64,000 nucleotides of DNA from an uncultured delta proteobacterium (GTDB lineage: Bacteria > Myxococcota > Myxococcia > Myxococcales > Myxococcaceae): positions 544,001-608,000 of the forward strand of contig CAVYSY010000032.1 of assembly GCA_963771175.1 (NCBI GenBank). The letters run 5' to 3'. This document shows, in pieces, positions 1-64,000 of this stretch. Made by a program: the position numbers and the translations under genes. Below the pieces are notes generated by a model. That model did no database searches. It was given only the letters and a program-made list of their open reading frames with translations, and had not been told where the DNA came from. How positions within the stretch are numbered: position 1 is the first letter of the stretch; every line of letters begins with the position of its first letter.

Positions 1-692
1 GGGCCACGCATGACCGGCCGGGCCTCTTCGAGGCGGCGCACGGAGGCACGCTCTTCCTGGACGAGGTGGGCGAGGTGCCCGCGTCGATGCAGGCCAAGCT
101 GCTGCGCGTGCTGCAGGAGAAGGAGGTGCGGCGCGTGGGGGAGAACCAGAGCCGCAAGGTGGACGTGCGGGTGGTGGCGGCCACCAACCGCAACCTCGCG
201 GCCGAGGTGGTGGCGGGCCGCTTCCGGCAGGACCTCTACTACCGCCTGCGGGTGATCGAATTGCGGGTGCCACCGCTGCGCGAGCGGCGCGACGACATCC
301 TCCCGCTGGCGCGGCTACTGCTGGCGGAGGCGACGGAGCGGCTGGGGCGCCGGGTGTCGGGGCTGTCACCGGACGCAGCGGACCAACTGCTGCGCTATTC
401 GTGGCCGGGCAACGTGCGCGAGCTGGGCAATGCCATCGAGCGCGCGGTGGCGCTGTGCGAGGGCTCGCGGGTGGAGCGGGACGACCTGCCGGAGGAGGTG
501 CGCGCGGCCCCCCCGAGCCTGCTGCCGGGGGACTCGCCGCGCACGCTGGAGGCGATGGAGCGCGAGTACATCCTCGCGGTGCTGGCGCGCAACGGAGGCA
601 ACCGGGCGCGCACCGCGGAGCAGCTCGCCATCGGCGTCGCCACGCTCTACCGCAAGCTGAAGCAGTACGGAGAGGCGGAGCACCCCAACTGA
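1..692 (+). CDS. Sigma-54-dependent transcriptional regulator (NtrC/Fis family), 5'-truncated by window edge
   Basis: Frame open from window start: [46 protein letters not shown]-terminal Fis HTH ([13 protein letters not shown]). Confidence 0.95.
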
Positions 693-696
693 GCGG

Positions 697-1413
697 CTAG
701 TTGAGGTACTTGTCCGACGGCCGCTCCTCGGAGATGACGCGCAGGTGGCGCGAGCGACCGCGCAACTGCCGCTGCAGCCGCGCGTGCTGGAAGCGCAGCC
801 ACAGCTTCCGGGGGCTGCCGCCTCGCATGTAGATGAAGGCGATGCCCAGCGCGAAGAACTCGGGCACCTGGGTGCTCCAATGGCTCGTGAGCGCGTTGAG
901 CACCACGAAGCCGGCGCCGATGCCCGCCAGCACGTTCCCGGTGACGGGGATGCCCCAGAAGTTCGCCTGCCCGCGCCCGATGGACAGGCCGTAGGCTACC
1001 CAGGCGATGGTGCCCATCACGAACCCACCGGGATAGCCGGCGGGCAGCGGCACCACCAGGGACAGGAGCGCGGTGAGGAACCCGGCGAGCACCGTGCCGC
1101 CCCAGAGCACCCACAGCAGGCGGCGCGAGCCCCAGCTCATCTCCAGGCCCCCGCCGATGGAGTAGAGGATCATCGCGCCGAAGATGATGCCCAGCGGGCT
1201 GCGCTCGATGAAGGCGTAGGTGAAGGGCTGCCACAGCCACAGCCGGGAGAAGACACCGCCTGGCGACAGCAGCAGCAGGTCCCCGAAACCGCGCGCCAAC
1301 AGGGATACCACCGAGCCCACCACCAGCCCGATCGCCAGCCTGGCCGCCATGGATTCCACGCCGGCGAAGCCGAATCCTCCGCCGCCGCCGCCAAAGCTCC
1401 GCATCGGTCTCAT
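697..1413 (-). CDS. Rhomboid-like / DUF1751 membrane protein
   Basis: LWLWQPFTYAF, multiple TM segments, LYSIGGGLEMSWG; catalytic GxSG not evident; start chosen at MRPMRS. Confidence 0.7.
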   Translation of the reverse strand: MRPMRSFGGGGGGFGFAGVESMAARLAIGLVVGSVVSLLARGFGDLLLLSPGGVFSRLWLWQPFTYAFIERSPLGIIFGAMILYSIGGGLEMSWGSRRLLWVLWGGTVLAGFLTALLSLVVPLPAGYPGGFVMGTIAWVAYGLSIGRGQANFWGIPVTGNVLAGIGAGFVVLNALTSHWSTQVPEFFALGIAFIYMRGGSPRKLWLRFQHARLQRQLRGRSRHLRVISEERPSDKYLN

Positions 1414-1579
1414 CAAATCGTCCTCCACTCGGGACACCCGAGAGTCGACCAAAGGTGGGGGAACCCGGCCCGCTTCGCAACCGATTCGTCCACTTCCGGG
1501 TGCCCCAAACGGAGAAGGGCGCCCATCCCCGTCATCGGGGAGAGCGCCCAGCGAGCGACGTCACGGTGAGACGTCCAGC

Positions 1580-1777
1580 TCAGGACTTGTGACGGTAGAA
1601 CAGGGTGATGGTCAGGCAGTGGAACTCCTTGTCGGAGGACTGCGTGACAATCTTGTCCACCACGTCGACGTTCTGGTTCTCCTTGAGCCACTTGGTGATG
1701 TTCTCACCCATGTTCTCGCGGTCACGCGCGAGCGTGGTGGAGAACACCTTGACTCCCGTGAAGCTGATGACGGCCAT
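1580..1777 (-). CDS. Small hypothetical protein (Cse60/DUF2758-like pattern)
   Basis: 65 aa, normal GC3 codon bias, VKVFS...ITKWL...VVD...HCLTITLFY. Confidence 0.7.
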   Translation of the reverse strand: MAVISFTGVKVFSTTLARDRENMGENITKWLKENQNVDVVDKIVTQSSDKEFHCLTITLFYRHKS

Positions 1778-1949
1778 TCCGACCTCGTGTAGACCAGAGA
1801 TTCCGCACGTTTACCGCGAGTCTTGACCGTCATCAAGGAAACGGCCCCAAATTCCGGCCCTTCCCGTGCTCCGCGGGCGAGCTCCCACCCTACCCCGCAG
1901 GGCGGGCGGGCAGCCGGAGACGTAGCCCCGGCCGCCCCCCGGATGGACC

Positions 1950-2171
1950 TCAGCGAGCGATCGCGGCGCGGCGGGCCTGACAGGTGACCTCGTCCTTGCA
2001 CGAGGGCCCGATGCCTTCCGGGTGGGGCCCCAGCGGCGTCTTGTCACTCTCCTCCACGCTGCACAGCACACACTTGCGCTTGCGGTTGCGGCGCTCGGCG
2101 CGCCGCTGCTCGGCGATCGCCTTGGCCCGCTCCCGGGCCGCCTTCGCATCCAGCTCGTTGCTCATCGTCAT
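1950..2171 (-). CDS. Small hypothetical protein, basic helix plus Cys motifs (possible Zn binder)
   Basis: KCVLC...HP.GIGPSC....C; directly downstream of thiolase on the same strand. Confidence 0.65.
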   Translation of the reverse strand: MTMSNELDAKAARERAKAIAEQRRAERRNRKRKCVLCSVEESDKTPLGPHPEGIGPSCKDEVTCQARRAAIAR

Positions 2172-2201
2172 CTTCCGTTGGATTCGTCCAAACCGTCAGG
2201 G

Positions 2202-3398
2202 TCAGAGCGCCTCGATCAGCAGCGCGATGCCCTGGCCACCGCCGATGCAGGCCGAGCCGATGCCGTAGCGGGCGCTCCGACGCTTGAGCTCGTAGGCGAG
2301 CGTCATGGTGATGCGCGCGCCCGAGGCCCCCAGCGGGTGGCCCACCGCGAGGGCGCCGCCATTCACGTTCGTCCGGTCGCGCGGCAGCCCCAGCTCCTTC
2401 TCCACCGCGAGGTACTGCGGGGCGAAGGCCTCGTTCACCTCGAAGAGGTCCACGTCCCCCAGCTTGCACTGGGCGCGCTCGAGCAGCTGGCGGATGGCCG
2501 GCGCCGGGCCGATGCCCATCACCTTCGGATCGCACCCGGAGATGCCCCAGTTGACCAGCCGGGCGATGGGCGTGAGGCCGTGCTTCTGCGCATAGCTGCG
2601 CGTGACCATCACCATGGAGCCCGCGCCGTCGCAGATGCCGCTGGCCGCGCCCGCGTGCACCACGCCGTCCTTCTTGAAGACCTTGGGCAGCTTCTTCAGG
2701 CCCTCCACCGTGGTGTCCGGCCGGTTGTGCTCGTCCCGGGCGAACTGCGTCTCGCCCTTCTTCGTCTTCAGGGTGACGGGGGACAGCTCCTGCTCGAAGC
2801 GGCCCGCCTCCTGGGCGGCGGCGAAGCGCTTCTGGGAGAGCACGGCGTACTCGTCCACCGCGTCCTGCGAGAGGGAGTAGTCCACCGCGAGCTGCTCGGC
2901 GGTGAGCGCCATGGGGTTACCGGTGTAGCTGTCGGTGAGGGCGCTCCAGAGCATGTCCTCCATGCCGCCCTTGCCCAGCGGAATGCCGAAGCGGGCGCCG
3001 CGGATGACGTGGGGCGCCTGGCTCATGGACTCGGTGCCGCCGGCCAGCACGCAGTCGGCCTGCTCGGTGAGCATCATCTCCGCGGCGTTGACGAAGGCCT
3101 GGAAGCCCGAGCCGCACAGCCGGTTGACGCCCAGCGCCGGCACCGGAATGGGCACGCCGGAGCGCAGGCCCACGTGCCGCGGCAGGTAGATGGCGTCCGC
3201 GCTCGTCTGCACCACGTTGCCGTAGATGACGTGCTGGATGGACTCGGGGGACACCTTCGCCTGGGCGAGTGCCGCACGCGCCGACTCCACCGCCAGGTCC
3301 GTGGCGCTCAGGTCCTTCAGCGCGCCGCCGTACGTCCCGAACGGGGTACGCTTGCCGGACACAAAGTAGATTTCCTCGGTCTTGGACACGCTCTTCAT
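2202..3398 (-). CDS. Acetyl-CoA C-acyltransferase (thiolase)
   Basis: VNRLCGSG, NEAFA, GHPLGASG, CIGGGQG motifs. Confidence 0.97.
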   Translation of the reverse strand: MKSVSKTEEIYFVSGKRTPFGTYGGALKDLSATDLAVESARAALAQAKVSPESIQHVIYGNVVQTSADAIYLPRHVGLRSGVPIPVPALGVNRLCGSGFQAFVNAAEMMLTEQADCVLAGGTESMSQAPHVIRGARFGIPLGKGGMEDMLWSALTDSYTGNPMALTAEQLAVDYSLSQDAVDEYAVLSQKRFAAAQEAGRFEQELSPVTLKTKKGETQFARDEHNRPDTTVEGLKKLPKVFKKDGVVHAGAASGICDGAGSMVMVTRSYAQKHGLTPIARLVNWGISGCDPKVMGIGPAPAIRQLLERAQCKLGDVDLFEVNEAFAPQYLAVEKELGLPRDRTNVNGGALAVGHPLGASGARITMTLAYELKRRSARYGIGSACIGGGQGIALLIEAL

Positions 3399-3475
3399 CG
3401 TGGGGGGCTCCAGACAGGCTGAAAAGATTCGTTCTTCCTACTCTTGGCAGGCGCGCGGTGCACGCTCAAGGTGCA

Positions 3476-4126
3476 TCACGTCGAGTGCCCGCCTCTCAGG
3501 AAGAGGCTGGCGACGATGGCAAGGGCGACGACCGTCCACAACAATCCTTGGAGGTTCTGTCGTCGAATCTCCCTTTGGCCGGGTCCCCGGTACCATGCCT
3601 GCCCGGCTCGCAGCCGGGCGTCCGAGGAGAAATCCTCCGTGGGAACAAGCCCTTGGAGTCGCTCCTGGTGGGCCCGCAGCAGGCGCTCGGGAGAGGCCTC
3701 CGCGAGGCCTCCAGAGCGATAACGACCGGGGACCTCGAATCCCGGCCGCGGGTAGCCGAAGGTGAGCACGCACCCTTCCGGGGCGAGCGGGGTGAGCAGG
3801 TAGAGGCGGGGCTTGCCGTCCGACGTGAAATGAAGGGTGGCGAAGGCGCGCTCGGAGGGGTGTGAAAAATCGTAGGCACGGGTGCCACGCCGGAAGCGGG
3901 GCTTCTCCTCATGGACGCCGAGCGGGACAAAGCCGAGCGCCCGGAGCTGGCCGGCCAGTGGAGCGAGCTCGAGTGGCAGGTCCATCCGGTCCGCGGGAGC
4001 CACGGGCCGGACGCGGACGCTGTCGGGGAAGAGGAAGAGGACAGCGCGCCAGAAATTGAGGAACAGCAGCATCCCGGCCATCCCCAGTATGGCGAGCGCG
4101 ATGAGGAGCTGGACGATGGCGTTCAT
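3476..4126 (-). CDS. Hypothetical membrane protein
   Basis: Start MNAIVQLLIALAILG; N- and C-terminal TM helices. Confidence 0.65.
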   Translation of the reverse strand: MNAIVQLLIALAILGMAGMLLFLNFWRAVLFLFPDSVRVRPVAPADRMDLPLELAPLAGQLRALGFVPLGVHEEKPRFRRGTRAYDFSHPSERAFATLHFTSDGKPRLYLLTPLAPEGCVLTFGYPRPGFEVPGRYRSGGLAEASPERLLRAHQERLQGLVPTEDFSSDARLRAGQAWYRGPGQREIRRQNLQGLLWTVVALAIVASLFLRGGHST

Positions 4127-4280
4127 GGCGGGGCTCCCAGGGACAAGGGGCGCGCACCCTACCTCGCGTGCAACCCGGGAGGAACCCGGCCGCACGCCTG
4201 CTGAGCGAACCTGCGGGAATACCCTATCGGCCGGCATGCACATCGTCATTCCCAGCGGGGCACCCCTGCACCGCGGGAGG

Positions 4281-4970
4281 ATGGCGATGCGCGCGAGGCG
4301 ACTCTCGAGACTGGCCGGTGTGCTGACCCTGTTGGCGCTGGCGGCCTGCGGCTCATCGAAGCAGCAGGAGGACATGTCCCCGGACTACCGCGCGCTCAAG
4401 GACGCCACGGTGACGCTCTTCCCCGGGCACTGCGCGGGCGTGGTCGTCGCCGACGGGCGCCACGCACTCACCGCCGCGCACTGCATCGACATCGCCCCCG
4501 GAGAGCGCCAACCGGTGGTGCTGCGCACCGGGCAGATGTTGAGCGGCGTCGTGAAGCTCGTGGACACCGCGCGGGACGTCGCCGTCATCCGCTTCGACGA
4601 GGCGGCTCCGGTACACCCACTGACCGTGGCCACCACCCTGCCGATCCCCGGCTCGGGGCTCCTCTTCGCCGGCCGCAACGACCGTCCGAACGAGCCGCAG
4701 GAGGTGGAATTGGAGCGGCTCGGGCGCTGCCCCTCCCTACCGGGCGTGCCCCAGGCGCTCTTCACCAGCCTGCACGGCGAGAAGGGTGACTCCGGCGCGC
4801 CGGTGGTGGACCACAAGCTCCAGGTGGTGGGGCTGGTGCATGGCGGCGCGGCGTGCAGCGTCGCGGCCCCCACGGCGGGGATCGCGCCCGTACTGGACAC
4901 GCTCGTCGCGGAGGTGGCCCGGCCCGGTGCCGAGCAGGGCGTCGGCGGCAGCGGAGCCGCTGGCAAGTAA
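4281..4970 (+). CDS. Trypsin-like (S1) serine protease lipoprotein
   Basis: Lipobox LALAAC, LTAAHC, DVAVI, GDSGAP catalytic triad motifs. Confidence 0.9.
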   Translation: MAMRARRLSRLAGVLTLLALAACGSSKQQEDMSPDYRALKDATVTLFPGHCAGVVVADGRHALTAAHCIDIAPGERQPVVLRTGQMLSGVVKLVDTARDVAVIRFDEAAPVHPLTVATTLPIPGSGLLFAGRNDRPNEPQEVELERLGRCPSLPGVPQALFTSLHGEKGDSGAPVVDHKLQVVGLVHGGAACSVAAPTAGIAPVLDTLVAEVARPGAEQGVGGSGAAGK

Positions 4971-5069
4971 TCCGCTGAAGGAAAAGACGGGCGACCCCCC
5001 TTCCCTATCCAGGCAAAGCGCGCGAAACTGAACAGGTCCGCGGTCAGGTGTACGGACCTGCGGACCTTC

Positions 5070-5471
5070 GTGGAAGTGGAGAGCCCCGTGAAGCCCAGAG
5101 TCCTGATCGTGGATGACTCGTGGTCCATGCGCCAGACGCTGCGGCTGCTACTCTCCCCGGACTTCGAGTGCACCCTCGCGGAGAATGGGCTGTCCGCGCT
5201 CGAGCAGGCCCGTCAGCAGCCGCCCGACATCATCGTGTCGGACGTGAACATGGACGGCATGGACGGGTACGAGCTGTGCCGCCAGGTCCGTGCCGAGCCC
5301 CCGCTCCAGAAGGTGCCCTTCCTCTTCATCAGCGGCCACGCCCCCCGCCCGGGAATCCCCGAGGCCGGCGACGCCTATCTCATCAAGCCGGTGCAGCCCA
5401 CCGTCCTCATCGCGCGGCTGCACGAGATGCTCCAGCCGCGGACGCTCGCCGCGGCCCAGGTCCAGGGCTAG
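5070..5471 (+). CDS. Single-domain response regulator
   Basis: VLIVDDS, IVSDVNMDGMDG, YLIKP receiver motifs. Confidence 0.92.
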   Translation: MEVESPVKPRVLIVDDSWSMRQTLRLLLSPDFECTLAENGLSALEQARQQPPDIIVSDVNMDGMDGYELCRQVRAEPPLQKVPFLFISGHAPRPGIPEAGDAYLIKPVQPTVLIARLHEMLQPRTLAAAQVQG

Positions 5472-5492
5472 CGCCCGCCGAGAGCTCTCACC

Positions 5493-6426
5493 TCAGGGGT
5501 TCCACCACACGGCGCCCTTGCCCTCCATGGCTCGCACCGCGCGCTGACGCACGTCGGCGAGCTGCTCGGACGTGAGCGGCCGGAAGGATGCGGCGGCGGC
5601 GAGCGCGGCGTCCTGCTCGTTGGGGAAGCTCATCCCCAGCAGCGCCACGTCCGGGTCCAGGTGAGCGTGTAGTGCACGCACTCCTCCACCCCGAGGTGCG
5701 GCAGCGTGGGCTCGCTCGTCTCGGCCCCGCCGGAGCTGACCTTGCCGCGCGGGCGCGTCTGGAGCGGCCGGCCGTAGCCCTCGGTGTCGCCGAGCAGCTT
5801 GCCGGCGCCGAAGGTCTTGAAGCACACCGTGCCCACGCCCTTCGCCGCGCCAGGGGCAGGATCTCCTCGACGTAGCGCGGGTGCACGAACGGCCCCACGG
5901 GGAACATCACCACGTCGCAGCGGCCGGACTCGAGCGCGGCGCGCAGCACGTCCGGGTGGTGGCTGGAGATGCCGCGGAAGCGCGCCTTGCCCTGGCGCAC
6001 ACACCGCTCCAGCTGCTCCATACCGCCGCCCGGCGCGGCGAGCCGCTCCCAGGCGTCCAGCTTCGAGAGGCCGTGGAAGACGAAGAGGTCCACCGCCTCC
6101 AGCCCCAGCCGGCGGAGGCTCTCCTCCACCTGGGGCGCCACCGGCTGGTCGAGGAGGTCGATCTTGTCGATGACGAACATCCCCTCGCGCCGGCCGTGCC
6201 GCAGGGCCTCGCCGACGATCTCCTCGCTGTAGCCCTCCTCGTAGCTGGGGGCGGTGTCGATGAGGTTGAGCCCCGCGTCCATGGCGCGGTGCAGCGTGGC
6301 CACGCACCGCTCCAGGGGCACCGAGCGGTCGGCCAGGTCGCCGATGCCCAGCACGGTGGCGGTGAAGCCCGTCCGGCCGAGCTGCCGGCGGGGCTGGAAG
6401 CGGGGAAACGGTCGTTCATCGGACAT
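5493..6426 (-). CDS. Aldo/keto reductase (two apparent frameshifts near 5845 and 5662)
   Basis: RQLGRTG, GLNLIDTAPSY, VDLFVFH, RFRGISSH; C-terminus continues in other frames. Confidence 0.85.
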
Positions 6427-6559
6427 GGGAGCCTCAGTCTGAATGATGGGAAGGATATGCACCGGTGTGGGTCTTACATACCCCCAAGGTTCAACCTTCA
6501 AGACGAAGGGCTATGCTCCGCCGCCCTTCTTCCCCACTTTTCTTCCCGAGGTGCTCCGC

Positions 6560-8197
<1,638 letters not shown>

Positions 8198-8303
8198 GGC
8201 TCGGGAGGATGTGCGCGGGGGAGGCGGACCGGCAGCGAGGTCCCCTCCCCCCCGCCCGCCGAAGCCTCCTCGACTGGGAGCGGGAGGCGCTATGCTCCGC
8301 GCC

Positions 8304-10566
<2,263 letters not shown>

Positions 10567-10731
10567 TGCAACAGTGTGACACCTGGATTCCTCGCGCAGT
10601 CCATCGTCTCCACGTGAAGGCGCATTCGAGGATCAGCGCACTCCACCACCGGCGGCATATTCCTATTGGACCCGACCGGGCGAGCAGGCTCGCCACGCGA
10701 CCACCTCGACAGGACTCCTCCGCCATAACGG

Positions 10732-10751
10732 ACATCCTGTTTGACGGATGT
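10732..10751. promoter_or_regulatory. 20-bp palindrome ACATCC-N8-GGATGT, candidate operator
   Basis: Inverted repeat ending 1 bp before the TTGACA -35 of the met operon. Confidence 0.5.
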
Positions 10752-10752
10752 A

Positions 10753-10781
10753 TTGACAAGATGGCGGACGAGGTCCATCTT
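10753..10781 (+). promoter_or_regulatory. Sigma70-type promoter for met operon
   Basis: TTGACA (10753-10758), 17-bp spacer, CATCTT (10776-10781). Confidence 0.65.
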
Positions 10782-10791
10782 GCTGCTCGCA

Positions 10792-12274
<1,483 letters not shown>

Positions 12275-12372
12275 GCCCTGCCCGAGTCCCCTCCCCTGTC
12301 CCTCCGCACGAGGGACGGGGGCGGGTTCACGTGCGCCCCACTCCCCTCTCCCTCCTGAACAGGAATCCGTTC

Positions 12373-14787
12373 ATGTCCCCATCGCCCTGTGTCTTCGATC
12401 TCCCGCTTCCCGACCTGCCGCTCGAAGCAGGCGCTCGGGTCATGTCCCACGTGACTCGTGGCTGGTGGTGGGGACCGGAGCAGGACCTGCCGTGGCTCCG
12501 ATCCCGCGCCCACGTGCTCCCGGAGGAGATGGTGCGCGAGAACGCCCTGCGGGTCGTCCGCCGCACGAAGGAGGAGCTCCGCCGCCTCACCGAGACTCCA
12601 CGCCGGGAGGGCCCCACTCGCCCCGACGCGTCGGTGCCCACGGTGCTGCTGGTCCACGCGCTCACGGGCGACATGCGCGCGGGTGGCGCGGGCGGCTGGT
12701 GGGAGCCGGTCATCGGCCCTGGCCGGGCGCTGGACCCGGAGCGGGTGCGCCTTCTGTGCTTCAACAACCTGGGCTCCTGTTACGGAAGCTCGGGCCCCGC
12801 GGACGAGGGCTTCCCGCGACGCGTGGACGACAGCCGCTTCGGACCGCCCGCGCCCCTGCCCAAGGGAGACCTGAGACTCAATGAGCACCACCTGCCCGCC
12901 ACCCTCACGCCGTGGGACCAGGCGCGCGGCATCCTCCAGGCGCTGGACGCACTGGGCATCGAGCGGGTGGCCCTCGTCACGGGCGGCTCGCTGGGAGGAA
13001 TGATCGTCCTGTGCCTCGCGGCGCTGGCACCGGAGCGCTTCGAGCGGATCGCCCCCATCGCAGCCTCCGAGGCGGCGAGCCCGTGGGTCGTCGGATGGAA
13101 CCACGTGGCACGGCAGGCGCTGCTGCTGGACCCGGAGTTCCCGGAGGCGCCCGCGCGCGGCCTGGAGTTGGCGCGACAGCTCGCGATGCTCACCTACCGA
13201 GCCGAGCCCGGCCTGGAGTCGCGCCAGGGCCGGCACCGGCCTCGACCGGGGGACACCGCCGCGCCCGGCTGGTCGTCTCGCGCGCTCTACCCCATCCAGA
13301 GCTACCTGGAGCACCAGGGCGCGAAGCTGCGGGCGCGCTTCGATGCACAGTCGTACCTCGCGCTGCTGGGAGCCATGGACCACCATGACCTCTCGCGCCC
13401 GCCCGACGGAGACACGGGAGAGACGTGGGGCCCCGCGCGCATCCAGGCGAGCGCCCTGTGCGTGGGCATCGACCGCGACCAGCTTTTCTACCCCGAGCAC
13501 ATGAAGCACCTTGCCGAGCGCCTGCGCGCCCTGGGTCGCCACGCGGAGTACGCGGAACTCTCCAGCGCGCACGGCCACGACGGCTTCCTCATCGAGTGGG
13601 GGCCGCTCGATGCACTGCTCCGGAGAGCGCTCGCCCTGCCCCCGGGCGGAGGCGCGAAGGAGCCTCGCCCCCGGAGCGAGAGCACACGCACGGTGGTGAA
13701 CCTGCTCCTGCTGGGACGGGGCACCGTCGGTGGCCACCTGCTGGAGCAGCTCCGCGCGCAGCAGCCCGTGCTGGCGCGGGAGCACGGCGTGGAGCTCCGG
13801 GTGGCCGGCATCATCGACACCCGGCACCTGCTCTTCGACGAGCGGGGAGTCCCGTTGAGCCAGTGGCGGGAGCGGCTCGAACTCACGCGCCGGAGCGACT
13901 CGGGGGCCACGGAGGTGCTGGATGCGCTCGAACGACTGCGCGAGTTGCCGGTGCCGGTACTCGTGGACTGCACGGCGGCCGATGGAATGGAGCTCCTCTA
14001 CGCGGAGGCCTTCCGGCGAGGCATCCACGTCGTCGGGGCCAACAAGAAACCGCTGACACTCCCGTGGGAGTCACGGGAGCAGCTCTTCGCCACGGCCCGG
14101 GCGCACCACCGGACCTGGCATTACGAGACCACGGTCGGCGCGAGCCTCCCCGTCATTCGCACGCTCGCGGACCTGGTGCGCACGGGCGACCGGGTGCGAC
14201 TCATCGAGGGCGCCCTGTCCGGCACGCTGGGTTTCCTCAGCGATCAAGTCACGCAGGGCACGCCGCTGTCCCGGGCCGTCCGGCTCGCACGCGAGCGCGG
14301 CTACACCGAGCCACACCCGCGCGATGACCTGACGGGGCTCGATGTCGCGCGCAAGGCGCTCATCCTCGCGCGGGAGCTGGGGCTCGCGGTGTCCCAGGAG
14401 GACGTCCAGGTGGAGCCCTTCGTGCCGAAGCACCTGCTCGCGGAGGAGGACGTGGAGCGCTTCCTGGGCTCACTGGAGGGATGGGACCGGACCTTCGCGT
14501 CACGGATGGAGGGCCTGCGCGCCGAGGGCCGGGTGCTGCGCTACCTCGCCCGGATCGAGCCACCCGCGAAGGAGGGCCGGCGCCCGGTGCTGAAGGTCGG
14601 CCCCGTGGCGGTGCCCCCGGAGCACCCGGCGGCGCGCCTGCGCGGCTCGGAGGCCTTCGTGGCCTTCACCACCGAGCGATACTCGGACTTCCCGCTGCTC
14701 GTGCAGGGCGCGGGAGCGGGAGGCGCCGTGACGGCGGCGGGCGTGCTCGCGGATATCCTGGAAGTAGCATCGGAAGGCTTGACCTGA
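12373..14787 (+). CDS. metX: Fused homoserine O-acyltransferase (MetX) / homoserine dehydrogenase
   Basis: HALTGD, GGSLGG, HGHDGFL followed in frame by LLGRGTVG, VDCTA, ANKK, YETTVGASLP, GYTEPHPRDDL, GAGAGGAVTA. Confidence 0.88.
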   Translation: MSPSPCVFDLPLPDLPLEAGARVMSHVTRGWWWGPEQDLPWLRSRAHVLPEEMVRENALRVVRRTKEELRRLTETPRREGPTRPDASVPTVLLVHALTGDMRAGGAGGWWEPVIGPGRALDPERVRLLCFNNLGSCYGSSGPADEGFPRRVDDSRFGPPAPLPKGDLRLNEHHLPATLTPWDQARGILQALDALGIERVALVTGGSLGGMIVLCLAALAPERFERIAPIAASEAASPWVVGWNHVARQALLLDPEFPEAPARGLELARQLAMLTYRAEPGLESRQGRHRPRPGDTAAPGWSSRALYPIQSYLEHQGAKLRARFDAQSYLALLGAMDHHDLSRPPDGDTGETWGPARIQASALCVGIDRDQLFYPEHMKHLAERLRALGRHAEYAELSSAHGHDGFLIEWGPLDALLRRALALPPGGGAKEPRPRSESTRTVVNLLLLGRGTVGGHLLEQLRAQQPVLAREHGVELRVAGIIDTRHLLFDERGVPLSQWRERLELTRRSDSGATEVLDALERLRELPVPVLVDCTAADGMELLYAEAFRRGIHVVGANKKPLTLPWESREQLFATARAHHRTWHYETTVGASLPVIRTLADLVRTGDRVRLIEGALSGTLGFLSDQVTQGTPLSRAVRLARERGYTEPHPRDDLTGLDVARKALILARELGLAVSQEDVQVEPFVPKHLLAEEDVERFLGSLEGWDRTFASRMEGLRAEGRVLRYLARIEPPAKEGRRPVLKVGPVAVPPEHPAARLRGSEAFVAFTTERYSDFPLLVQGAGAGGAVTAAGVLADILEVASEGLT

Positions 14788-14814
14788 AAGGTCACCCGCC
14801 GCACATTCAGGAGC

Positions 14815-15608
14815 ATGGGACGACACACGACAAAGGGTGGGGACGCCTTCCCCCGGGCGCCCACGCAGGAGGAGTGGGAGGCGATGGGACCGGAGGAGCG
14901 GGCTCGGGTGGTGGAATCCCTGCCCGGAGAGGTGACGTGGGACGAGATGGCCATGCCGGAGGGCGACAGGCACTTCCGGGCCAAGGTGCGCACGATGGAC
15001 GCGCTCAAGGGATACTTCGCCCACCAGCGGCGCAAGGTGTACCTGGGCGCGGAGCTACCGGTGTACTACCCGGGAGAGCGGCGCTTCGCGCCGGATCTGC
15101 TCGCCGTCCTGGACGTGGAGACACACGAGCGGGAGAAGTGGATCGTCAGCCACGAGGGCAAGGGGCTGGACTGGGTGATGGAGGTACACGTGGGCGGCGA
15201 CCGGAAGAAGGACGCCGAGTACAACGTGGAGCGCTATGCCCGGTTGGGCATTCCCGAGTACTTCATCTACGACCGCTCGAGGCAGAGGCTGGAGGGATAC
15301 CGGCTGCCGGAGCCCGGGGCGAGGCAGTACGAGCGGATGGAGGCGAGGCAGGGCCGGTACACCTCGGAGGTGCTGGGGCTGGAGCTGGAACTGACGGGGG
15401 ATGAGCTGAGGTTGTGGTCCGGCAACGCGCTGCTGCTGGAATCCGGGGAGCTGCTGGAGCGGCTGAAGGAGAAGTTGCAGGAAGCGCAGCAGCGAGCGGA
15501 GGAGGAGACGCGGCGGCGCGAGGAAGAGCGCGACGCCGCGAGGAAGCGGAGCGCCGTCTGGCGGAGCTGCGGGCCGAGTTGGAACGCCTTCAGCACGGCG
15601 AGGAGTGA
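14815..15608 (+). CDS. Uma2 (DUF820) family endonuclease-like protein with coiled-coil tail (frameshift near 15545)
   Basis: FAPDL, WVMEV, YARLGIPEYFIYD, SEVLGLEL; tail AERRLAELRAELERL in another frame. Confidence 0.88.
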
Positions 15609-15639
15609 GGACTCCCCTTCTGGCGGCCTGGCCGCGCCC

Positions 15640-16686
15640 TCAGGCCATGCGCTCGATGCGCTGGGAGTAGACGGGGGCCTCCGGCTCCTGGGTGAAGGCC
15701 CGGAGCTTCCGGTAGTCCTCGTACTCGGCCTGGAGGGTCAGCACGTCCCCCGCCTCGATACGTGTCTCGCCGGTGGGGTGCAGCATCTCGGAGCCGTCAT
15801 CCTTGTGGCGCATCGAGAGCGCCAGCCCTCCGAAGCGATCCCGCACGTCCGAGATGGTCATCCCCGGCAGCCCGTCGCGCGCCTCGAAGACGGACACCAC
15901 CATCAGGTGCGTGCCGATGCGGAACGAGTGGATGATGCGCGGGTCCAGCGCCGCCAGCGCCATGGCCGGCGCCGCCAGCGACGAGCTGCTCAGCGCCTCG
16001 GCCTTGAAGGTGTCGCGCACCTTCGCCACCAGGTCGTCGTCGAAGAGCCGGATGACCACGCGGATGTCCGGGTTCATCCGCCGCGCGTCCAGCGCGATGT
16101 TCAGGTTGGCCAGGTCGTCGTCCGTGGCGCAGACGATGGCCGCCGCCTTGTGCACGTTGGTGCGCGGCAGGCACTGCGGGCTGCGGATGTCGTCGATGAG
16201 CAGCGGCACCTGCTCGTCGCGCAGCACCGCGACGAACGTCGCATCCTCGCGCTTCTCGACCACCACCACGTCCTTGCCCAGCGCGCGCAGCTGCGACACC
16301 ACCCGGTACCCCACGCGCCCCGCCCCGCACACCACCACGTGCCCCTTGAACGTCTCGGCGATCACCTCGAACCACTCCTTGTCCTGCCGGTGCCTGGCGA
16401 AGAAGAGGTACGCGAAGCGCACCACGCCGTCGACCAGCACCGCGATTCCCACCGGCGGGATGATCATGTCCAACAGCATCAGCAGGCTGTCATCCACGTC
16501 CAGCGACGGCTGCCCGTAGAGCAGGAAGTAGACGTGACGCAGCGCCTTGCCCAGGCTCACCGGGTGCCCATCCGGCGTCACATGGCGCCAGCGGTACACC
16601 AGCGGCATGAAGCCGAAGAGCAGCACCGCCATGAGGACCGTCGTGCGGAAGCGGCGCAGCAGCGCAACGAGGTAGCGCGCGTTCAT
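15640..16686 (-). CDS. TrkA/KTN-domain potassium channel family protein
   Basis: TM helices, HVVVCGAGRVG, ATDDDLANL, C-terminal TrkA-C. Confidence 0.88.
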   Translation of the reverse strand: MNARYLVALLRRFRTTVLMAVLLFGFMPLVYRWRHVTPDGHPVSLGKALRHVYFLLYGQPSLDVDDSLLMLLDMIIPPVGIAVLVDGVVRFAYLFFARHRQDKEWFEVIAETFKGHVVVCGAGRVGYRVVSQLRALGKDVVVVEKREDATFVAVLRDEQVPLLIDDIRSPQCLPRTNVHKAAAIVCATDDDLANLNIALDARRMNPDIRVVIRLFDDDLVAKVRDTFKAEALSSSSLAAPAMALAALDPRIIHSFRIGTHLMVVSVFEARDGLPGMTISDVRDRFGGLALSMRHKDDGSEMLHPTGETRIEAGDVLTLQAEYEDYRKLRAFTQEPEAPVYSQRIERMA

Positions 16687-16766
16687 CGCCAGGCGGCGGC
16701 GGGGAGTCACCATCGCCACCCTCCGTACCATGCCCGCGCCACCTCGGCCACCGCGGGCTGGGAGGC

Positions 16767-17989
16767 TCAGGCGCCCGTCGTCGGGGTGATGCCCGTCTCG
16801 GCTTCCTGCTTCGCCCGCTTGCGCTCGATGAGCCACACCGCCAGCACGCCCAGCTCGTAGCAGAGCAGCATCGGACCGGCCATCAGCGACAGGTTCACCA
16901 CGTCGCCCGTGGGCGTGAGGATGGCCGCCGCGATGAGGCACACCACGAAGGCGTGCCGCTGGTACTTCATCAGGAAGCCCGCCCTCACCACGCCCACCAG
17001 GCCCAGCAGCGCCATCACCAGCGGCAGCTCGAAGATGATGCCGAAGGACGAGCACGAGCAGCAGCACCAGCGAGAGCTGCTCGTTCATCGTCAGCATCGG
17101 CCGCGTCCACGCTCGCGCCACGTGGCGCGCCTTGCCCAGCGCCGAGCTCCTTCTCCAGCCGCCACAGCCCCGCCGAGCTCCTCGGCGCGCGTGGGCGCCA
17201 CCCCGGCCAGCAGGCTCGCCGCCTCGTCCAGGGCCTTGCCCGACGCCGCGTAGTCCTCCTTCGCGTACGCCTCCACCGCCTCCGCCCGCTTCTCCACCGC
17301 CTGCCGCAGCACGCTGCGCGCCGGCGCGCCGAAGCCGTCCGCCGCCGCGTCCACCAGCCGACCCAGCCCGTCCAGCCGCGCATCCAGCTCCACGCGCTCC
17401 GAGGGTGCGCCGCGAGGCCTCCCGCGTCTGCCCCACGCCGTCCGCCTTCAGCGCCGCGCTCGCCTCCTGGGCCAGCGCCCCCGCGCGCTCCGCGTCGCCC
17501 AGCCGCAGGAAGCGCAGCGCGTCGTCCGCCGCGCAGCCGCCCCACGTCCAGCCGCTGCCGAGAGCGCCGTGCTCTCCTCCTCGTTGAGGAGGAACTTGAA
17601 CATCGAGCGGCAGCACCACGAAGTAGCAGAAGAGCGCCCCCAGCCATGAAGGCCAGCGAGCCCATCGCCACGAAGGGCGCCGCGTAGCGCGCGCTCCTCC
17701 GGGTAGAGCCCCGGCGAGACGAAGCCCCAGATCTGCCAGAGGATGACGGGCGTCGTCAGGAAGATGCCGCAGTAGACGCCCACCTTCATCAGGACGTTGA
17801 TCTCCTCGATGCCCGATGTGTAGACGAGCGCGCGCCCCTCGGGCGGCAGCGCATCCAGCACCGGCTTCATCAGGAGCCCGAAGATGGGCTTGGCGAAGAC
17901 CAGCGCCGCGGTGCCCAGGATGAGCACCGCGGCCGTGCACCTTGAAGCAGGCGGGAGCGGAGCTCCGTCAGGTGCTCCGACAGACTCAT
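16767..17989 (-). CDS. tatC: Twin-arginine translocase TatC with long internal insertion (several frameshifts)
   Basis: MSLSEHLTELRSRL, WQIWGFVSPGLYPEE, IIFELP, AAILTPTGD, LCYELG spread over frames. Confidence 0.85.
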
Positions 17990-18025
17990 CCGAAGTTCGT
18001 TATCCACGGGCGCGAATCTCGAGGG

Positions 18026-18487
18026 CTAGCCGCTCTTCGGGGTGTTGCGAGCCACCGTGCCCGGAATGGGCTCGAGGCGGGGAAGCGCGTCCTGCTCCGA
18101 GGCTCCGGCGGCGGACGGCTCGGAGGTGGGAGACGTGGGGGACGGAGTGTCGGCGGCGGCGAGCTCGGGGCCCGGCGTGGCGGTCGCGGCCAGGGCCTGG
18201 GCGTCCGGAGCAGCAACCGGCTCGGCGGCGGGCGGGGCCACGGGGACCGGCGAGGGCATCGCGGCCGGGATGGGCGGGGAAGCTTCGGGCGCGGCTCGTC
18301 GAGGAACTCCTGGTCCATCTTGTAGAACTCGCGCTCCACCACGGTGCGCACCTCATCGGTCTGCCGGCGGAACTCGCGCACGAACTTACCGATGGCGCGC
18401 GCGAACTCCGGGCAGCCGCTGCGGCCCGAGGATGAGCAGCGCCGCTACCAGGATGAAAACCAGTTCGCCTGCACCGATGTTGAACAT
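18026..18487 (-). CDS. tatB: Twin-arginine translocase TatB (frameshifts)
   Basis: MFNIGAGELVFILVAALLILGPQRLP, amphipathic helix, Pro/Ala-rich tail; directly upstream of tatC. Confidence 0.85.
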
Positions 18488-18611
18488 GAGCGGGTGCTCC
18501 CAGAAAACCGCCCCGGGGTTATCGCGCCCTGGAACGCGGGGTGCAACCCGATTGGTCCGGCCCCTGTCCGTCTGCCCTACAATCAAGAGCGGGGCGTCGC
18601 GCCCCCGGTGC

Positions 18612-19857
18612 TCACGGCCGCGACGGCGCTCGCCCCCGCGGGACTCCGGCCGCCTGGTCGCGCTCGCGGATCCGACGCTCCACCAGGAAGAACATGACCG
18701 GCAGTGTGAGCGAGAGGGCGATCGACACCAGCACCACCTGGGTCATCCCGCCCAACTGCCCGTCCGGCAGGTCCGTCAGCATCTGCGAGGAGAGGAAGGC
18801 CCCGCTCGCGGCGCCCAGGTGCTGCACGGCCGACTGGAAGGACATGAAGCGCGCGCGGATGGCCTGCTCCGGCACCTTCGAGGCGAGCGTGCTGTAGGCC
18901 ACGTTGCGCACCCCGTTGGACAGGAAGAAGAGCGCGAAGCCGGCCACCAGGGGCACGCTGGCCGACGGCTGGATGAAGAGCACGTAGAGCGTGGCGATGA
19001 ACAGCACCACGCCCACCGTCCCCACCCGGAACGAGCCCAGGCGATCCACCGCCTTGCCGGCCATCCGCAGCGTCACGAAGCTCACCAGACCGCCGACGAA
19101 GTAGATGGCCTCGAGCTGCTCGCGCGGAGTGCCCAGGTTGTGCTGCACGTAGCCGGAGATGTTGGGGATGATGACGAAGCCCGCCACGTTGAGCAGCGCC
19201 GTCATCGGGTAGGACAGCAGCACGTCCGAGCGCCCGAGCAGCTCCCGCACGAGTCACGGCTTGGGCCCGCTGGCGCTCCAGGTGCCCGCGCATCGGCGGC
19301 AGGAAGAAGATGGCACCGGCCGACCAGCAGCAGGCCCAGGCCCGCCACGAGGAAGAAGGGCAGTGCGCCAGTCACCCCACTCGGGCCACCTTCAGCGCCA
19401 GGGGCACGCCCAGCACGGAGGCCACCGAGAAGGCCCCCATCACCGCTCCCATGGCCCGCCCGCGCCGCTCCGGAGGAATCAGGTCCGCGATGATGGAGAG
19501 CGACAGCGACGTGGCCGGGCCGCCGAAGAGGCCCGCCACCGCCCGCGCCAGCAGCAGCGTCGTCAGCCCCGTGGCCAGACCGCCCGCCGCCGTGCTCACC
19601 ACCAGCCCCAGCATCGCCACCGCCAGCGCCTTGCGCCGGTCGAACCGGTCCAGGAAGTAGCTGCCCGCCACCCCGCCACGCACGCCGCCGCCGTGTAGGC
19701 CGCCGCCGATGGTGCCGATGTGCGAGGTGGCGATGCCCAGCCCCGCGGCGAAGTCGGGCCCCAGCGGCATCACCATCACGAAGTCGAGGATGTTGACGAA
19801 CTGGACCGCGCCGATCAGGAAGACGACGGCACGCTCGGAAATGGCGCGGGAGGACAT
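18612..19857 (-). CDS. MFS transporter (frameshifts)
   Basis: [46 protein letters not shown]. Confidence 0.88.
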
Positions 19858-19865
19858 GAGCCTCC

Positions 19866-21924
19866 TCATACCTTGAAACGCCGGCTCTCGGCGCGAAGCA
19901 CTTCGGACTGCCGCTGCAGGCTGTCGATGGCCTCTTCCAGCGCCTTCACCGAGCGCGTCTGGTGGTCCGACACGCCCTTGATGGCCTCCACCGCCTTGAG
20001 CACCTGCTCGCTGCCCTTGGTCTGCTCCTTCTGGGCACGGTTGAGGTGGGTGACCATCTCGTTGATGTTCTCGATGGAGCGGGTGATCTGCTTGCTGCCG
20101 TGCGCCTGCTCCTGGCTGCTGCGCTGCACGTGCGCGGTGATGGCCTTCATCCGCTCGGCGCTCTTCATGATCTGCTCGCCGCCCTTGGCCTGCTCGTTGG
20201 AGGCCTTGGAGATCATGCTGCACCGTCTCGGAGATGCGGTGGATGGCCTGCGTCACCTGCTTGCTGCCGCGCGCCTGCTCCACGGTGGCCCGGGCAATCG
20301 CCTTCACCATCTGCGTGGACTTCTGCGCGCTGTCGTTGATTTTGCGCAGGGTGCCCTCCGCCTCGCGGCCGAGCTGCACGCCCTCCTCCGCGTTGCGCAC
20401 GCCCTGGTTCATCACCTGCACCGCGTTGCGGCTCTCGTCCTGCACGCGGCTGATGAGGTCGGCGATCTCCTTGGTGGACGCGCCGGTGCGCTCGGCCAGG
20501 TCCTTGATTTCATCGGCGACGACCGCGAAGCCCTTGCCGTGCTCGCCCGACTGCGCGGCGATGATGGCGGCGTTGAGCGCCAGCAGGTTCGTCTGCTCGG
20601 CCACGTCGTCGATGACGTTGAGGATGTTGCCGATCTCCGAGATGCGCCGGCCCAGGCTGTCGATGACGCCCGAGGCCGTCTGGCTGGAGCCCTTGATGCG
20701 CTCGAGGCCGAGCATCGTCTTGCGCAGGGCCTCCACGCCCGTCTGGGCGTCCTCGGACACCTGCTCGGACAGGCGCGCCGTCTCGTTGGCGTTGGCCTCC
20801 ACCTGCCCGATGGAGCTGTCCATCTGGCTGATGGAGGAGCTCGTCTCCTCGGTGGAGTCGCGCAGCTCGTCGATGTTCTTGGCGACCTCCTTGATGGAGA
20901 AGGTCATCTCCTCGATGGCGCTGGTGGTCTCCTCCACGCTGGCGGCCATGGCCTGGACGTTCTCCGCCACCTCGTCGTTGGTGGCCGCCATCTCCATGAT
21001 GGAGGAGCTGCTCTCCTCGGCGCTCTGGTAGAGCACCTCGACGTTCTCCGCGATACCGCGCAAGCTGGCCAGCATCTCCTCCATGGAGGAGGACGTCTCC
21101 TCCACGCGCCCCTGGATGGTGGAGGCACCCGAGGACACGGTGGTGCCGGCGCGAGAGAGCTGCTCGATGACGTTGGAGACCACCTCGGACACGCCGCGCA
21201 CCTGGCCGAGCGTCTTGCGCAGCGACTGGCCGATGCCGTCGAGCGCCTGGGCGAGCTGACCCATCTCGCCCCCGTCTTCCATCGCCACCCGGCCCGTCAG
21301 GTCTCCCTCGGCCATCTTGCGCGCCACCGCCATCATCCGATCCAACGGCCGGAGGATGAGCACGTGCGTGACGACGAAGATGAGCCCCATCACCAACACC
21401 AGGCCGATGATGAGGGCCGCCACCAGCAGGATGGTGAGCTTGCGCAGCATGTCCCGCAGGGGCGAGGAGTCCACCACCACCACGACCCGGCGCGGCGTCA
21501 GCTCGCCCGGTGACGTCTGCACCGCCTGCGTCACGAGCACGTCCCCATTGGGGATCTCCAGCGACGTGGGCGCCCCCGGTTGGGACACGCGCGAGAGCAG
21601 CGACTCGAGCCGCTCGGGCCGCTCGCCACCATCGAGGAGGACCTCTCCGGTGCCAGAGACGAAGGCGGCATAGGTGAAGTCCTTGTCCGATTCCGCCAGT
21701 CCACCCACGGCCCGCATGGCCTGCGTGTCCGATTCAGGATGGGCGAGGATGCTCGCGAGCTCCTGGGCCTTGGCGTGGCCATGGTCCAGGAACCGGGTCT
21801 CGAGGAAGTCCGAGACCATCCAGGAGATGGACAGGTGGAGGGCCCCGAGGACGAACGCCAGGGCCAGGGTGAAGGTGACAAAGAGGGCGACCCGGAGACC
21901 GGGTTTCTTCAGGCGTCGGAACAA
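19866..21924 (-). CDS. Methyl-accepting chemotaxis protein (frameshift near 20218; start uncertain)
   Basis: Two TMs, [40 protein letters not shown]. Confidence 0.92.
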
Positions 21925-22074
21925 GGCCTCGGGACTGTAAGAAGGTTGAGCCTCGAAGGGCAAGAAACCGACAGTCCGGACCGGGACGCCCGCCCCTGAC
22001 TCCCGGCACATGGAGCGAGGAGGCAGGCACACGCGCCGTGTTCGCGCCATACTGCTTGGGTGGGAGCCCGCGCC

Positions 22075-23106
22075 ATGACCCAGACGCTGCTGCTGACCGA
22101 CCCTCTCTTCCTCCGGCACGATCCGGGCGCGGAGCACCCCGAGCGGCCAGCGCGGCTGGCGCGCATCCTCCACCTGCTCGACACGGAGCCCATCCATGGG
22201 ACCGAGCGGCGGACCCCTCGCCCGGCCACCGAGGAGGAGCTCGCCGCCGTCCACACGCCCCGGCTGCGCGCGTACCTCAAGGGGCTGCGCGGCCGACACG
22301 AGGTCATCGACCCGGACACGGTGACGTCGCCGGACAGCTACGACGCGGCGGTGCTGGCGGCGGGGGCCTCGGTGCAGGCGGTGGAGGAGGTGCTGGCGGG
22401 CCGGGCGCACAACGCCTTCGTGCTGGCGCGGCCGCCGGGGCACCATGCCGAGCCGGACCAGGCCATGGGCTTCTGCCTCTTCAACAACGTGGCCATCGCC
22501 GCGGAGGCCGCGCGCCGCCTGGGTGCCGAGCGGGTGCTCATCCTCGACTGGGACGTGCACCACGGCAACGGCACGCAGGCGGCCTTCTGGACGCGGCGGG
22601 ACGTGCTCTACATGTCCGCGCACCAGTACCCGTACTACCCGGATACGGGCGCGCCCTTCGAGGTGGGCGAGGGCCCGGGCGCCGGCTACACCGTCAACTG
22701 CGGACTGCCGGGGGGCGGGACGGACGCGGACTACGGGGCGCTCTTCCAGGACCTCTTCCTCCCGGTGGCCGAGGCCTTCCGGCCGGACCTCGTGCTGGTG
22801 TCCGCGGGCTTCGACGCGCACCACAGGGACCCCCTCGGCGACATGCAGCTCACCGAGCGCGGCTTCGCGGCCATGTGCACGGCCATGAAGGAGCTGGCGG
22901 GGAGCGCGTGCGGCGGGCGGCTGGTGCTGGTGCTGGAGGGTGGCTACTCGCTGGAGGGCCTCTCGCGCTCGGTACACACCTGCGTGGAGGTGCTCGCGGG
23001 AGAGACGAAGGACAGCTTCCCGGAGGGGGTCTCACGGGAGGCGGCGGCGGCGCTCCAGCGCAGCCGTGAGGCACTCAAGCGCTACTGGCCCGTGCCAGGC
23101 AGGTAG
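22075..23106 (+). CDS. Histone deacetylase family protein
   Basis: [45 protein letters not shown]. Confidence 0.95.
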
Positions 23107-23157
23107 GCGAGGCCGAGGTGGAGACCCATATGACGACCGATGGTGTTGGGGTGAGAC

Positions 23158-23700
23158 GTGGATCGTGAAGCCGTGGAGAAGTTGCAGCGCGCGGGACTGA
23201 AGGTGGAGCAGCCCGAGATGCTCCGGGTGGCCATCCAGCGCGACGAGAACAAGAAGGTGATGACGCTGCGTGGGGAAGTGCCGGTGATGGGCAACGAGGG
23301 GCTGGTGCTGGTGACGCTCCAGCCCATCTCGAAGCTGTGGACGGGCTCGGCGGTGCCGCCGGACCTGTCGCGGACGCCGCCACCGCAGTACCAGCCCTTC
23401 CTGCTGCTGCTGGAGTCGACGGCCGCCAACTACTGCGCGGCCATCGGCAAGCCCGAGACGGATGACGAGTTCGAGCGGCTCTACCGCCAGCTCCGCCGCC
23501 GGCCGGACGGGGATGACCCGCACCCGCTCTTCTCGTACCTGCAGGGCGCGGTGCGCCTGTACCTGTCGCTGCGCGACGTGAGCCAGGCCGAGTTCGAGGC
23601 GGTGGTGAACCGGCTGAGCCAGTCGGCGAAGTGGCACTCCTCGCACGTGGGCAGCACCAACTACTACCGCGAAGTGCTCAGCGGGCTGTTCGGAGCCTGA
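23158..23700 (+). CDS. Hypothetical protein
   Basis: 180-aa ORF with strong codon bias between HDAC and GST genes. Confidence 0.75.
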   Translation: MDREAVEKLQRAGLKVEQPEMLRVAIQRDENKKVMTLRGEVPVMGNEGLVLVTLQPISKLWTGSAVPPDLSRTPPPQYQPFLLLLESTAANYCAAIGKPETDDEFERLYRQLRRRPDGDDPHPLFSYLQGAVRLYLSLRDVSQAEFEAVVNRLSQSAKWHSSHVGSTNYYREVLSGLFGA

Positions 23701-23730
23701 GCGCGCGAAGGAATTGAAAGGAGCTTGCCG

Positions 23731-24408
23731 ATGATCGACCTGTACACCTGGACGACGCCCAACGGGCACAAGGTGTCCGTCACGCTGGAGGAGCTGGGCC
23801 TGCCCTACTCGGTGCACCCGGTGGACATCGGCAAGGGCGAGCAGAAGCGACCCGAGTTCCTGAAAATCAATCCCAACGGGCGCATCCCGGCCATCGTGGA
23901 CCGCGAAGAGGGAGACTTCGCGGTGTTCGAGTCGGGGGCCATCATGCTCTACCTCGCGGAGAAGGCGGGGAAGCTGCTGCCGAGCGACCGCAAGGGTCGC
24001 TCGCGGGTGACGCAGTGGCTGATGTTCCAGATGGCGGGGGTGGGCCCCATGCAGGGGCAGGCCAACGTCTTCTTCCGCTACTTCCCGGAGAAGATTCCGG
24101 CGGCGATCGCTCGCTACCAGAACGAGACGCGGCGGCTCTACACGGTGCTCGACACGCGGCTGGGGGAGAGCGAGTACCTCGCGGGCGAGTACAGCATCGC
24201 CGACATCGCGAACTGGGCGTGGGTGCGCGTCCACGCGTGGGCGGGCGTGTCCATCGATGGGCTGGCGAACCTGCAACGCTGGCTGGCGGCCATCGAGCAG
24301 CGGCCCGCGGCGCAGAAGGGGCTGGCCGTGCCGCACGTGCAGAAGCTCGACACGGACGCGGACCGCGAGCAGGCCGTCAAGATGGCGCAGACCCTCGTGC
24401 AGCGGTAG
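23731..24408 (+). CDS. Glutathione S-transferase (YfcG/YghU-like)
   Basis: [29 protein letters not shown]. Confidence 0.93.
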
Positions 24409-24521
24409 GCGCGGGCCGGGGCCACACGCCCGGGAGCAGCGTCGCGGGCATGATGCTCGCCACGAAGGTGGCCGTCCCCCCCTGGGGTCCCGAGCCATCC
24501 GAAGTAAGTCCGTGCGAGCGG

Positions 24522-24960
24522 AGGCCGCCGGACATGCGCTCGCGCAACTGGTCCGATGGCAGGGTTGGTCGGAATAGCGGATTGAGGCGGGTCGACGGGA
24601 GGGCATGGCGATGTCCTCCGCCTGTGCTCGGACCAGTTCGTGACGAGCGCGCCGGGAGGTCGGCGAGTCTCGAGGGACAGGGGACCCTCCGGACTCGATG
24701 TTGAGCAACTTGTCCACTTAAGAGCAGTCGATAAATCGGCTGGAGCCAGCCTGCCGCGCCAATGAATCCAAGCACTTAGCAGCTCCGCCGGGTAATTTAT
24801 CGATAGCTCTTTAGTGGACAAGTTCGCGAACTTCGCGCCCGGATGGCCGGGGGTTCTCGGAGGACAGGACACCCCTCCGGGCTCGGTTCCGAAAAACCTG
24901 TCCGACAGTCGGACAGGTTTTTGAAGAGCGCGGCCGGGAGGCCGACGTCTCTCGCGGGTC
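24522..24960. repeat. Array of three palindromic elements (AACYKGTCC...GGACMRGTT) joined by conserved ~70-bp linkers
   Basis: Hairpins 24546-24638, 24707-24824 (27/30-bp IR) and 24892-24922 (perfect 15-bp arms); the segments after each hairpin align as degenerate direct repeats. Confidence 0.8.
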
Positions 24961-25390
24961 GTGGCCGGCCTGCGCGCGGTGCTGAGACGCTGGCGCTGTT
25001 CGTCGCCCCTGAAGGGACTCACGTCTGATGGCCTGATTCCGGTTTCCGCCGGAGTTCACCCTCACGTAGCCCGTCATCTCCACGTTCAAGCAGCACTGCC
25101 CCAGGTTCCACGCCACCACGCCCCACCTCCGTCCCCCCCAAGGGTCGCTCCCCCGGCGGAGACCCGCTCACCCGAAGACACCGCACGGGCCTCCCGACGA
25201 GCGAGCGCGCAGCCCGCGTCACCCGACCAGGCCCGTAAGCTCACCTCGCATCCAGCGCCCGACCCCCTGCCCCCTGGCGGAATCGCACTGTCCCAGGCAC
25301 GACGCGCGCGCCGCCTGCCGCACCGCGCCAATTCTCCTCCCCTCCCCCGCCCTTCCGTGGCAGGAAGGCCCCGACATCCGGAGGAGACAC

Positions 25391-26152
25391 ATGGCGGAGA
25401 TGAGCTATCGGACGGCGCTGGTGACGGGGGCCTCGAGCGGCCTGGGACGCGGGCTGGCGCTCTGGTTCGGCCGGCGGGGCGTCAAGGTGTACGCCGCGGC
25501 CCGGCGCCGCGAGAACCTGGAGGCGCTCGCCAACGAGGCCCGCGCGGCCGGAGCCACCGTGGAGCCCGTGGAGCTGGACGTCTCCGACGCGGACGCCACC
25601 CTCGCGCGCATCCGCGAGCTGGATGCCGCCAGCGGCGGGTTGGACCTCATCGTCGCCAACGCCGGCTTCGGCCAGGAGACGTCCGGCAAGCGCGTCAAAT
25701 GGGAGACGGTGAAGCAGACCATCGACGTCAACGTCACCGGCGCCGCCGCGACCCTCTGCGCCGTGCTGCCGCAGATGGTGGAGCGCAAGCGCGGTCACGT
25801 CGTGGGAGTGGCCAGCCTCGCCGCCTTCCGGGGCCTGCCGCGCAACGCCGCCTACTCCGCCTCCAAGGCCTTCCTCCACACCTTCATGGAGAGCCTGCGG
25901 GTGGACCTCAAGGGCACCGGCGTCAACGTCACCTGCCTCTATCCCGGCTTCGTGAAGAGCGAGATGACGGCGCAGAACAAGTTCAACATGCCCTTCCTCC
26001 TGGAGACGGAGGAGGCCGTGGAGCTGATGGGCAAGGCCATCCTGCGCGGGGAGGCCCAATACGCCTTCCCCTGGCAGATGGCCGGCATCATGGGCCTGGT
26101 GAAGAGCCTGCCCAACGCCCTCTTCGACGCCGCCATGCGCAAGGCGCGCTGA
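25391..26152 (+). CDS. SDR family oxidoreductase
   Basis: TGASSGLG, ANAG, YSASK. Confidence 0.93.
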   Translation: MAEMSYRTALVTGASSGLGRGLALWFGRRGVKVYAAARRRENLEALANEARAAGATVEPVELDVSDADATLARIRELDAASGGLDLIVANAGFGQETSGKRVKWETVKQTIDVNVTGAAATLCAVLPQMVERKRGHVVGVASLAAFRGLPRNAAYSASKAFLHTFMESLRVDLKGTGVNVTCLYPGFVKSEMTAQNKFNMPFLLETEEAVELMGKAILRGEAQYAFPWQMAGIMGLVKSLPNALFDAAMRKAR

Positions 26153-26168
26153 CGGCCACGGCGCGCCG

Positions 26169-28742
26169 CTACGGCGCGCCCATGATGAAGTCCTGCACGC
26201 CCACCTGGCCCTTCTCCGGGACCACGTCCTCCGGTTCCGTACCCTTCTTGAACCAGATGTTGGTGGCGTCCTTCGAGCCGGAAGACGCGAGCTTCCCCGT
26301 CTTCTTGTCGATGCGCAGCAGCTTCAGGTTCTCGCGCAGCCACTCGGGCGGCCAGAACTCGGACTGGGGCCGGGCCGCCAGCGCCGGCTTCATGTAGTTG
26401 AGCCAGATGGGCAGCGACGCGCGGCCACCCGTCTCGTAGCGGCCCAGCGGGTGCTCGTTCTTGTCGTAGCCCACCCACGTCACCGTCACCAGGTCGCGCG
26501 TGAAGCCGGCGAACCACGTGTCGAACGAGTCGTTGGTGGTGCCCGTCTTGCCCGCCGCCGGCTTGCCCAGCCGCTGCGCCGGCGCGCCCGTGCCCTCCTG
26601 CACCACGCCGCGCAACAGAGAGGTGAGGATGTAGCCCGTCTCGGGGCTCATCACCTGCTCACCCGGCTCGAACATGCGCGCGTAGCCCGCCGCCACCCGG
26701 TCCTGCAGCGGCGCCCAGGCGTCGTCGTACGCCGTGTGGTCCTCCAGCGTGCGCCCGAAGCGATCCTCCACCTTGCGGATGAAGTACGTGGGCTTCTTGC
26801 GGCCGTAGCGGTCGAAGGTGGCGTACACGTTGGCCAGGTCGTACGGGTACACGCACGAGGAGCCCAGCGCCGCCGAGAAGTCCATGTTCATCGGCGTGGT
26901 GAGGCCCAGCTTCTCGCTCCATGCCGCCATGTTCTTCACGCCCACCGCCGCGAACGTCTTCACCGCGGGGATGTTCATCGAGTTCACCAGCGCCGTGCGC
27001 AGCAGCACGTCCCCGAGGAACTCGTCGCTGTAGTTGTCCGGCTTCCAGCTCACCCCGTTGTCCGGGTCGTGCTCGACGATGGGCGAGTCCACGATGATGG
27101 TGGATCCCGTCCACCCGAGCTGCTCCAGCGCCGCCGAGTACACCAGCGGCTTGAAGGAGCTGCCCGGCTGACGGCACGCCTGGAAGGCCCGGTTGAACTC
27201 GTTGGCGTCGAAGTCGTACCCGCCCACCATCGCCGTGAGGTACTGGCGGTGCGGGTCGATGGACACCAGCGCGCTCTGCAGCTCGGGGTCCTGCTCCAGC
27301 CGGAAGAGCGGCACGCCCTCGGGGACCTCCTTGTCCAGCTTCCTGTCGAACTGGACGTTGTCGTCCGTGAGCTCCTTCTTCACCACGTGGCGAACCACGA
27401 TGACGTCGCCCACGCTCAACACCCGCTTGGCGGAGGTGAGCATCAGCCCCGGGTAGTAGCCCTCGGGGTTCACCTTGCGCGCCCAGCGCATGCCCAGCAG
27501 CGGCAGCAGTCCCTTGTGCGGGCCCACCTGCACGTCCGCGCCCTCGGCCTCCACCTTCGTCACCAGGGCCACGTACAGCTTGCCCTCCTGGAGCTTCTCG
27601 TCGCCCACCGCCTTCTTCGCCTTCTCCAGGAAGGCCTTGCGCTCCTGCTCCGTGGCGAGCTGCAGCACCGGCCCGCGGAAGCCCTGGCGCTTGTCGATGG
27701 ACAGCAGGCCATCCAGCACCGAGTCCTGCGCGGCGCGCTGGCGCTCGCTGTCCATGGTGGCGAAGATCTTCAGGCCCTCGTTGAGCAGCACCTTGTTGCC
27801 GTAGCGCTCCACCACGTCGCGGCGGACCTGCTCGGTGAAGAACGGGGCGAACTCGTGGAAGACGTCCTCCACCGGGTACACCTGCACCGGCTCCTCATCG
27901 GCCTGCTTGCGCTCGGCCGCGGAGATCATCCCCTCGTCGAGCATGCGCCGCAGCACGTAGGAGCGGCGCTTGCGGGCCGACTCCGGCCGCAGGAAGGGCG
28001 AGTAGCGGCTGGGCGCCTGGGGCAGGCCGGCGATGAGCGTCATCTCCCCCAGCGTCAGGTCGCGCACGTCCTTGCGGTAGTAGTTCTCCGCCGCGCTCTG
28101 CACGCCGTAGCTGTGGTGCCCGAGGAAGACGTTGTTGAGGTAGAGGTAGAGGATCTCCTCCTTCGTCAGCGCCTCCTCCAGGCGCCGGGCGAGGATGGCC
28201 TCGCGAATCTTGCGCGTGAGGTTCTTGGCGGTGGCGCTCTCGTAGCCCTCGGCGGCGATGAGCACGGCCTTCGCCGTCTGCTGCGTCAGGGTGGAGCCAC
28301 CCTGCATGCTGCCGCCCAGGCCCAGCTTCTTGCGGATCGTCTTGAAGCCGGCGCGCGCCGTGCCCAGCACGTCCACACCGTGGTGGTCGAAGAAGCTGGA
28401 GTCCTCGCTGGCGATGAAGGCCTGCACCAGCCGCTTGGGGATGCGCTCGTAGGGCACCACCTTGCGCCGGTGGTGGTAGAACTCGCCGGCCAGCACCGCG
28501 TCGTCGGTGTAGACCTCGGTGACGATGGGCGGCCAGTACTGGTCCACCCGGGGGATCTCCGGCAGCCCCTGCGAGAAGTGGTAGTACACACCCGCCACGG
28601 CGATCACCGCCGCGGTGGCACCGGTCAGCGTGGCCCACGCCGCGAACTTCAGCAGCCGCACCCACCAGGAGCGCTTCGGCGGCACGCCATCCAGCACCAG
28701 CTTCGACTGGGAGCGATCGGTCTTCTCGGAATTCATACTCAT
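26169..28742 (-). CDS. mrcA: Penicillin-binding protein 1A
   Basis: EDSSFFDHHG, GGSTLTQQ, RKIRE, RQPGSSFKP (SxxK), SMN, KTGT. Confidence 0.93.
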   Translation of the reverse strand: MSMNSEKTDRSQSKLVLDGVPPKRSWWVRLLKFAAWATLTGATAAVIAVAGVYYHFSQGLPEIPRVDQYWPPIVTEVYTDDAVLAGEFYHHRRKVVPYERIPKRLVQAFIASEDSSFFDHHGVDVLGTARAGFKTIRKKLGLGGSMQGGSTLTQQTAKAVLIAAEGYESATAKNLTRKIREAILARRLEEALTKEEILYLYLNNVFLGHHSYGVQSAAENYYRKDVRDLTLGEMTLIAGLPQAPSRYSPFLRPESARKRRSYVLRRMLDEGMISAAERKQADEEPVQVYPVEDVFHEFAPFFTEQVRRDVVERYGNKVLLNEGLKIFATMDSERQRAAQDSVLDGLLSIDKRQGFRGPVLQLATEQERKAFLEKAKKAVGDEKLQEGKLYVALVTKVEAEGADVQVGPHKGLLPLLGMRWARKVNPEGYYPGLMLTSAKRVLSVGDVIVVRHVVKKELTDDNVQFDRKLDKEVPEGVPLFRLEQDPELQSALVSIDPHRQYLTAMVGGYDFDANEFNRAFQACRQPGSSFKPLVYSAALEQLGWTGSTIIVDSPIVEHDPDNGVSWKPDNYSDEFLGDVLLRTALVNSMNIPAVKTFAAVGVKNMAAWSEKLGLTTPMNMDFSAALGSSCVYPYDLANVYATFDRYGRKKPTYFIRKVEDRFGRTLEDHTAYDDAWAPLQDRVAAGYARMFEPGEQVMSPETGYILTSLLRGVVQEGTGAPAQRLGKPAAGKTGTTNDSFDTWFAGFTRDLVTVTWVGYDKNEHPLGRYETGGRASLPIWLNYMKPALAARPQSEFWPPEWLRENLKLLRIDKKTGKLASSGSKDATNIWFKKGTEPEDVVPEKGQVGVQDFIMGAP

Positions 28743-29704
28743 GTGGGGTCCAGCGCGGCGCGCTTGAGCACGTCCTTCAACTCCGGGGGCAGTTGCGCCT
28801 CCACCGCCACCTTGCCCCCGTGAGCCGGGTGGGGAAATTCGATGCGCTCGGCGTGCAGGAACAGACGTTTCAGGCCCCAGCGGGCCTTCACATCGCGGTT
28901 GAAGGCGAAATCACCGTACTTCTTGTCTCCCGCCACCGGATGGCCGATGGCGGTCAGGTGCCTTCTTATCTGATGAGTGCGTCCGGTCTCGATGACGCAG
29001 GAGAGGAGGGCTGCCTCGCCTGATTGCTTGATGACCTTCCATCGAGTGACGGCCTCCTGCATGTTCACCCCGCGTCGGGCCTTGGACTCGGCCGTCTGCT
29101 GGTGCTCAGCGAGCGGGAGATTAATGACGCCCGAGTCGCGCGGCATCTTCCCCTTGACCAGTGTCAGATACCGTTTGGCCGGATGTCCGTGGGTGAAGAT
29201 TTCCGTGAAGTGGACCATCGCCGGCCGGCGCTTGGCCACGAGGATGACCCCGCTCGTCTCCCGGTCCAGCCGGTGCGCGGGGCTGGCGGCGAAATCGTTC
29301 CTCACGGCTTTTGGCCCCAGGTGGGCGCGCACGTAGTCCACCAGCGTCCCCCCGGTAATCCCACTGCCGGTGTGGACAGCCATCCCACTCGGCTTGTCCA
29401 CCGCCATCATCCAGTCGTCCTCCATGAGGATGATGAGCTCGCTGGGGTCCACGGGGGGAGGGGGTGGGGGCTTGCGCTCCTCGGGGGTGGCCGGGGCGAG
29501 GAGCTGCTCCTCGGTCCCCCGGATGGAGACCATGTCGCCGGCCGCCAGGGGTTGTTCGGGCTGAGCCCGTTTTCCGTTCACCCGGACCTTCTTCACGCGA
29601 ATCATCTTGAAGAGGTGCGAGGTCGGTACATTGGCGAGCTTCTTCCGGAGGAACTTGTCCAAACGGATGCCCGCGTTGTCGTCGTCGATTCGGAACTCGA
29701 TCAT
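28739..29704 (-). CDS. RluA-family pseudouridine synthase with S4 domain
   Basis: RLDKFL, KPSG, HRLDRETSG, TGRTHQIR, GDKKYG, LFLHA. Confidence 0.94.
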   Translation of the reverse strand: MIEFRIDDDNAGIRLDKFLRKKLANVPTSHLFKMIRVKKVRVNGKRAQPEQPLAAGDMVSIRGTEEQLLAPATPEERKPPPPPPVDPSELIILMEDDWMMAVDKPSGMAVHTGSGITGGTLVDYVRAHLGPKAVRNDFAASPAHRLDRETSGVILVAKRRPAMVHFTEIFTHGHPAKRYLTLVKGKMPRDSGVINLPLAEHQQTAESKARRGVNMQEAVTRWKVIKQSGEAALLSCVIETGRTHQIRRHLTAIGHPVAGDKKYGDFAFNRDVKARWGLKRLFLHAERIEFPHPAHGGKVAVEAQLPPELKDVLKRAALDPT

Positions 29705-29747
29705 TTGACTGGCGCACGGACCAGACCACACCGATAAATTCGGGTCC

Positions 29748-31223
29748 ATGCCGAAAGCCCCCTCGATTGAACAGCTCCTACAGAACGGAAGCGCGGAGTG
29801 GAACCGGCTGCGCAAGGCCGGCAAGGTGCCCACCGAGCACACTGGCGCCACCTTCGCGCAGCTCTTCTCCGCCAACACCGACCTGTCGGGTCTGGGACTG
29901 GTGGGCAGCGAATGGGAACGCTGCGACCTGTCCAAGGTGAATTTCCGAGATACAGACCTCTCCAACGCCTACTTCCACGGCGGTCGCCTGCAGGACTGCG
30001 ACTTCCGCGGCGCCAACCTCGAAGGCGCCACCTTCGAGAAGCTCAAGCTGCTGCGCTGTGACTTCACGGGCGCCAAGGGGCTCGACGAAGCCGACTTCGA
30101 GGACGTGGACATGGACCGCGTCGTCGGACTCGAGGGCGAGGAGGCCCCGCCGCCCCCTCCGCCCCCGGTGCAGGGCATCACCGCCTTCACCCGCGAGCAG
30201 CGCGACAAGGTGATGGGCCCCGGCGGTCTCGCGGGCCCGTCCATGCCCGAGCTGCCCGCGGAGAGCGAGCTGCCGCCCTTCAAGCCCCAGGACAACCCGG
30301 GCCAGCTCTTCTTCCGCGCCCTCAAGCGCCTGGGCGCACCGCCGCTCTGGGTGCTGGACGTGCCCGGCCTGCGCCCGCTGCTGCCCGCGCGCATGCCTCC
30401 CGGCTCCTCCCTGGAGACGCTCTACCGCGAGGCGGTGAAGACGCGGCTGGAGAACAAGAAGCCCTCGGCGGACCCCAGCGCGGTGGAGAGGGCCCAGCGC
30501 TCGCTGCGGCTGGGCAGCAAGGACTCCAACCTCGCCGCCATGTACCTGCGCGAGGTGGGCGTCGTCCCCGACTTCCGCTTCTCCGCCGCCAAGGTGCTCA
30601 AGGACGCCCTGCGCGAGGAGCTGCAGGTGGATGACATCACCGGCTCGGTGGACCCGCGCACCACCGGCGCCCTGCTGGAGCTGCGGCTGCCCCACGAGGT
30701 GGTGGAGCACACCCACGAGGTGCGCCGCCGGCTCGCCGCCACCCAGCTCTACACCGCCCTGCTCGAGGCCGGCTTCAACCCGGAGAACAACTGGGAGGAG
30801 GCGCTGGAGTCGGCGGACGCCGCCATGGAGCTGGCCCAGCTCGCCACCGGTGAGGATCGGCAGGCGCTGCTCGAGGGCTTCCAGGTGTTCTCCGCCCTCC
30901 CCGAGGAGGCCCGCCTGCGCCGCCTGGCCTACCTGGCCGAGGCCCTCGGCCACCTGGAGCTCCTGGGCCGGCTGCCCGAGGGCATGGAGCCGGCGTGGCT
31001 CACCGGCCCCGAGACGCGCGAGTGCCACGACCGGGAGATGACCTACGTGCAGTCGCTGCGCGCCGAGGACATCCCCGCCAAGGTGCCCGCGCTCGCCAAG
31101 GCCGAGCTGGGCGTGCCCGAGGGCGAGGTGCCCGAGGAGAGCGAGGAGGACCTCTTCGTCCACCTGCGCTGCGACGTGTGCGGCAAGGAGAAGCTCATCG
31201 TCCAGTCGCCCGGCGAGGAGTAA
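29748..31223 (+). CDS. Pentapeptide-repeat protein with uncharacterised C-terminal region
   Basis: DLSKVNFRDTDLSNAYF-type repeats, poly-Pro linker, terminal CDVC. Confidence 0.85.
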   Translation: MPKAPSIEQLLQNGSAEWNRLRKAGKVPTEHTGATFAQLFSANTDLSGLGLVGSEWERCDLSKVNFRDTDLSNAYFHGGRLQDCDFRGANLEGATFEKLKLLRCDFTGAKGLDEADFEDVDMDRVVGLEGEEAPPPPPPPVQGITAFTREQRDKVMGPGGLAGPSMPELPAESELPPFKPQDNPGQLFFRALKRLGAPPLWVLDVPGLRPLLPARMPPGSSLETLYREAVKTRLENKKPSADPSAVERAQRSLRLGSKDSNLAAMYLREVGVVPDFRFSAAKVLKDALREELQVDDITGSVDPRTTGALLELRLPHEVVEHTHEVRRRLAATQLYTALLEAGFNPENNWEEALESADAAMELAQLATGEDRQALLEGFQVFSALPEEARLRRLAYLAEALGHLELLGRLPEGMEPAWLTGPETRECHDREMTYVQSLRAEDIPAKVPALAKAELGVPEGEVPEESEEDLFVHLRCDVCGKEKLIVQSPGEE

Positions 31224-31240
31224 CGGCCGGACGCACCCGC

Positions 31241-31280
31241 GGACGGGGGGAGTGAACGACTCGGGACACTCCCCCTGTCC
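31241..31280 (+). terminator. Stem-loop after pentapeptide gene
   Basis: GGACGGGGGGAGTG / CACTCCCCCTGTCC; no U tract. Confidence 0.4.
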
Positions 31281-31420
31281 CATCCGGTACACCCGCCGGG
31301 CGCCAGCGGCCATGACTGCCCTGATTCCAGGGGTTTGGCGCGCGGCACGAGGAGTGCTTAGGGGAAGGCACATGAGCCGTCGGGCTCATGACATTGCCCT
31401 CGAACCCCGGAGCACCCTCC

Positions 31421-32356
31421 ATGAAGCGAATCCAGATCCTCGCGCTCAGCCTCTTCGCGCTGGCCTTCGGCCTCGTCACCACCGGTTGCGGCGGCGGCGA
31501 CAGCAGCGTCACCATCAAGCTCACCGACGCCCCCGGCGACTTCAAGGCGGCCGTCGTCACCATCTCGGAGGTCTATCTCCAGGGTGAGGGTGGCAGGGTG
31601 GTGCTGCGTGACACGCCGGCGACCACCAACCTGGTGAGCCTGGCCAACGACACCGCGGACCTCGTCAAGGACGCCATCGTCCCGGCCGGCTCCTACAAGG
31701 AGCTGCGCTTCGTCATCTCCGGCGCCTACATCGAGGTCGAGCAGGCCGACGGCAGCACCCTCATCTACGCCACCTCCAACGACTACGCGGGCCTGCCCGC
31801 GGGCGCCAAGGTCGCCGGCATCCTGCAGACGCCGAGCTTCAGCTCCTCCGGCCTGAAGGTGAAGTTCGACGGCGACGTGGAGGTCTCCGGTGAGCAGAAG
31901 GTCATCCTGGTGGACTTCGACGTCTCCCAGAGCTTCGGCAAGGATCGCGGCCAGGGCGACAAGTGGGTGATGAAGCCCGTCATCAAGGGCGCGGACATCA
32001 CCTTCAGCGGCAGCGTGACCGTCACCCTGACCAAGGACGCGGCCGTCACCCTGCCCTCCATCAACGGCCAGGCCGTGACGCTGGCGGACTTCAAGGCCAC
32101 GCTCAAGGGCACCGAGACCAGCCCCGACGGCGCCTCCGCTCCCGCCGCCGAGGAGATCGCCCTGACGGACGCCAACGGCGACGGTGTGTTCGAGGCCCAG
32201 TTCAAGTTCCTCGTGCCCGGCAACTACGAGATCAACTTCGCCGGCCCCGCGGGCGTGAGCTTCACCACCAACCCGGCCGTGCCGGCCGCCGTCACCATCG
32301 GCTCGGGCCAGGACCAGACGCAGGCCTTCACCCTCAAGTCGGCCTCCGCCCAGTAA
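31421..32356 (+). CDS. DUF4382-domain lipoprotein
   Basis: Lipobox VTTGC, KLTDAP, VTISEV, SSSGLK, VDFDVSQSF. Confidence 0.85.
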   Translation: MKRIQILALSLFALAFGLVTTGCGGGDSSVTIKLTDAPGDFKAAVVTISEVYLQGEGGRVVLRDTPATTNLVSLANDTADLVKDAIVPAGSYKELRFVISGAYIEVEQADGSTLIYATSNDYAGLPAGAKVAGILQTPSFSSSGLKVKFDGDVEVSGEQKVILVDFDVSQSFGKDRGQGDKWVMKPVIKGADITFSGSVTVTLTKDAAVTLPSINGQAVTLADFKATLKGTETSPDGASAPAAEEIALTDANGDGVFEAQFKFLVPGNYEINFAGPAGVSFTTNPAVPAAVTIGSGQDQTQAFTLKSASAQ

Positions 32357-32402
32357 CAGGTGGTAGGAGTCAGCGAATCCCCCAGGAGTACCCCCTGAAG
32401 TA

Positions 32403-32448
32403 GCGGCCGGGGATACGGGACGGCACCGTATCCCCGGTCGTTCTTTTT
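32403..32448 (+). terminator. Rho-independent terminator
   Basis: CCGGGGATACGG/CCGTATCCCCGG 12-bp stem followed by TCGTTCTTTTT. Confidence 0.85.
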
Positions 32449-32453
32449 GGGGC

Positions 32454-33431
32454 TCAGAGAAGTGCGAGCTGCTTGGGCTGTCCGAGGGCGCGCGCGTCCA
32501 GTCCCTCGCCGCGCAGCACCTGGGCCAGCTCCTCGGCGAAACCGTGGAGGGTGATGACGTCCCGGGCGCCGGTGGCCTTCACGTAGCGCACCAGTGACGG
32601 GCAGTCGGCATGGTCCGACAGCGGGAAGGCCACGTCCGCGCCGTAGCGGCGACAGGCGCCCGGCCCATCCAGCGCCCAGCCGGTGAGGACGGCGGTGGCG
32701 CGCGGCCAGAAGGGCGCGAGTGCCCCACCCCGCGCCAGGTGCGGCGGGAAGAAGAGCACCTCGCCCGGCTCGACGCGGCCCTCGAAGCGCCGCAGCGGCT
32801 CGATGGGGACGCCCAGCTCGCCGTACAGCTTCGTCACCTCGTAGATGGAGGAGTGCGCCACCAGCGGGAAGCCGCGGTCCGCCAGGTACTTCATCGCCTC
32901 CTGGCTCTTGCCCAACGGGTAGGCCAGCAGCACCGGCACCGCGCCCCGCTCCTGGTGTCGGCGCACCCAGGACTCCACCTGCTCCAGCACCTCCTCGCGG
33001 GGCGGGAAGACGTAGCGCGGATGGCCGAAGGTGGACTCGATGACGAGCAGGTCGCACTCGGCCACCTGGAGGGGCTCGGCGGTGAGCGAGGGAGCGAGGT
33101 TGAGATCCCCCGTGTAGACGATGCGCTTGCCGTCCTCGCGGATGACGCGGAGCTGGGCGCTGCCGAGGATGTGGCCCGCGGGCAGCAACTCCAGCGTCAG
33201 CGAGCCCAACGCGAAGGGGCGGCCGAAGGGGGCGGGCAGCGGAGCCTGGAGCGGACCCAGCCGGTGCGACATGAAGCGCAGGGTGGCGGCGGTGGCGATG
33301 GTGCGCTCGTGCCGGGCGATGTGGTCCGAATGCGCGTGGCTGACGAAGGACAGCGGGGACTTGCGTTTGGCGTCCAGGGACAGGGGCGTCCCCGTCAGGT
33401 GCAGTCCGTTCCTTCGCAGCTCGACGCTCAT
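32454..33431 (-). CDS. MBL-fold/beta-CASP nuclease (ligase-associated DNA damage response exonuclease-like)
   Basis: SHAHSDH, AGHILGSA, YTGD, ESTFG, YPLGKSQ, LSDHAD. Confidence 0.85.
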   Translation of the reverse strand: MSVELRRNGLHLTGTPLSLDAKRKSPLSFVSHAHSDHIARHERTIATAATLRFMSHRLGPLQAPLPAPFGRPFALGSLTLELLPAGHILGSAQLRVIREDGKRIVYTGDLNLAPSLTAEPLQVAECDLLVIESTFGHPRYVFPPREEVLEQVESWVRRHQERGAVPVLLAYPLGKSQEAMKYLADRGFPLVAHSSIYEVTKLYGELGVPIEPLRRFEGRVEPGEVLFFPPHLARGGALAPFWPRATAVLTGWALDGPGACRRYGADVAFPLSDHADCPSLVRYVKATGARDVITLHGFAEELAQVLRGEGLDARALGQPKQLALL

Positions 33432-33547
33432 GGGAAGCGCTGGGTATAGCGGTTCCCGCCGGGCATGCACGCCTTCTCGTCTGAGCCGTCAGCCCGAGCG
33501 CCGGGCAGGCAGGAGGACGGGCCAGCCGCGCTCCGGTAGCGGGAGGC

Positions 33548-34459
33548 TCAGGCGCTCGCCGGGCGCAGGCGCCCGAGGAAGTGGCCCCCCAGCTCGGCCA
33601 CCAGCACGCCGGCCACGATGAGGCCACCGCCCACCCACTCACGCACGCCGAGCACCTCGTAGCCGAGCGCCACCGAGTACACCCCCGCGAAGACGGGCTC
33701 CATGGAGCAGATGAGCGCCACTCGCACGGCGGTGGTGCGCGCCTGCGCCCACGTCTGCACGCAGATGGCCACCGCGCTGGCGAAGAGGCCGCAGAAGGCC
33801 GCGGCCCCGACGAAGGACGGCGTCCACTCCACTCGGGCCCCAGTGAAGGGCAGGCAGAGCGCGGACAGCCCGGCCACCACCCAGAGCTGCACGGCCACCA
33901 GTGCCACCACGCCCGACTTCGGCGCGTAGCGCTCGGTGAGGAGGATGTGGAAGGCGTAGGCTACCGCGCAGCCCAGCGTCAGCCAGTCCCCCGAGGACAG
34001 GCCCTGCTCCGCCCCCACCTGCGCATCGGTGAGGTAGCGCAGGCCCACCGCCGCCAGCACCACGCCCACCCACGAGGAGGCGCGCGGCCTGCGCCGGAAG
34101 AGGGCCAGCCCCAGCACCGGGACGAACACCACGTACAGCCCGGTGATGAAGGCCGAGCGCGAGGGCGTGGTGGACACCAGCCCCACCGTCTGCAGCACGA
34201 AGCCGAGAAAGAGGAAGACGCCCAGCAGCAGCCCCCGGCGCAGGGCGAGGGGGTCGAGCATCTCGCGCCGCGCAATCCCCGTGAGCGCCAGCGCGCCGAT
34301 GCTGAAGCGCAGCGCGAGGAAGGAGTACGGGTCTCCGTGGCTCAGCGCCCCCTTCACCACCACGAAGGTGATGCCCCAGAAGGCGGTCATGAGGGCCAGC
34401 GCCCCGTCCGCCTGGAGGCGCGCACTGCCCTCCGGGTGGCTCGGGACGTCGGTCGTCAT
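33548..34459 (-). CDS. DMT/EamA family transporter
   Basis: FWGITFVVVK, LALRF, SAFITGL, MEPVFA; about 10 TMs. Confidence 0.9.
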   Translation of the reverse strand: MTTDVPSHPEGSARLQADGALALMTAFWGITFVVVKGALSHGDPYSFLALRFSIGALALTGIARREMLDPLALRRGLLLGVFLFLGFVLQTVGLVSTTPSRSAFITGLYVVFVPVLGLALFRRRPRASSWVGVVLAAVGLRYLTDAQVGAEQGLSSGDWLTLGCAVAYAFHILLTERYAPKSGVVALVAVQLWVVAGLSALCLPFTGARVEWTPSFVGAAAFCGLFASAVAICVQTWAQARTTAVRVALICSMEPVFAGVYSVALGYEVLGVREWVGGGLIVAGVLVAELGGHFLGRLRPASA

Positions 34460-34497
34460 GGAAGGAGAGGTGCTGCTCACGGGATGTCGCTTTTGGC

Positions 34498-35439
34498 CTA
34501 CCCGCCGGGCCAATGCAACGGGGAGGCCCCCCCACCCAGGGTGAGCACCATCACCCTCCGGGTGCCAGCGAGCTCCACCTCGCGAAAACCCCGGGAGCGG
34601 AAGAGTTGGAACAGACGCGTGTCCCGGGTGGGAAGCTCCACCCACAGCTCCGACAGTCCCCGGGAGCTCGCCTCTTCGGCCAGGGCGCGCAGGAGGGACG
34701 CGCCCACGCCCAACCGGCGCGCCACGGGGGCGACCACCACCCAGCGAACCCGGGCCCTGCCCCCACTCCGTCCCGCCTCGCGCTCGGGAGCCTCGGCGTA
34801 CCCGAATCCCCAGGAGCGGCCCCTCTCGTCGAATGCCCCCACCGCCAGCCCCGCCCTCTCAGCGAGCATCGAGCCCAGCTCCGCCGCGGCATGAGGCAGG
34901 TGATGCCCCATGAAGACGAGCAGGGCCTCCTCTTCCCCGGGCCGGAGCGGGCGCACCGTCAGCGCGCCGAGCCACCGGGCCCGCCCGGACCGCGACCACG
35001 AAGACGTGGCCCACTCGCGCACTTGCTGCCGGGCGCCACGAAGCGCGGGACTCTGGAAGGTGGCGCTCCCCAGGCGCTGGGCGGCATGGAGGAGCGGGCG
35101 CGCGAGCACGGGGACCGGAAGCACCAGTCCCCGGGTGCGGACGCGGACGACCCGACCCAGCAGCTCGGCGGATGGGTCCTCGCGCCCCAGAAACGAGGCG
35201 GTGCGCAGCGGGGACGTGCTCGTGACGAGGTGCGCGGTCAGCCCTCCCCCGGCGCGGGCCAGCATGGCGATGTCTCCGGGCGCCACGGCCTCCGCTCCAC
35301 ACCGGAGCACCTGGACGGCATCGCCACTGCGCAACAGGGGCCACATGCTCCGGCCCAGCCCGCGCACCCAGAGGCGCGTGCCCGGGGGGCTCGCCGCGAG
35401 AAAGGCCGCCAGCTCAGCCGTGGGAGGACGGGAGGCCAT
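34498..35439 (-). CDS. S24/S26 peptidase-GNAT acetyltransferase fusion
   Basis: WVRGLGRSMWPLLRSGD and PGDI...TAH at the N-terminus; VVAPVARRLGVG (acetyl-CoA motif A) and LFRSRGF at the C-terminus. Confidence 0.75.
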   Translation of the reverse strand: MASRPPTAELAAFLAASPPGTRLWVRGLGRSMWPLLRSGDAVQVLRCGAEAVAPGDIAMLARAGGGLTAHLVTSTSPLRTASFLGREDPSAELLGRVVRVRTRGLVLPVPVLARPLLHAAQRLGSATFQSPALRGARQQVREWATSSWSRSGRARWLGALTVRPLRPGEEEALLVFMGHHLPHAAAELGSMLAERAGLAVGAFDERGRSWGFGYAEAPEREAGRSGGRARVRWVVVAPVARRLGVGASLLRALAEEASSRGLSELWVELPTRDTRLFQLFRSRGFREVELAGTRRVMVLTLGGGASPLHWPGG

Positions 35440-36187
35440 GCACCCACGCATCGAGGAAACCCGCCACGGCCGGGTCCTTGCGGAACGTCAGGCGAAAACC
35501 GGGAACGGGCGCCATCAGTGCACCCAGCCGCGACAGCGTGCCGGCCCCAAGGCTCAGCCCCTCGGCATCTCCTCCCTGGAACACCTGCCCGAGCAGCGGC
35601 GCCACCAGGGCGGACGGGCGCACCGGGGTCAGCGACTCGGCCTGTCCCTTCTCCAGGAGCAGGAAGGCCCGCGACCGTGCCTCGGCGCGCGTGGCGGACA
35701 GGTCCGGATCCGAGCGAAACGGACTGCCGCACACGAGGCCGCCCGGCAGCAGCGCCACCACCTCGTCCGAGAGCAGCGCGGCCCGTCCCGACTGGACGCA
35801 CAACCGCGAGAGGGTGGACTTGCCGGCGCCACTGGGGCCCAGGGCCACCACCGCCTCTTCGCCAAAAGCCACGCCCGCGGCATGCAGGCAGAGACCTCCC
35901 TGCCGGAGGATGGCGAGCTGGAAGAGCGCACGCAGCGCGAGCTCCGCCGGGAGGAGTGACAGGGGCGCATCCGTCACCAGCCCGTCCTCCTCCACCCGGA
36001 CGGAACCGAGCGCCGGCTGCTCCGGCTGGAAGGGCCGGGCCCCCGCGCCCAGGTCGGACAGCCGCCTCAGCCGCAGCCTCGGTGGCTCTTCCGTCAGGAA
36101 GGGCTCGTAGCCACACCGAGGGAGGGCCGCGTCGAGGAGGGCCTCCTCGACCTCACATGCCCAACGGCCGAAGCGCAGCCGAGCCAT
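35414..36187 (-). CDS. HPr-kinase-related P-loop protein
   Basis: LHAAGV, GPSGAGKSTL, LLSDEVVAL, GSPF. Confidence 0.8.
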   Translation of the reverse strand: MARLRFGRWACEVEEALLDAALPRCGYEPFLTEEPPRLRLRRLSDLGAGARPFQPEQPALGSVRVEEDGLVTDAPLSLLPAELALRALFQLAILRQGGLCLHAAGVAFGEEAVVALGPSGAGKSTLSRLCVQSGRAALLSDEVVALLPGGLVCGSPFRSDPDLSATRAEARSRAFLLLEKGQAESLTPVRPSALVAPLLGQVFQGGDAEGLSLGAGTLSRLGALMAPVPGFRLTFRKDPAVAGFLDAWVHGLPSSHG

Positions 36188-36196
36188 CCCGCGGAC

Positions 36197-36337
36197 CTAC
36201 TGGCACTCGGGACGTGGATCGTAGAAGGGATCGCAGTTCGTCGGCGCGAACAGGTCCGGCACGAGGATGCGCTCGGACCGCACCCGCGGAGGACGGTAGG
36301 GCTTCTTGGGAGCTGGCTGCTGCGTTTCCGAGCGCAT
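36197..36337 (-). CDS. Putative RiPP-type precursor peptide MRSETQQPAPKKPYRPPRVRSERILVPDLFAPTNCDPFYDPRPECQ
   Basis: Read by hand; fills the gap between flanking genes (11 nt and 9 nt spacing), AGGA upstream, KKPYxPPxV leader motif. Confidence 0.8.
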   Translation of the reverse strand: MRSETQQPAPKKPYRPPRVRSERILVPDLFAPTNCDPFYDPRPECQ

Positions 36338-36348
36338 GGCGAGGTTTC

Positions 36349-39300
36349 CTAATACCAGATGACGATCTTCCCAGGGGTATCGAACGGGTCACCCGCCGCC
36401 ACGTCCGGCGCACCATCCCCGTTGAAGTCTCCCGTCACGACACCCACGCCCAGCGTTTTGATTCCCTTGAATCGAGACTGGTTGAAACCCTCTCCGGCCA
36501 CGGAATCGAACGGAGCCCCGGAGCCCCCCCGGTTGTAGAGGACCCAGGCCGAGGAGCCCGTAGTCGCGTTCTCGCCAGCGATGAGGTCCGGCAACCCATC
36601 CTGGTTGATGTCCGCCGAGGCCAGCGAATAGCCGAAGAAGCGCTTGCCCGTGATGCTGCTATCGGAGGCTCCCACGGTGATGGACTTCTCCGACTGGACG
36701 AACCCCGTCGCCCCACCATCCGGGAAGACGCGCAGGATGCTCGTCTCCGGTTGACTGACGACCAGGTCCTTCGCGGGTCCACCGGTGAAGTCCACGCGGC
36801 CCACCACGTCCACCCCGAAGCCGTTCTGGCCTCCGGAGCTGCTCGGGCCACGAGTGAGGGTCTGGAGTGCGTCCGCGACCGTCAACGTCCGCTCCGCCGG
36901 AGTGGCACCGGTGCGAGCCTCCAGGACGCTCCCGGGATAGATGTAGACGCGGTTGATCGTGTCGAGGGGCGCGGAGAGCGAGAGCTCCGGCTTGCCATCG
37001 CCGTCGAGGTCTCCGACGTTGGCCTGACCTCGCCGCCGGCCGAAGAGGATGGTCCCGCTCGCCGAGAGGGTCGCGTCTCCTTCGAAGATGCGATCCGCGT
37101 TGTCCACGGGCACGAAGGACACGCCGCTCTCATTGCCAGTGGCGGCTGCCACCCAGTCCGCCCGGGTGCGCCCGAAGAAGAGATAGACCATGCCCCGCCC
37201 AGCAACCGAGTTCTCCCGGTCGGCACTGAAGAGCACCTCGGACAGCCCATCCCCGTTGAGGTCCGGGAGAATGCGGGCCGCGAAGCCGAAGTTCGTCACG
37301 CTCACGCCAGCCCGGCCCCGGAACTCGATGGGAGTCGGATCCACCGGCAGGCCCGTACGGCCGAAGTAGAGGAAGGCCCGGCCTCGCGAGCCGGACCAGA
37401 GGGGCGCGCCCACCAGCAGGTCCGGTCGCCCCTCTCCGGAGGTGTCGCCCACGTTGCCCACCGCCACCTCGGCGCCGAAGCCCTGGGTGGCCGGCACGGA
37501 CGTGGGAGGCCACAACGTCAGGGGCGTATCGCTCGCGGACAAGGGGTCGGAGTAGACGTGGACGGCCCCCACGTTCGTAGAGCCCGCGTAGCTGGCCTTC
37601 GAGTCCCCCGTCACCAGCTCGTCCTTGCCATCCCCGTTCAGGTCACCGCTGGCCAGGACGAGACCGAAGAAGCCGGACGCGTTCGTGGGGTTGGTGAGAA
37701 CCTTGCTCGAGAGGTTGTCGATCGTCGGGCTGGAGATGGCACGGAAGGCCGAGACGTTGCCCACCTCGTCGCGCGCGCGGACCTCGATGAAGTACTTCGC
37801 CAGCGGAGGCAGGGTGAGCCGGTAGGCCGTGGTGTCCGCGGGCAGCAACGTCCCGGTCTCCTGCCGCACCTTGGGCCCGGAGTACGTGGCCTCGTCCGGG
37901 ATGCCCGTCTGCAGCAGCGTGTCGGTGGTCCAGCGCAGGTCGTATCCCACGGGAGTGCCCGTGCTGCCGTCGTCGCCGCTCGGCGTCCACGTCACGTCCA
38001 CCCAGGCCTTGCGCGCCCCACCGTCGGGAATCTTCGCGATGAAGTCCACCTGGGCCGGAGCCTGCACATCCACGGTGACGTTGATGGTGTACACCGTCTC
38101 GTTGAGGGCCGCGTCGCGCACCTTCAGCTCCAGCGGCCCGGCGGTGCCCTGCGGCAGGGTGAGGGGAATGGTCAGCGACTCGGGACTCATGGAGACCGGC
38201 AGCGACGCGAGCTCCGTGCCCCGATAGAAGACGCGCAGCCGACCCCCAATGGCCCCCGCCACCGTCGCGCCGGAACTCCGCATCCGCATCCCCGCCCACC
38301 GTGAGATCCTCCACGTAACCAGCGCCCGGCAGGTTCACGTTGGACTTGGACACATAGGTCAACGTCGTCAGTGCGGGAGAGACGGTGTCGAAGTTCGGCG
38401 GAGTGATGTCCACCGTGTAGTCGACGAAGTCGCTCGTCCGGTTCCCCGCCGAGTCGACCATCTCCACCGTCAGCCGGGACTGCTCGCCATCCGGCAGCGA
38501 CACGTCGAAGGAGAACTCGCCCGAGAGCGGATCCGCCATCGTGGAGCCCTGCGCGGTGCTGCCCTTGGAGAGCGACACCGTCCGGCCCGCGCAGCGCGTG
38601 GTGCGCCCACGCACCGTGGTCTGCAGGCCCGCCGCGCTCGCGTTCCCGTCATCCGCTCGGTTGAAGGTGACCGGGGTGCCCGCGGGCGAGGTGAGCGAGA
38701 CGTCGCAACCCACGAGCGTCACCGTCACCGCCGTCGAGAGCGCCGAGCCGACGTTGCCCGCGGCGTCCACGGCCTGCACCGACACGTCCTGCGTGCCGTC
38801 GGGCAGGTTCACGGTGCCCTGCGCCACCCCGCTCAACACCGGGAAGGAGCCCACCTGCTGCGGCGCGTCCGTCCCAAGCTGGGTGAAGACACGCACGTCG
38901 AGTCCCTCGCCGCCCACGACCTCCACCCGTACCGTCACCAGCGAGGAACTCAGGGTGGCGCCAGAGGCGGGGCTGACCAGCGTGAGACGCGGAGCGTCCA
39001 GGTCCACCTTCACCGGCCTGCCCACCGATGTGCCCTTGTTGCCCGACAGGTCCTGGGCCGAGAAGACGAGCATGTAGTCCCGCGTACCCGTGGCCGCCAC
39101 CGTGAAGTCGTGGGTCACCGCACGCCCCACGGGCGTCTTCGTCACCACCGTGCCCACGGGCTCCAGGCTCAAGGAGACGCCACCGGGGCCCACGTCGGCG
39201 CTCGTCAGCGCGCTGGCCCTGAGCTGGTAGTCCGGCGCCCCCGGGTCCGCATCGTCCGCCGGTCCGACCGTGAGCTTGCCCGGCGAGGTGGGGGTGATCT

Positions 39301-42212
39301 CGGGCACCACCCGGTCCAACCGGAAGGAGGTGAGCGCCACGGCGTTGACCGGATCCAATGGATTGGGCGGCACGGCGGCCACGGTCCGGTTCACGTTGCC
39401 CGCATCGTCCGTGAGGAAGACCACCAGCGAGTAGTCCGCCTCCTCGCTGGGTGGGAGCGCGGAGAGCGTCACCTCGGTGAGGTCTCCCGTGGACGTCGCC
39501 TGGCCGTAGAGGGTGTTCTTCGCCGCGTCGCGGACGTGGACCGGCCGGCCCGGGACCAGCCCGGTGGTGGACACGCGCAAGGACCGGGGCACCCGAGGGC
39601 CACTCCGTGGCATTCACCCTACGGTCCCCGTTGACGTCGCCCTTGAACTCGAGCGCGGTGACCTCCGGACGCCTGCCGTCCACCAGCAGCGACACGGGCG
39701 CGGACTCGTCGAGGTGGCCGCCATCGTCGAGCACCACCTTCAGCGAGTACTTCCCGTCCGGGTAGGAGAACAGGGCGGTGGAGTCCGGTACGCCGGAGGC
39801 CAGGGTGAACCAGCCGCTCCCGTCACGGCACGGAGTCGCCGCCGGAGTGAGCGCGATGCTGGTGCACACGTCCACCGTAGCCGACGGGGAGGCACCGTTG
39901 AGGCTGTAGGCCAGGGGATGCTGAATGCCGGGCGTGGTCGGGTCGCGATCCGACCCCAGGTTGTAGGTGGTGGAGGCGCCCGGTGAGGTGAGGGTGATGG
40001 CACCCGGCGAGGTGTCCACGGTGTACAGCGCGCTCGCGCAGGCCCCGGCACCGGCCCCGTTCACCAGCACCGCGCGCAGCACGTTCACGCCATCGGCGAG
40101 CTGCACGCCCGAGAAGGTCTTCCCGGTGTCGGCGTCCGTCACGGCGGAACTCGCCACCTGGGCGGTGTCGCGGAAGAGCTTCAGCTCACCCACGGCACCG
40201 GCGGAGAAGGCCAGCGTCATCGGCACGAGGAGGTTGCCATCCAGCGCCGTACCGTCGGCCGGCCCCAGCGTCCGGGAGGCATCCGGCGAGGCGAACGTCA
40301 GGGAAGAGACCGCGAAGGCCGAGCTGACGGGCACCTCCACCGAGGCCTCGTTGCCCGCGAGGTCCACCGCCCTCGCGGAGAACGAGCAGGAGCCGCTGGC
40401 GGGAACGGTGACGTCTCGCAGCGTGGCCCGGCCCAGGGCCTCCGCGCTCGCCGTGAGGGTGGCGGGCAGCCCGCAGCCCTGGACGAGCACCTGCGCGAAG
40501 GGCTCCGTCACCGCCTCGAGCACCACCTGGGTGCCGGGCAGCGGGGAGGTGTCGACGAAGGAGGGCTCGATGCGACCCTCGGGCGCGTCGCGCACGGTGA
40601 CGGCGAGCGTGGGAGGCGAGGTGTCACGGGACACAGTGACGGCCTGGCTGACAGCGCCCCCGGCACACGAGGCCACCAGCTTCCAGGCGCCGTCCCCCGA
40701 CAGGTTGAGCGAGACAGAGGCCGCGCCGCCCGAGGCCGTCCCCGGCACGTTCTCCGTGGCGCCAGGCCCCTGCGCGGAGAGGAGCACGGGCCCGTTGTTG
40801 TTGAGCGCCTCCACCCTCACCACCACCGGATTGCCACCGGCAGGCAACACCGAGCCCGGAGCGGGCTCGACGATGCGGCAGTCCGGACGGCCCGTCTGCA
40901 CCTGCGTCGTGGCGAGCCTGCACACCTGGGAGCCGGCCACGTTGCGCACGCAGGCCTTCACCGAGTTGGACCCCTCGGCGAGCGACAGGGGGAAGCGCGC
41001 CACCCGACCCACCCCACTCTCCTCCACCGTGCGCGCGCGTTGGGGCTGGCCGAGCCGGCCCGTCACCGTCGTCCACAGCTCCACCTCCGTGCCCACCGGC
41101 TGGTCGTCCAGCTTCACCACCGCCTCGGCCACTGCGGGCTGGCCCGCGGTGGAGGTGGTGACCTTGTCCGGCACCACCAGGACGGGCGCGGGCAGGGCAC
41201 TCGCCACCACCACCGCGAGGGGCTTCTCGGTGACGTTGCCACCGGAGTCCGTGATGCTGAGCAGGAAATCGTGACTGCCGTCCCCGGGGACGGTGACCTC
41301 CGAGAAGGTGGCCAGCCCCGCGCGCACCGTGGTCGTCAGGGCCGTGGCCCCCGAGCGCGACAGCGTCGCCGTGGCCCCGTCCTCGGCCGAGCGCACCACC
41401 GCCTCCACTTTGAAGGTGGGCGTGGTCACCGCGGACACGGGCGAGGCGAGGGCCAACCGAGGCCCCTCGGTGTCGAACGTCAGGCCGCGCGCCGGAGAGG
41501 TCACATCCCCTCCGGACCGCTTCACCACCGCCACGCACTGGGAGAGCTGGGCCTCGCGCACCGGCTCGGAGAGCGTCACCCGGGCGCTGGCCTTGCCATC
41601 ATCTCCCACCGTGAAGGGCACCGGCGCGATGCCGCACACGCCCGCGCACGAAATGAGGCCACTGGCCCGGCGCAGCCCCGTGGCCCGCAGCTCGAAGGCC
41701 ACCTGGTAGCCTGGCTGCAGTGGCTCCGCGTCATCCGCCTCGCGCAGCACCTGGCCCTCGACGGGGCTGACGATCTCCAGGCCCGGGGGCTCCACGCCCA
41801 CCGTCACGCTCTGGTTGTTCGTGGCCGTGCGCTTCGAGCCCTGCTCCTCCACCGACACCCGCAGCACGTTGGTGCGTCCCGGCAGCGTCACCCCGGGGAA
41901 GCGCACCCGCTGGCCCTCGAGCACCGCGGCCGGTCCCGCGCGCCAGTCCGACTCGCCCGCGAGCTGCACCTCCAGCTTCGCCGTGGACAGCGTCACCGCG
42001 CGCCCAGCCGAGTCCGCCGCCACCGCCACTACGTCGTATTGGAAGCCCTCGGCCGCCGGGTCCGCGTCATCCCCCAGGGCCAGCCGCTGGCCGTCCACCG
42101 GCTGTTCGAACGCCACCGTCAGCGAGGACTCCACCGGCGGCGTGCCACACGTACACCCCGCCATCCACAGCGCACACACCGCCAGAAGCCACTGCCATCG
42201 TGCTCGATGCAT
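36349..42212 (-). CDS. Giant surface lipoprotein (~1950 aa): Ig-like repeats, FN3 and seven FG-GAP repeats (frameshifts near 39580 and 38272)
   Basis: Signal LAVCALWMAGC; D(AS)AGN Big-type repeats; WTPSGDDG..G...YDLR FN3-like; GDLNGDG..ELV-type repeats; three ORFs join in series. Confidence 0.8.
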
Positions 42213-42280
42213 GACTGCCCCTCGTGCCTCTCGGGTCCCCCCAGGGGACCCCGCGTGCCGGCCTTCGACCATCCCGGACC

Positions 42281-42568
42281 TCACGACCCGAGCACCAGCA
42301 CCTTCTTGTCCACCAGGAGCCTCACGAAGGTGACCGTGTCCTCACGGCACACCGCGGGCTCCACCTCGAACTCCTCGCACAGCGCGGCCACGATGTCGCT
42401 CAAGGTGCGCCGCCCGTCGACCAACTCGAGGATGCGCTCGGCCACCTCGGACACCTCGCCGCCCTCGTCCTCGAACGTGTGCAGGGTGTCGTCGGGGCCC
42501 ACCGCCAGCATCCGGTCTCCCACTCGCTGCACGCCCACGTCCGGGTGGAAGCGCGGCACCGCATCCAT
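42281..42568 (-). CDS. PqqD family protein (RiPP recognition element)
   Basis: AERILELVDGRRTLSDIVAALCEEFEV....CREDTVTFVRLL; GAGGGG RBS. Confidence 0.9.
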   Translation of the reverse strand: MDAVPRFHPDVGVQRVGDRMLAVGPDDTLHTFEDEGGEVSEVAERILELVDGRRTLSDIVAALCEEFEVEPAVCREDTVTFVRLLVDKKVLVLGS

Positions 42569-42767
42569 CCCCTCACCCATGTGCGTCTGTCCCACAGGCC
42601 CTCCTGGCCCGCCAGTCCTGTGCGAAGTGGGTGCGATGCTACCCGGTCCCCATCCCCCAGGCCAGGAACGTGGCCTGCTCGCCAGCCCTGTTGTCGACTA
42701 GTCGAGACCCGCTATGACGGAGACACGTGCCACCCTTCGGGTGGCCGGAGGGAACCTGGAAGAATCC

Positions 42768-43301
42768 ATGAACACGGTGCCAGAAGGCGAGATGGCCCCC
42801 CAGCGGGGCTGGTGGAGTCGCAATTGGAAGTGGGTGGTGCCCACGGGCTGCCTGGGGCTGCTGCTGTCCTGCGGCTGCCTGGGTGCCGTCTTCATCGGCG
42901 CCATCACCCAGTCCCTCCGGGGCTCGGGCGCCGTCGTCGAAGCGGTGGCCCTGGCGAAGCAGTCCCCCGAGGTGCGGCAGGCGCTCGGCGAGCCCATCGA
43001 GGCGGGCCTGATGGTCCAGGGCAGCATCCAATCCAGCGGGGGCCAGGGCTCGGCCGACGTCACCATCCCGCTCGATGGACCCAAGGCGGATGGCACCCTG
43101 CGCGTGGAGGCCTACAAGGACGGGGAGACGTGGAAGTTCACCACCCTCCAGGTGGAGGTGCCCGGACAGCCCCCCATTGACCTGCTCGGAGCCAGGCCCG
43201 CGCCGCCCGCCAACACCGTCCCCTTCCCCGACACGAGCCCAGAGGAAGAGCCCCTGCCCGAGGAGCAGGAGCCCGACCACGAGGAGGACATCGAACTCTA
43301 G
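42768..43301 (+). CDS. Coa1-family (cytochrome oxidase assembly factor 1-like) membrane protein
   Basis: WWSRNWKWVVP, TM, SPEVRQALGEPI, IPLDGPK..GTL. Confidence 0.75.
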   Translation: MNTVPEGEMAPQRGWWSRNWKWVVPTGCLGLLLSCGCLGAVFIGAITQSLRGSGAVVEAVALAKQSPEVRQALGEPIEAGLMVQGSIQSSGGQGSADVTIPLDGPKADGTLRVEAYKDGETWKFTTLQVEVPGQPPIDLLGARPAPPANTVPFPDTSPEEEPLPEEQEPDHEEDIEL

Positions 43302-43406
43302 ACGCGGGAGACCCCGCAACGCCGAAGGGGCGGCGCGAGGAGAAGTCCCCGCCACCGCCCCTCCTGGAGTCAGGGCCCGGAAGACCGGGCCCCTCTTCAC
43401 GAGCGA

Positions 43407-44375
43407 CTAGCCCTTGGCCTTGTGGATGGCCTCGCGCAGCGCGGGCAGCACCTTGAAGAGGTCCTCCACCAGCCCGTAGTCCGCCACCTGGAAGATGGGG
43501 GCCTCGGGGTCCTTGTTGATGGCGACGATCGTCTTCGAGCTCTTCATGCCCGCGAGGTGCTGGATGGCCCCGCTGATGCCCGCGGCGATGTAGAGCTGCG
43601 GCGCCACGACCTTGCCCGTCTGGCCCACCTGCAAGTCGTTGGGCACCCAGCCGGCGTCGCACACCGCGCGCGAGGCGCCCACCGCGGCGCCCAGCTCGTC
43701 GGCCAGCGCTTCAATCTCCTTGAAGTCGCCCTTGGTGCCACGACCGCCGGAGACCACCACGCGCGCCTCGGTCAGCTCGGGCCGCGCGCTCTTGACCTCC
43801 TTGAAGTCGACGAACTTCGTCTTGCCCGTCTCCACCTTGGGCGAGAAGGCCTTCACCTCGGCGGCGCCCTGACCGCCCTGGGCGGCGGGGAACTCGGTGG
43901 CGCGGATGCTGATGACCTTCACCGGCGTGGTGAGCTTCACCTCGGCGAAGACGTTGCCCGCCCACATGGGCCGGTGGAAGGTGATGTCCGCGCCGCTCCC
44001 GCCAAAGCCCATGATGTCCGTGGCCATGGCGGCCTGCAGGCGAGCGGCCACGCGGGGCATCAGATCCTTGCCCTGGGCGGTGGACGCCATGCCCACGTAG
44101 TCGGCACCGATGGACTTCGCCAGCTCGGCGATGGCCGGGGCGTACGTCTCGGCCAGGTAGTGCTCGAACTCGGGCGCCGTGGCGGTGTGGACCGCCTTGG
44201 CCCCCAGGCCCTTGAGCTCCTCGGTGACCTTGGAAGGATCCTTGGAGAGCAGCACCAGGTGCAGCTCCGCGCCCGCCTTCTCGGCGAGCTGCTTGCCCGC
44301 GCCAATGGCGTTGAGGGTGGCCTTGCGCAGGTTCCCGTCCGGCTGCTGCTCCGCAACGATGAGAACGATCGGCAT
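43407..44375 (-). CDS. etfA: Electron transfer flavoprotein alpha subunit
   Basis: [40 protein letters not shown]. Confidence 0.96.
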
Positions 44376-44410
44376 GTTCGGCTCCAATCTCGAAGTAGTA
44401 GGGGTCCCGG

Positions 44411-45209
44411 TCAGACGACCTTCGCCTCGTTGCGCAGCTTGTCCACCAGCGTCGCCACGTCCGGCACCTTGATGCCGGCCTTGCGCGGAGGCGGCGCCGC
44501 CATCTTCAGCACCTGCACCTTCGGGGTGACGTCCACGCCCAGCTTCTGCGGCGTCAGCTCCTCGATGGGCTTGCTCTTGGCCTTCATGATGCCGGGGAGG
44601 CTGGCGTAGCGCGGCAGGTTCAGGCGCAGGTCCGTGGTGACCACCGCCGGCAGCGCGCACTCGACCGTGGCCAGGCCGTTGTCCACCTCGCGCACCACGC
44701 GCACGCTCTTGCCGTCCGCGCCCACCTGCAGCGCCGGCACCTTGTTCTTCTCCTGCTCGCTCTCCAGCGACTCCACCTTGGAGGCGAAGGTGGCCTGACC
44801 CCAGCCCAGGTACTCGGCGAGGTACTGGCCCACCTGGTTCTGGTCATCGTCGATGGACTGCTTGCCCAGGACGACCAGGTCCGGCTTCTCCTTCTCCACC
44901 ACCTTCTGCAGCAGGCGCCGCCACGCCCATCTGATCCAGCGGGCCCGTGTGGTTCACCCACACCGCGCGCGCGGCGCCCATGGCCAGCGCGTGCCGCAGC
45001 TGCTCCTGCACTTCCTTGCCGCCGATGGAGACGACCACCACCTCGCCGCCATGCTTGGCAACGAGACGAAGTCCTTCCTCCACACCAATCTCATCGAAGG
45101 GGTTGATCTTGTACTTGAGCCCCTCCTGAACGATGCCCGAGCCGTCCGGCTTCACCTTGATTTTGGACTCGGGGTCTTCCACGCGCTTGGCGGTGACGAG
45201 GATCTTCAC
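44411..45209 (-). CDS. etfB: Electron transfer flavoprotein beta subunit (frameshift near 44920)
   Basis: INPFDEIGVEE, ALAMGA, GKQSIDDD, PRYASLPGIMKAK. Confidence 0.93.
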
Positions 45210-45360
45210 GGTCGTCCTTCTCCTTCGAGCGGGTACTCCCAGAAATGGCGTGACGGGCGCGAACTCATGACGCAACGCGCCGCGTCGCGGGGCGTTGATT
45301 TACGCATCAACGCCCCGCTCCGGCAACCGGGAAGAGCAAGGAGCGGACAGTTTTTCTTGG

Positions 45361-46499
45361 CTACTTGAACAGCTCGCGCGCGATCACGAGGCGCTGCACC
45401 TGGCTGGTGCCCTCGTAGATCTGGATGAGCTTGGCGTCGCGCATGAGCTTCTCCACCGGGTATTCCTTGATGTAGCCGTAGCCGCCGTAGATCTGCACGG
45501 CGTCGGTGGCGACCTTCATGGCCATGTCGGCGGAGAAGCACTTGGCGTAGGAGGACTGCAGGCGTGGCCCGCTGGCCCTCGTCCAGCAGCCAGGCGCTCT
45601 GGTGGCACAGCAGGCGCGCGGCCTGGATGTTCATGGCCATGTCGGCGAGCATGAACTGGATGGCCTGGTGCTCGCGGATGGGCTTGCCGAACGTCTTGCG
45701 CTGGGCGGAGTACTCCAGGGAATACTCGAGCGCGGCGCGGGCGATGCCCACCGAGAGGATGGCGGTGATGGGACGGCTGTTGTCCAGCGTCTCCATGGCG
45801 ATGCGCCAGCCCTCGCCCTCCTCGCCGATGCGGTTGGCCACCGGGACGCGCACGTCCTCGAAGGTGAGCGCCACGGTGTCGCTGGCCCGCTGGCCCATCT
45901 TGTTCTCGTGCTTGCCCACGGTGAGGCCCTTGGGACGGCCCTCGACCACGAAGCACGTAATCCCCTTGTGCTTCCTGGCCTTGGTCCACGGTGGCGAACA
46001 CCGTGTACTGGTCCGCGTGGCCACCGTTGGTGATGAAGCACTTGGAGCCGTTGAGGACGTAGTGGTCGCCGTCGCGCACCGCGGTGGTGCTCATGCCGGC
46101 CACGTCCGAGCCCGCCTCCGGCTCGGTGAGGCAGAAGGAGGCGAGCTTGAACTTCTCGGAGAAGGGCGTGAGCAGCCGCTTCTTCTGCTCCTCGGTGGCG
46201 CCCACGATGATGGGCAGGTTCGCGAGGTCATTGGCCGTGATGGAGGTGGCCATGCCCGCGCAGCCCCAGGCCAGCTCCTCGTAGGCCAGGAGCTGGTCCA
46301 GGTGCGACATGCCCAGGCCGCCACACGACTCCGGGAGGGCCATGTTCAACAGGCCGTTCTCCCAGGCCGAGGCGATGATCTCCCGGGGGAACTCGGCGGT
46401 CTCGTCATGATGGGCCGCCTTGGGACGAATGACCTCCCGGGCGAACTTGCGCGCCATGTCCTGCAGGGCACGCTGGGATTCGGAGAGCTGGAAATCCAT
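45361..46499 (-). CDS. Acyl-CoA dehydrogenase (frameshifts near 45985 and 45565)
   Basis: [44 protein letters not shown]. Confidence 0.93.
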
Positions 46500-46724
46500 G
46501 GAACCACCCTTTGAATCGAGGAAGACGGGCACAATGTCTCGATGACTGGGTGGGCGTTGTCAACTCCGGGACCTCCACCGGTTGCTCGGACGCCGGACTG
46601 TAAAGTTGAAGGTAATTTGAATGTAATGGATCTCACTGCCATGCCGTGCCATCTACCCACGGTTTGAGAACCATTGAGGCGCCGGAATACCGCCGGCCCT
46701 CAGTATTCGAGGGGGAGTTCCTAC

Positions 46725-48723
46725 ATGCAATCCTGGTTGAAGCTCGCCGGCACGTCCGTGCTGGTATTGGGTCTGTTCGGCTGTGGGGAATCCGAGGAGG
46801 GAGTGGCGGCGATGACGCTGACCCCCTCGCCTCGCTACATCGACGACACGGGCCAGAGCACCACCCTGCGCATCTCCGCCACGGACGCGGCGGGCAAGCC
46901 CGGAACGGGCGACGTGCTGCTGACGGCGGGCGCCGGTTTCCTTGGCGCTGAGAAGCAGAAGACCCTCACGGTGACGCTCGACGAGCAGGGCAAGGGCACC
47001 GCCACCTTCAACTGCCCGGTCGCCCAGGACACGGGGTGCAAGGGCTTCGTGCGCGTCGAGGGTGACTGGAACCAGACCAGCAACGGCACCAGCGTGCAGG
47101 TGGCCAGCACCACCGGCGGCACCGGCGGTGGCACCGATGCCGGCACCGGCGGCACTGGCGGGCACCGATGCTGGCACCGGCGGCACTGGCGGCGGCACCG
47201 ATGCCGGCACCGGCGGCGGCACCGTGACCGTGGGCCCGCCGGCCAACATCGTCTTCCTGCCCGCGAGCGCCAAGTCGCAGCTCGGCATCCACTCCTCCGG
47301 CCTGGAGACCGCCACCCCGCTGATGTTCGTCGTGCTGGACCTGGCGAACAACCGCGTGAAGGACGCGGAGGTCACCTTCTCGGTGACCGGCCCCGCTGGG
47401 GTGTCGCTGACGGCCCTCTTGTCCAAGACAGACGCCCAGGGTCAGGCCACCGTCCTGCTCCAGTCGGGTGACGAGGTGGGTGTGGCCACGGTGACTGCCC
47501 GGGTGACCGGCACCAATCTGTCGGTCAGCACGCCCGGCACGCCCATCATCGGTGCCCGCATCTCGGATGAGGGCCTCGTGGTGTCGTGCGACCAGATCAA
47601 CCTGGCGGCCAACGCGTCGGATACGCCGCCGCGCATCGACCTGACCACCGACTGCAATGCCAAGCTGGTGGACCGCTTCACGAACCCGGTCACGCTGCCC
47701 ACCAGCGTGACGTGGTACTCCGAGGCCGGCTCCATCCAGAGCCCGGTGACCACGGAAACCAGTGCCGCGAAAGCCGCCTTCAGCACCGCCGGCAAGTGGC
47801 CGCCCGTTCCGGTCAGCCCAATCACGTCGTTGGTGCCGGAGGAGACCGAGCCGTCCGTCGACAGCTACAACCCGCGCGACATGCTCGTCACCCTCATCGC
47901 CGTCACCTCGGGTGAGGAGGAGTTCTACGATGGCTCGGGCGTGTCCAACGGCGTGAAGAACGGCAAGTGGGATGTGGGCGAGTGGTTCGTGGACGTGCCC
48001 GAGCCCTTCGTGGACGCCAACGACAACCAGGTCTACGACCGGGGCGAGCAGTTCATCGACACCGAGCGCGTGGATTGCGCCACGGGCACGCGCCAGCCGA
48101 AGAACGGCACGTGGGACGGCCCCAACGGATGCTGGGACGGCAACGTCATGCTGTGGCGGCCGACCCACATCGTCTACAGCGGCTTCAACACCCTCGAGCC
48201 GGCCCCCCGCTGGACCCTCCTCATCGGCCCGGGCAGCACGCCGCTCCCGTCCTCATACACCGTGGCCAAGGGCAGCGCCTCGACCATCAACGTCACCGTC
48301 ACCGATGGCTACCTGAACCGCATGTCTCCGGACGTCTCGACCATCACGGCGGGCAAGGTCGGTGATCGCGGCGGGGTCGAGCTGGCCTGGGTGGATGGCC
48401 TCATCAACTCGCGGACCTACGGCTTCCAAATCATCCACGAGCGCGTCGAGGTCACGCCGGACGCCAGCCAGCCGCGCGGCTACAAGTACGTCGGCCAGTG
48501 CGATCCGAGCAAGGTGCCGCCGACGGGAGCGAGCAGCGATCCCAAGCTCGCCCGGTGCGTGCGGCAGTACAAGTTCGGCAAGTTCGGTCAGGGCAACGAG
48601 GCCACCGTCTTCCTGAAGGGCCTGCCGACGACCGATACCTCTCCCCCGCAGAGCGTTTCCGTCTTCCTGAACGCGGGCAACCCCTTCAGCACGGCGACGC
48701 ACTCCTTCACCGTCACCTTCTAG
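46725..48723 (+). CDS. Ig-like (Big_1/invasin-type) domain lipoprotein (2-nt frameshift near 47160)
   Basis: Lipobox LFGC; EVTFSV...KTDAQGQATV; EPFVDANDN...GEQFID. Confidence 0.75.
47112..47208 (+). repeat. Three 33-nt tandem repeats encoding TGGTGGGTDAG; middle copy lacks 2 nt
   Basis: accggcggcac(c/t)ggcgg(t/c)ggcaccgatgc(c/t)ggc x3. Confidence 0.85.
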
Positions 48724-48750
48724 CAGTCGGCGGACCCACCGCCTGAAACA

Positions 48751-48795
48751 CGACGGCCACCGCGCTCCACTCCGGAGCCGGTGGCCGTTGTCTTT
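48751..48795. terminator. Terminator hairpin between convergent genes
   Basis: ACGGCCACCG...CGGTGGCCGT followed by TGTCTTT. Confidence 0.6.
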
Positions 48796-48839
48796 GGCAC
48801 CCAGGCCCGGGAGCGCGAGGCCCCCGGGCCCGCCGCCAC

Positions 48840-49496
48840 TCAGGGCTTCACGGCCTTGGGCACCTTCTCCCAGTCGGCCAGGAACTTCTTGATGCCGGCG
48901 TCGGTGAGCGGGTGGTTGGCGAGCTGGGCGATGACGCTGTAGGGGATGGTGGCCACGTCCGCGCCCATGCGCGCCGCCTGCAGCACGTGCACCGGGTTGC
49001 GCACGCTCGCCACCAGCACCTGCGTGGCGAAGTCGTAGTTCTGGTAGATCTCGATGATGTGGGCGATGAGCTCCATCCCGTCCTGGGAGATGTCGTCCAG
49101 GCGGCCCACGAAGGGCGAGATGTAGGTGGCGCCCGCCTTGGCGGCCAGCAGCGCCTGGTTGGCGGAGAAGCACAGCGTCACGTTGGTGCGGATGCCCTCG
49201 GCGGTGAGCGCCTTGACGGCCTTCATGCCCTCCACGCCCATGGGAACCTTCACGACGACGTTGTCGTGAATCTTGGCGAGCTGGCGGCCCTCCTTGATGA
49301 GCTCGGGGGCCTCCAGGGAGACGCACTCGGCGCTCACGGGGCCATCCACGATGGAGCAGATCTCCCGGATGGTCTCCTCCAGCCCGCGGCCCACCTTGGC
49401 CAGCAGCGACGGGTTGGTGGTGACGCCGTCCAGCACGCCCATCGCATGGGCCTTGCGGATCTCCTCCACGTCGGCGGTATCGATGAAGAACTTCAT
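48840..49496 (-). CDS. fsa: Transaldolase / fructose-6-phosphate aldolase family
   Basis: [40 protein letters not shown]. Confidence 0.93.
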
Positions 49497-49665
49497 CTCG
49501 TCCCCTCTCCAGGTTCAGGTGAGGCTGTTAAGCCTGTAAGCGAAAACCGGTGGGTGCAGAGCTGGGCTCCAGTCCGCCCGCCGGGCGAGCAGGCGCGTAG
49601 CCGATGCCCCCCGGTGCGTCAAGCTGGCAGGCCCGGCCAGCCCGGGGGTACAAGGGCGCCTCACC

Positions 49666-50739
49666 ATGGCCCGAGCCCCCCGAAACGCCGCCCGGAAGCC
49701 CCGCCTCCGAGCCCTCCCCGGTCAAGCCACTCCCGCCCCGGAGCCCGCCCCCCGGGCCTCCCACGACGAGCGCGAGGCCACGCTCGCCTACGCCCGCGGC
49801 GTGCTCGAGGCCGAGGCCCACGCCATCCTCGGGCTGACCGAGCGGCTGGGCGACTCCTTCCTGCGCGCGCTCACCCTGGTGCGCGACTGCCCGGGCCAGA
49901 CGGTGGTCACGGGCATGGGCAAGGCGGGCCTCATCGGCCAGAAGCTGTCGGCCACCCTGGCCTCCACCGGCATCCGCTCCGTCTTCCTCCACCCCGCCGA
50001 GGCCGTGCACGGAGACCTGGGCCGCGTGGCTCGGGGCGACGTCATCCTCGCCCTGTCCAACAGCGGCTCCACCGAGGAGCTGGTGCGGCTGCTGCCCTCC
50101 TTCAAGCGGCTGGGCGCCCCCGTCGTCGCGATGACGGGAGACCCGGAGAGCCCCCTGGCCCGCGGCGCGGACGTGGTGCTGGACATCGGCCGGATTGAAG
50201 AGGCCTGCCCCATGGGCCTGGTGCCCACCGCCTCCACCGCGGCCCTGCACGCCATCGGCGACGCGCTCGCCATGGCCGTGCTGCGCGCCCGCCCCTTCGG
50301 CTCGGCCGAGTACGCCCTGCTGCACCCCGGCGGGAAGATTGGCCGCTCCGTCATGCGCGTCTTCGAGCTGATGCGCTCCGGCCCCGCCAACCCCGTCGTG
50401 CGCGACACCGCGAAGCTCTCCGAGGCCGTGGTGGTGATGACCAACACCCCGGGCCGTCCGGGCGCCACCAACGTCGTGGACCGCCAGGGGCGGCTCGTGG
50501 GCATCTTCACGGACGGAGACCTGCGCCGGCTCGTCGAGCAGGGGCGGACGGACTTCGACCAGCCCATCCGCGCGGTGATGGGCAAGCGGCCCCGCTGCGT
50601 GGGCCCCGAGGTGCTGGTGCTCCAGGCCACCAAGCTCATGCGCGAGTTCCGCGTGGACCAGCTCCCCGTCGTGGACGCGGAGGGCAAGGCCGTGGGCCTG
50701 CTCGACGTGCAGGACCTGCTGGCCGCGCGCTACTTCTAG
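49666..50739 (+). CDS. kdsD: KpsF/GutQ arabinose-5-phosphate isomerase
   Basis: TGMGKAG, HPAEAVHGDLG, SNSG, HPGG, two CBS domains. Confidence 0.92.
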   Translation: MARAPRNAARKPRLRALPGQATPAPEPAPRASHDEREATLAYARGVLEAEAHAILGLTERLGDSFLRALTLVRDCPGQTVVTGMGKAGLIGQKLSATLASTGIRSVFLHPAEAVHGDLGRVARGDVILALSNSGSTEELVRLLPSFKRLGAPVVAMTGDPESPLARGADVVLDIGRIEEACPMGLVPTASTAALHAIGDALAMAVLRARPFGSAEYALLHPGGKIGRSVMRVFELMRSGPANPVVRDTAKLSEAVVVMTNTPGRPGATNVVDRQGRLVGIFTDGDLRRLVEQGRTDFDQPIRAVMGKRPRCVGPEVLVLQATKLMREFRVDQLPVVDAEGKAVGLLDVQDLLAARYF

Positions 50740-50824
50740 GACCCGACATGCCTCCGTGAGTCGTTTGGCTGGAGGTGACTCCCAACGTCAACTATCCTGA
50801 CGCGGGAGCACCATCGGAGGCGAC

Positions 50825-52516
50825 ATGCGCGAGAACGGAAGCACGGGAGGGGAACCCTGGGGGCCGCACTGGCTGTTGCCCCCCGGGACGCGGGTGGCGG
50901 GCTTCACCGTGGAAGGGCTGCTGGCGTCCGGGAGCTTCGGCACCGTCTACCGGGCGAGGCGGGACGGGCGAGCCTTCGCGATCAAGCTGGTGCCCTGGGA
51001 GCCACGAGGCGACCGAGAGGTGGACGCCCTGCGCCGGGTGCGGCACCCGAACGTGGTGGGCTTCCATGGCTACGGCCTCTGGCCGGACGACGCGCCCCGC
51101 TTCCTGGTGCTGGCGCTGGAGCTCGTCGAGGGACGCACGCTGGAGGTGTGGGTGCTGGAGGAGAACCCCTCCGCGCTCGAGCTGGTGAGCCAGGTACTGC
51201 GGCCGCTCGCGAGCACCCTGGTGGCAGTGCATGCCGAGGGCGTGGCACACCGGGACGTGAAGGAAACCAACGTCATCATGCGCGAGGCGGACGGGCAGCC
51301 GGTGCTGGTGGACTTCGGCGCGGCGGGGTACGAGGGCGCGCCGCGCCTGACGATGCGACTGCCACCGGGCACCCCGGAGTACCGCAGCCCCGAGGCGCTG
51401 CGCTTCGCTCGTGAATGGGAGGGCGAGCCCTACCCGTCCCGGCCCGGAGACGACCTGTGGGCACTGGGCGTCACCACCTACTGGCTGCTGACGCGCACAC
51501 TTCCCTTCGGTGACCGGAACGACCTGGGACTGGTGCAAGCCATCCTCCAGCGGACCCCCGAGGCTCCGCACGAGCGCAACCCGCGAGTGCCTCGGGCCCT
51601 GGGCGAGCTGTGCCTGCGCATGTTGGAGAAGGCCCCCGAGGCCCGGTACGCGGACGCCCAGGCGCTCGCGAAGGCCCTGGAGGAATTGGAGTCCCTGGCG
51701 GATGACTCCTGGCATGCGCCGCTCTTCCCGGGGGACAGGAAGAAGAAGAACCCTGTTCCCGCCCCTCACGCGGGAACGAAGTGGTGGCCCTGGGTTGCCA
51801 TCGCTGGAGTGGTGGTGGGACTGCTCCTCCTGCCCGCGGCTCCGCGGCACGCGCCGGTCGAGGACGCACCGGCCACCCCACGCGATGCGTCCCCCGCGCC
51901 GCCCCCGCCGCGACAGGCCAGCACTGGCCAGGAAATGGCGCCGGCCGGGCCAACGGCAGAAGTTGTGTCCGGCGCGGAACCCGAGAGGTCACCCACCCCC
52001 GCGCCCGTCGCCCGCGCGACGCACAGCGAGGAAGTCCCGATGCTCAAGTCCAAGAAGATCCGTTCCATGGCCGCCGCCGGTGCCGTCTGCGTGGGCGCCG
52101 CGTGCGCGAGTGGTCCGCAGCAGCGCCCGCCCCCGGTTCCGGAGAACTGCCCAACCGGTGCGTGGGAAGCGCAATGGGAGATAGGCATCCGCCCGTTCGA
52201 GGCGCGACTCGCCTACTTCTCGCCCACAGAGAAATCCGCGGTCGTCCAGGTGCAAGAGGGAGACGTCACCGTCTGGATCGCCGACTCCGGTGACTTCCCG
52301 GACGACATTCGCATGTCCGGGCGCATCTACTTCGACCAGGGCCGTATCCATGGCCGCTTCACCCAGGCTTTGTACCCGACCGGGGAGGTGATTCCCGTGT
52401 GCTTTCAGCTCATGGGCCTGGCCGGCACTGAGATGGAGCCTGGCAGCACGTCGGACAAGGTCCTCATGAGATCGCCCGTCGAACTCATCGCCGTGACTGG
52501 TTTCAGCACCAGATAG
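50825..52516 (+). CDS. Ser/Thr protein kinase with TM segment and C-terminal extracytoplasmic domain
   Basis: GSFGTVY, AIK, HRDVKETN, VDFG, GTPEYRSPE, DLWALG. Confidence 0.92.
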   Translation: MRENGSTGGEPWGPHWLLPPGTRVAGFTVEGLLASGSFGTVYRARRDGRAFAIKLVPWEPRGDREVDALRRVRHPNVVGFHGYGLWPDDAPRFLVLALELVEGRTLEVWVLEENPSALELVSQVLRPLASTLVAVHAEGVAHRDVKETNVIMREADGQPVLVDFGAAGYEGAPRLTMRLPPGTPEYRSPEALRFAREWEGEPYPSRPGDDLWALGVTTYWLLTRTLPFGDRNDLGLVQAILQRTPEAPHERNPRVPRALGELCLRMLEKAPEARYADAQALAKALEELESLADDSWHAPLFPGDRKKKNPVPAPHAGTKWWPWVAIAGVVVGLLLLPAAPRHAPVEDAPATPRDASPAPPPPRQASTGQEMAPAGPTAEVVSGAEPERSPTPAPVARATHSEEVPMLKSKKIRSMAAAGAVCVGAACASGPQQRPPPVPENCPTGAWEAQWEIGIRPFEARLAYFSPTEKSAVVQVQEGDVTVWIADSGDFPDDIRMSGRIYFDQGRIHGRFTQALYPTGEVIPVCFQLMGLAGTEMEPGSTSDKVLMRSPVELIAVTGFSTR

Positions 52517-52539
52517 GCCCGTTCTGAAGGCTGCTCCCC

Positions 52540-53478
52540 ATGCTCCCAGCATCCCCGCAATCCGTGCTGATCTTCGTCCTTCTTCAAGGCGCCCCCGTCT
52601 CGCAGCCCCCCGTGGATGCGCCTTGCGAGGACATACGGCGTATCGAGTTGTCGTTACAACCCACGGCGGCAACCCGCGAGGTCTGCGTCAGCCCAGGGTT
52701 CGTGACGAGCTTTCTGTTCGATACACGCGCTGAAGTAGACATCCAAGAGGAGGTGCGCTTCGTGGAGGTGATGCGAGGGCGCGGCGGCATCGGTCTCGTT
52801 CCTCCACGGGACATGGCTCCTGGAGAGCGCCTCCGGGTCACGGTTCGCTTCGGAGACGACGCTCCCCAGGAGAGCGTCACCTTCGTCCTGGTGGCCTACT
52901 CGGAGCAGGCCACGCGCCAGGTGGAGGTGTATCGTGACCAGCGCCCACGAGAGACCTACCAGCACGAGATAGCCCAGGAGCGCACGAAGGTCCGGCAACT
53001 ACTCTCGGACCTCCATCAACTGCGGTCACAAGTCGAGCAGGCCAACGACTTCCGAGGTCTCGTCTTCGGTAGGATGCTGATGCTGCCGGGCATCCTCAAA
53101 CAGAATATTCCAGCGACGCTGGTGGACCACTCAGAAAGCGACCTCACCGTCAAGTCCGGCACCAGCTATCGGTCCGACAAGAGCGTGGCTGTGCAATTGA
53201 GGCTGGAGAACCTGAGCGAGGAGCCGTGGACGGTGGTGGAGGCGGCTCTCACGGTCAATGGCGAGCCGCAGAAGGGGCTCATTTGGGTGGCGGAGAACAT
53301 TCCTCACAACAAGACAGGCCAGGTCATGGTGGAGGTTGACGCCCAACGGGACAAACTCCAAGGCAGCGCCACGCTGACCCTGCGGGGGAAGGACTCTCGC
53401 GTCATCACCCTTTCAGGGATCACGTTCCCGGAGGACGTCGCTCCGACGACGAAGGCCCCACAGGACTTGCCCCGGTAA
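52540..53478 (+). CDS. DUF2381 family protein
   Basis: VCVSPG..TSFLFD, PGERLRVTVRFGD, ATRQVEVYR; typical partner of myxobacterial kinases. Confidence 0.85.
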   Translation: MLPASPQSVLIFVLLQGAPVSQPPVDAPCEDIRRIELSLQPTAATREVCVSPGFVTSFLFDTRAEVDIQEEVRFVEVMRGRGGIGLVPPRDMAPGERLRVTVRFGDDAPQESVTFVLVAYSEQATRQVEVYRDQRPRETYQHEIAQERTKVRQLLSDLHQLRSQVEQANDFRGLVFGRMLMLPGILKQNIPATLVDHSESDLTVKSGTSYRSDKSVAVQLRLENLSEEPWTVVEAALTVNGEPQKGLIWVAENIPHNKTGQVMVEVDAQRDKLQGSATLTLRGKDSRVITLSGITFPEDVAPTTKAPQDLPR

Positions 53479-53487
53479 CGAGTCGCG

Positions 53488-54236
53488 TTACTCGCCGGCC
53501 GGCGCGGGTTCGGGAATCTCGATGAGGCCCGCCCGGTCCAGCAGCTCGCGCACGCGCGTGGTGAAAGCCACGTGCTCGGGGTTGCTGGCCGTCATGGGCT
53601 CGGGGGAGAGCACGAGGAGCCAGCCCAGCGTGCCCACCGGCTCGATGCGCACGGGCGCGGGCAGTGGCGGCAGCTTGCCCCGCCGGCGCGACAGGTACGT
53701 CAGCCAGCCCACCCGCACCTCGAACCTGCCCTTCTCCACGAGGTCCACCATCTCGGCGGAGGTGGCCATGGCGAAGTCGGGGTCCCACGCCGTGGCCATG
53801 CTGGTGAGCACTTCGGCTCATCAGGACGGCGTCGCGCACCAGCCGCTCCCATACCGCGCCTCTCCCCGGTAGGGTTGGAGCAGGCACGAATTGGGCCCCC
53901 CCAGGGGAGTATTTGCCACAGGAGAAGTGGATGATGGATGGCCTCCTTCTTCGCGTTCCACACCCTCTGGCGGAAGCCCATGTCTTCGATGACTTCCTTG
54001 TCGACATCCGTGCGGTGCCTGCCCTTCAGGAAGAACTCCTCCAGCTCCTTCACCTCCGGGCGGACAGGCTGGCCCGGCAGCTCGCGGGGGAAGCCACGGC
54101 CCGCCCGGTACCACTGGGCGAACGACGGGTCACACCGCGCCAGCATGTGGAAGAAGAGCTCCGCGCGCCGGGCACACTCCAGCGCCGTCTCCTTCCGCGG
54201 ACCCCAGTACGCCCCCACGTAGTACCTCTCCTGCAT
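53488..54236 (-). CDS. Imm52 family immunity protein (frameshifts near 53935 and 53815)
   Basis: YYVGAYWGPRKE...CARRA, AWDPD, VGWLTY, PVGTLG, FT/MTASNPEH pattern; directly downstream of toxin. Confidence 0.8.
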
Positions 54237-54249
54237 GCGTGCTCCTCCC

Positions 54250-55813
54250 CTACCGCGCTGGTCGCGTATGGCGGACGGTGATGTTGGTCCATCCTTCTCT
54301 CTCGAAGATTTCGCGAAGGAACTCCGCGACCTTGGCATCGGCGACATGCCAGGTCAGCGGCAGTCCCAACCGCGCGAGCCAGCTTCGATTGCTTCTCGGC
54401 TTGCTTCATCATCTCGTCGAACTTGCCGGAATTCTCGTACCAGTACTTGGGCGTGCCATCCGCGTTGAAGAAGGAGCAGTAGCCGGGGCCCTTGGCCTCC
54501 AGCAGTTCCTTGCCCCTGATGCCGTCGAACTCCACCTTCCCAATCATGTACACCCACCACGCGGGCCGCCCCGTCACCTGCTCCTGGTAGTCCAGGGAGT
54601 CCTTTGAATCGGTGGTGGGCTTCTTGTACGTCCACCTGCCGGGCCCCTGCGTCGCAGCCGTCTGGGTGGACTTCCCCGCCTTGCCGCTCCCGCCGCCAGT
54701 GTTTCCCGGGCCGCTGCTGGCCATGTGGAGGATGGAGAGCGCTCCCAGGTCCATGCCCACGGTGGCTGTCGTCGTGCCCCCCGCCACCACGACTCCGCCC
54801 AGCACCATCTCGCCCTCGGCCGTGAGCGACAGCACCGGCAGCTCCGCCCCGAGCCCGCCCAGGCGACCCACCGTGGCCTCCGCCCCCCCGAGCATCATGA
54901 TGATGTGCGTGGACAGGCGCGCCGCCTCGCGTATCTGGTCCTCTCGGGACATGGCGCCGTAGCGCGCGAAGTATTCGGGCGAGGAAGCAATGAGGAGCGC
55001 CACCGTGGTGGGCAGTTGCGCAAGCTCCTCGACGGTGCGGATGGGGTGGAGGATGGACTGGGCCAGCGCCACCGCCATCTCCCCCATGGCCAGCTCGGCC
55101 CCGTCGAGCGCGGCGTTGAGCGGGTCCCTCCCCAGACCCAGCTCCGCCAGGGGCGGGCTGTCCGCGCGACGCAGGGCCTCGGTGACCGGGTAGAAGACGC
55201 CACCGCGCGAGAAGTAGAAGGCACCCACCCGAAGCCGGCCCACCTTCCACTCGCCCTCCACCAGCTCGAGCGGACCCATGCGCTGAATGGGGGTGCCGGT
55301 GAGCGCGGCCACCAGGTAGCCGTCCGGACGCACCAGCACCAGCAGCCAGAAGCGCTCGGCACGCCACTTCAAATCGGCGTACTCCACCCGCTCGCCGCCT
55401 TCGAGCACCTCGCGCAGCAGCCACGACAGCACCCGGTGCGGGGCGAAGCTCCTCTGCGTCACGGGCGTCTTCGCCAGCCGGCCCAGCAGTTGGCGCGCTT
55501 GTTCCACGTAGAGCGCCGCGCCCGCCGGGTGCCGCGCCTCTTCCTCCAGGCCGCTCGCCTCCTGCACCACCTGGAAGGCATCCGCCATCTGCTCGGGGAA
55601 ACCACCCCCGCCTCCCTCCGCCTCCACTGGCGCGGGAGTGACTGCCACTTGTCGAGGGCCGGAGCTGTCACGCGACGAAGCGGGCCGCGAGTGGAGGCCG
55701 AAGCCGCTCACCAGACTCCCGCGCGGATGGCCCGTGGCGCACCCTTCGAGGAGCACGAGCGCGACCAGGGCCAGGAGGACCAGGCCGCGCGAGCCAACAA
55801 GACGAGTGGACAT
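54250..55813 (-). CDS. Lipoprotein polymorphic toxin with C-terminal Tox-REase-5 domain (frameshift near 54372)
   Basis: Lipobox LLEGC; YQEQVTG, VEFDG, LLEAKGPGY, QA..Q, WHVA. Confidence 0.82.
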
Positions 55814-55952
55814 GCTGCATCTCCCCCCAGCCTCATGGGCTGAAAACCGACCCCCACGAGTCTCCGGGAAATGCAACCGGCCATGTCAATGAATGCGTGC
55901 GGCATTGGCTCCGCCGCCTGGAGCCTCACGACGGCGGAGCTCCCTCCGGCCT

Positions 55953-58900
55953 CTACCCGCCGAAGACGTCGGCGAGGTAGCGCTGCTGATGCTCCAGCTC
56001 GCGCAGCCAGGCGGCGGCCTCCTCCGCTGTGCAGCCGGTCCGCTCCTGGTGGATACGGGCCACGGTCTCGCGCACCGCGGGCGCCATGTAGCGGCCGTCT
56101 CCGCAGACGTAGAGGCGCGCCCCCGCGTCGAGCAGTGCCCCCACCCGCTCCCGCTCCGCCCACAACCGGTGCTGCACGAACGTCACGCCCTCGCGCTCCT
56201 GCCGGAAGAAGGCCGGGAACACCTCCACCACTCCCCGGGCTTGCCACGCCTCCAGCTCCTCGCGGTAGAGGAAGTCCACATCGGGGTGGTCGCACCCGAA
56301 GAACAACAGGGCCTTTCCGAGCGACGTGCCCCGCTCGGCCAGCCCGGCCCGCTCCTGGATGAACCCACGGAAGGGCGCGAGCCCCGTGCCCGCGCCAATC
56401 ATCACGACGGGGACGCTGGGGTCCTCGGGCGGCCGGAACGGGGAGTGCGGCTCCCGGATGACGGCCGGAATCCGCGTGCCCGGCTCGACGCGCGCGAGGT
56501 AGTTGGAGCACGTGCCCCGGTAGCGGCCCCGCCCCGACAACGCCGGCGCATCGAGGACCGCGACGGTGATGGAACAACGCTCCGGCGTCTCCAGCGGCGA
56601 GGAGGAGATGGAGTAGCGGCGCGGCTTCATCGGAGGCAGCAGCTCCAGGAACACCCCGAACGGGAGCTCGCAGGCGGGGAAGTCCTCCAGCAGGTCGAGC
56701 ACGCTCACCCGCTTGTCGAGCACCTGCTTCCGGTACTCCTCCGGGTCCGCACCGCCCTCGCCCGCCAGCGCGAGCAGCCGCTTCTTCTCGGGCGGGCACG
56801 CGGTGTACTTCGCCAGCAACTGGAGGTCTCTCCTCGTGGCGGGCGCCGACAGCTCCACGTAGAAGCCGAGAAGCGCGCGCACCATCACGGGACTGTCGAG
56901 CGGCAGCGTGCTCTGATCCTCCCGCGTGCGCCGGATGAGCACCGTCTCCGCCGGGTCCAGCTTGAAGCGCCGTGCCGCCCGCTCCACCTGCTCGGGCGCG
57001 TTCTCGGGGAGCACCGCGAGGTGGTCTCCCGTCCGGTACGACATCCCCTCGGGCAGCCGCACCTCGAGGTGACGCTTCGAGCGGCCGAAGGGGGACGTCA
57101 CGTCCACGAGCTCGCGGTTGGCCACCACCTCCACCGGCACCACGCCATGGGCGGTCTCCAGCGGATCCACCGTCTTGTCGAGCCGCTCCACCTCGTAGCG
57201 AGGCGCCTGGCTCGTCTCCGCCGTCTCCACCCCGAACGCCTCGCCCAGCGTGGGCCACACGCCCTGGTACCAGCCGTCGAAGTCACCGAAGAAGTCGGCG
57301 CGCGCGTCCGCCTCGCCCCGGGTGAGCATCCGCTGCGCACCCGCGGCGGCCAGACGCTCGTCCACGCGCTTCGGTACGGACTGCCACGTCGCGGCCCAGT
57401 CCCGGTTGCCGCAGCCGAACACCGCGTAGCTCACGCCCTCGAGCGCTCCGGGCTGGAGCTCCTCCAGCCACTGGCAGAACGCCTTCGCGTTGTCCGGCGG
57501 GTGGCCGTTGTAGGAGGCCGTCACGATGATGACGGCGCCCTCCCGAGGCAGGCGCCCGACGTAGGAGTCCATCGTCGCGACGGTGGGCGCGTAGCCCTGC
57601 ACCCCCGCGTCACTCGCGATGCGCTGGGCGAAGGCCTCCGACGAGCCCATGTTCGAGCCGTACAGCACGAGCAGGGGTGTGCCGTGCCGCGCCACGGGGC
57701 CGGAGGTCCAGGTCGGCTTCGCCGGGGCAGCCGGGGTGGCCGGCCGCAGGTCCACCACCGTCCGCTCGCCGTCGCCGCGCGGACGCACGCGCATCCGGAA
57801 GTCCTCCGGCTTGAGCGTCAGCGTCTCCTTGATGCGAAGCTGGTACCGGGTGTGGTCGATGAGTTGGAAGCGCTGCAGCAGCATGGCGAGCACCAGCGTC
57901 GCCTCCTGCATGGCGAACTGGCGGCCGATGCACGCGCGCTGCCCGTTACCGAAGGGCTTCCACGCGTTGGGCGGACGCGCCGCGACGGCCTCGGGGGTGA
58001 ACCGGTCCGGGTCGAAGCGCTCCGGCTCCGGCCAGACCTCCGGGTCCCGGTGCAGCATCGGCGTGAGGACCATGAGCGGCTCGCCCTTTCGCAGCGGCCA
58101 GGTGCCACCCAGAACCGTGTCCTCGCGCGGACGAAGGGTGAAGGCGGGCGCCGTGGGCCACAGGCGCAAGCTCTCCCGGAGCACCTGCTCCAGGTAGGGG
58201 AGCTGGTGCATCTGCTCGAAGGTGGGGCGCCGCGACGGGTCCCTCCCGAGCACCCGGTCCACCTCGGCGGTGGCGCGCGCGAGCACGTCGGGGTGCTTGA
58301 GGAGGTGGTAGAGCGTGAAGGACAGCAGCCCGCTCGTCGTCTCGTGGCCGGCGATGAGGAACGTCACCACCTGGTTGCGGATGTTGAGGTCGTCGAGCCC
58401 CTGGCCGCTCACCGGGTCCACCCCCTGGAGCATGAGGCTGAGCAGATCCTTGCGCGCGGTGGCATCCCCGGAGCGGCGGCGCTCGCGGATGACCTGATCC
58501 ACCACCTCGTGCATGTACACGATGTCGCGCTGGTACTGCTGCCGCGTCATCAGCATCAGCCGCGTCTGCAGGGGCAGCCGCCGGGTGCGATCTCCCGCCT
58601 CGGCGAGTCCACGCACCATGGCATCCACGAAGGGGTGCATCTCGCGCTGGTAGAAGCTGTTGAAGCGGTAGCCGAACCCGCAGAGCGCGATGGTGTCGAG
58701 CGTCAGCCGCGTCATGTTGTCGGGCACGTCGAGGTCCGCCTCGGGACCGAGCCGCTCCCACTTCTCCATGAGCTGCTCGGCGATATCGAGCATCAGGTCG
58801 AAGTAGCCGCGCATCGCCTGGGCTCCGAAGGCGGGCAGCAGGATGCGGTGCGCGCGCTCCCAGTTGGGTTCCTCGGTGTGCGCGGTGAAGAGCCCGTCCC

Positions 58901-59162
58901 CGGCGAAGTCGCGGATGTTGTTCAGCGCGACGCTGATGAGCTTGTCGAAGCGCTTCTCGTCGCACACCTCATCCACCAACTCATGGGAGCCGAGGACGAG
59001 GAGGGACCTGCCCGGAAAGGCCAGCCGGAAGAGCGGACCGTGCTCGCGGCTCAGCCGCATCATCGACTGGATGGGCGTCTCCGCCTCCAGGTCGGGGATG
59101 TTGCCCACCAGGGGGCGGGGGCGGGGCTGCGGGATGGACGCCTTGGCCGAGGCTGTGCGCAT
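55953..59162 (-). CDS. Bifunctional cytochrome P450/NADPH-P450 reductase (CYP102 family)
   Basis: AGDGLFT, AGHETTSG, ESLR, FGNGQRACIG, YGSNMG, RRYSISSSP, GTGLAPFRGF; ends DVFGG. Confidence 0.96.
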   Translation of the reverse strand: MRTASAKASIPQPRPRPLVGNIPDLEAETPIQSMMRLSREHGPLFRLAFPGRSLLVLGSHELVDEVCDEKRFDKLISVALNNIRDFAGDGLFTAHTEEPNWERAHRILLPAFGAQAMRGYFDLMLDIAEQLMEKWERLGPEADLDVPDNMTRLTLDTIALCGFGYRFNSFYQREMHPFVDAMVRGLAEAGDRTRRLPLQTRLMLMTRQQYQRDIVYMHEVVDQVIRERRRSGDATARKDLLSLMLQGVDPVSGQGLDDLNIRNQVVTFLIAGHETTSGLLSFTLYHLLKHPDVLARATAEVDRVLGRDPSRRPTFEQMHQLPYLEQVLRESLRLWPTAPAFTLRPREDTVLGGTWPLRKGEPLMVLTPMLHRDPEVWPEPERFDPDRFTPEAVAARPPNAWKPFGNGQRACIGRQFAMQEATLVLAMLLQRFQLIDHTRYQLRIKETLTLKPEDFRMRVRPRGDGERTVVDLRPATPAAPAKPTWTSGPVARHGTPLLVLYGSNMGSSEAFAQRIASDAGVQGYAPTVATMDSYVGRLPREGAVIIVTASYNGHPPDNAKAFCQWLEELQPGALEGVSYAVFGCGNRDWAATWQSVPKRVDERLAAAGAQRMLTRGEADARADFFGDFDGWYQGVWPTLGEAFGVETAETSQAPRYEVERLDKTVDPLETAHGVVPVEVVANRELVDVTSPFGRSKRHLEVRLPEGMSYRTGDHLAVLPENAPEQVERAARRFKLDPAETVLIRRTREDQSTLPLDSPVMVRALLGFYVELSAPATRRDLQLLAKYTACPPEKKRLLALAGEGGADPEEYRKQVLDKRVSVLDLLEDFPACELPFGVFLELLPPMKPRRYSISSSPLETPERCSITVAVLDAPALSGRGRYRGTCSNYLARVEPGTRIPAVIREPHSPFRPPEDPSVPVVMIGAGTGLAPFRGFIQERAGLAERGTSLGKALLFFGCDHPDVDFLYREELEAWQARGVVEVFPAFFRQEREGVTFVQHRLWAERERVGALLDAGARLYVCGDGRYMAPAVRETVARIHQERTGCTAEEAAAWLRELEHQQRYLADVFGG

Positions 59163-59186
59163 GCGGGGATCTCCTGTCCCAAGGGA

Positions 59187-59219
59187 CTTATATGTCAATA
59201 AGCCTTATCGAGCTATAAG
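59187..59219. promoter_or_regulatory. Tandem CTTAT-N6-ATAAG palindromes, candidate TetR operators for CYP102
   Basis: CTTATATGTCAATAAG (59187-59202) and CTTATCGAGCTATAAG (59204-59219); minus-strand TTGACG at 59235-59240. Confidence 0.6.
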
Positions 59220-59318
59220 CACCCGGACGCGGCGCGTCAACCGGGACAGCCTGAAGACAGGAGTGGAGTGCCTGGCGGGCAGGTGTGCTGCCGTCTTGCC
59301 TGCCGCTCGGGCCGAGGC

Positions 59319-59969
59319 TTACTCCTGCTTGCGACGGGACGAGCGAGGCTTCCGCTCGGTCGGCCGCTCGCCCGGGGCCGGGGGGGAGAGGAGGCCCTGC
59401 ATCACCAGCTCCACGACGAACTCGGCGTACTGACTGATGGTGCGCTCGTCCCTCACATCCATCCCGAAGGCACGCCGGGCCGTCTCGGGCTCGGCGAAGG
59501 CCTGGGTGCTCGCGCCGATGATGGCGAAGTAGGCGAAGCGCCAGTCGATGGGGCGGATCGTCCCGTCCTCCACCGCGGCGGAGAGCTCGCGCTGGAGGAA
59601 GGACCGCGGCTCCGAGAGCCACTCCTCGAAGAGGGCCTCGAAGGACGAGCCTCCCGCGCTGCTCTCGGTGCGGATGAGGCGGGCGAGCTCCGGGCGGCGG
59701 CCATTGAAGGACACATAGGCCCGCAGCAGGTGCGCCAGGCGGGTGGCCCGATCGGCCCCCTCCACCTCTCGCATGGCCTGTCCGAGCACCTCGTGGAACT
59801 CCTGGAAGAGCGCCTCGAGGACGGCGTTCCAGAGGCCCTGCTTCGAGCCGAAGTGGTGGTGCACCAGCGGCTGCGTGACTCCGGCCAGCCGGGCGATGCC
59901 CGCCGTTGTCGCCCCCGAGTAGCCGCGGTTCGCGAACTCCCGGGTCGCCGCGGACAGGATCTTCCGCAC
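59319..59969 (-). CDS. TetR family transcriptional regulator (true start may be GTG at 60000 if a 1-nt indel is present)
   Basis: ILSAATREFANRGYSGATTAGIARLAGV...HHFGSK. Confidence 0.92.
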   Translation of the reverse strand: MRKILSAATREFANRGYSGATTAGIARLAGVTQPLVHHHFGSKQGLWNAVLEALFQEFHEVLGQAMREVEGADRATRLAHLLRAYVSFNGRRPELARLIRTESSAGGSSFEALFEEWLSEPRSFLQRELSAAVEDGTIRPIDWRFAYFAIIGASTQAFAEPETARRAFGMDVRDERTISQYAEFVVELVMQGLLSPPAPGERPTERKPRSSRRKQE

Positions 59970-60061
59970 GACCGCTTCCTGCGAGGTGGTGCTTGCTCAC
60001 AACCCCATGGTGCGGGCTCGCGCGCCCGCTGGCCAGTCCCCCGCGACCGCCAGGGGCTTTC

Positions 60062-60730
60062 TCATGAGCCGAGGCGCCTGCGCAGGGTGCGGATGGCCCA
60101 TGCGCTGAAGAGGATTCCGAACGTGCCCAGGCCCAGGAGCAGGAAGGTGCGCTGCTCGAGGAGGCTCTGGCCGAGGTAGACCGTGCCCACCGCGTACGGA
60201 AGCTCCGCGAGCGCGAGGACGAGCAGATACCTGCGGAGCCCGTAGCGCGCCAGACCGAGCACGTAGCCAGGAATCTCGGAGGGGACCGCCAACTGGAAGA
60301 GGAGCACCAGGCCGAAGGAGGAGTGCCGGGAGATGCGCTCCTCGTAGTGGGCGAGCACACGGTCGGAGGCGAACCGGCGGACCACCGGCCGGCCCCAGAA
60401 CCGGGCGATGCCGTAGGCGCAGGCGCCGCCCAACATCCATCCGCCCCAGAGCAGGAGCACGCAGACGGCCTCCCCCCAGGTGTGGAGGGCCACGGGCAGC
60501 AGCACCGCGCTGGAGAAGAAGGCCAGCATGGCCGAGAGCGCGGACAGCAGGATGAAGAGCGACACGCCCCAGAAGGGGTGCTCGGCGATGACCGGCTCGG
60601 CCTTCACGAGGACCCGTTGCAGGGTGGACTGGAAGGCCTCGGACGACGCGAGGAGGGCCAGGCCGATGAGGAGCAGCCCGAGGAAGAGCGCTCGCGCCCA
60701 CCCGTTCGGCAGTCGGTGTGTCCGGCGCAT
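60062..60730 (-). CDS. DedA/VTT (TVP38) family membrane protein
   Basis: AYGIARFWGR, PSEIPGYVLG, multiple TMs; start uncertain. Confidence 0.85.
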   Translation of the reverse strand: MRRTHRLPNGWARALFLGLLLIGLALLASSEAFQSTLQRVLVKAEPVIAEHPFWGVSLFILLSALSAMLAFFSSAVLLPVALHTWGEAVCVLLLWGGWMLGGACAYGIARFWGRPVVRRFASDRVLAHYEERISRHSSFGLVLLFQLAVPSEIPGYVLGLARYGLRRYLLVLALAELPYAVGTVYLGQSLLEQRTFLLLGLGTFGILFSAWAIRTLRRRLGS

Positions 60731-60795
60731 GAAGGCCATGCGCAAGCACTACCCGGAAAGCCGCGTCAGCGCACGGCCCCCGGGACGGAACCGTC

Positions 60796-62201
60796 TTACT
60801 GCGACAGCTTGGCCTGCAGGGACGCGCGGGCGGCGTAGTCCGGCGCGGAGGCCGCCAGCTTCGACCAGAGCGCCTTCGCGCCCTTCAGGTCGCCCTTGGC
60901 CTTCAGCGCCTCGCCGAGCTGATCCACCGCCGCGGGGTCCGAGCCCACCGCCACGCCCCACACCCGGTCCGCCGTGGGCTTGCCCAGGCCGACGAGCGTC
61001 CATGCCAGGCCCGCCTTCACCCGCCCGTCCGGACGCAGCGGCATCACCTGCCGGTACGCCTGCAGCGCCTCGTCGAAGCGACCCTTCGCCAGCAGCTCCT
61101 CGCCCTGCTCCACCGTCTTCGTGAGCTGGGCCTCGAGCTCCGGCGTGTGCTCGACGTTCTGCATCGCCTGCATCGTCTCTTGCGAGATGGTGGGCGCCGC
61201 CGTGTCACCGCCACCGGCCATCGGGCCACCGGCCGCGCCGGCCATCGGGCCCTGCGCCATCATCGGCTGCGGCGAGAGGTCGAGCTTCGTGGCGCGGATG
61301 CGCCGGTCCTCGGCGCGCGAGGCCAGCAGCTTCTTCATGCCACCAGCCTTCACCGTATCCTCCGTCATGCGGCTCAGCTTGCGCGCCAGCGATGCCCGCG
61401 CCGAGTCCGGGTGCGCGGCGAGGAAGGCCTCGAAGCCCTCGTGGGCCGACTGCAGCGCCTTCAGGTCCTCGCCCTTCGTCTCGTACAGAAGCGCCGAGCG
61501 CCCGAAGAGCGCGTCCGCGGACGAGGGCGCCACCTCCAGCACCCGCTCGTACACCACCAGCGCGCCCGCCGCGTCACCGGAGAGGAACATCGCGTTGGCG
61601 CGCATCGACTCCAACTCCAGCACCGGATCCAGCGCCGCGCGCGAACAGGCCGCCGCTCCCGCGGTGTCGCCCTTCTTCGCGCGCTCCGCGGCCGTCGTCG
61701 ACATGGACTCCATGGGCGTCTCCGCCGAGAAGCCGCAGTTGGCCTCCGCCGCGCCCGGCACCGCACCCTTGCCCAGCTTCTTGCGCTGCGCCAGGAACAG
61801 CTCGCGCACGTCCTTCGCCTTCTGCTCCGCCTGGAGGAAGTAGGGGATGGCGTCCGTGGGTCGGCCGTTCGTGTAGTAGAGCTTGCCGAGCGAAGAGGCG
61901 ATCTCGAACGTCTTCTCCCGCTCGCGCAGGCCCTGCATCTGGTCGAGCTGCTTGAGCAGCTCCTCGGCGGAGGGCGGCGCCCGGCCATTCATCGGCGGGT
62001 GGCCCTCGGGCATCTGCCCCGAAGGCGGGGCGGCGGACTGCGCCGGGTCGAGGGACGGGTGTCCCGCGGGCATCGCCCCCATGCTCCCGGGAGCAGCGGC
62101 CGTCGGCTGGGTCCCCGAGCCGAGGGGGGGGTGCCCGGCGGGCAGGTTGGAGGGCTCGGCGGCGAGCAGGGCCGCGGTGGCCAGGGCGAGGGAGAGGGTC
62201 A

Positions 62202-62202
<1 letters not shown>
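60796..62202 (-). CDS. Secreted TPR protein with N-terminal PxGHP repeats
   Basis: Signal peptide; LPAGHPP, MPAGHPS, MPEGHPP; TPR-like helices. Confidence 0.75.

Positions 62203-64000
<1,798 letters not shown>

Follow-up and report, generated by a model that had tools for sequence, protein, structure and literature searches.

A likely myxobacterial variant of the LPP-type RRE/kinase/S26B pathway in a cassette with a giant integrin-like lipoprotein

Results

A five-gene cassette containing a short peptide gene

The window, by which we mean the whole 64,000-nucleotide stretch analysed here, comes from an uncultured member of the Myxococcaceae and carries on its minus strand a five-gene cassette encoding, in this order, an RRE, a giant lipoprotein with Ig-like repeats and an integrin-type propeller, a 46-residue peptide, an HprK-like kinase and an S26B peptidase joined to a GNAT domain (Table 1). 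The ATG of the peptide gene sits 11 nt past the lipoprotein stop, and the peptide stop lies 9 nt ahead of the kinase ATG. AGGA is found 8-11 nt 5' of the peptide ATG, a weak match to a Shine-Dalgarno sequence, and neither a promoter-like site nor a terminator was found 3' of the peptide gene. Elsewhere in the window, the convergent genes for a DUF4382 lipoprotein and an MBL nuclease have between them a hairpin of 17 pairs with a T run (32402-32442), a likely terminator.

Table 1 Features of the cassette and of the peptide in the window
Feature	Coordinates	Strand	Basis
Stand-alone PqqD-type RRE	42281..42595	minus	PF05402 E 1.6e-13; profile vs LppB E 1.5e-10
Giant lipoprotein, ~1,950 aa	36349..42212	minus	Lipobox G-C-T-C, Ig-like repeats, FN3-like segment, C-terminal FG-GAP integrin-alpha-like propeller
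Precursor peptide gene, 46 aa (MRSETQQPAPKKPYRPPRVRSERILVPDLFAPTNCDPFYDPRPECQ)	36197..36337	minus	ATG at 36337, TAG end at 36197
RRE-binding motif K11-K-P-Y14-R-P-P17-R-V19 (YxxPxV)	36281..36307	minus	Leader alignment; LppA Y-16/P-13/V-11
L29-F30-A31-P32-T33, candidate cleavage region and predicted phospho-acceptor Thr33	36239..36253	minus	Inferred from alignment
C35-C45 segment, predicted disulfide loop, type-specific part of core	36203..36235	minus	Cys parity and core types
HprK-like kinase, LppK homologue, 257 aa, P-loop	35414..36187	minus	H102, GPSGAGKST, LLSDE, SPFRS
S26B (Sec11/SipW-type) peptidase with fused GNAT acetyltransferase domain, LppS homologue	34498..35451	minus	Profile, PDB

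The original prediction, which was made from the letters of this DNA alone, had given the 46-residue sequence exactly but no strand, which is minus. It had called the ORF unannotated; this holds for the ORF track that was used, but the exact protein is present in a public protein collection. Relatives of the peptide are labelled "hypothetical protein" by NCBI, no NCBIfam family matches the window peptide or any of 43 aligned members, and its ESM Atlas matches are unnamed clusters only (0.90-0.91). A search for related loci returned no match.

Compared with an intact relative of 1,925 aa, the lipoprotein gene carries two frameshifts (near 39580 and 38240). Because etfB and the acyl-CoA dehydrogenase gene in the window are likewise frameshifted relative to an intact relative (~44915, ~45950 and ~45570), the assembly appears indel-prone and the lipoprotein frameshifts are probably assembly errors. 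A pseudogene reading of the lipoprotein was rejected on this ground.

The peptide gene is conserved

An ORF this short and GC-rich, with a weak Shine-Dalgarno match, might be a chance ORF, or else a read-through tail of the lipoprotein, with which the peptide is in frame in several same-genus loci. Three sets of observations bear on this. Firstly, all 14 same-genus loci of the cassette have, in the same place, an intact ORF for a peptide with this leader, so that the loss or interruption in relatives which the original prediction had named as evidence against a gene was not seen. Secondly, a leader HMM built from 54 relatives, the window peptide excluded, scored the latter at 48.4 bits versus 5.1 for the next-best ORF within 18 kb. 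Genome-wide, it ranked first among 140,079 ORF tails (E 2.1e-12), a paralogous peptide that was in the seed came second, and the background did not exceed 19.8 bits. Thirdly, over the 21-codon leader block of 31 loci, variability was 0.45 at third codon positions as against 0.30 and 0.20 at the others, and the synonymous share of changed codons was 41% in the peptide frame versus 4-29% in the other five frames. Comparison of the window with the two loci closest to it gave a dN/dS of 0.35-0.45 (0.20-0.31 for residues 11-46). The excess of synonymous changes and the low dN/dS point to purifying selection on the peptide in its own frame, which, together with conservation over at least six families, argues against a chance ORF. 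Nor is the peptide a read-through tail, since it is in frame with the lipoprotein in just 17 of 51 loci, i.e. at the chance rate, and is out of frame in the window. We therefore find either version scarcely credible, and conservation and selection mark the 46-codon ORF as a real, conserved gene.

Kinase, peptidase and RRE are related to those of LPP maturation

The LPP (linear polyphosphorylated peptide) pathway, encoded by lppA-K-B-S-D-N in Paenibacillus alginolyticus, was described by Popov et al. in 2026 (PMC13381572). According to that account, the RRE LppB binds YxxP, LppK adds one to four phosphates to core Ser3, and LppS, a Sec11/SipW-type enzyme with the residues S29/H68/D93, cuts only with the RRE and does so better after phosphorylation (PMC13381572). 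LPP is presented there as limited to Bacillota, and the account leaves end product and role undescribed; its main text is silent on myxobacteria, and its dataset holds 4 Myxococcota peptidases outside the studied cluster, to which no precursor is assigned (PMC13381572).

We compared the cassette directly with LppK, LppS and LppB using the LPP locus of P. alginolyticus (L208). Over 173 aa, the window kinase and LppK share 31% identity (E 6e-11), with LH, GxSGAGKST, LLSDE and SPFRS in common; the kinase family profile hits LppK at E 1.8e-26, and a tblastn search of the genome with LppK gave two matches only, which are the kinases of its two cassettes. In the PDB, the kinase profile matches the P-loop only (HprK, E 0.025), and the kinase assignment thus rests on LppK. 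The predicted model of the kinase has a pLDDT of 93. The peptidase matches LppS both in pairwise comparison (E 2e-9) and as a family profile (E 7.9e-21), its best PDB matches being SEC11C/A (E 1e-8). Its residues S31/H70/D88, invariant or nearly so in 52 sequences, are the counterparts of LppS S29/H68/D93 (PMC13381572). For the RRE, the single pair with LppB is weak (E 0.019) and the family profile gives E 1.5e-10. Each of the three profiles thus hits its own Lpp counterpart. As kinase, peptidase and RRE are homologous to LppK, LppS and LppB, the precursor reading of the peptide holds, and the myxobacterial cassette very likely follows the maturation logic of LPP.

NCBIfam models for HprK-related kinases A/B and SynChlorMet ScmC/ScmD share with the cassette weak matches (TIGR04352 E 3.7e-6, TIGR04355 E 1e-4, TIGR04249 E 0.018) and a PqqD-type RRE, but the scores lie far under the curated cut-offs (TIGR04352: 26 vs 200 bits) and the radical SAM partner is absent. 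Separately, the NCBI name of two related kinases (L031, L032), "potassium transporter TrkH", clashes with their sequence, and a third PqqD-family gene is found in the same genome at C24:27078-27278.

A conserved leader and a candidate cleavage region

Alignment of relatives shows a conserved leader followed by a variable core, as had been expected. Y14 and P17 are invariant in the 43 aligned members, and with the PqqD-type RRE gene at the head of the cassette this agrees with the RRE-type leader first proposed. The proposal had also likened KKPYRPPRV to a lasso leader pattern. The [Y/W]xxPx[L/V/I] motif and the RRE are indeed present, but the cassette contains neither a lasso cyclase nor a B2 protease. 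Phosphorylated lasso peptides of the paeninodin type share with it the [Y/W]xxP leader, a stand-alone RRE and an HprK-like kinase (PMC13381572). A lasso precursor was rejected, since macrolactam cyclase and B2 cysteine protease are both missing from the cassette; it is the S26B peptidase that is predicted to remove the leader.

Where would this peptidase cut? LppS is reported to cut LppA after T-1, 16 residues from the Tyr (PMC13381572). In the paralogous peptide clade described below, all 17 members have Ala/Thr at Tyr+15 and Ser/Thr at Tyr+18, the spacing of LppA T-1 and S3 in that account. In the window clade, Leu occupies Tyr+15 (L29) in 41 of 59 and Pro/Ala Tyr+13 in 46, with Ser/Thr at Tyr+18 in 21 and at Tyr+19, the place of T33 in the window, in 34. 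After YxxP, conservation is highest around the predicted cut.

Three registers were compared in 31 leaders of the window subtype, which end in LF or LY. A cut at L29|F30 keeps the Tyr-to-cut spacing of LppA, as published, and of the genome's paralogue, with a small residue at -3 and no Pro at +1, but puts Leu at -1; we tentatively name it as first candidate. A cut at F30|A31, with Ser/Thr at +3 in 23 of the 31 leaders but Phe at -1, is possible and ranks second. What counts against both is the -1 residue, as Leu or Phe there would be unusual for a signal-peptidase fold.

The third register, A31|P32, is that of the original prediction, in which an S26-type protease cuts after L-F-A to release PTNCDPFYDPRPECQ, with Thr33 and Tyr39 as phospho-acceptors. 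There is indeed an S26-type protease in the operon, with its Ser, His and Asp kept, and of the 31 leaders, 27 have a small residue at -1 in this register and all have Leu at -3, comparable to F-3/T-1 of LppA (PMC13381572). The cut site itself is weak: Pro stands at +1 in 16 of 31 leaders, the window included, Ala31 is replaced by Met or Gln in near kin, and the cut would fall two residues past the Tyr-to-cut spacing reported for LppA. Pro at P1' hinders signal peptidase I (PMC10269814); a search of the review PMC9360617 for Pro at +1 found nothing relevant. A cut at A31|P32 is thus unlikely, and, as Tyr39 varies too (see below), the version with both acceptors is very improbable. Set against it, L29|F30 or F30|A31 with Thr33 as acceptor would be the better fit, and we favour these; a cut elsewhere, or none, seems distinctly improbable. 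As an observation apart, the leaders of four related peptides (L041, L045, L068 and L102) end in lipobox-like ALGC, LAAC, LLGC and FAAC, their hydrophobic stretch being too short for a signal peptide.

The core: acceptor, cysteines and variability

Ser or Thr is present at the position of Thr33 or one before it in 43 of 53 distinct cores, which keeps Thr33 a plausible phospho-acceptor, as had been suggested. LppK is reported not to have accepted Thr in place of Ser3 of LppA (PMC13381572). The acceptor in the window would be a Thr one position farther from the Tyr, with Pro32 at the position of LppA S3 as published, and on this account the myxobacterial kinase must differ. The cysteines are even in number in 49 of 56 Cys-bearing cores and vary in spacing, which fits disulfides, and a C35-C45 loop is accordingly predicted here as in the original prediction. 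Two further claims of the latter fail. Tyr39 was rejected as an acceptor as it is poorly conserved, being Gly in the two nearest genomes, with any Tyr in just 10 of 53 distinct cores; and the internal DP-FY-DP repeat varies in the nearest genomes, with DQIFDP in two of four 90%-cluster relatives. Overall, what was first proposed is partly supported: the general idea of a precursor survives, the cut site is open to doubt, and the claims about the Tyr and the repeat do not hold.

Four peptides of a distant family (L095, L106, L107 and L039) have cores with 0-1 Cys and a basic Arg/Pro-rich tail, e.g. FKRPPPKH. An unrelated protein of 751 aa (P0020), filed in the 90% cluster of a 48-aa Myxococcus peptide, is a clustering artefact.

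Make-up and distribution of the cassette

In the family, 83 of 95 genomes contain a match to the kinase profile, and in the order 134 of 251. We examined 90 kinase loci, of which 77 have an RRE, 74 of these with a peptide; among the 13 without an RRE in the examined DNA, a peptide is found in 2, both on short contigs. The peptides form two clades, with 59 in the arrangement of the window (including five low-scoring ones picked by eye, L048, L066, L068, L101 and L110) and 17 in a paralogous arrangement in the order S26, RRE, small lipoprotein, PQQ-type propeller protein, peptide, kinase. The genome studied here has both: on contig C46 (140043-145254), beside hisS and miaA, lies a paralogous cassette with a propeller protein of 1,020 aa and a 60-aa peptide (144261-144443) with exactly the published LppA spacing (ALA, then QVS). 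At a Myxococcus-type paralogous locus (L128:7000-10600), which belongs to this other clade, RNA from one raw-read run and two contig sets had low depth on both strands and no peak at the peptide gene.

A large secreted propeller protein is encoded directly upstream of the peptide in both clades, though the families are unrelated (FG-GAP vs PQQ-like). The best PDB matches of the window propeller are integrin alpha chains (E 3e-32). A predicted complex of the propeller with peptide residues 17-46 scored 0.02 (mark 0.32), a value that counts neither for nor against an interaction.

An S26 gene is absent nearby, within the examined DNA, in 5 of 59 window-clade and 4 of 17 paralogue loci, the GNAT domain occurs in 24 of 59 window-clade loci, and the peptidase subclade of the window has lost both the KGD motif and the Arg that follows the catalytic His. 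The five window-clade loci concerned (L037, L042, L066, L068 and L069) have RRE, lipoprotein and peptide, the kinase being displaced by at least 1.6 kb in four. Kinase-peptidase fusions (L039:6357-7361 and L079:10966-12606) and a duplicated peptidase (L055:11792-13546) also occur. Seven kinases (L070, L071, L073, L074, L076, L077 and L080) are orphans beside the same MBL nuclease gene: neither an RRE nor a peptide nor a peptidase was seen in 11-16 kb or, for five of them, in another ~9 kb upstream.

The neighbourhood survey covered 761 neighbour genes of 76 loci in 137 clusters, and 78 proteins (representatives of 69 of 84 selected clusters plus 9 cassette genes) were scanned with Pfam. The window cassette contains no MsbA-like exporter, and no ABC_membrane match was found among the 78 scanned proteins. 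No nucleotidyltransferase is encoded between RRE and EamA in the window, and a single NTP_transf_5 was found among the 78 proteins (L103). Two NTP_transf_5 (PF14907) genes of the same genome lie in a polysaccharide-type locus on a separate contig (C57:30717-34007). Radical SAM genes were seen in a minority of distant loci in the Pfam scan, and none in the window cassette; the versions with such a SPASM-type gene are L040, L041, L048, L097, L103, L106 and L110, L103 having NTP_transf_5 as well. EamA adjoins the cassette in 42 of 76 loci, but it was rejected as a type-specific exporter as its identity is 83% within and 84% between the types described below.

Core, lipoprotein and kinase share allelic types

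Typing was carried out on 27 loci with five core types; 4 single-member core types and distant loci were excluded. Core, lipoprotein and kinase vary together in five allelic types, which extend across genera. Propeller identity is 77% for the same genus and type, 44% for the same genus but another type and 58% for another genus but the same type, values to be read with the core types having been set from core sequences after the identities were known and with kin being non-independent. Kinase identity within a genus is 85% within and 45% between types. Thus, for propeller and kinase alike, the same type in another genus (58-59%) is closer than another type in the same genus. The corresponding values are 95, 95 and 87% for EtfA and 88, 85 and 72% for the RRE; within and between types, they are 92 and 91% for the MBL nuclease and 87 and 79% for a flanking surface lipoprotein. 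A single branch of the propeller tree sets each core type apart from all the others, and monophyly of the genera is rejected (AU p 1.6e-56). As the kinase tree splits one core type and the peptidase tree two, it is the propeller that tracks the core most closely. The window itself has a type-1 core, propeller and kinase but a type-4-like peptidase (74-81% vs 57-60%). In the paralogous cassette, little core variation is seen among Myxococcus/Corallococcus-type loci.

The whole ectodomain, and not the propeller alone, changes with type, the block extending from lipoprotein residue ~150 to the kinase, and physical linkage alone could therefore give shared types. That the propeller falls to 44% between types in one genus, where EtfA stays at 95%, nevertheless suggests type-specific surface recognition, and it is to such recognition that the shared types point as a prediction. 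A specificity module would be expected to look like this, with RRE and leader conserved while kinase and surface protein go with the core.

Discussion

The cassette likely represents a variant, myxobacterial and so far undescribed, of the LPP-type RRE/kinase/S26B pathway. It has in common with LPP, as published, a discrete RRE, a kinase of the HprK-like kind, a Ser-His-Asp peptidase of the Sec11/SipW type, the lack of a cyclase, and a YxxPxV precursor with Ser/Thr 18-19 residues after the Tyr. Of the published motif YxxPxVLxHQxIxFETxxS, however, the window peptide has YxxPxV but not LxHQxIxFET, and its acceptor is a Thr one position later. The leader ends in ILVPDLF as opposed to QxIxFET, and the core is short with two Cys and a Thr, as opposed to a Gly/Asn-rich 45-mer with a Ser. 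The host is a member of the Myxococcota, a giant lipoprotein gene lies within the operon, and GNAT is fused to the peptidase. The core LPP cluster, in the published account, includes an MsbA-like exporter (LppD) and an NTP transferase (LppN), neither of which is in the window cassette, and with these two defining features missing we file the cassette as a variant of LPP and not as a member.

Our preferred reading, to which we assign a probability of about 0.6, is that the peptide is an LPP-like precursor with an RRE-bound leader, phosphorylated at Thr33 and cut by the S26B peptidase, whose disulfide core works with the giant lipoprotein. The RRE would bind the YxxPxV leader, and the HprK-like kinase would phosphorylate Thr33, possibly with more than one phosphate if LPP is a guide. 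The S26B protease would then remove the leader near L29/F30 to leave a core of 16-17 residues; the order, kinase first and then RRE-assisted cleavage, is taken from LPP. The core would close its predicted Cys35-Cys45 disulfide and would likely work with the neighbouring lipoprotein, as a ligand matched to type or as a small subunit, in either case at the cell surface. N-acetylation by GNAT, the export route and the partnership with the lipoprotein are the weakest parts of this explanation, and a cassette without an exporter to bring a cytoplasmic peptide to a surface protein speaks against the last.

It is the partnership that the strongest rival disputes. Maturation would be the same, but the phosphopeptide would act alone, as an intracellular regulator or free metabolite, and the lipoprotein gene would be a passenger in a swapped block. 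The lack of an exporter within the cassette fits this, as does the change of lipoprotein and kinase as one block, and LPP clusters of Bacillota are described as functioning without such a protein (PMC13381572). We nonetheless consider it unlikely: a propeller protein of one or other unrelated family is encoded directly upstream of the peptide in both clades, the paired cysteines point to an oxidising compartment, and the propeller tracks the core better than the kinase does. The other rival is a phospho-switch, in which leader removal is optional and the RRE-bound, full-length phosphopeptide controls synthesis, folding or export of the lipoprotein. Loci without an S26 gene in the examined DNA, the degenerate region around the His in the window subclade and the discordance of the peptidase tree with the core types would all accommodate it. 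But the catalytic triad is kept in the 52 aligned peptidases, the residues at the predicted cut are well conserved, and a missing S26 neighbour may lie elsewhere in those genomes, all of which makes the switch very unlikely.

The preferred reading, in which core and lipoprotein work together, has two known analogies, and they are analogies only. In the qhp operon (quinohemoprotein amine dehydrogenase), a small leader-bearing Cys peptide is modified and trimmed, and becomes attached to large periplasmic proteins encoded adjacently (PMC7876137); the radical SAM enzyme, subtilisin, ABC exporter, heme subunit and Trp cofactor of that operon (PMC7876137) are missing here, and homology is not expected. 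The locus of the polymorphic kin-recognition receptor TraA likewise encodes a surface protein whose allelic types diverge across Myxococcales (PMC6372800). As described, TraA binds homotypically and has no peptide-maturation genes (PMC6372800); a social role for the cassette would be hypothetical.

In the open-access literature and listings searched, no paper on the myxobacterial cassette was found. An exporter- and nucleotidyltransferase-free version tied to an integrin-like lipoprotein is a handle on the purpose of such phosphopeptides, and since the paralogous cassette has a peptide named from Myxococcus xanthus, the system is testable in a genetically tractable model. A bolder extension, which we hold to be rather unlikely, is a myxobacterial identity system in which a type-specific, phosphorylated and disulfide-closed peptide is made by each strain and bound or displayed by its own giant integrin-like lipoprotein, with peptide, receptor and kinase swapped from lineage to lineage as matched sets. 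If this were true, the cassette would be a second allele-typed recognition locus beside TraA, and its peptide a RiPP acting as a ligand at the surface with no exporter of its own.
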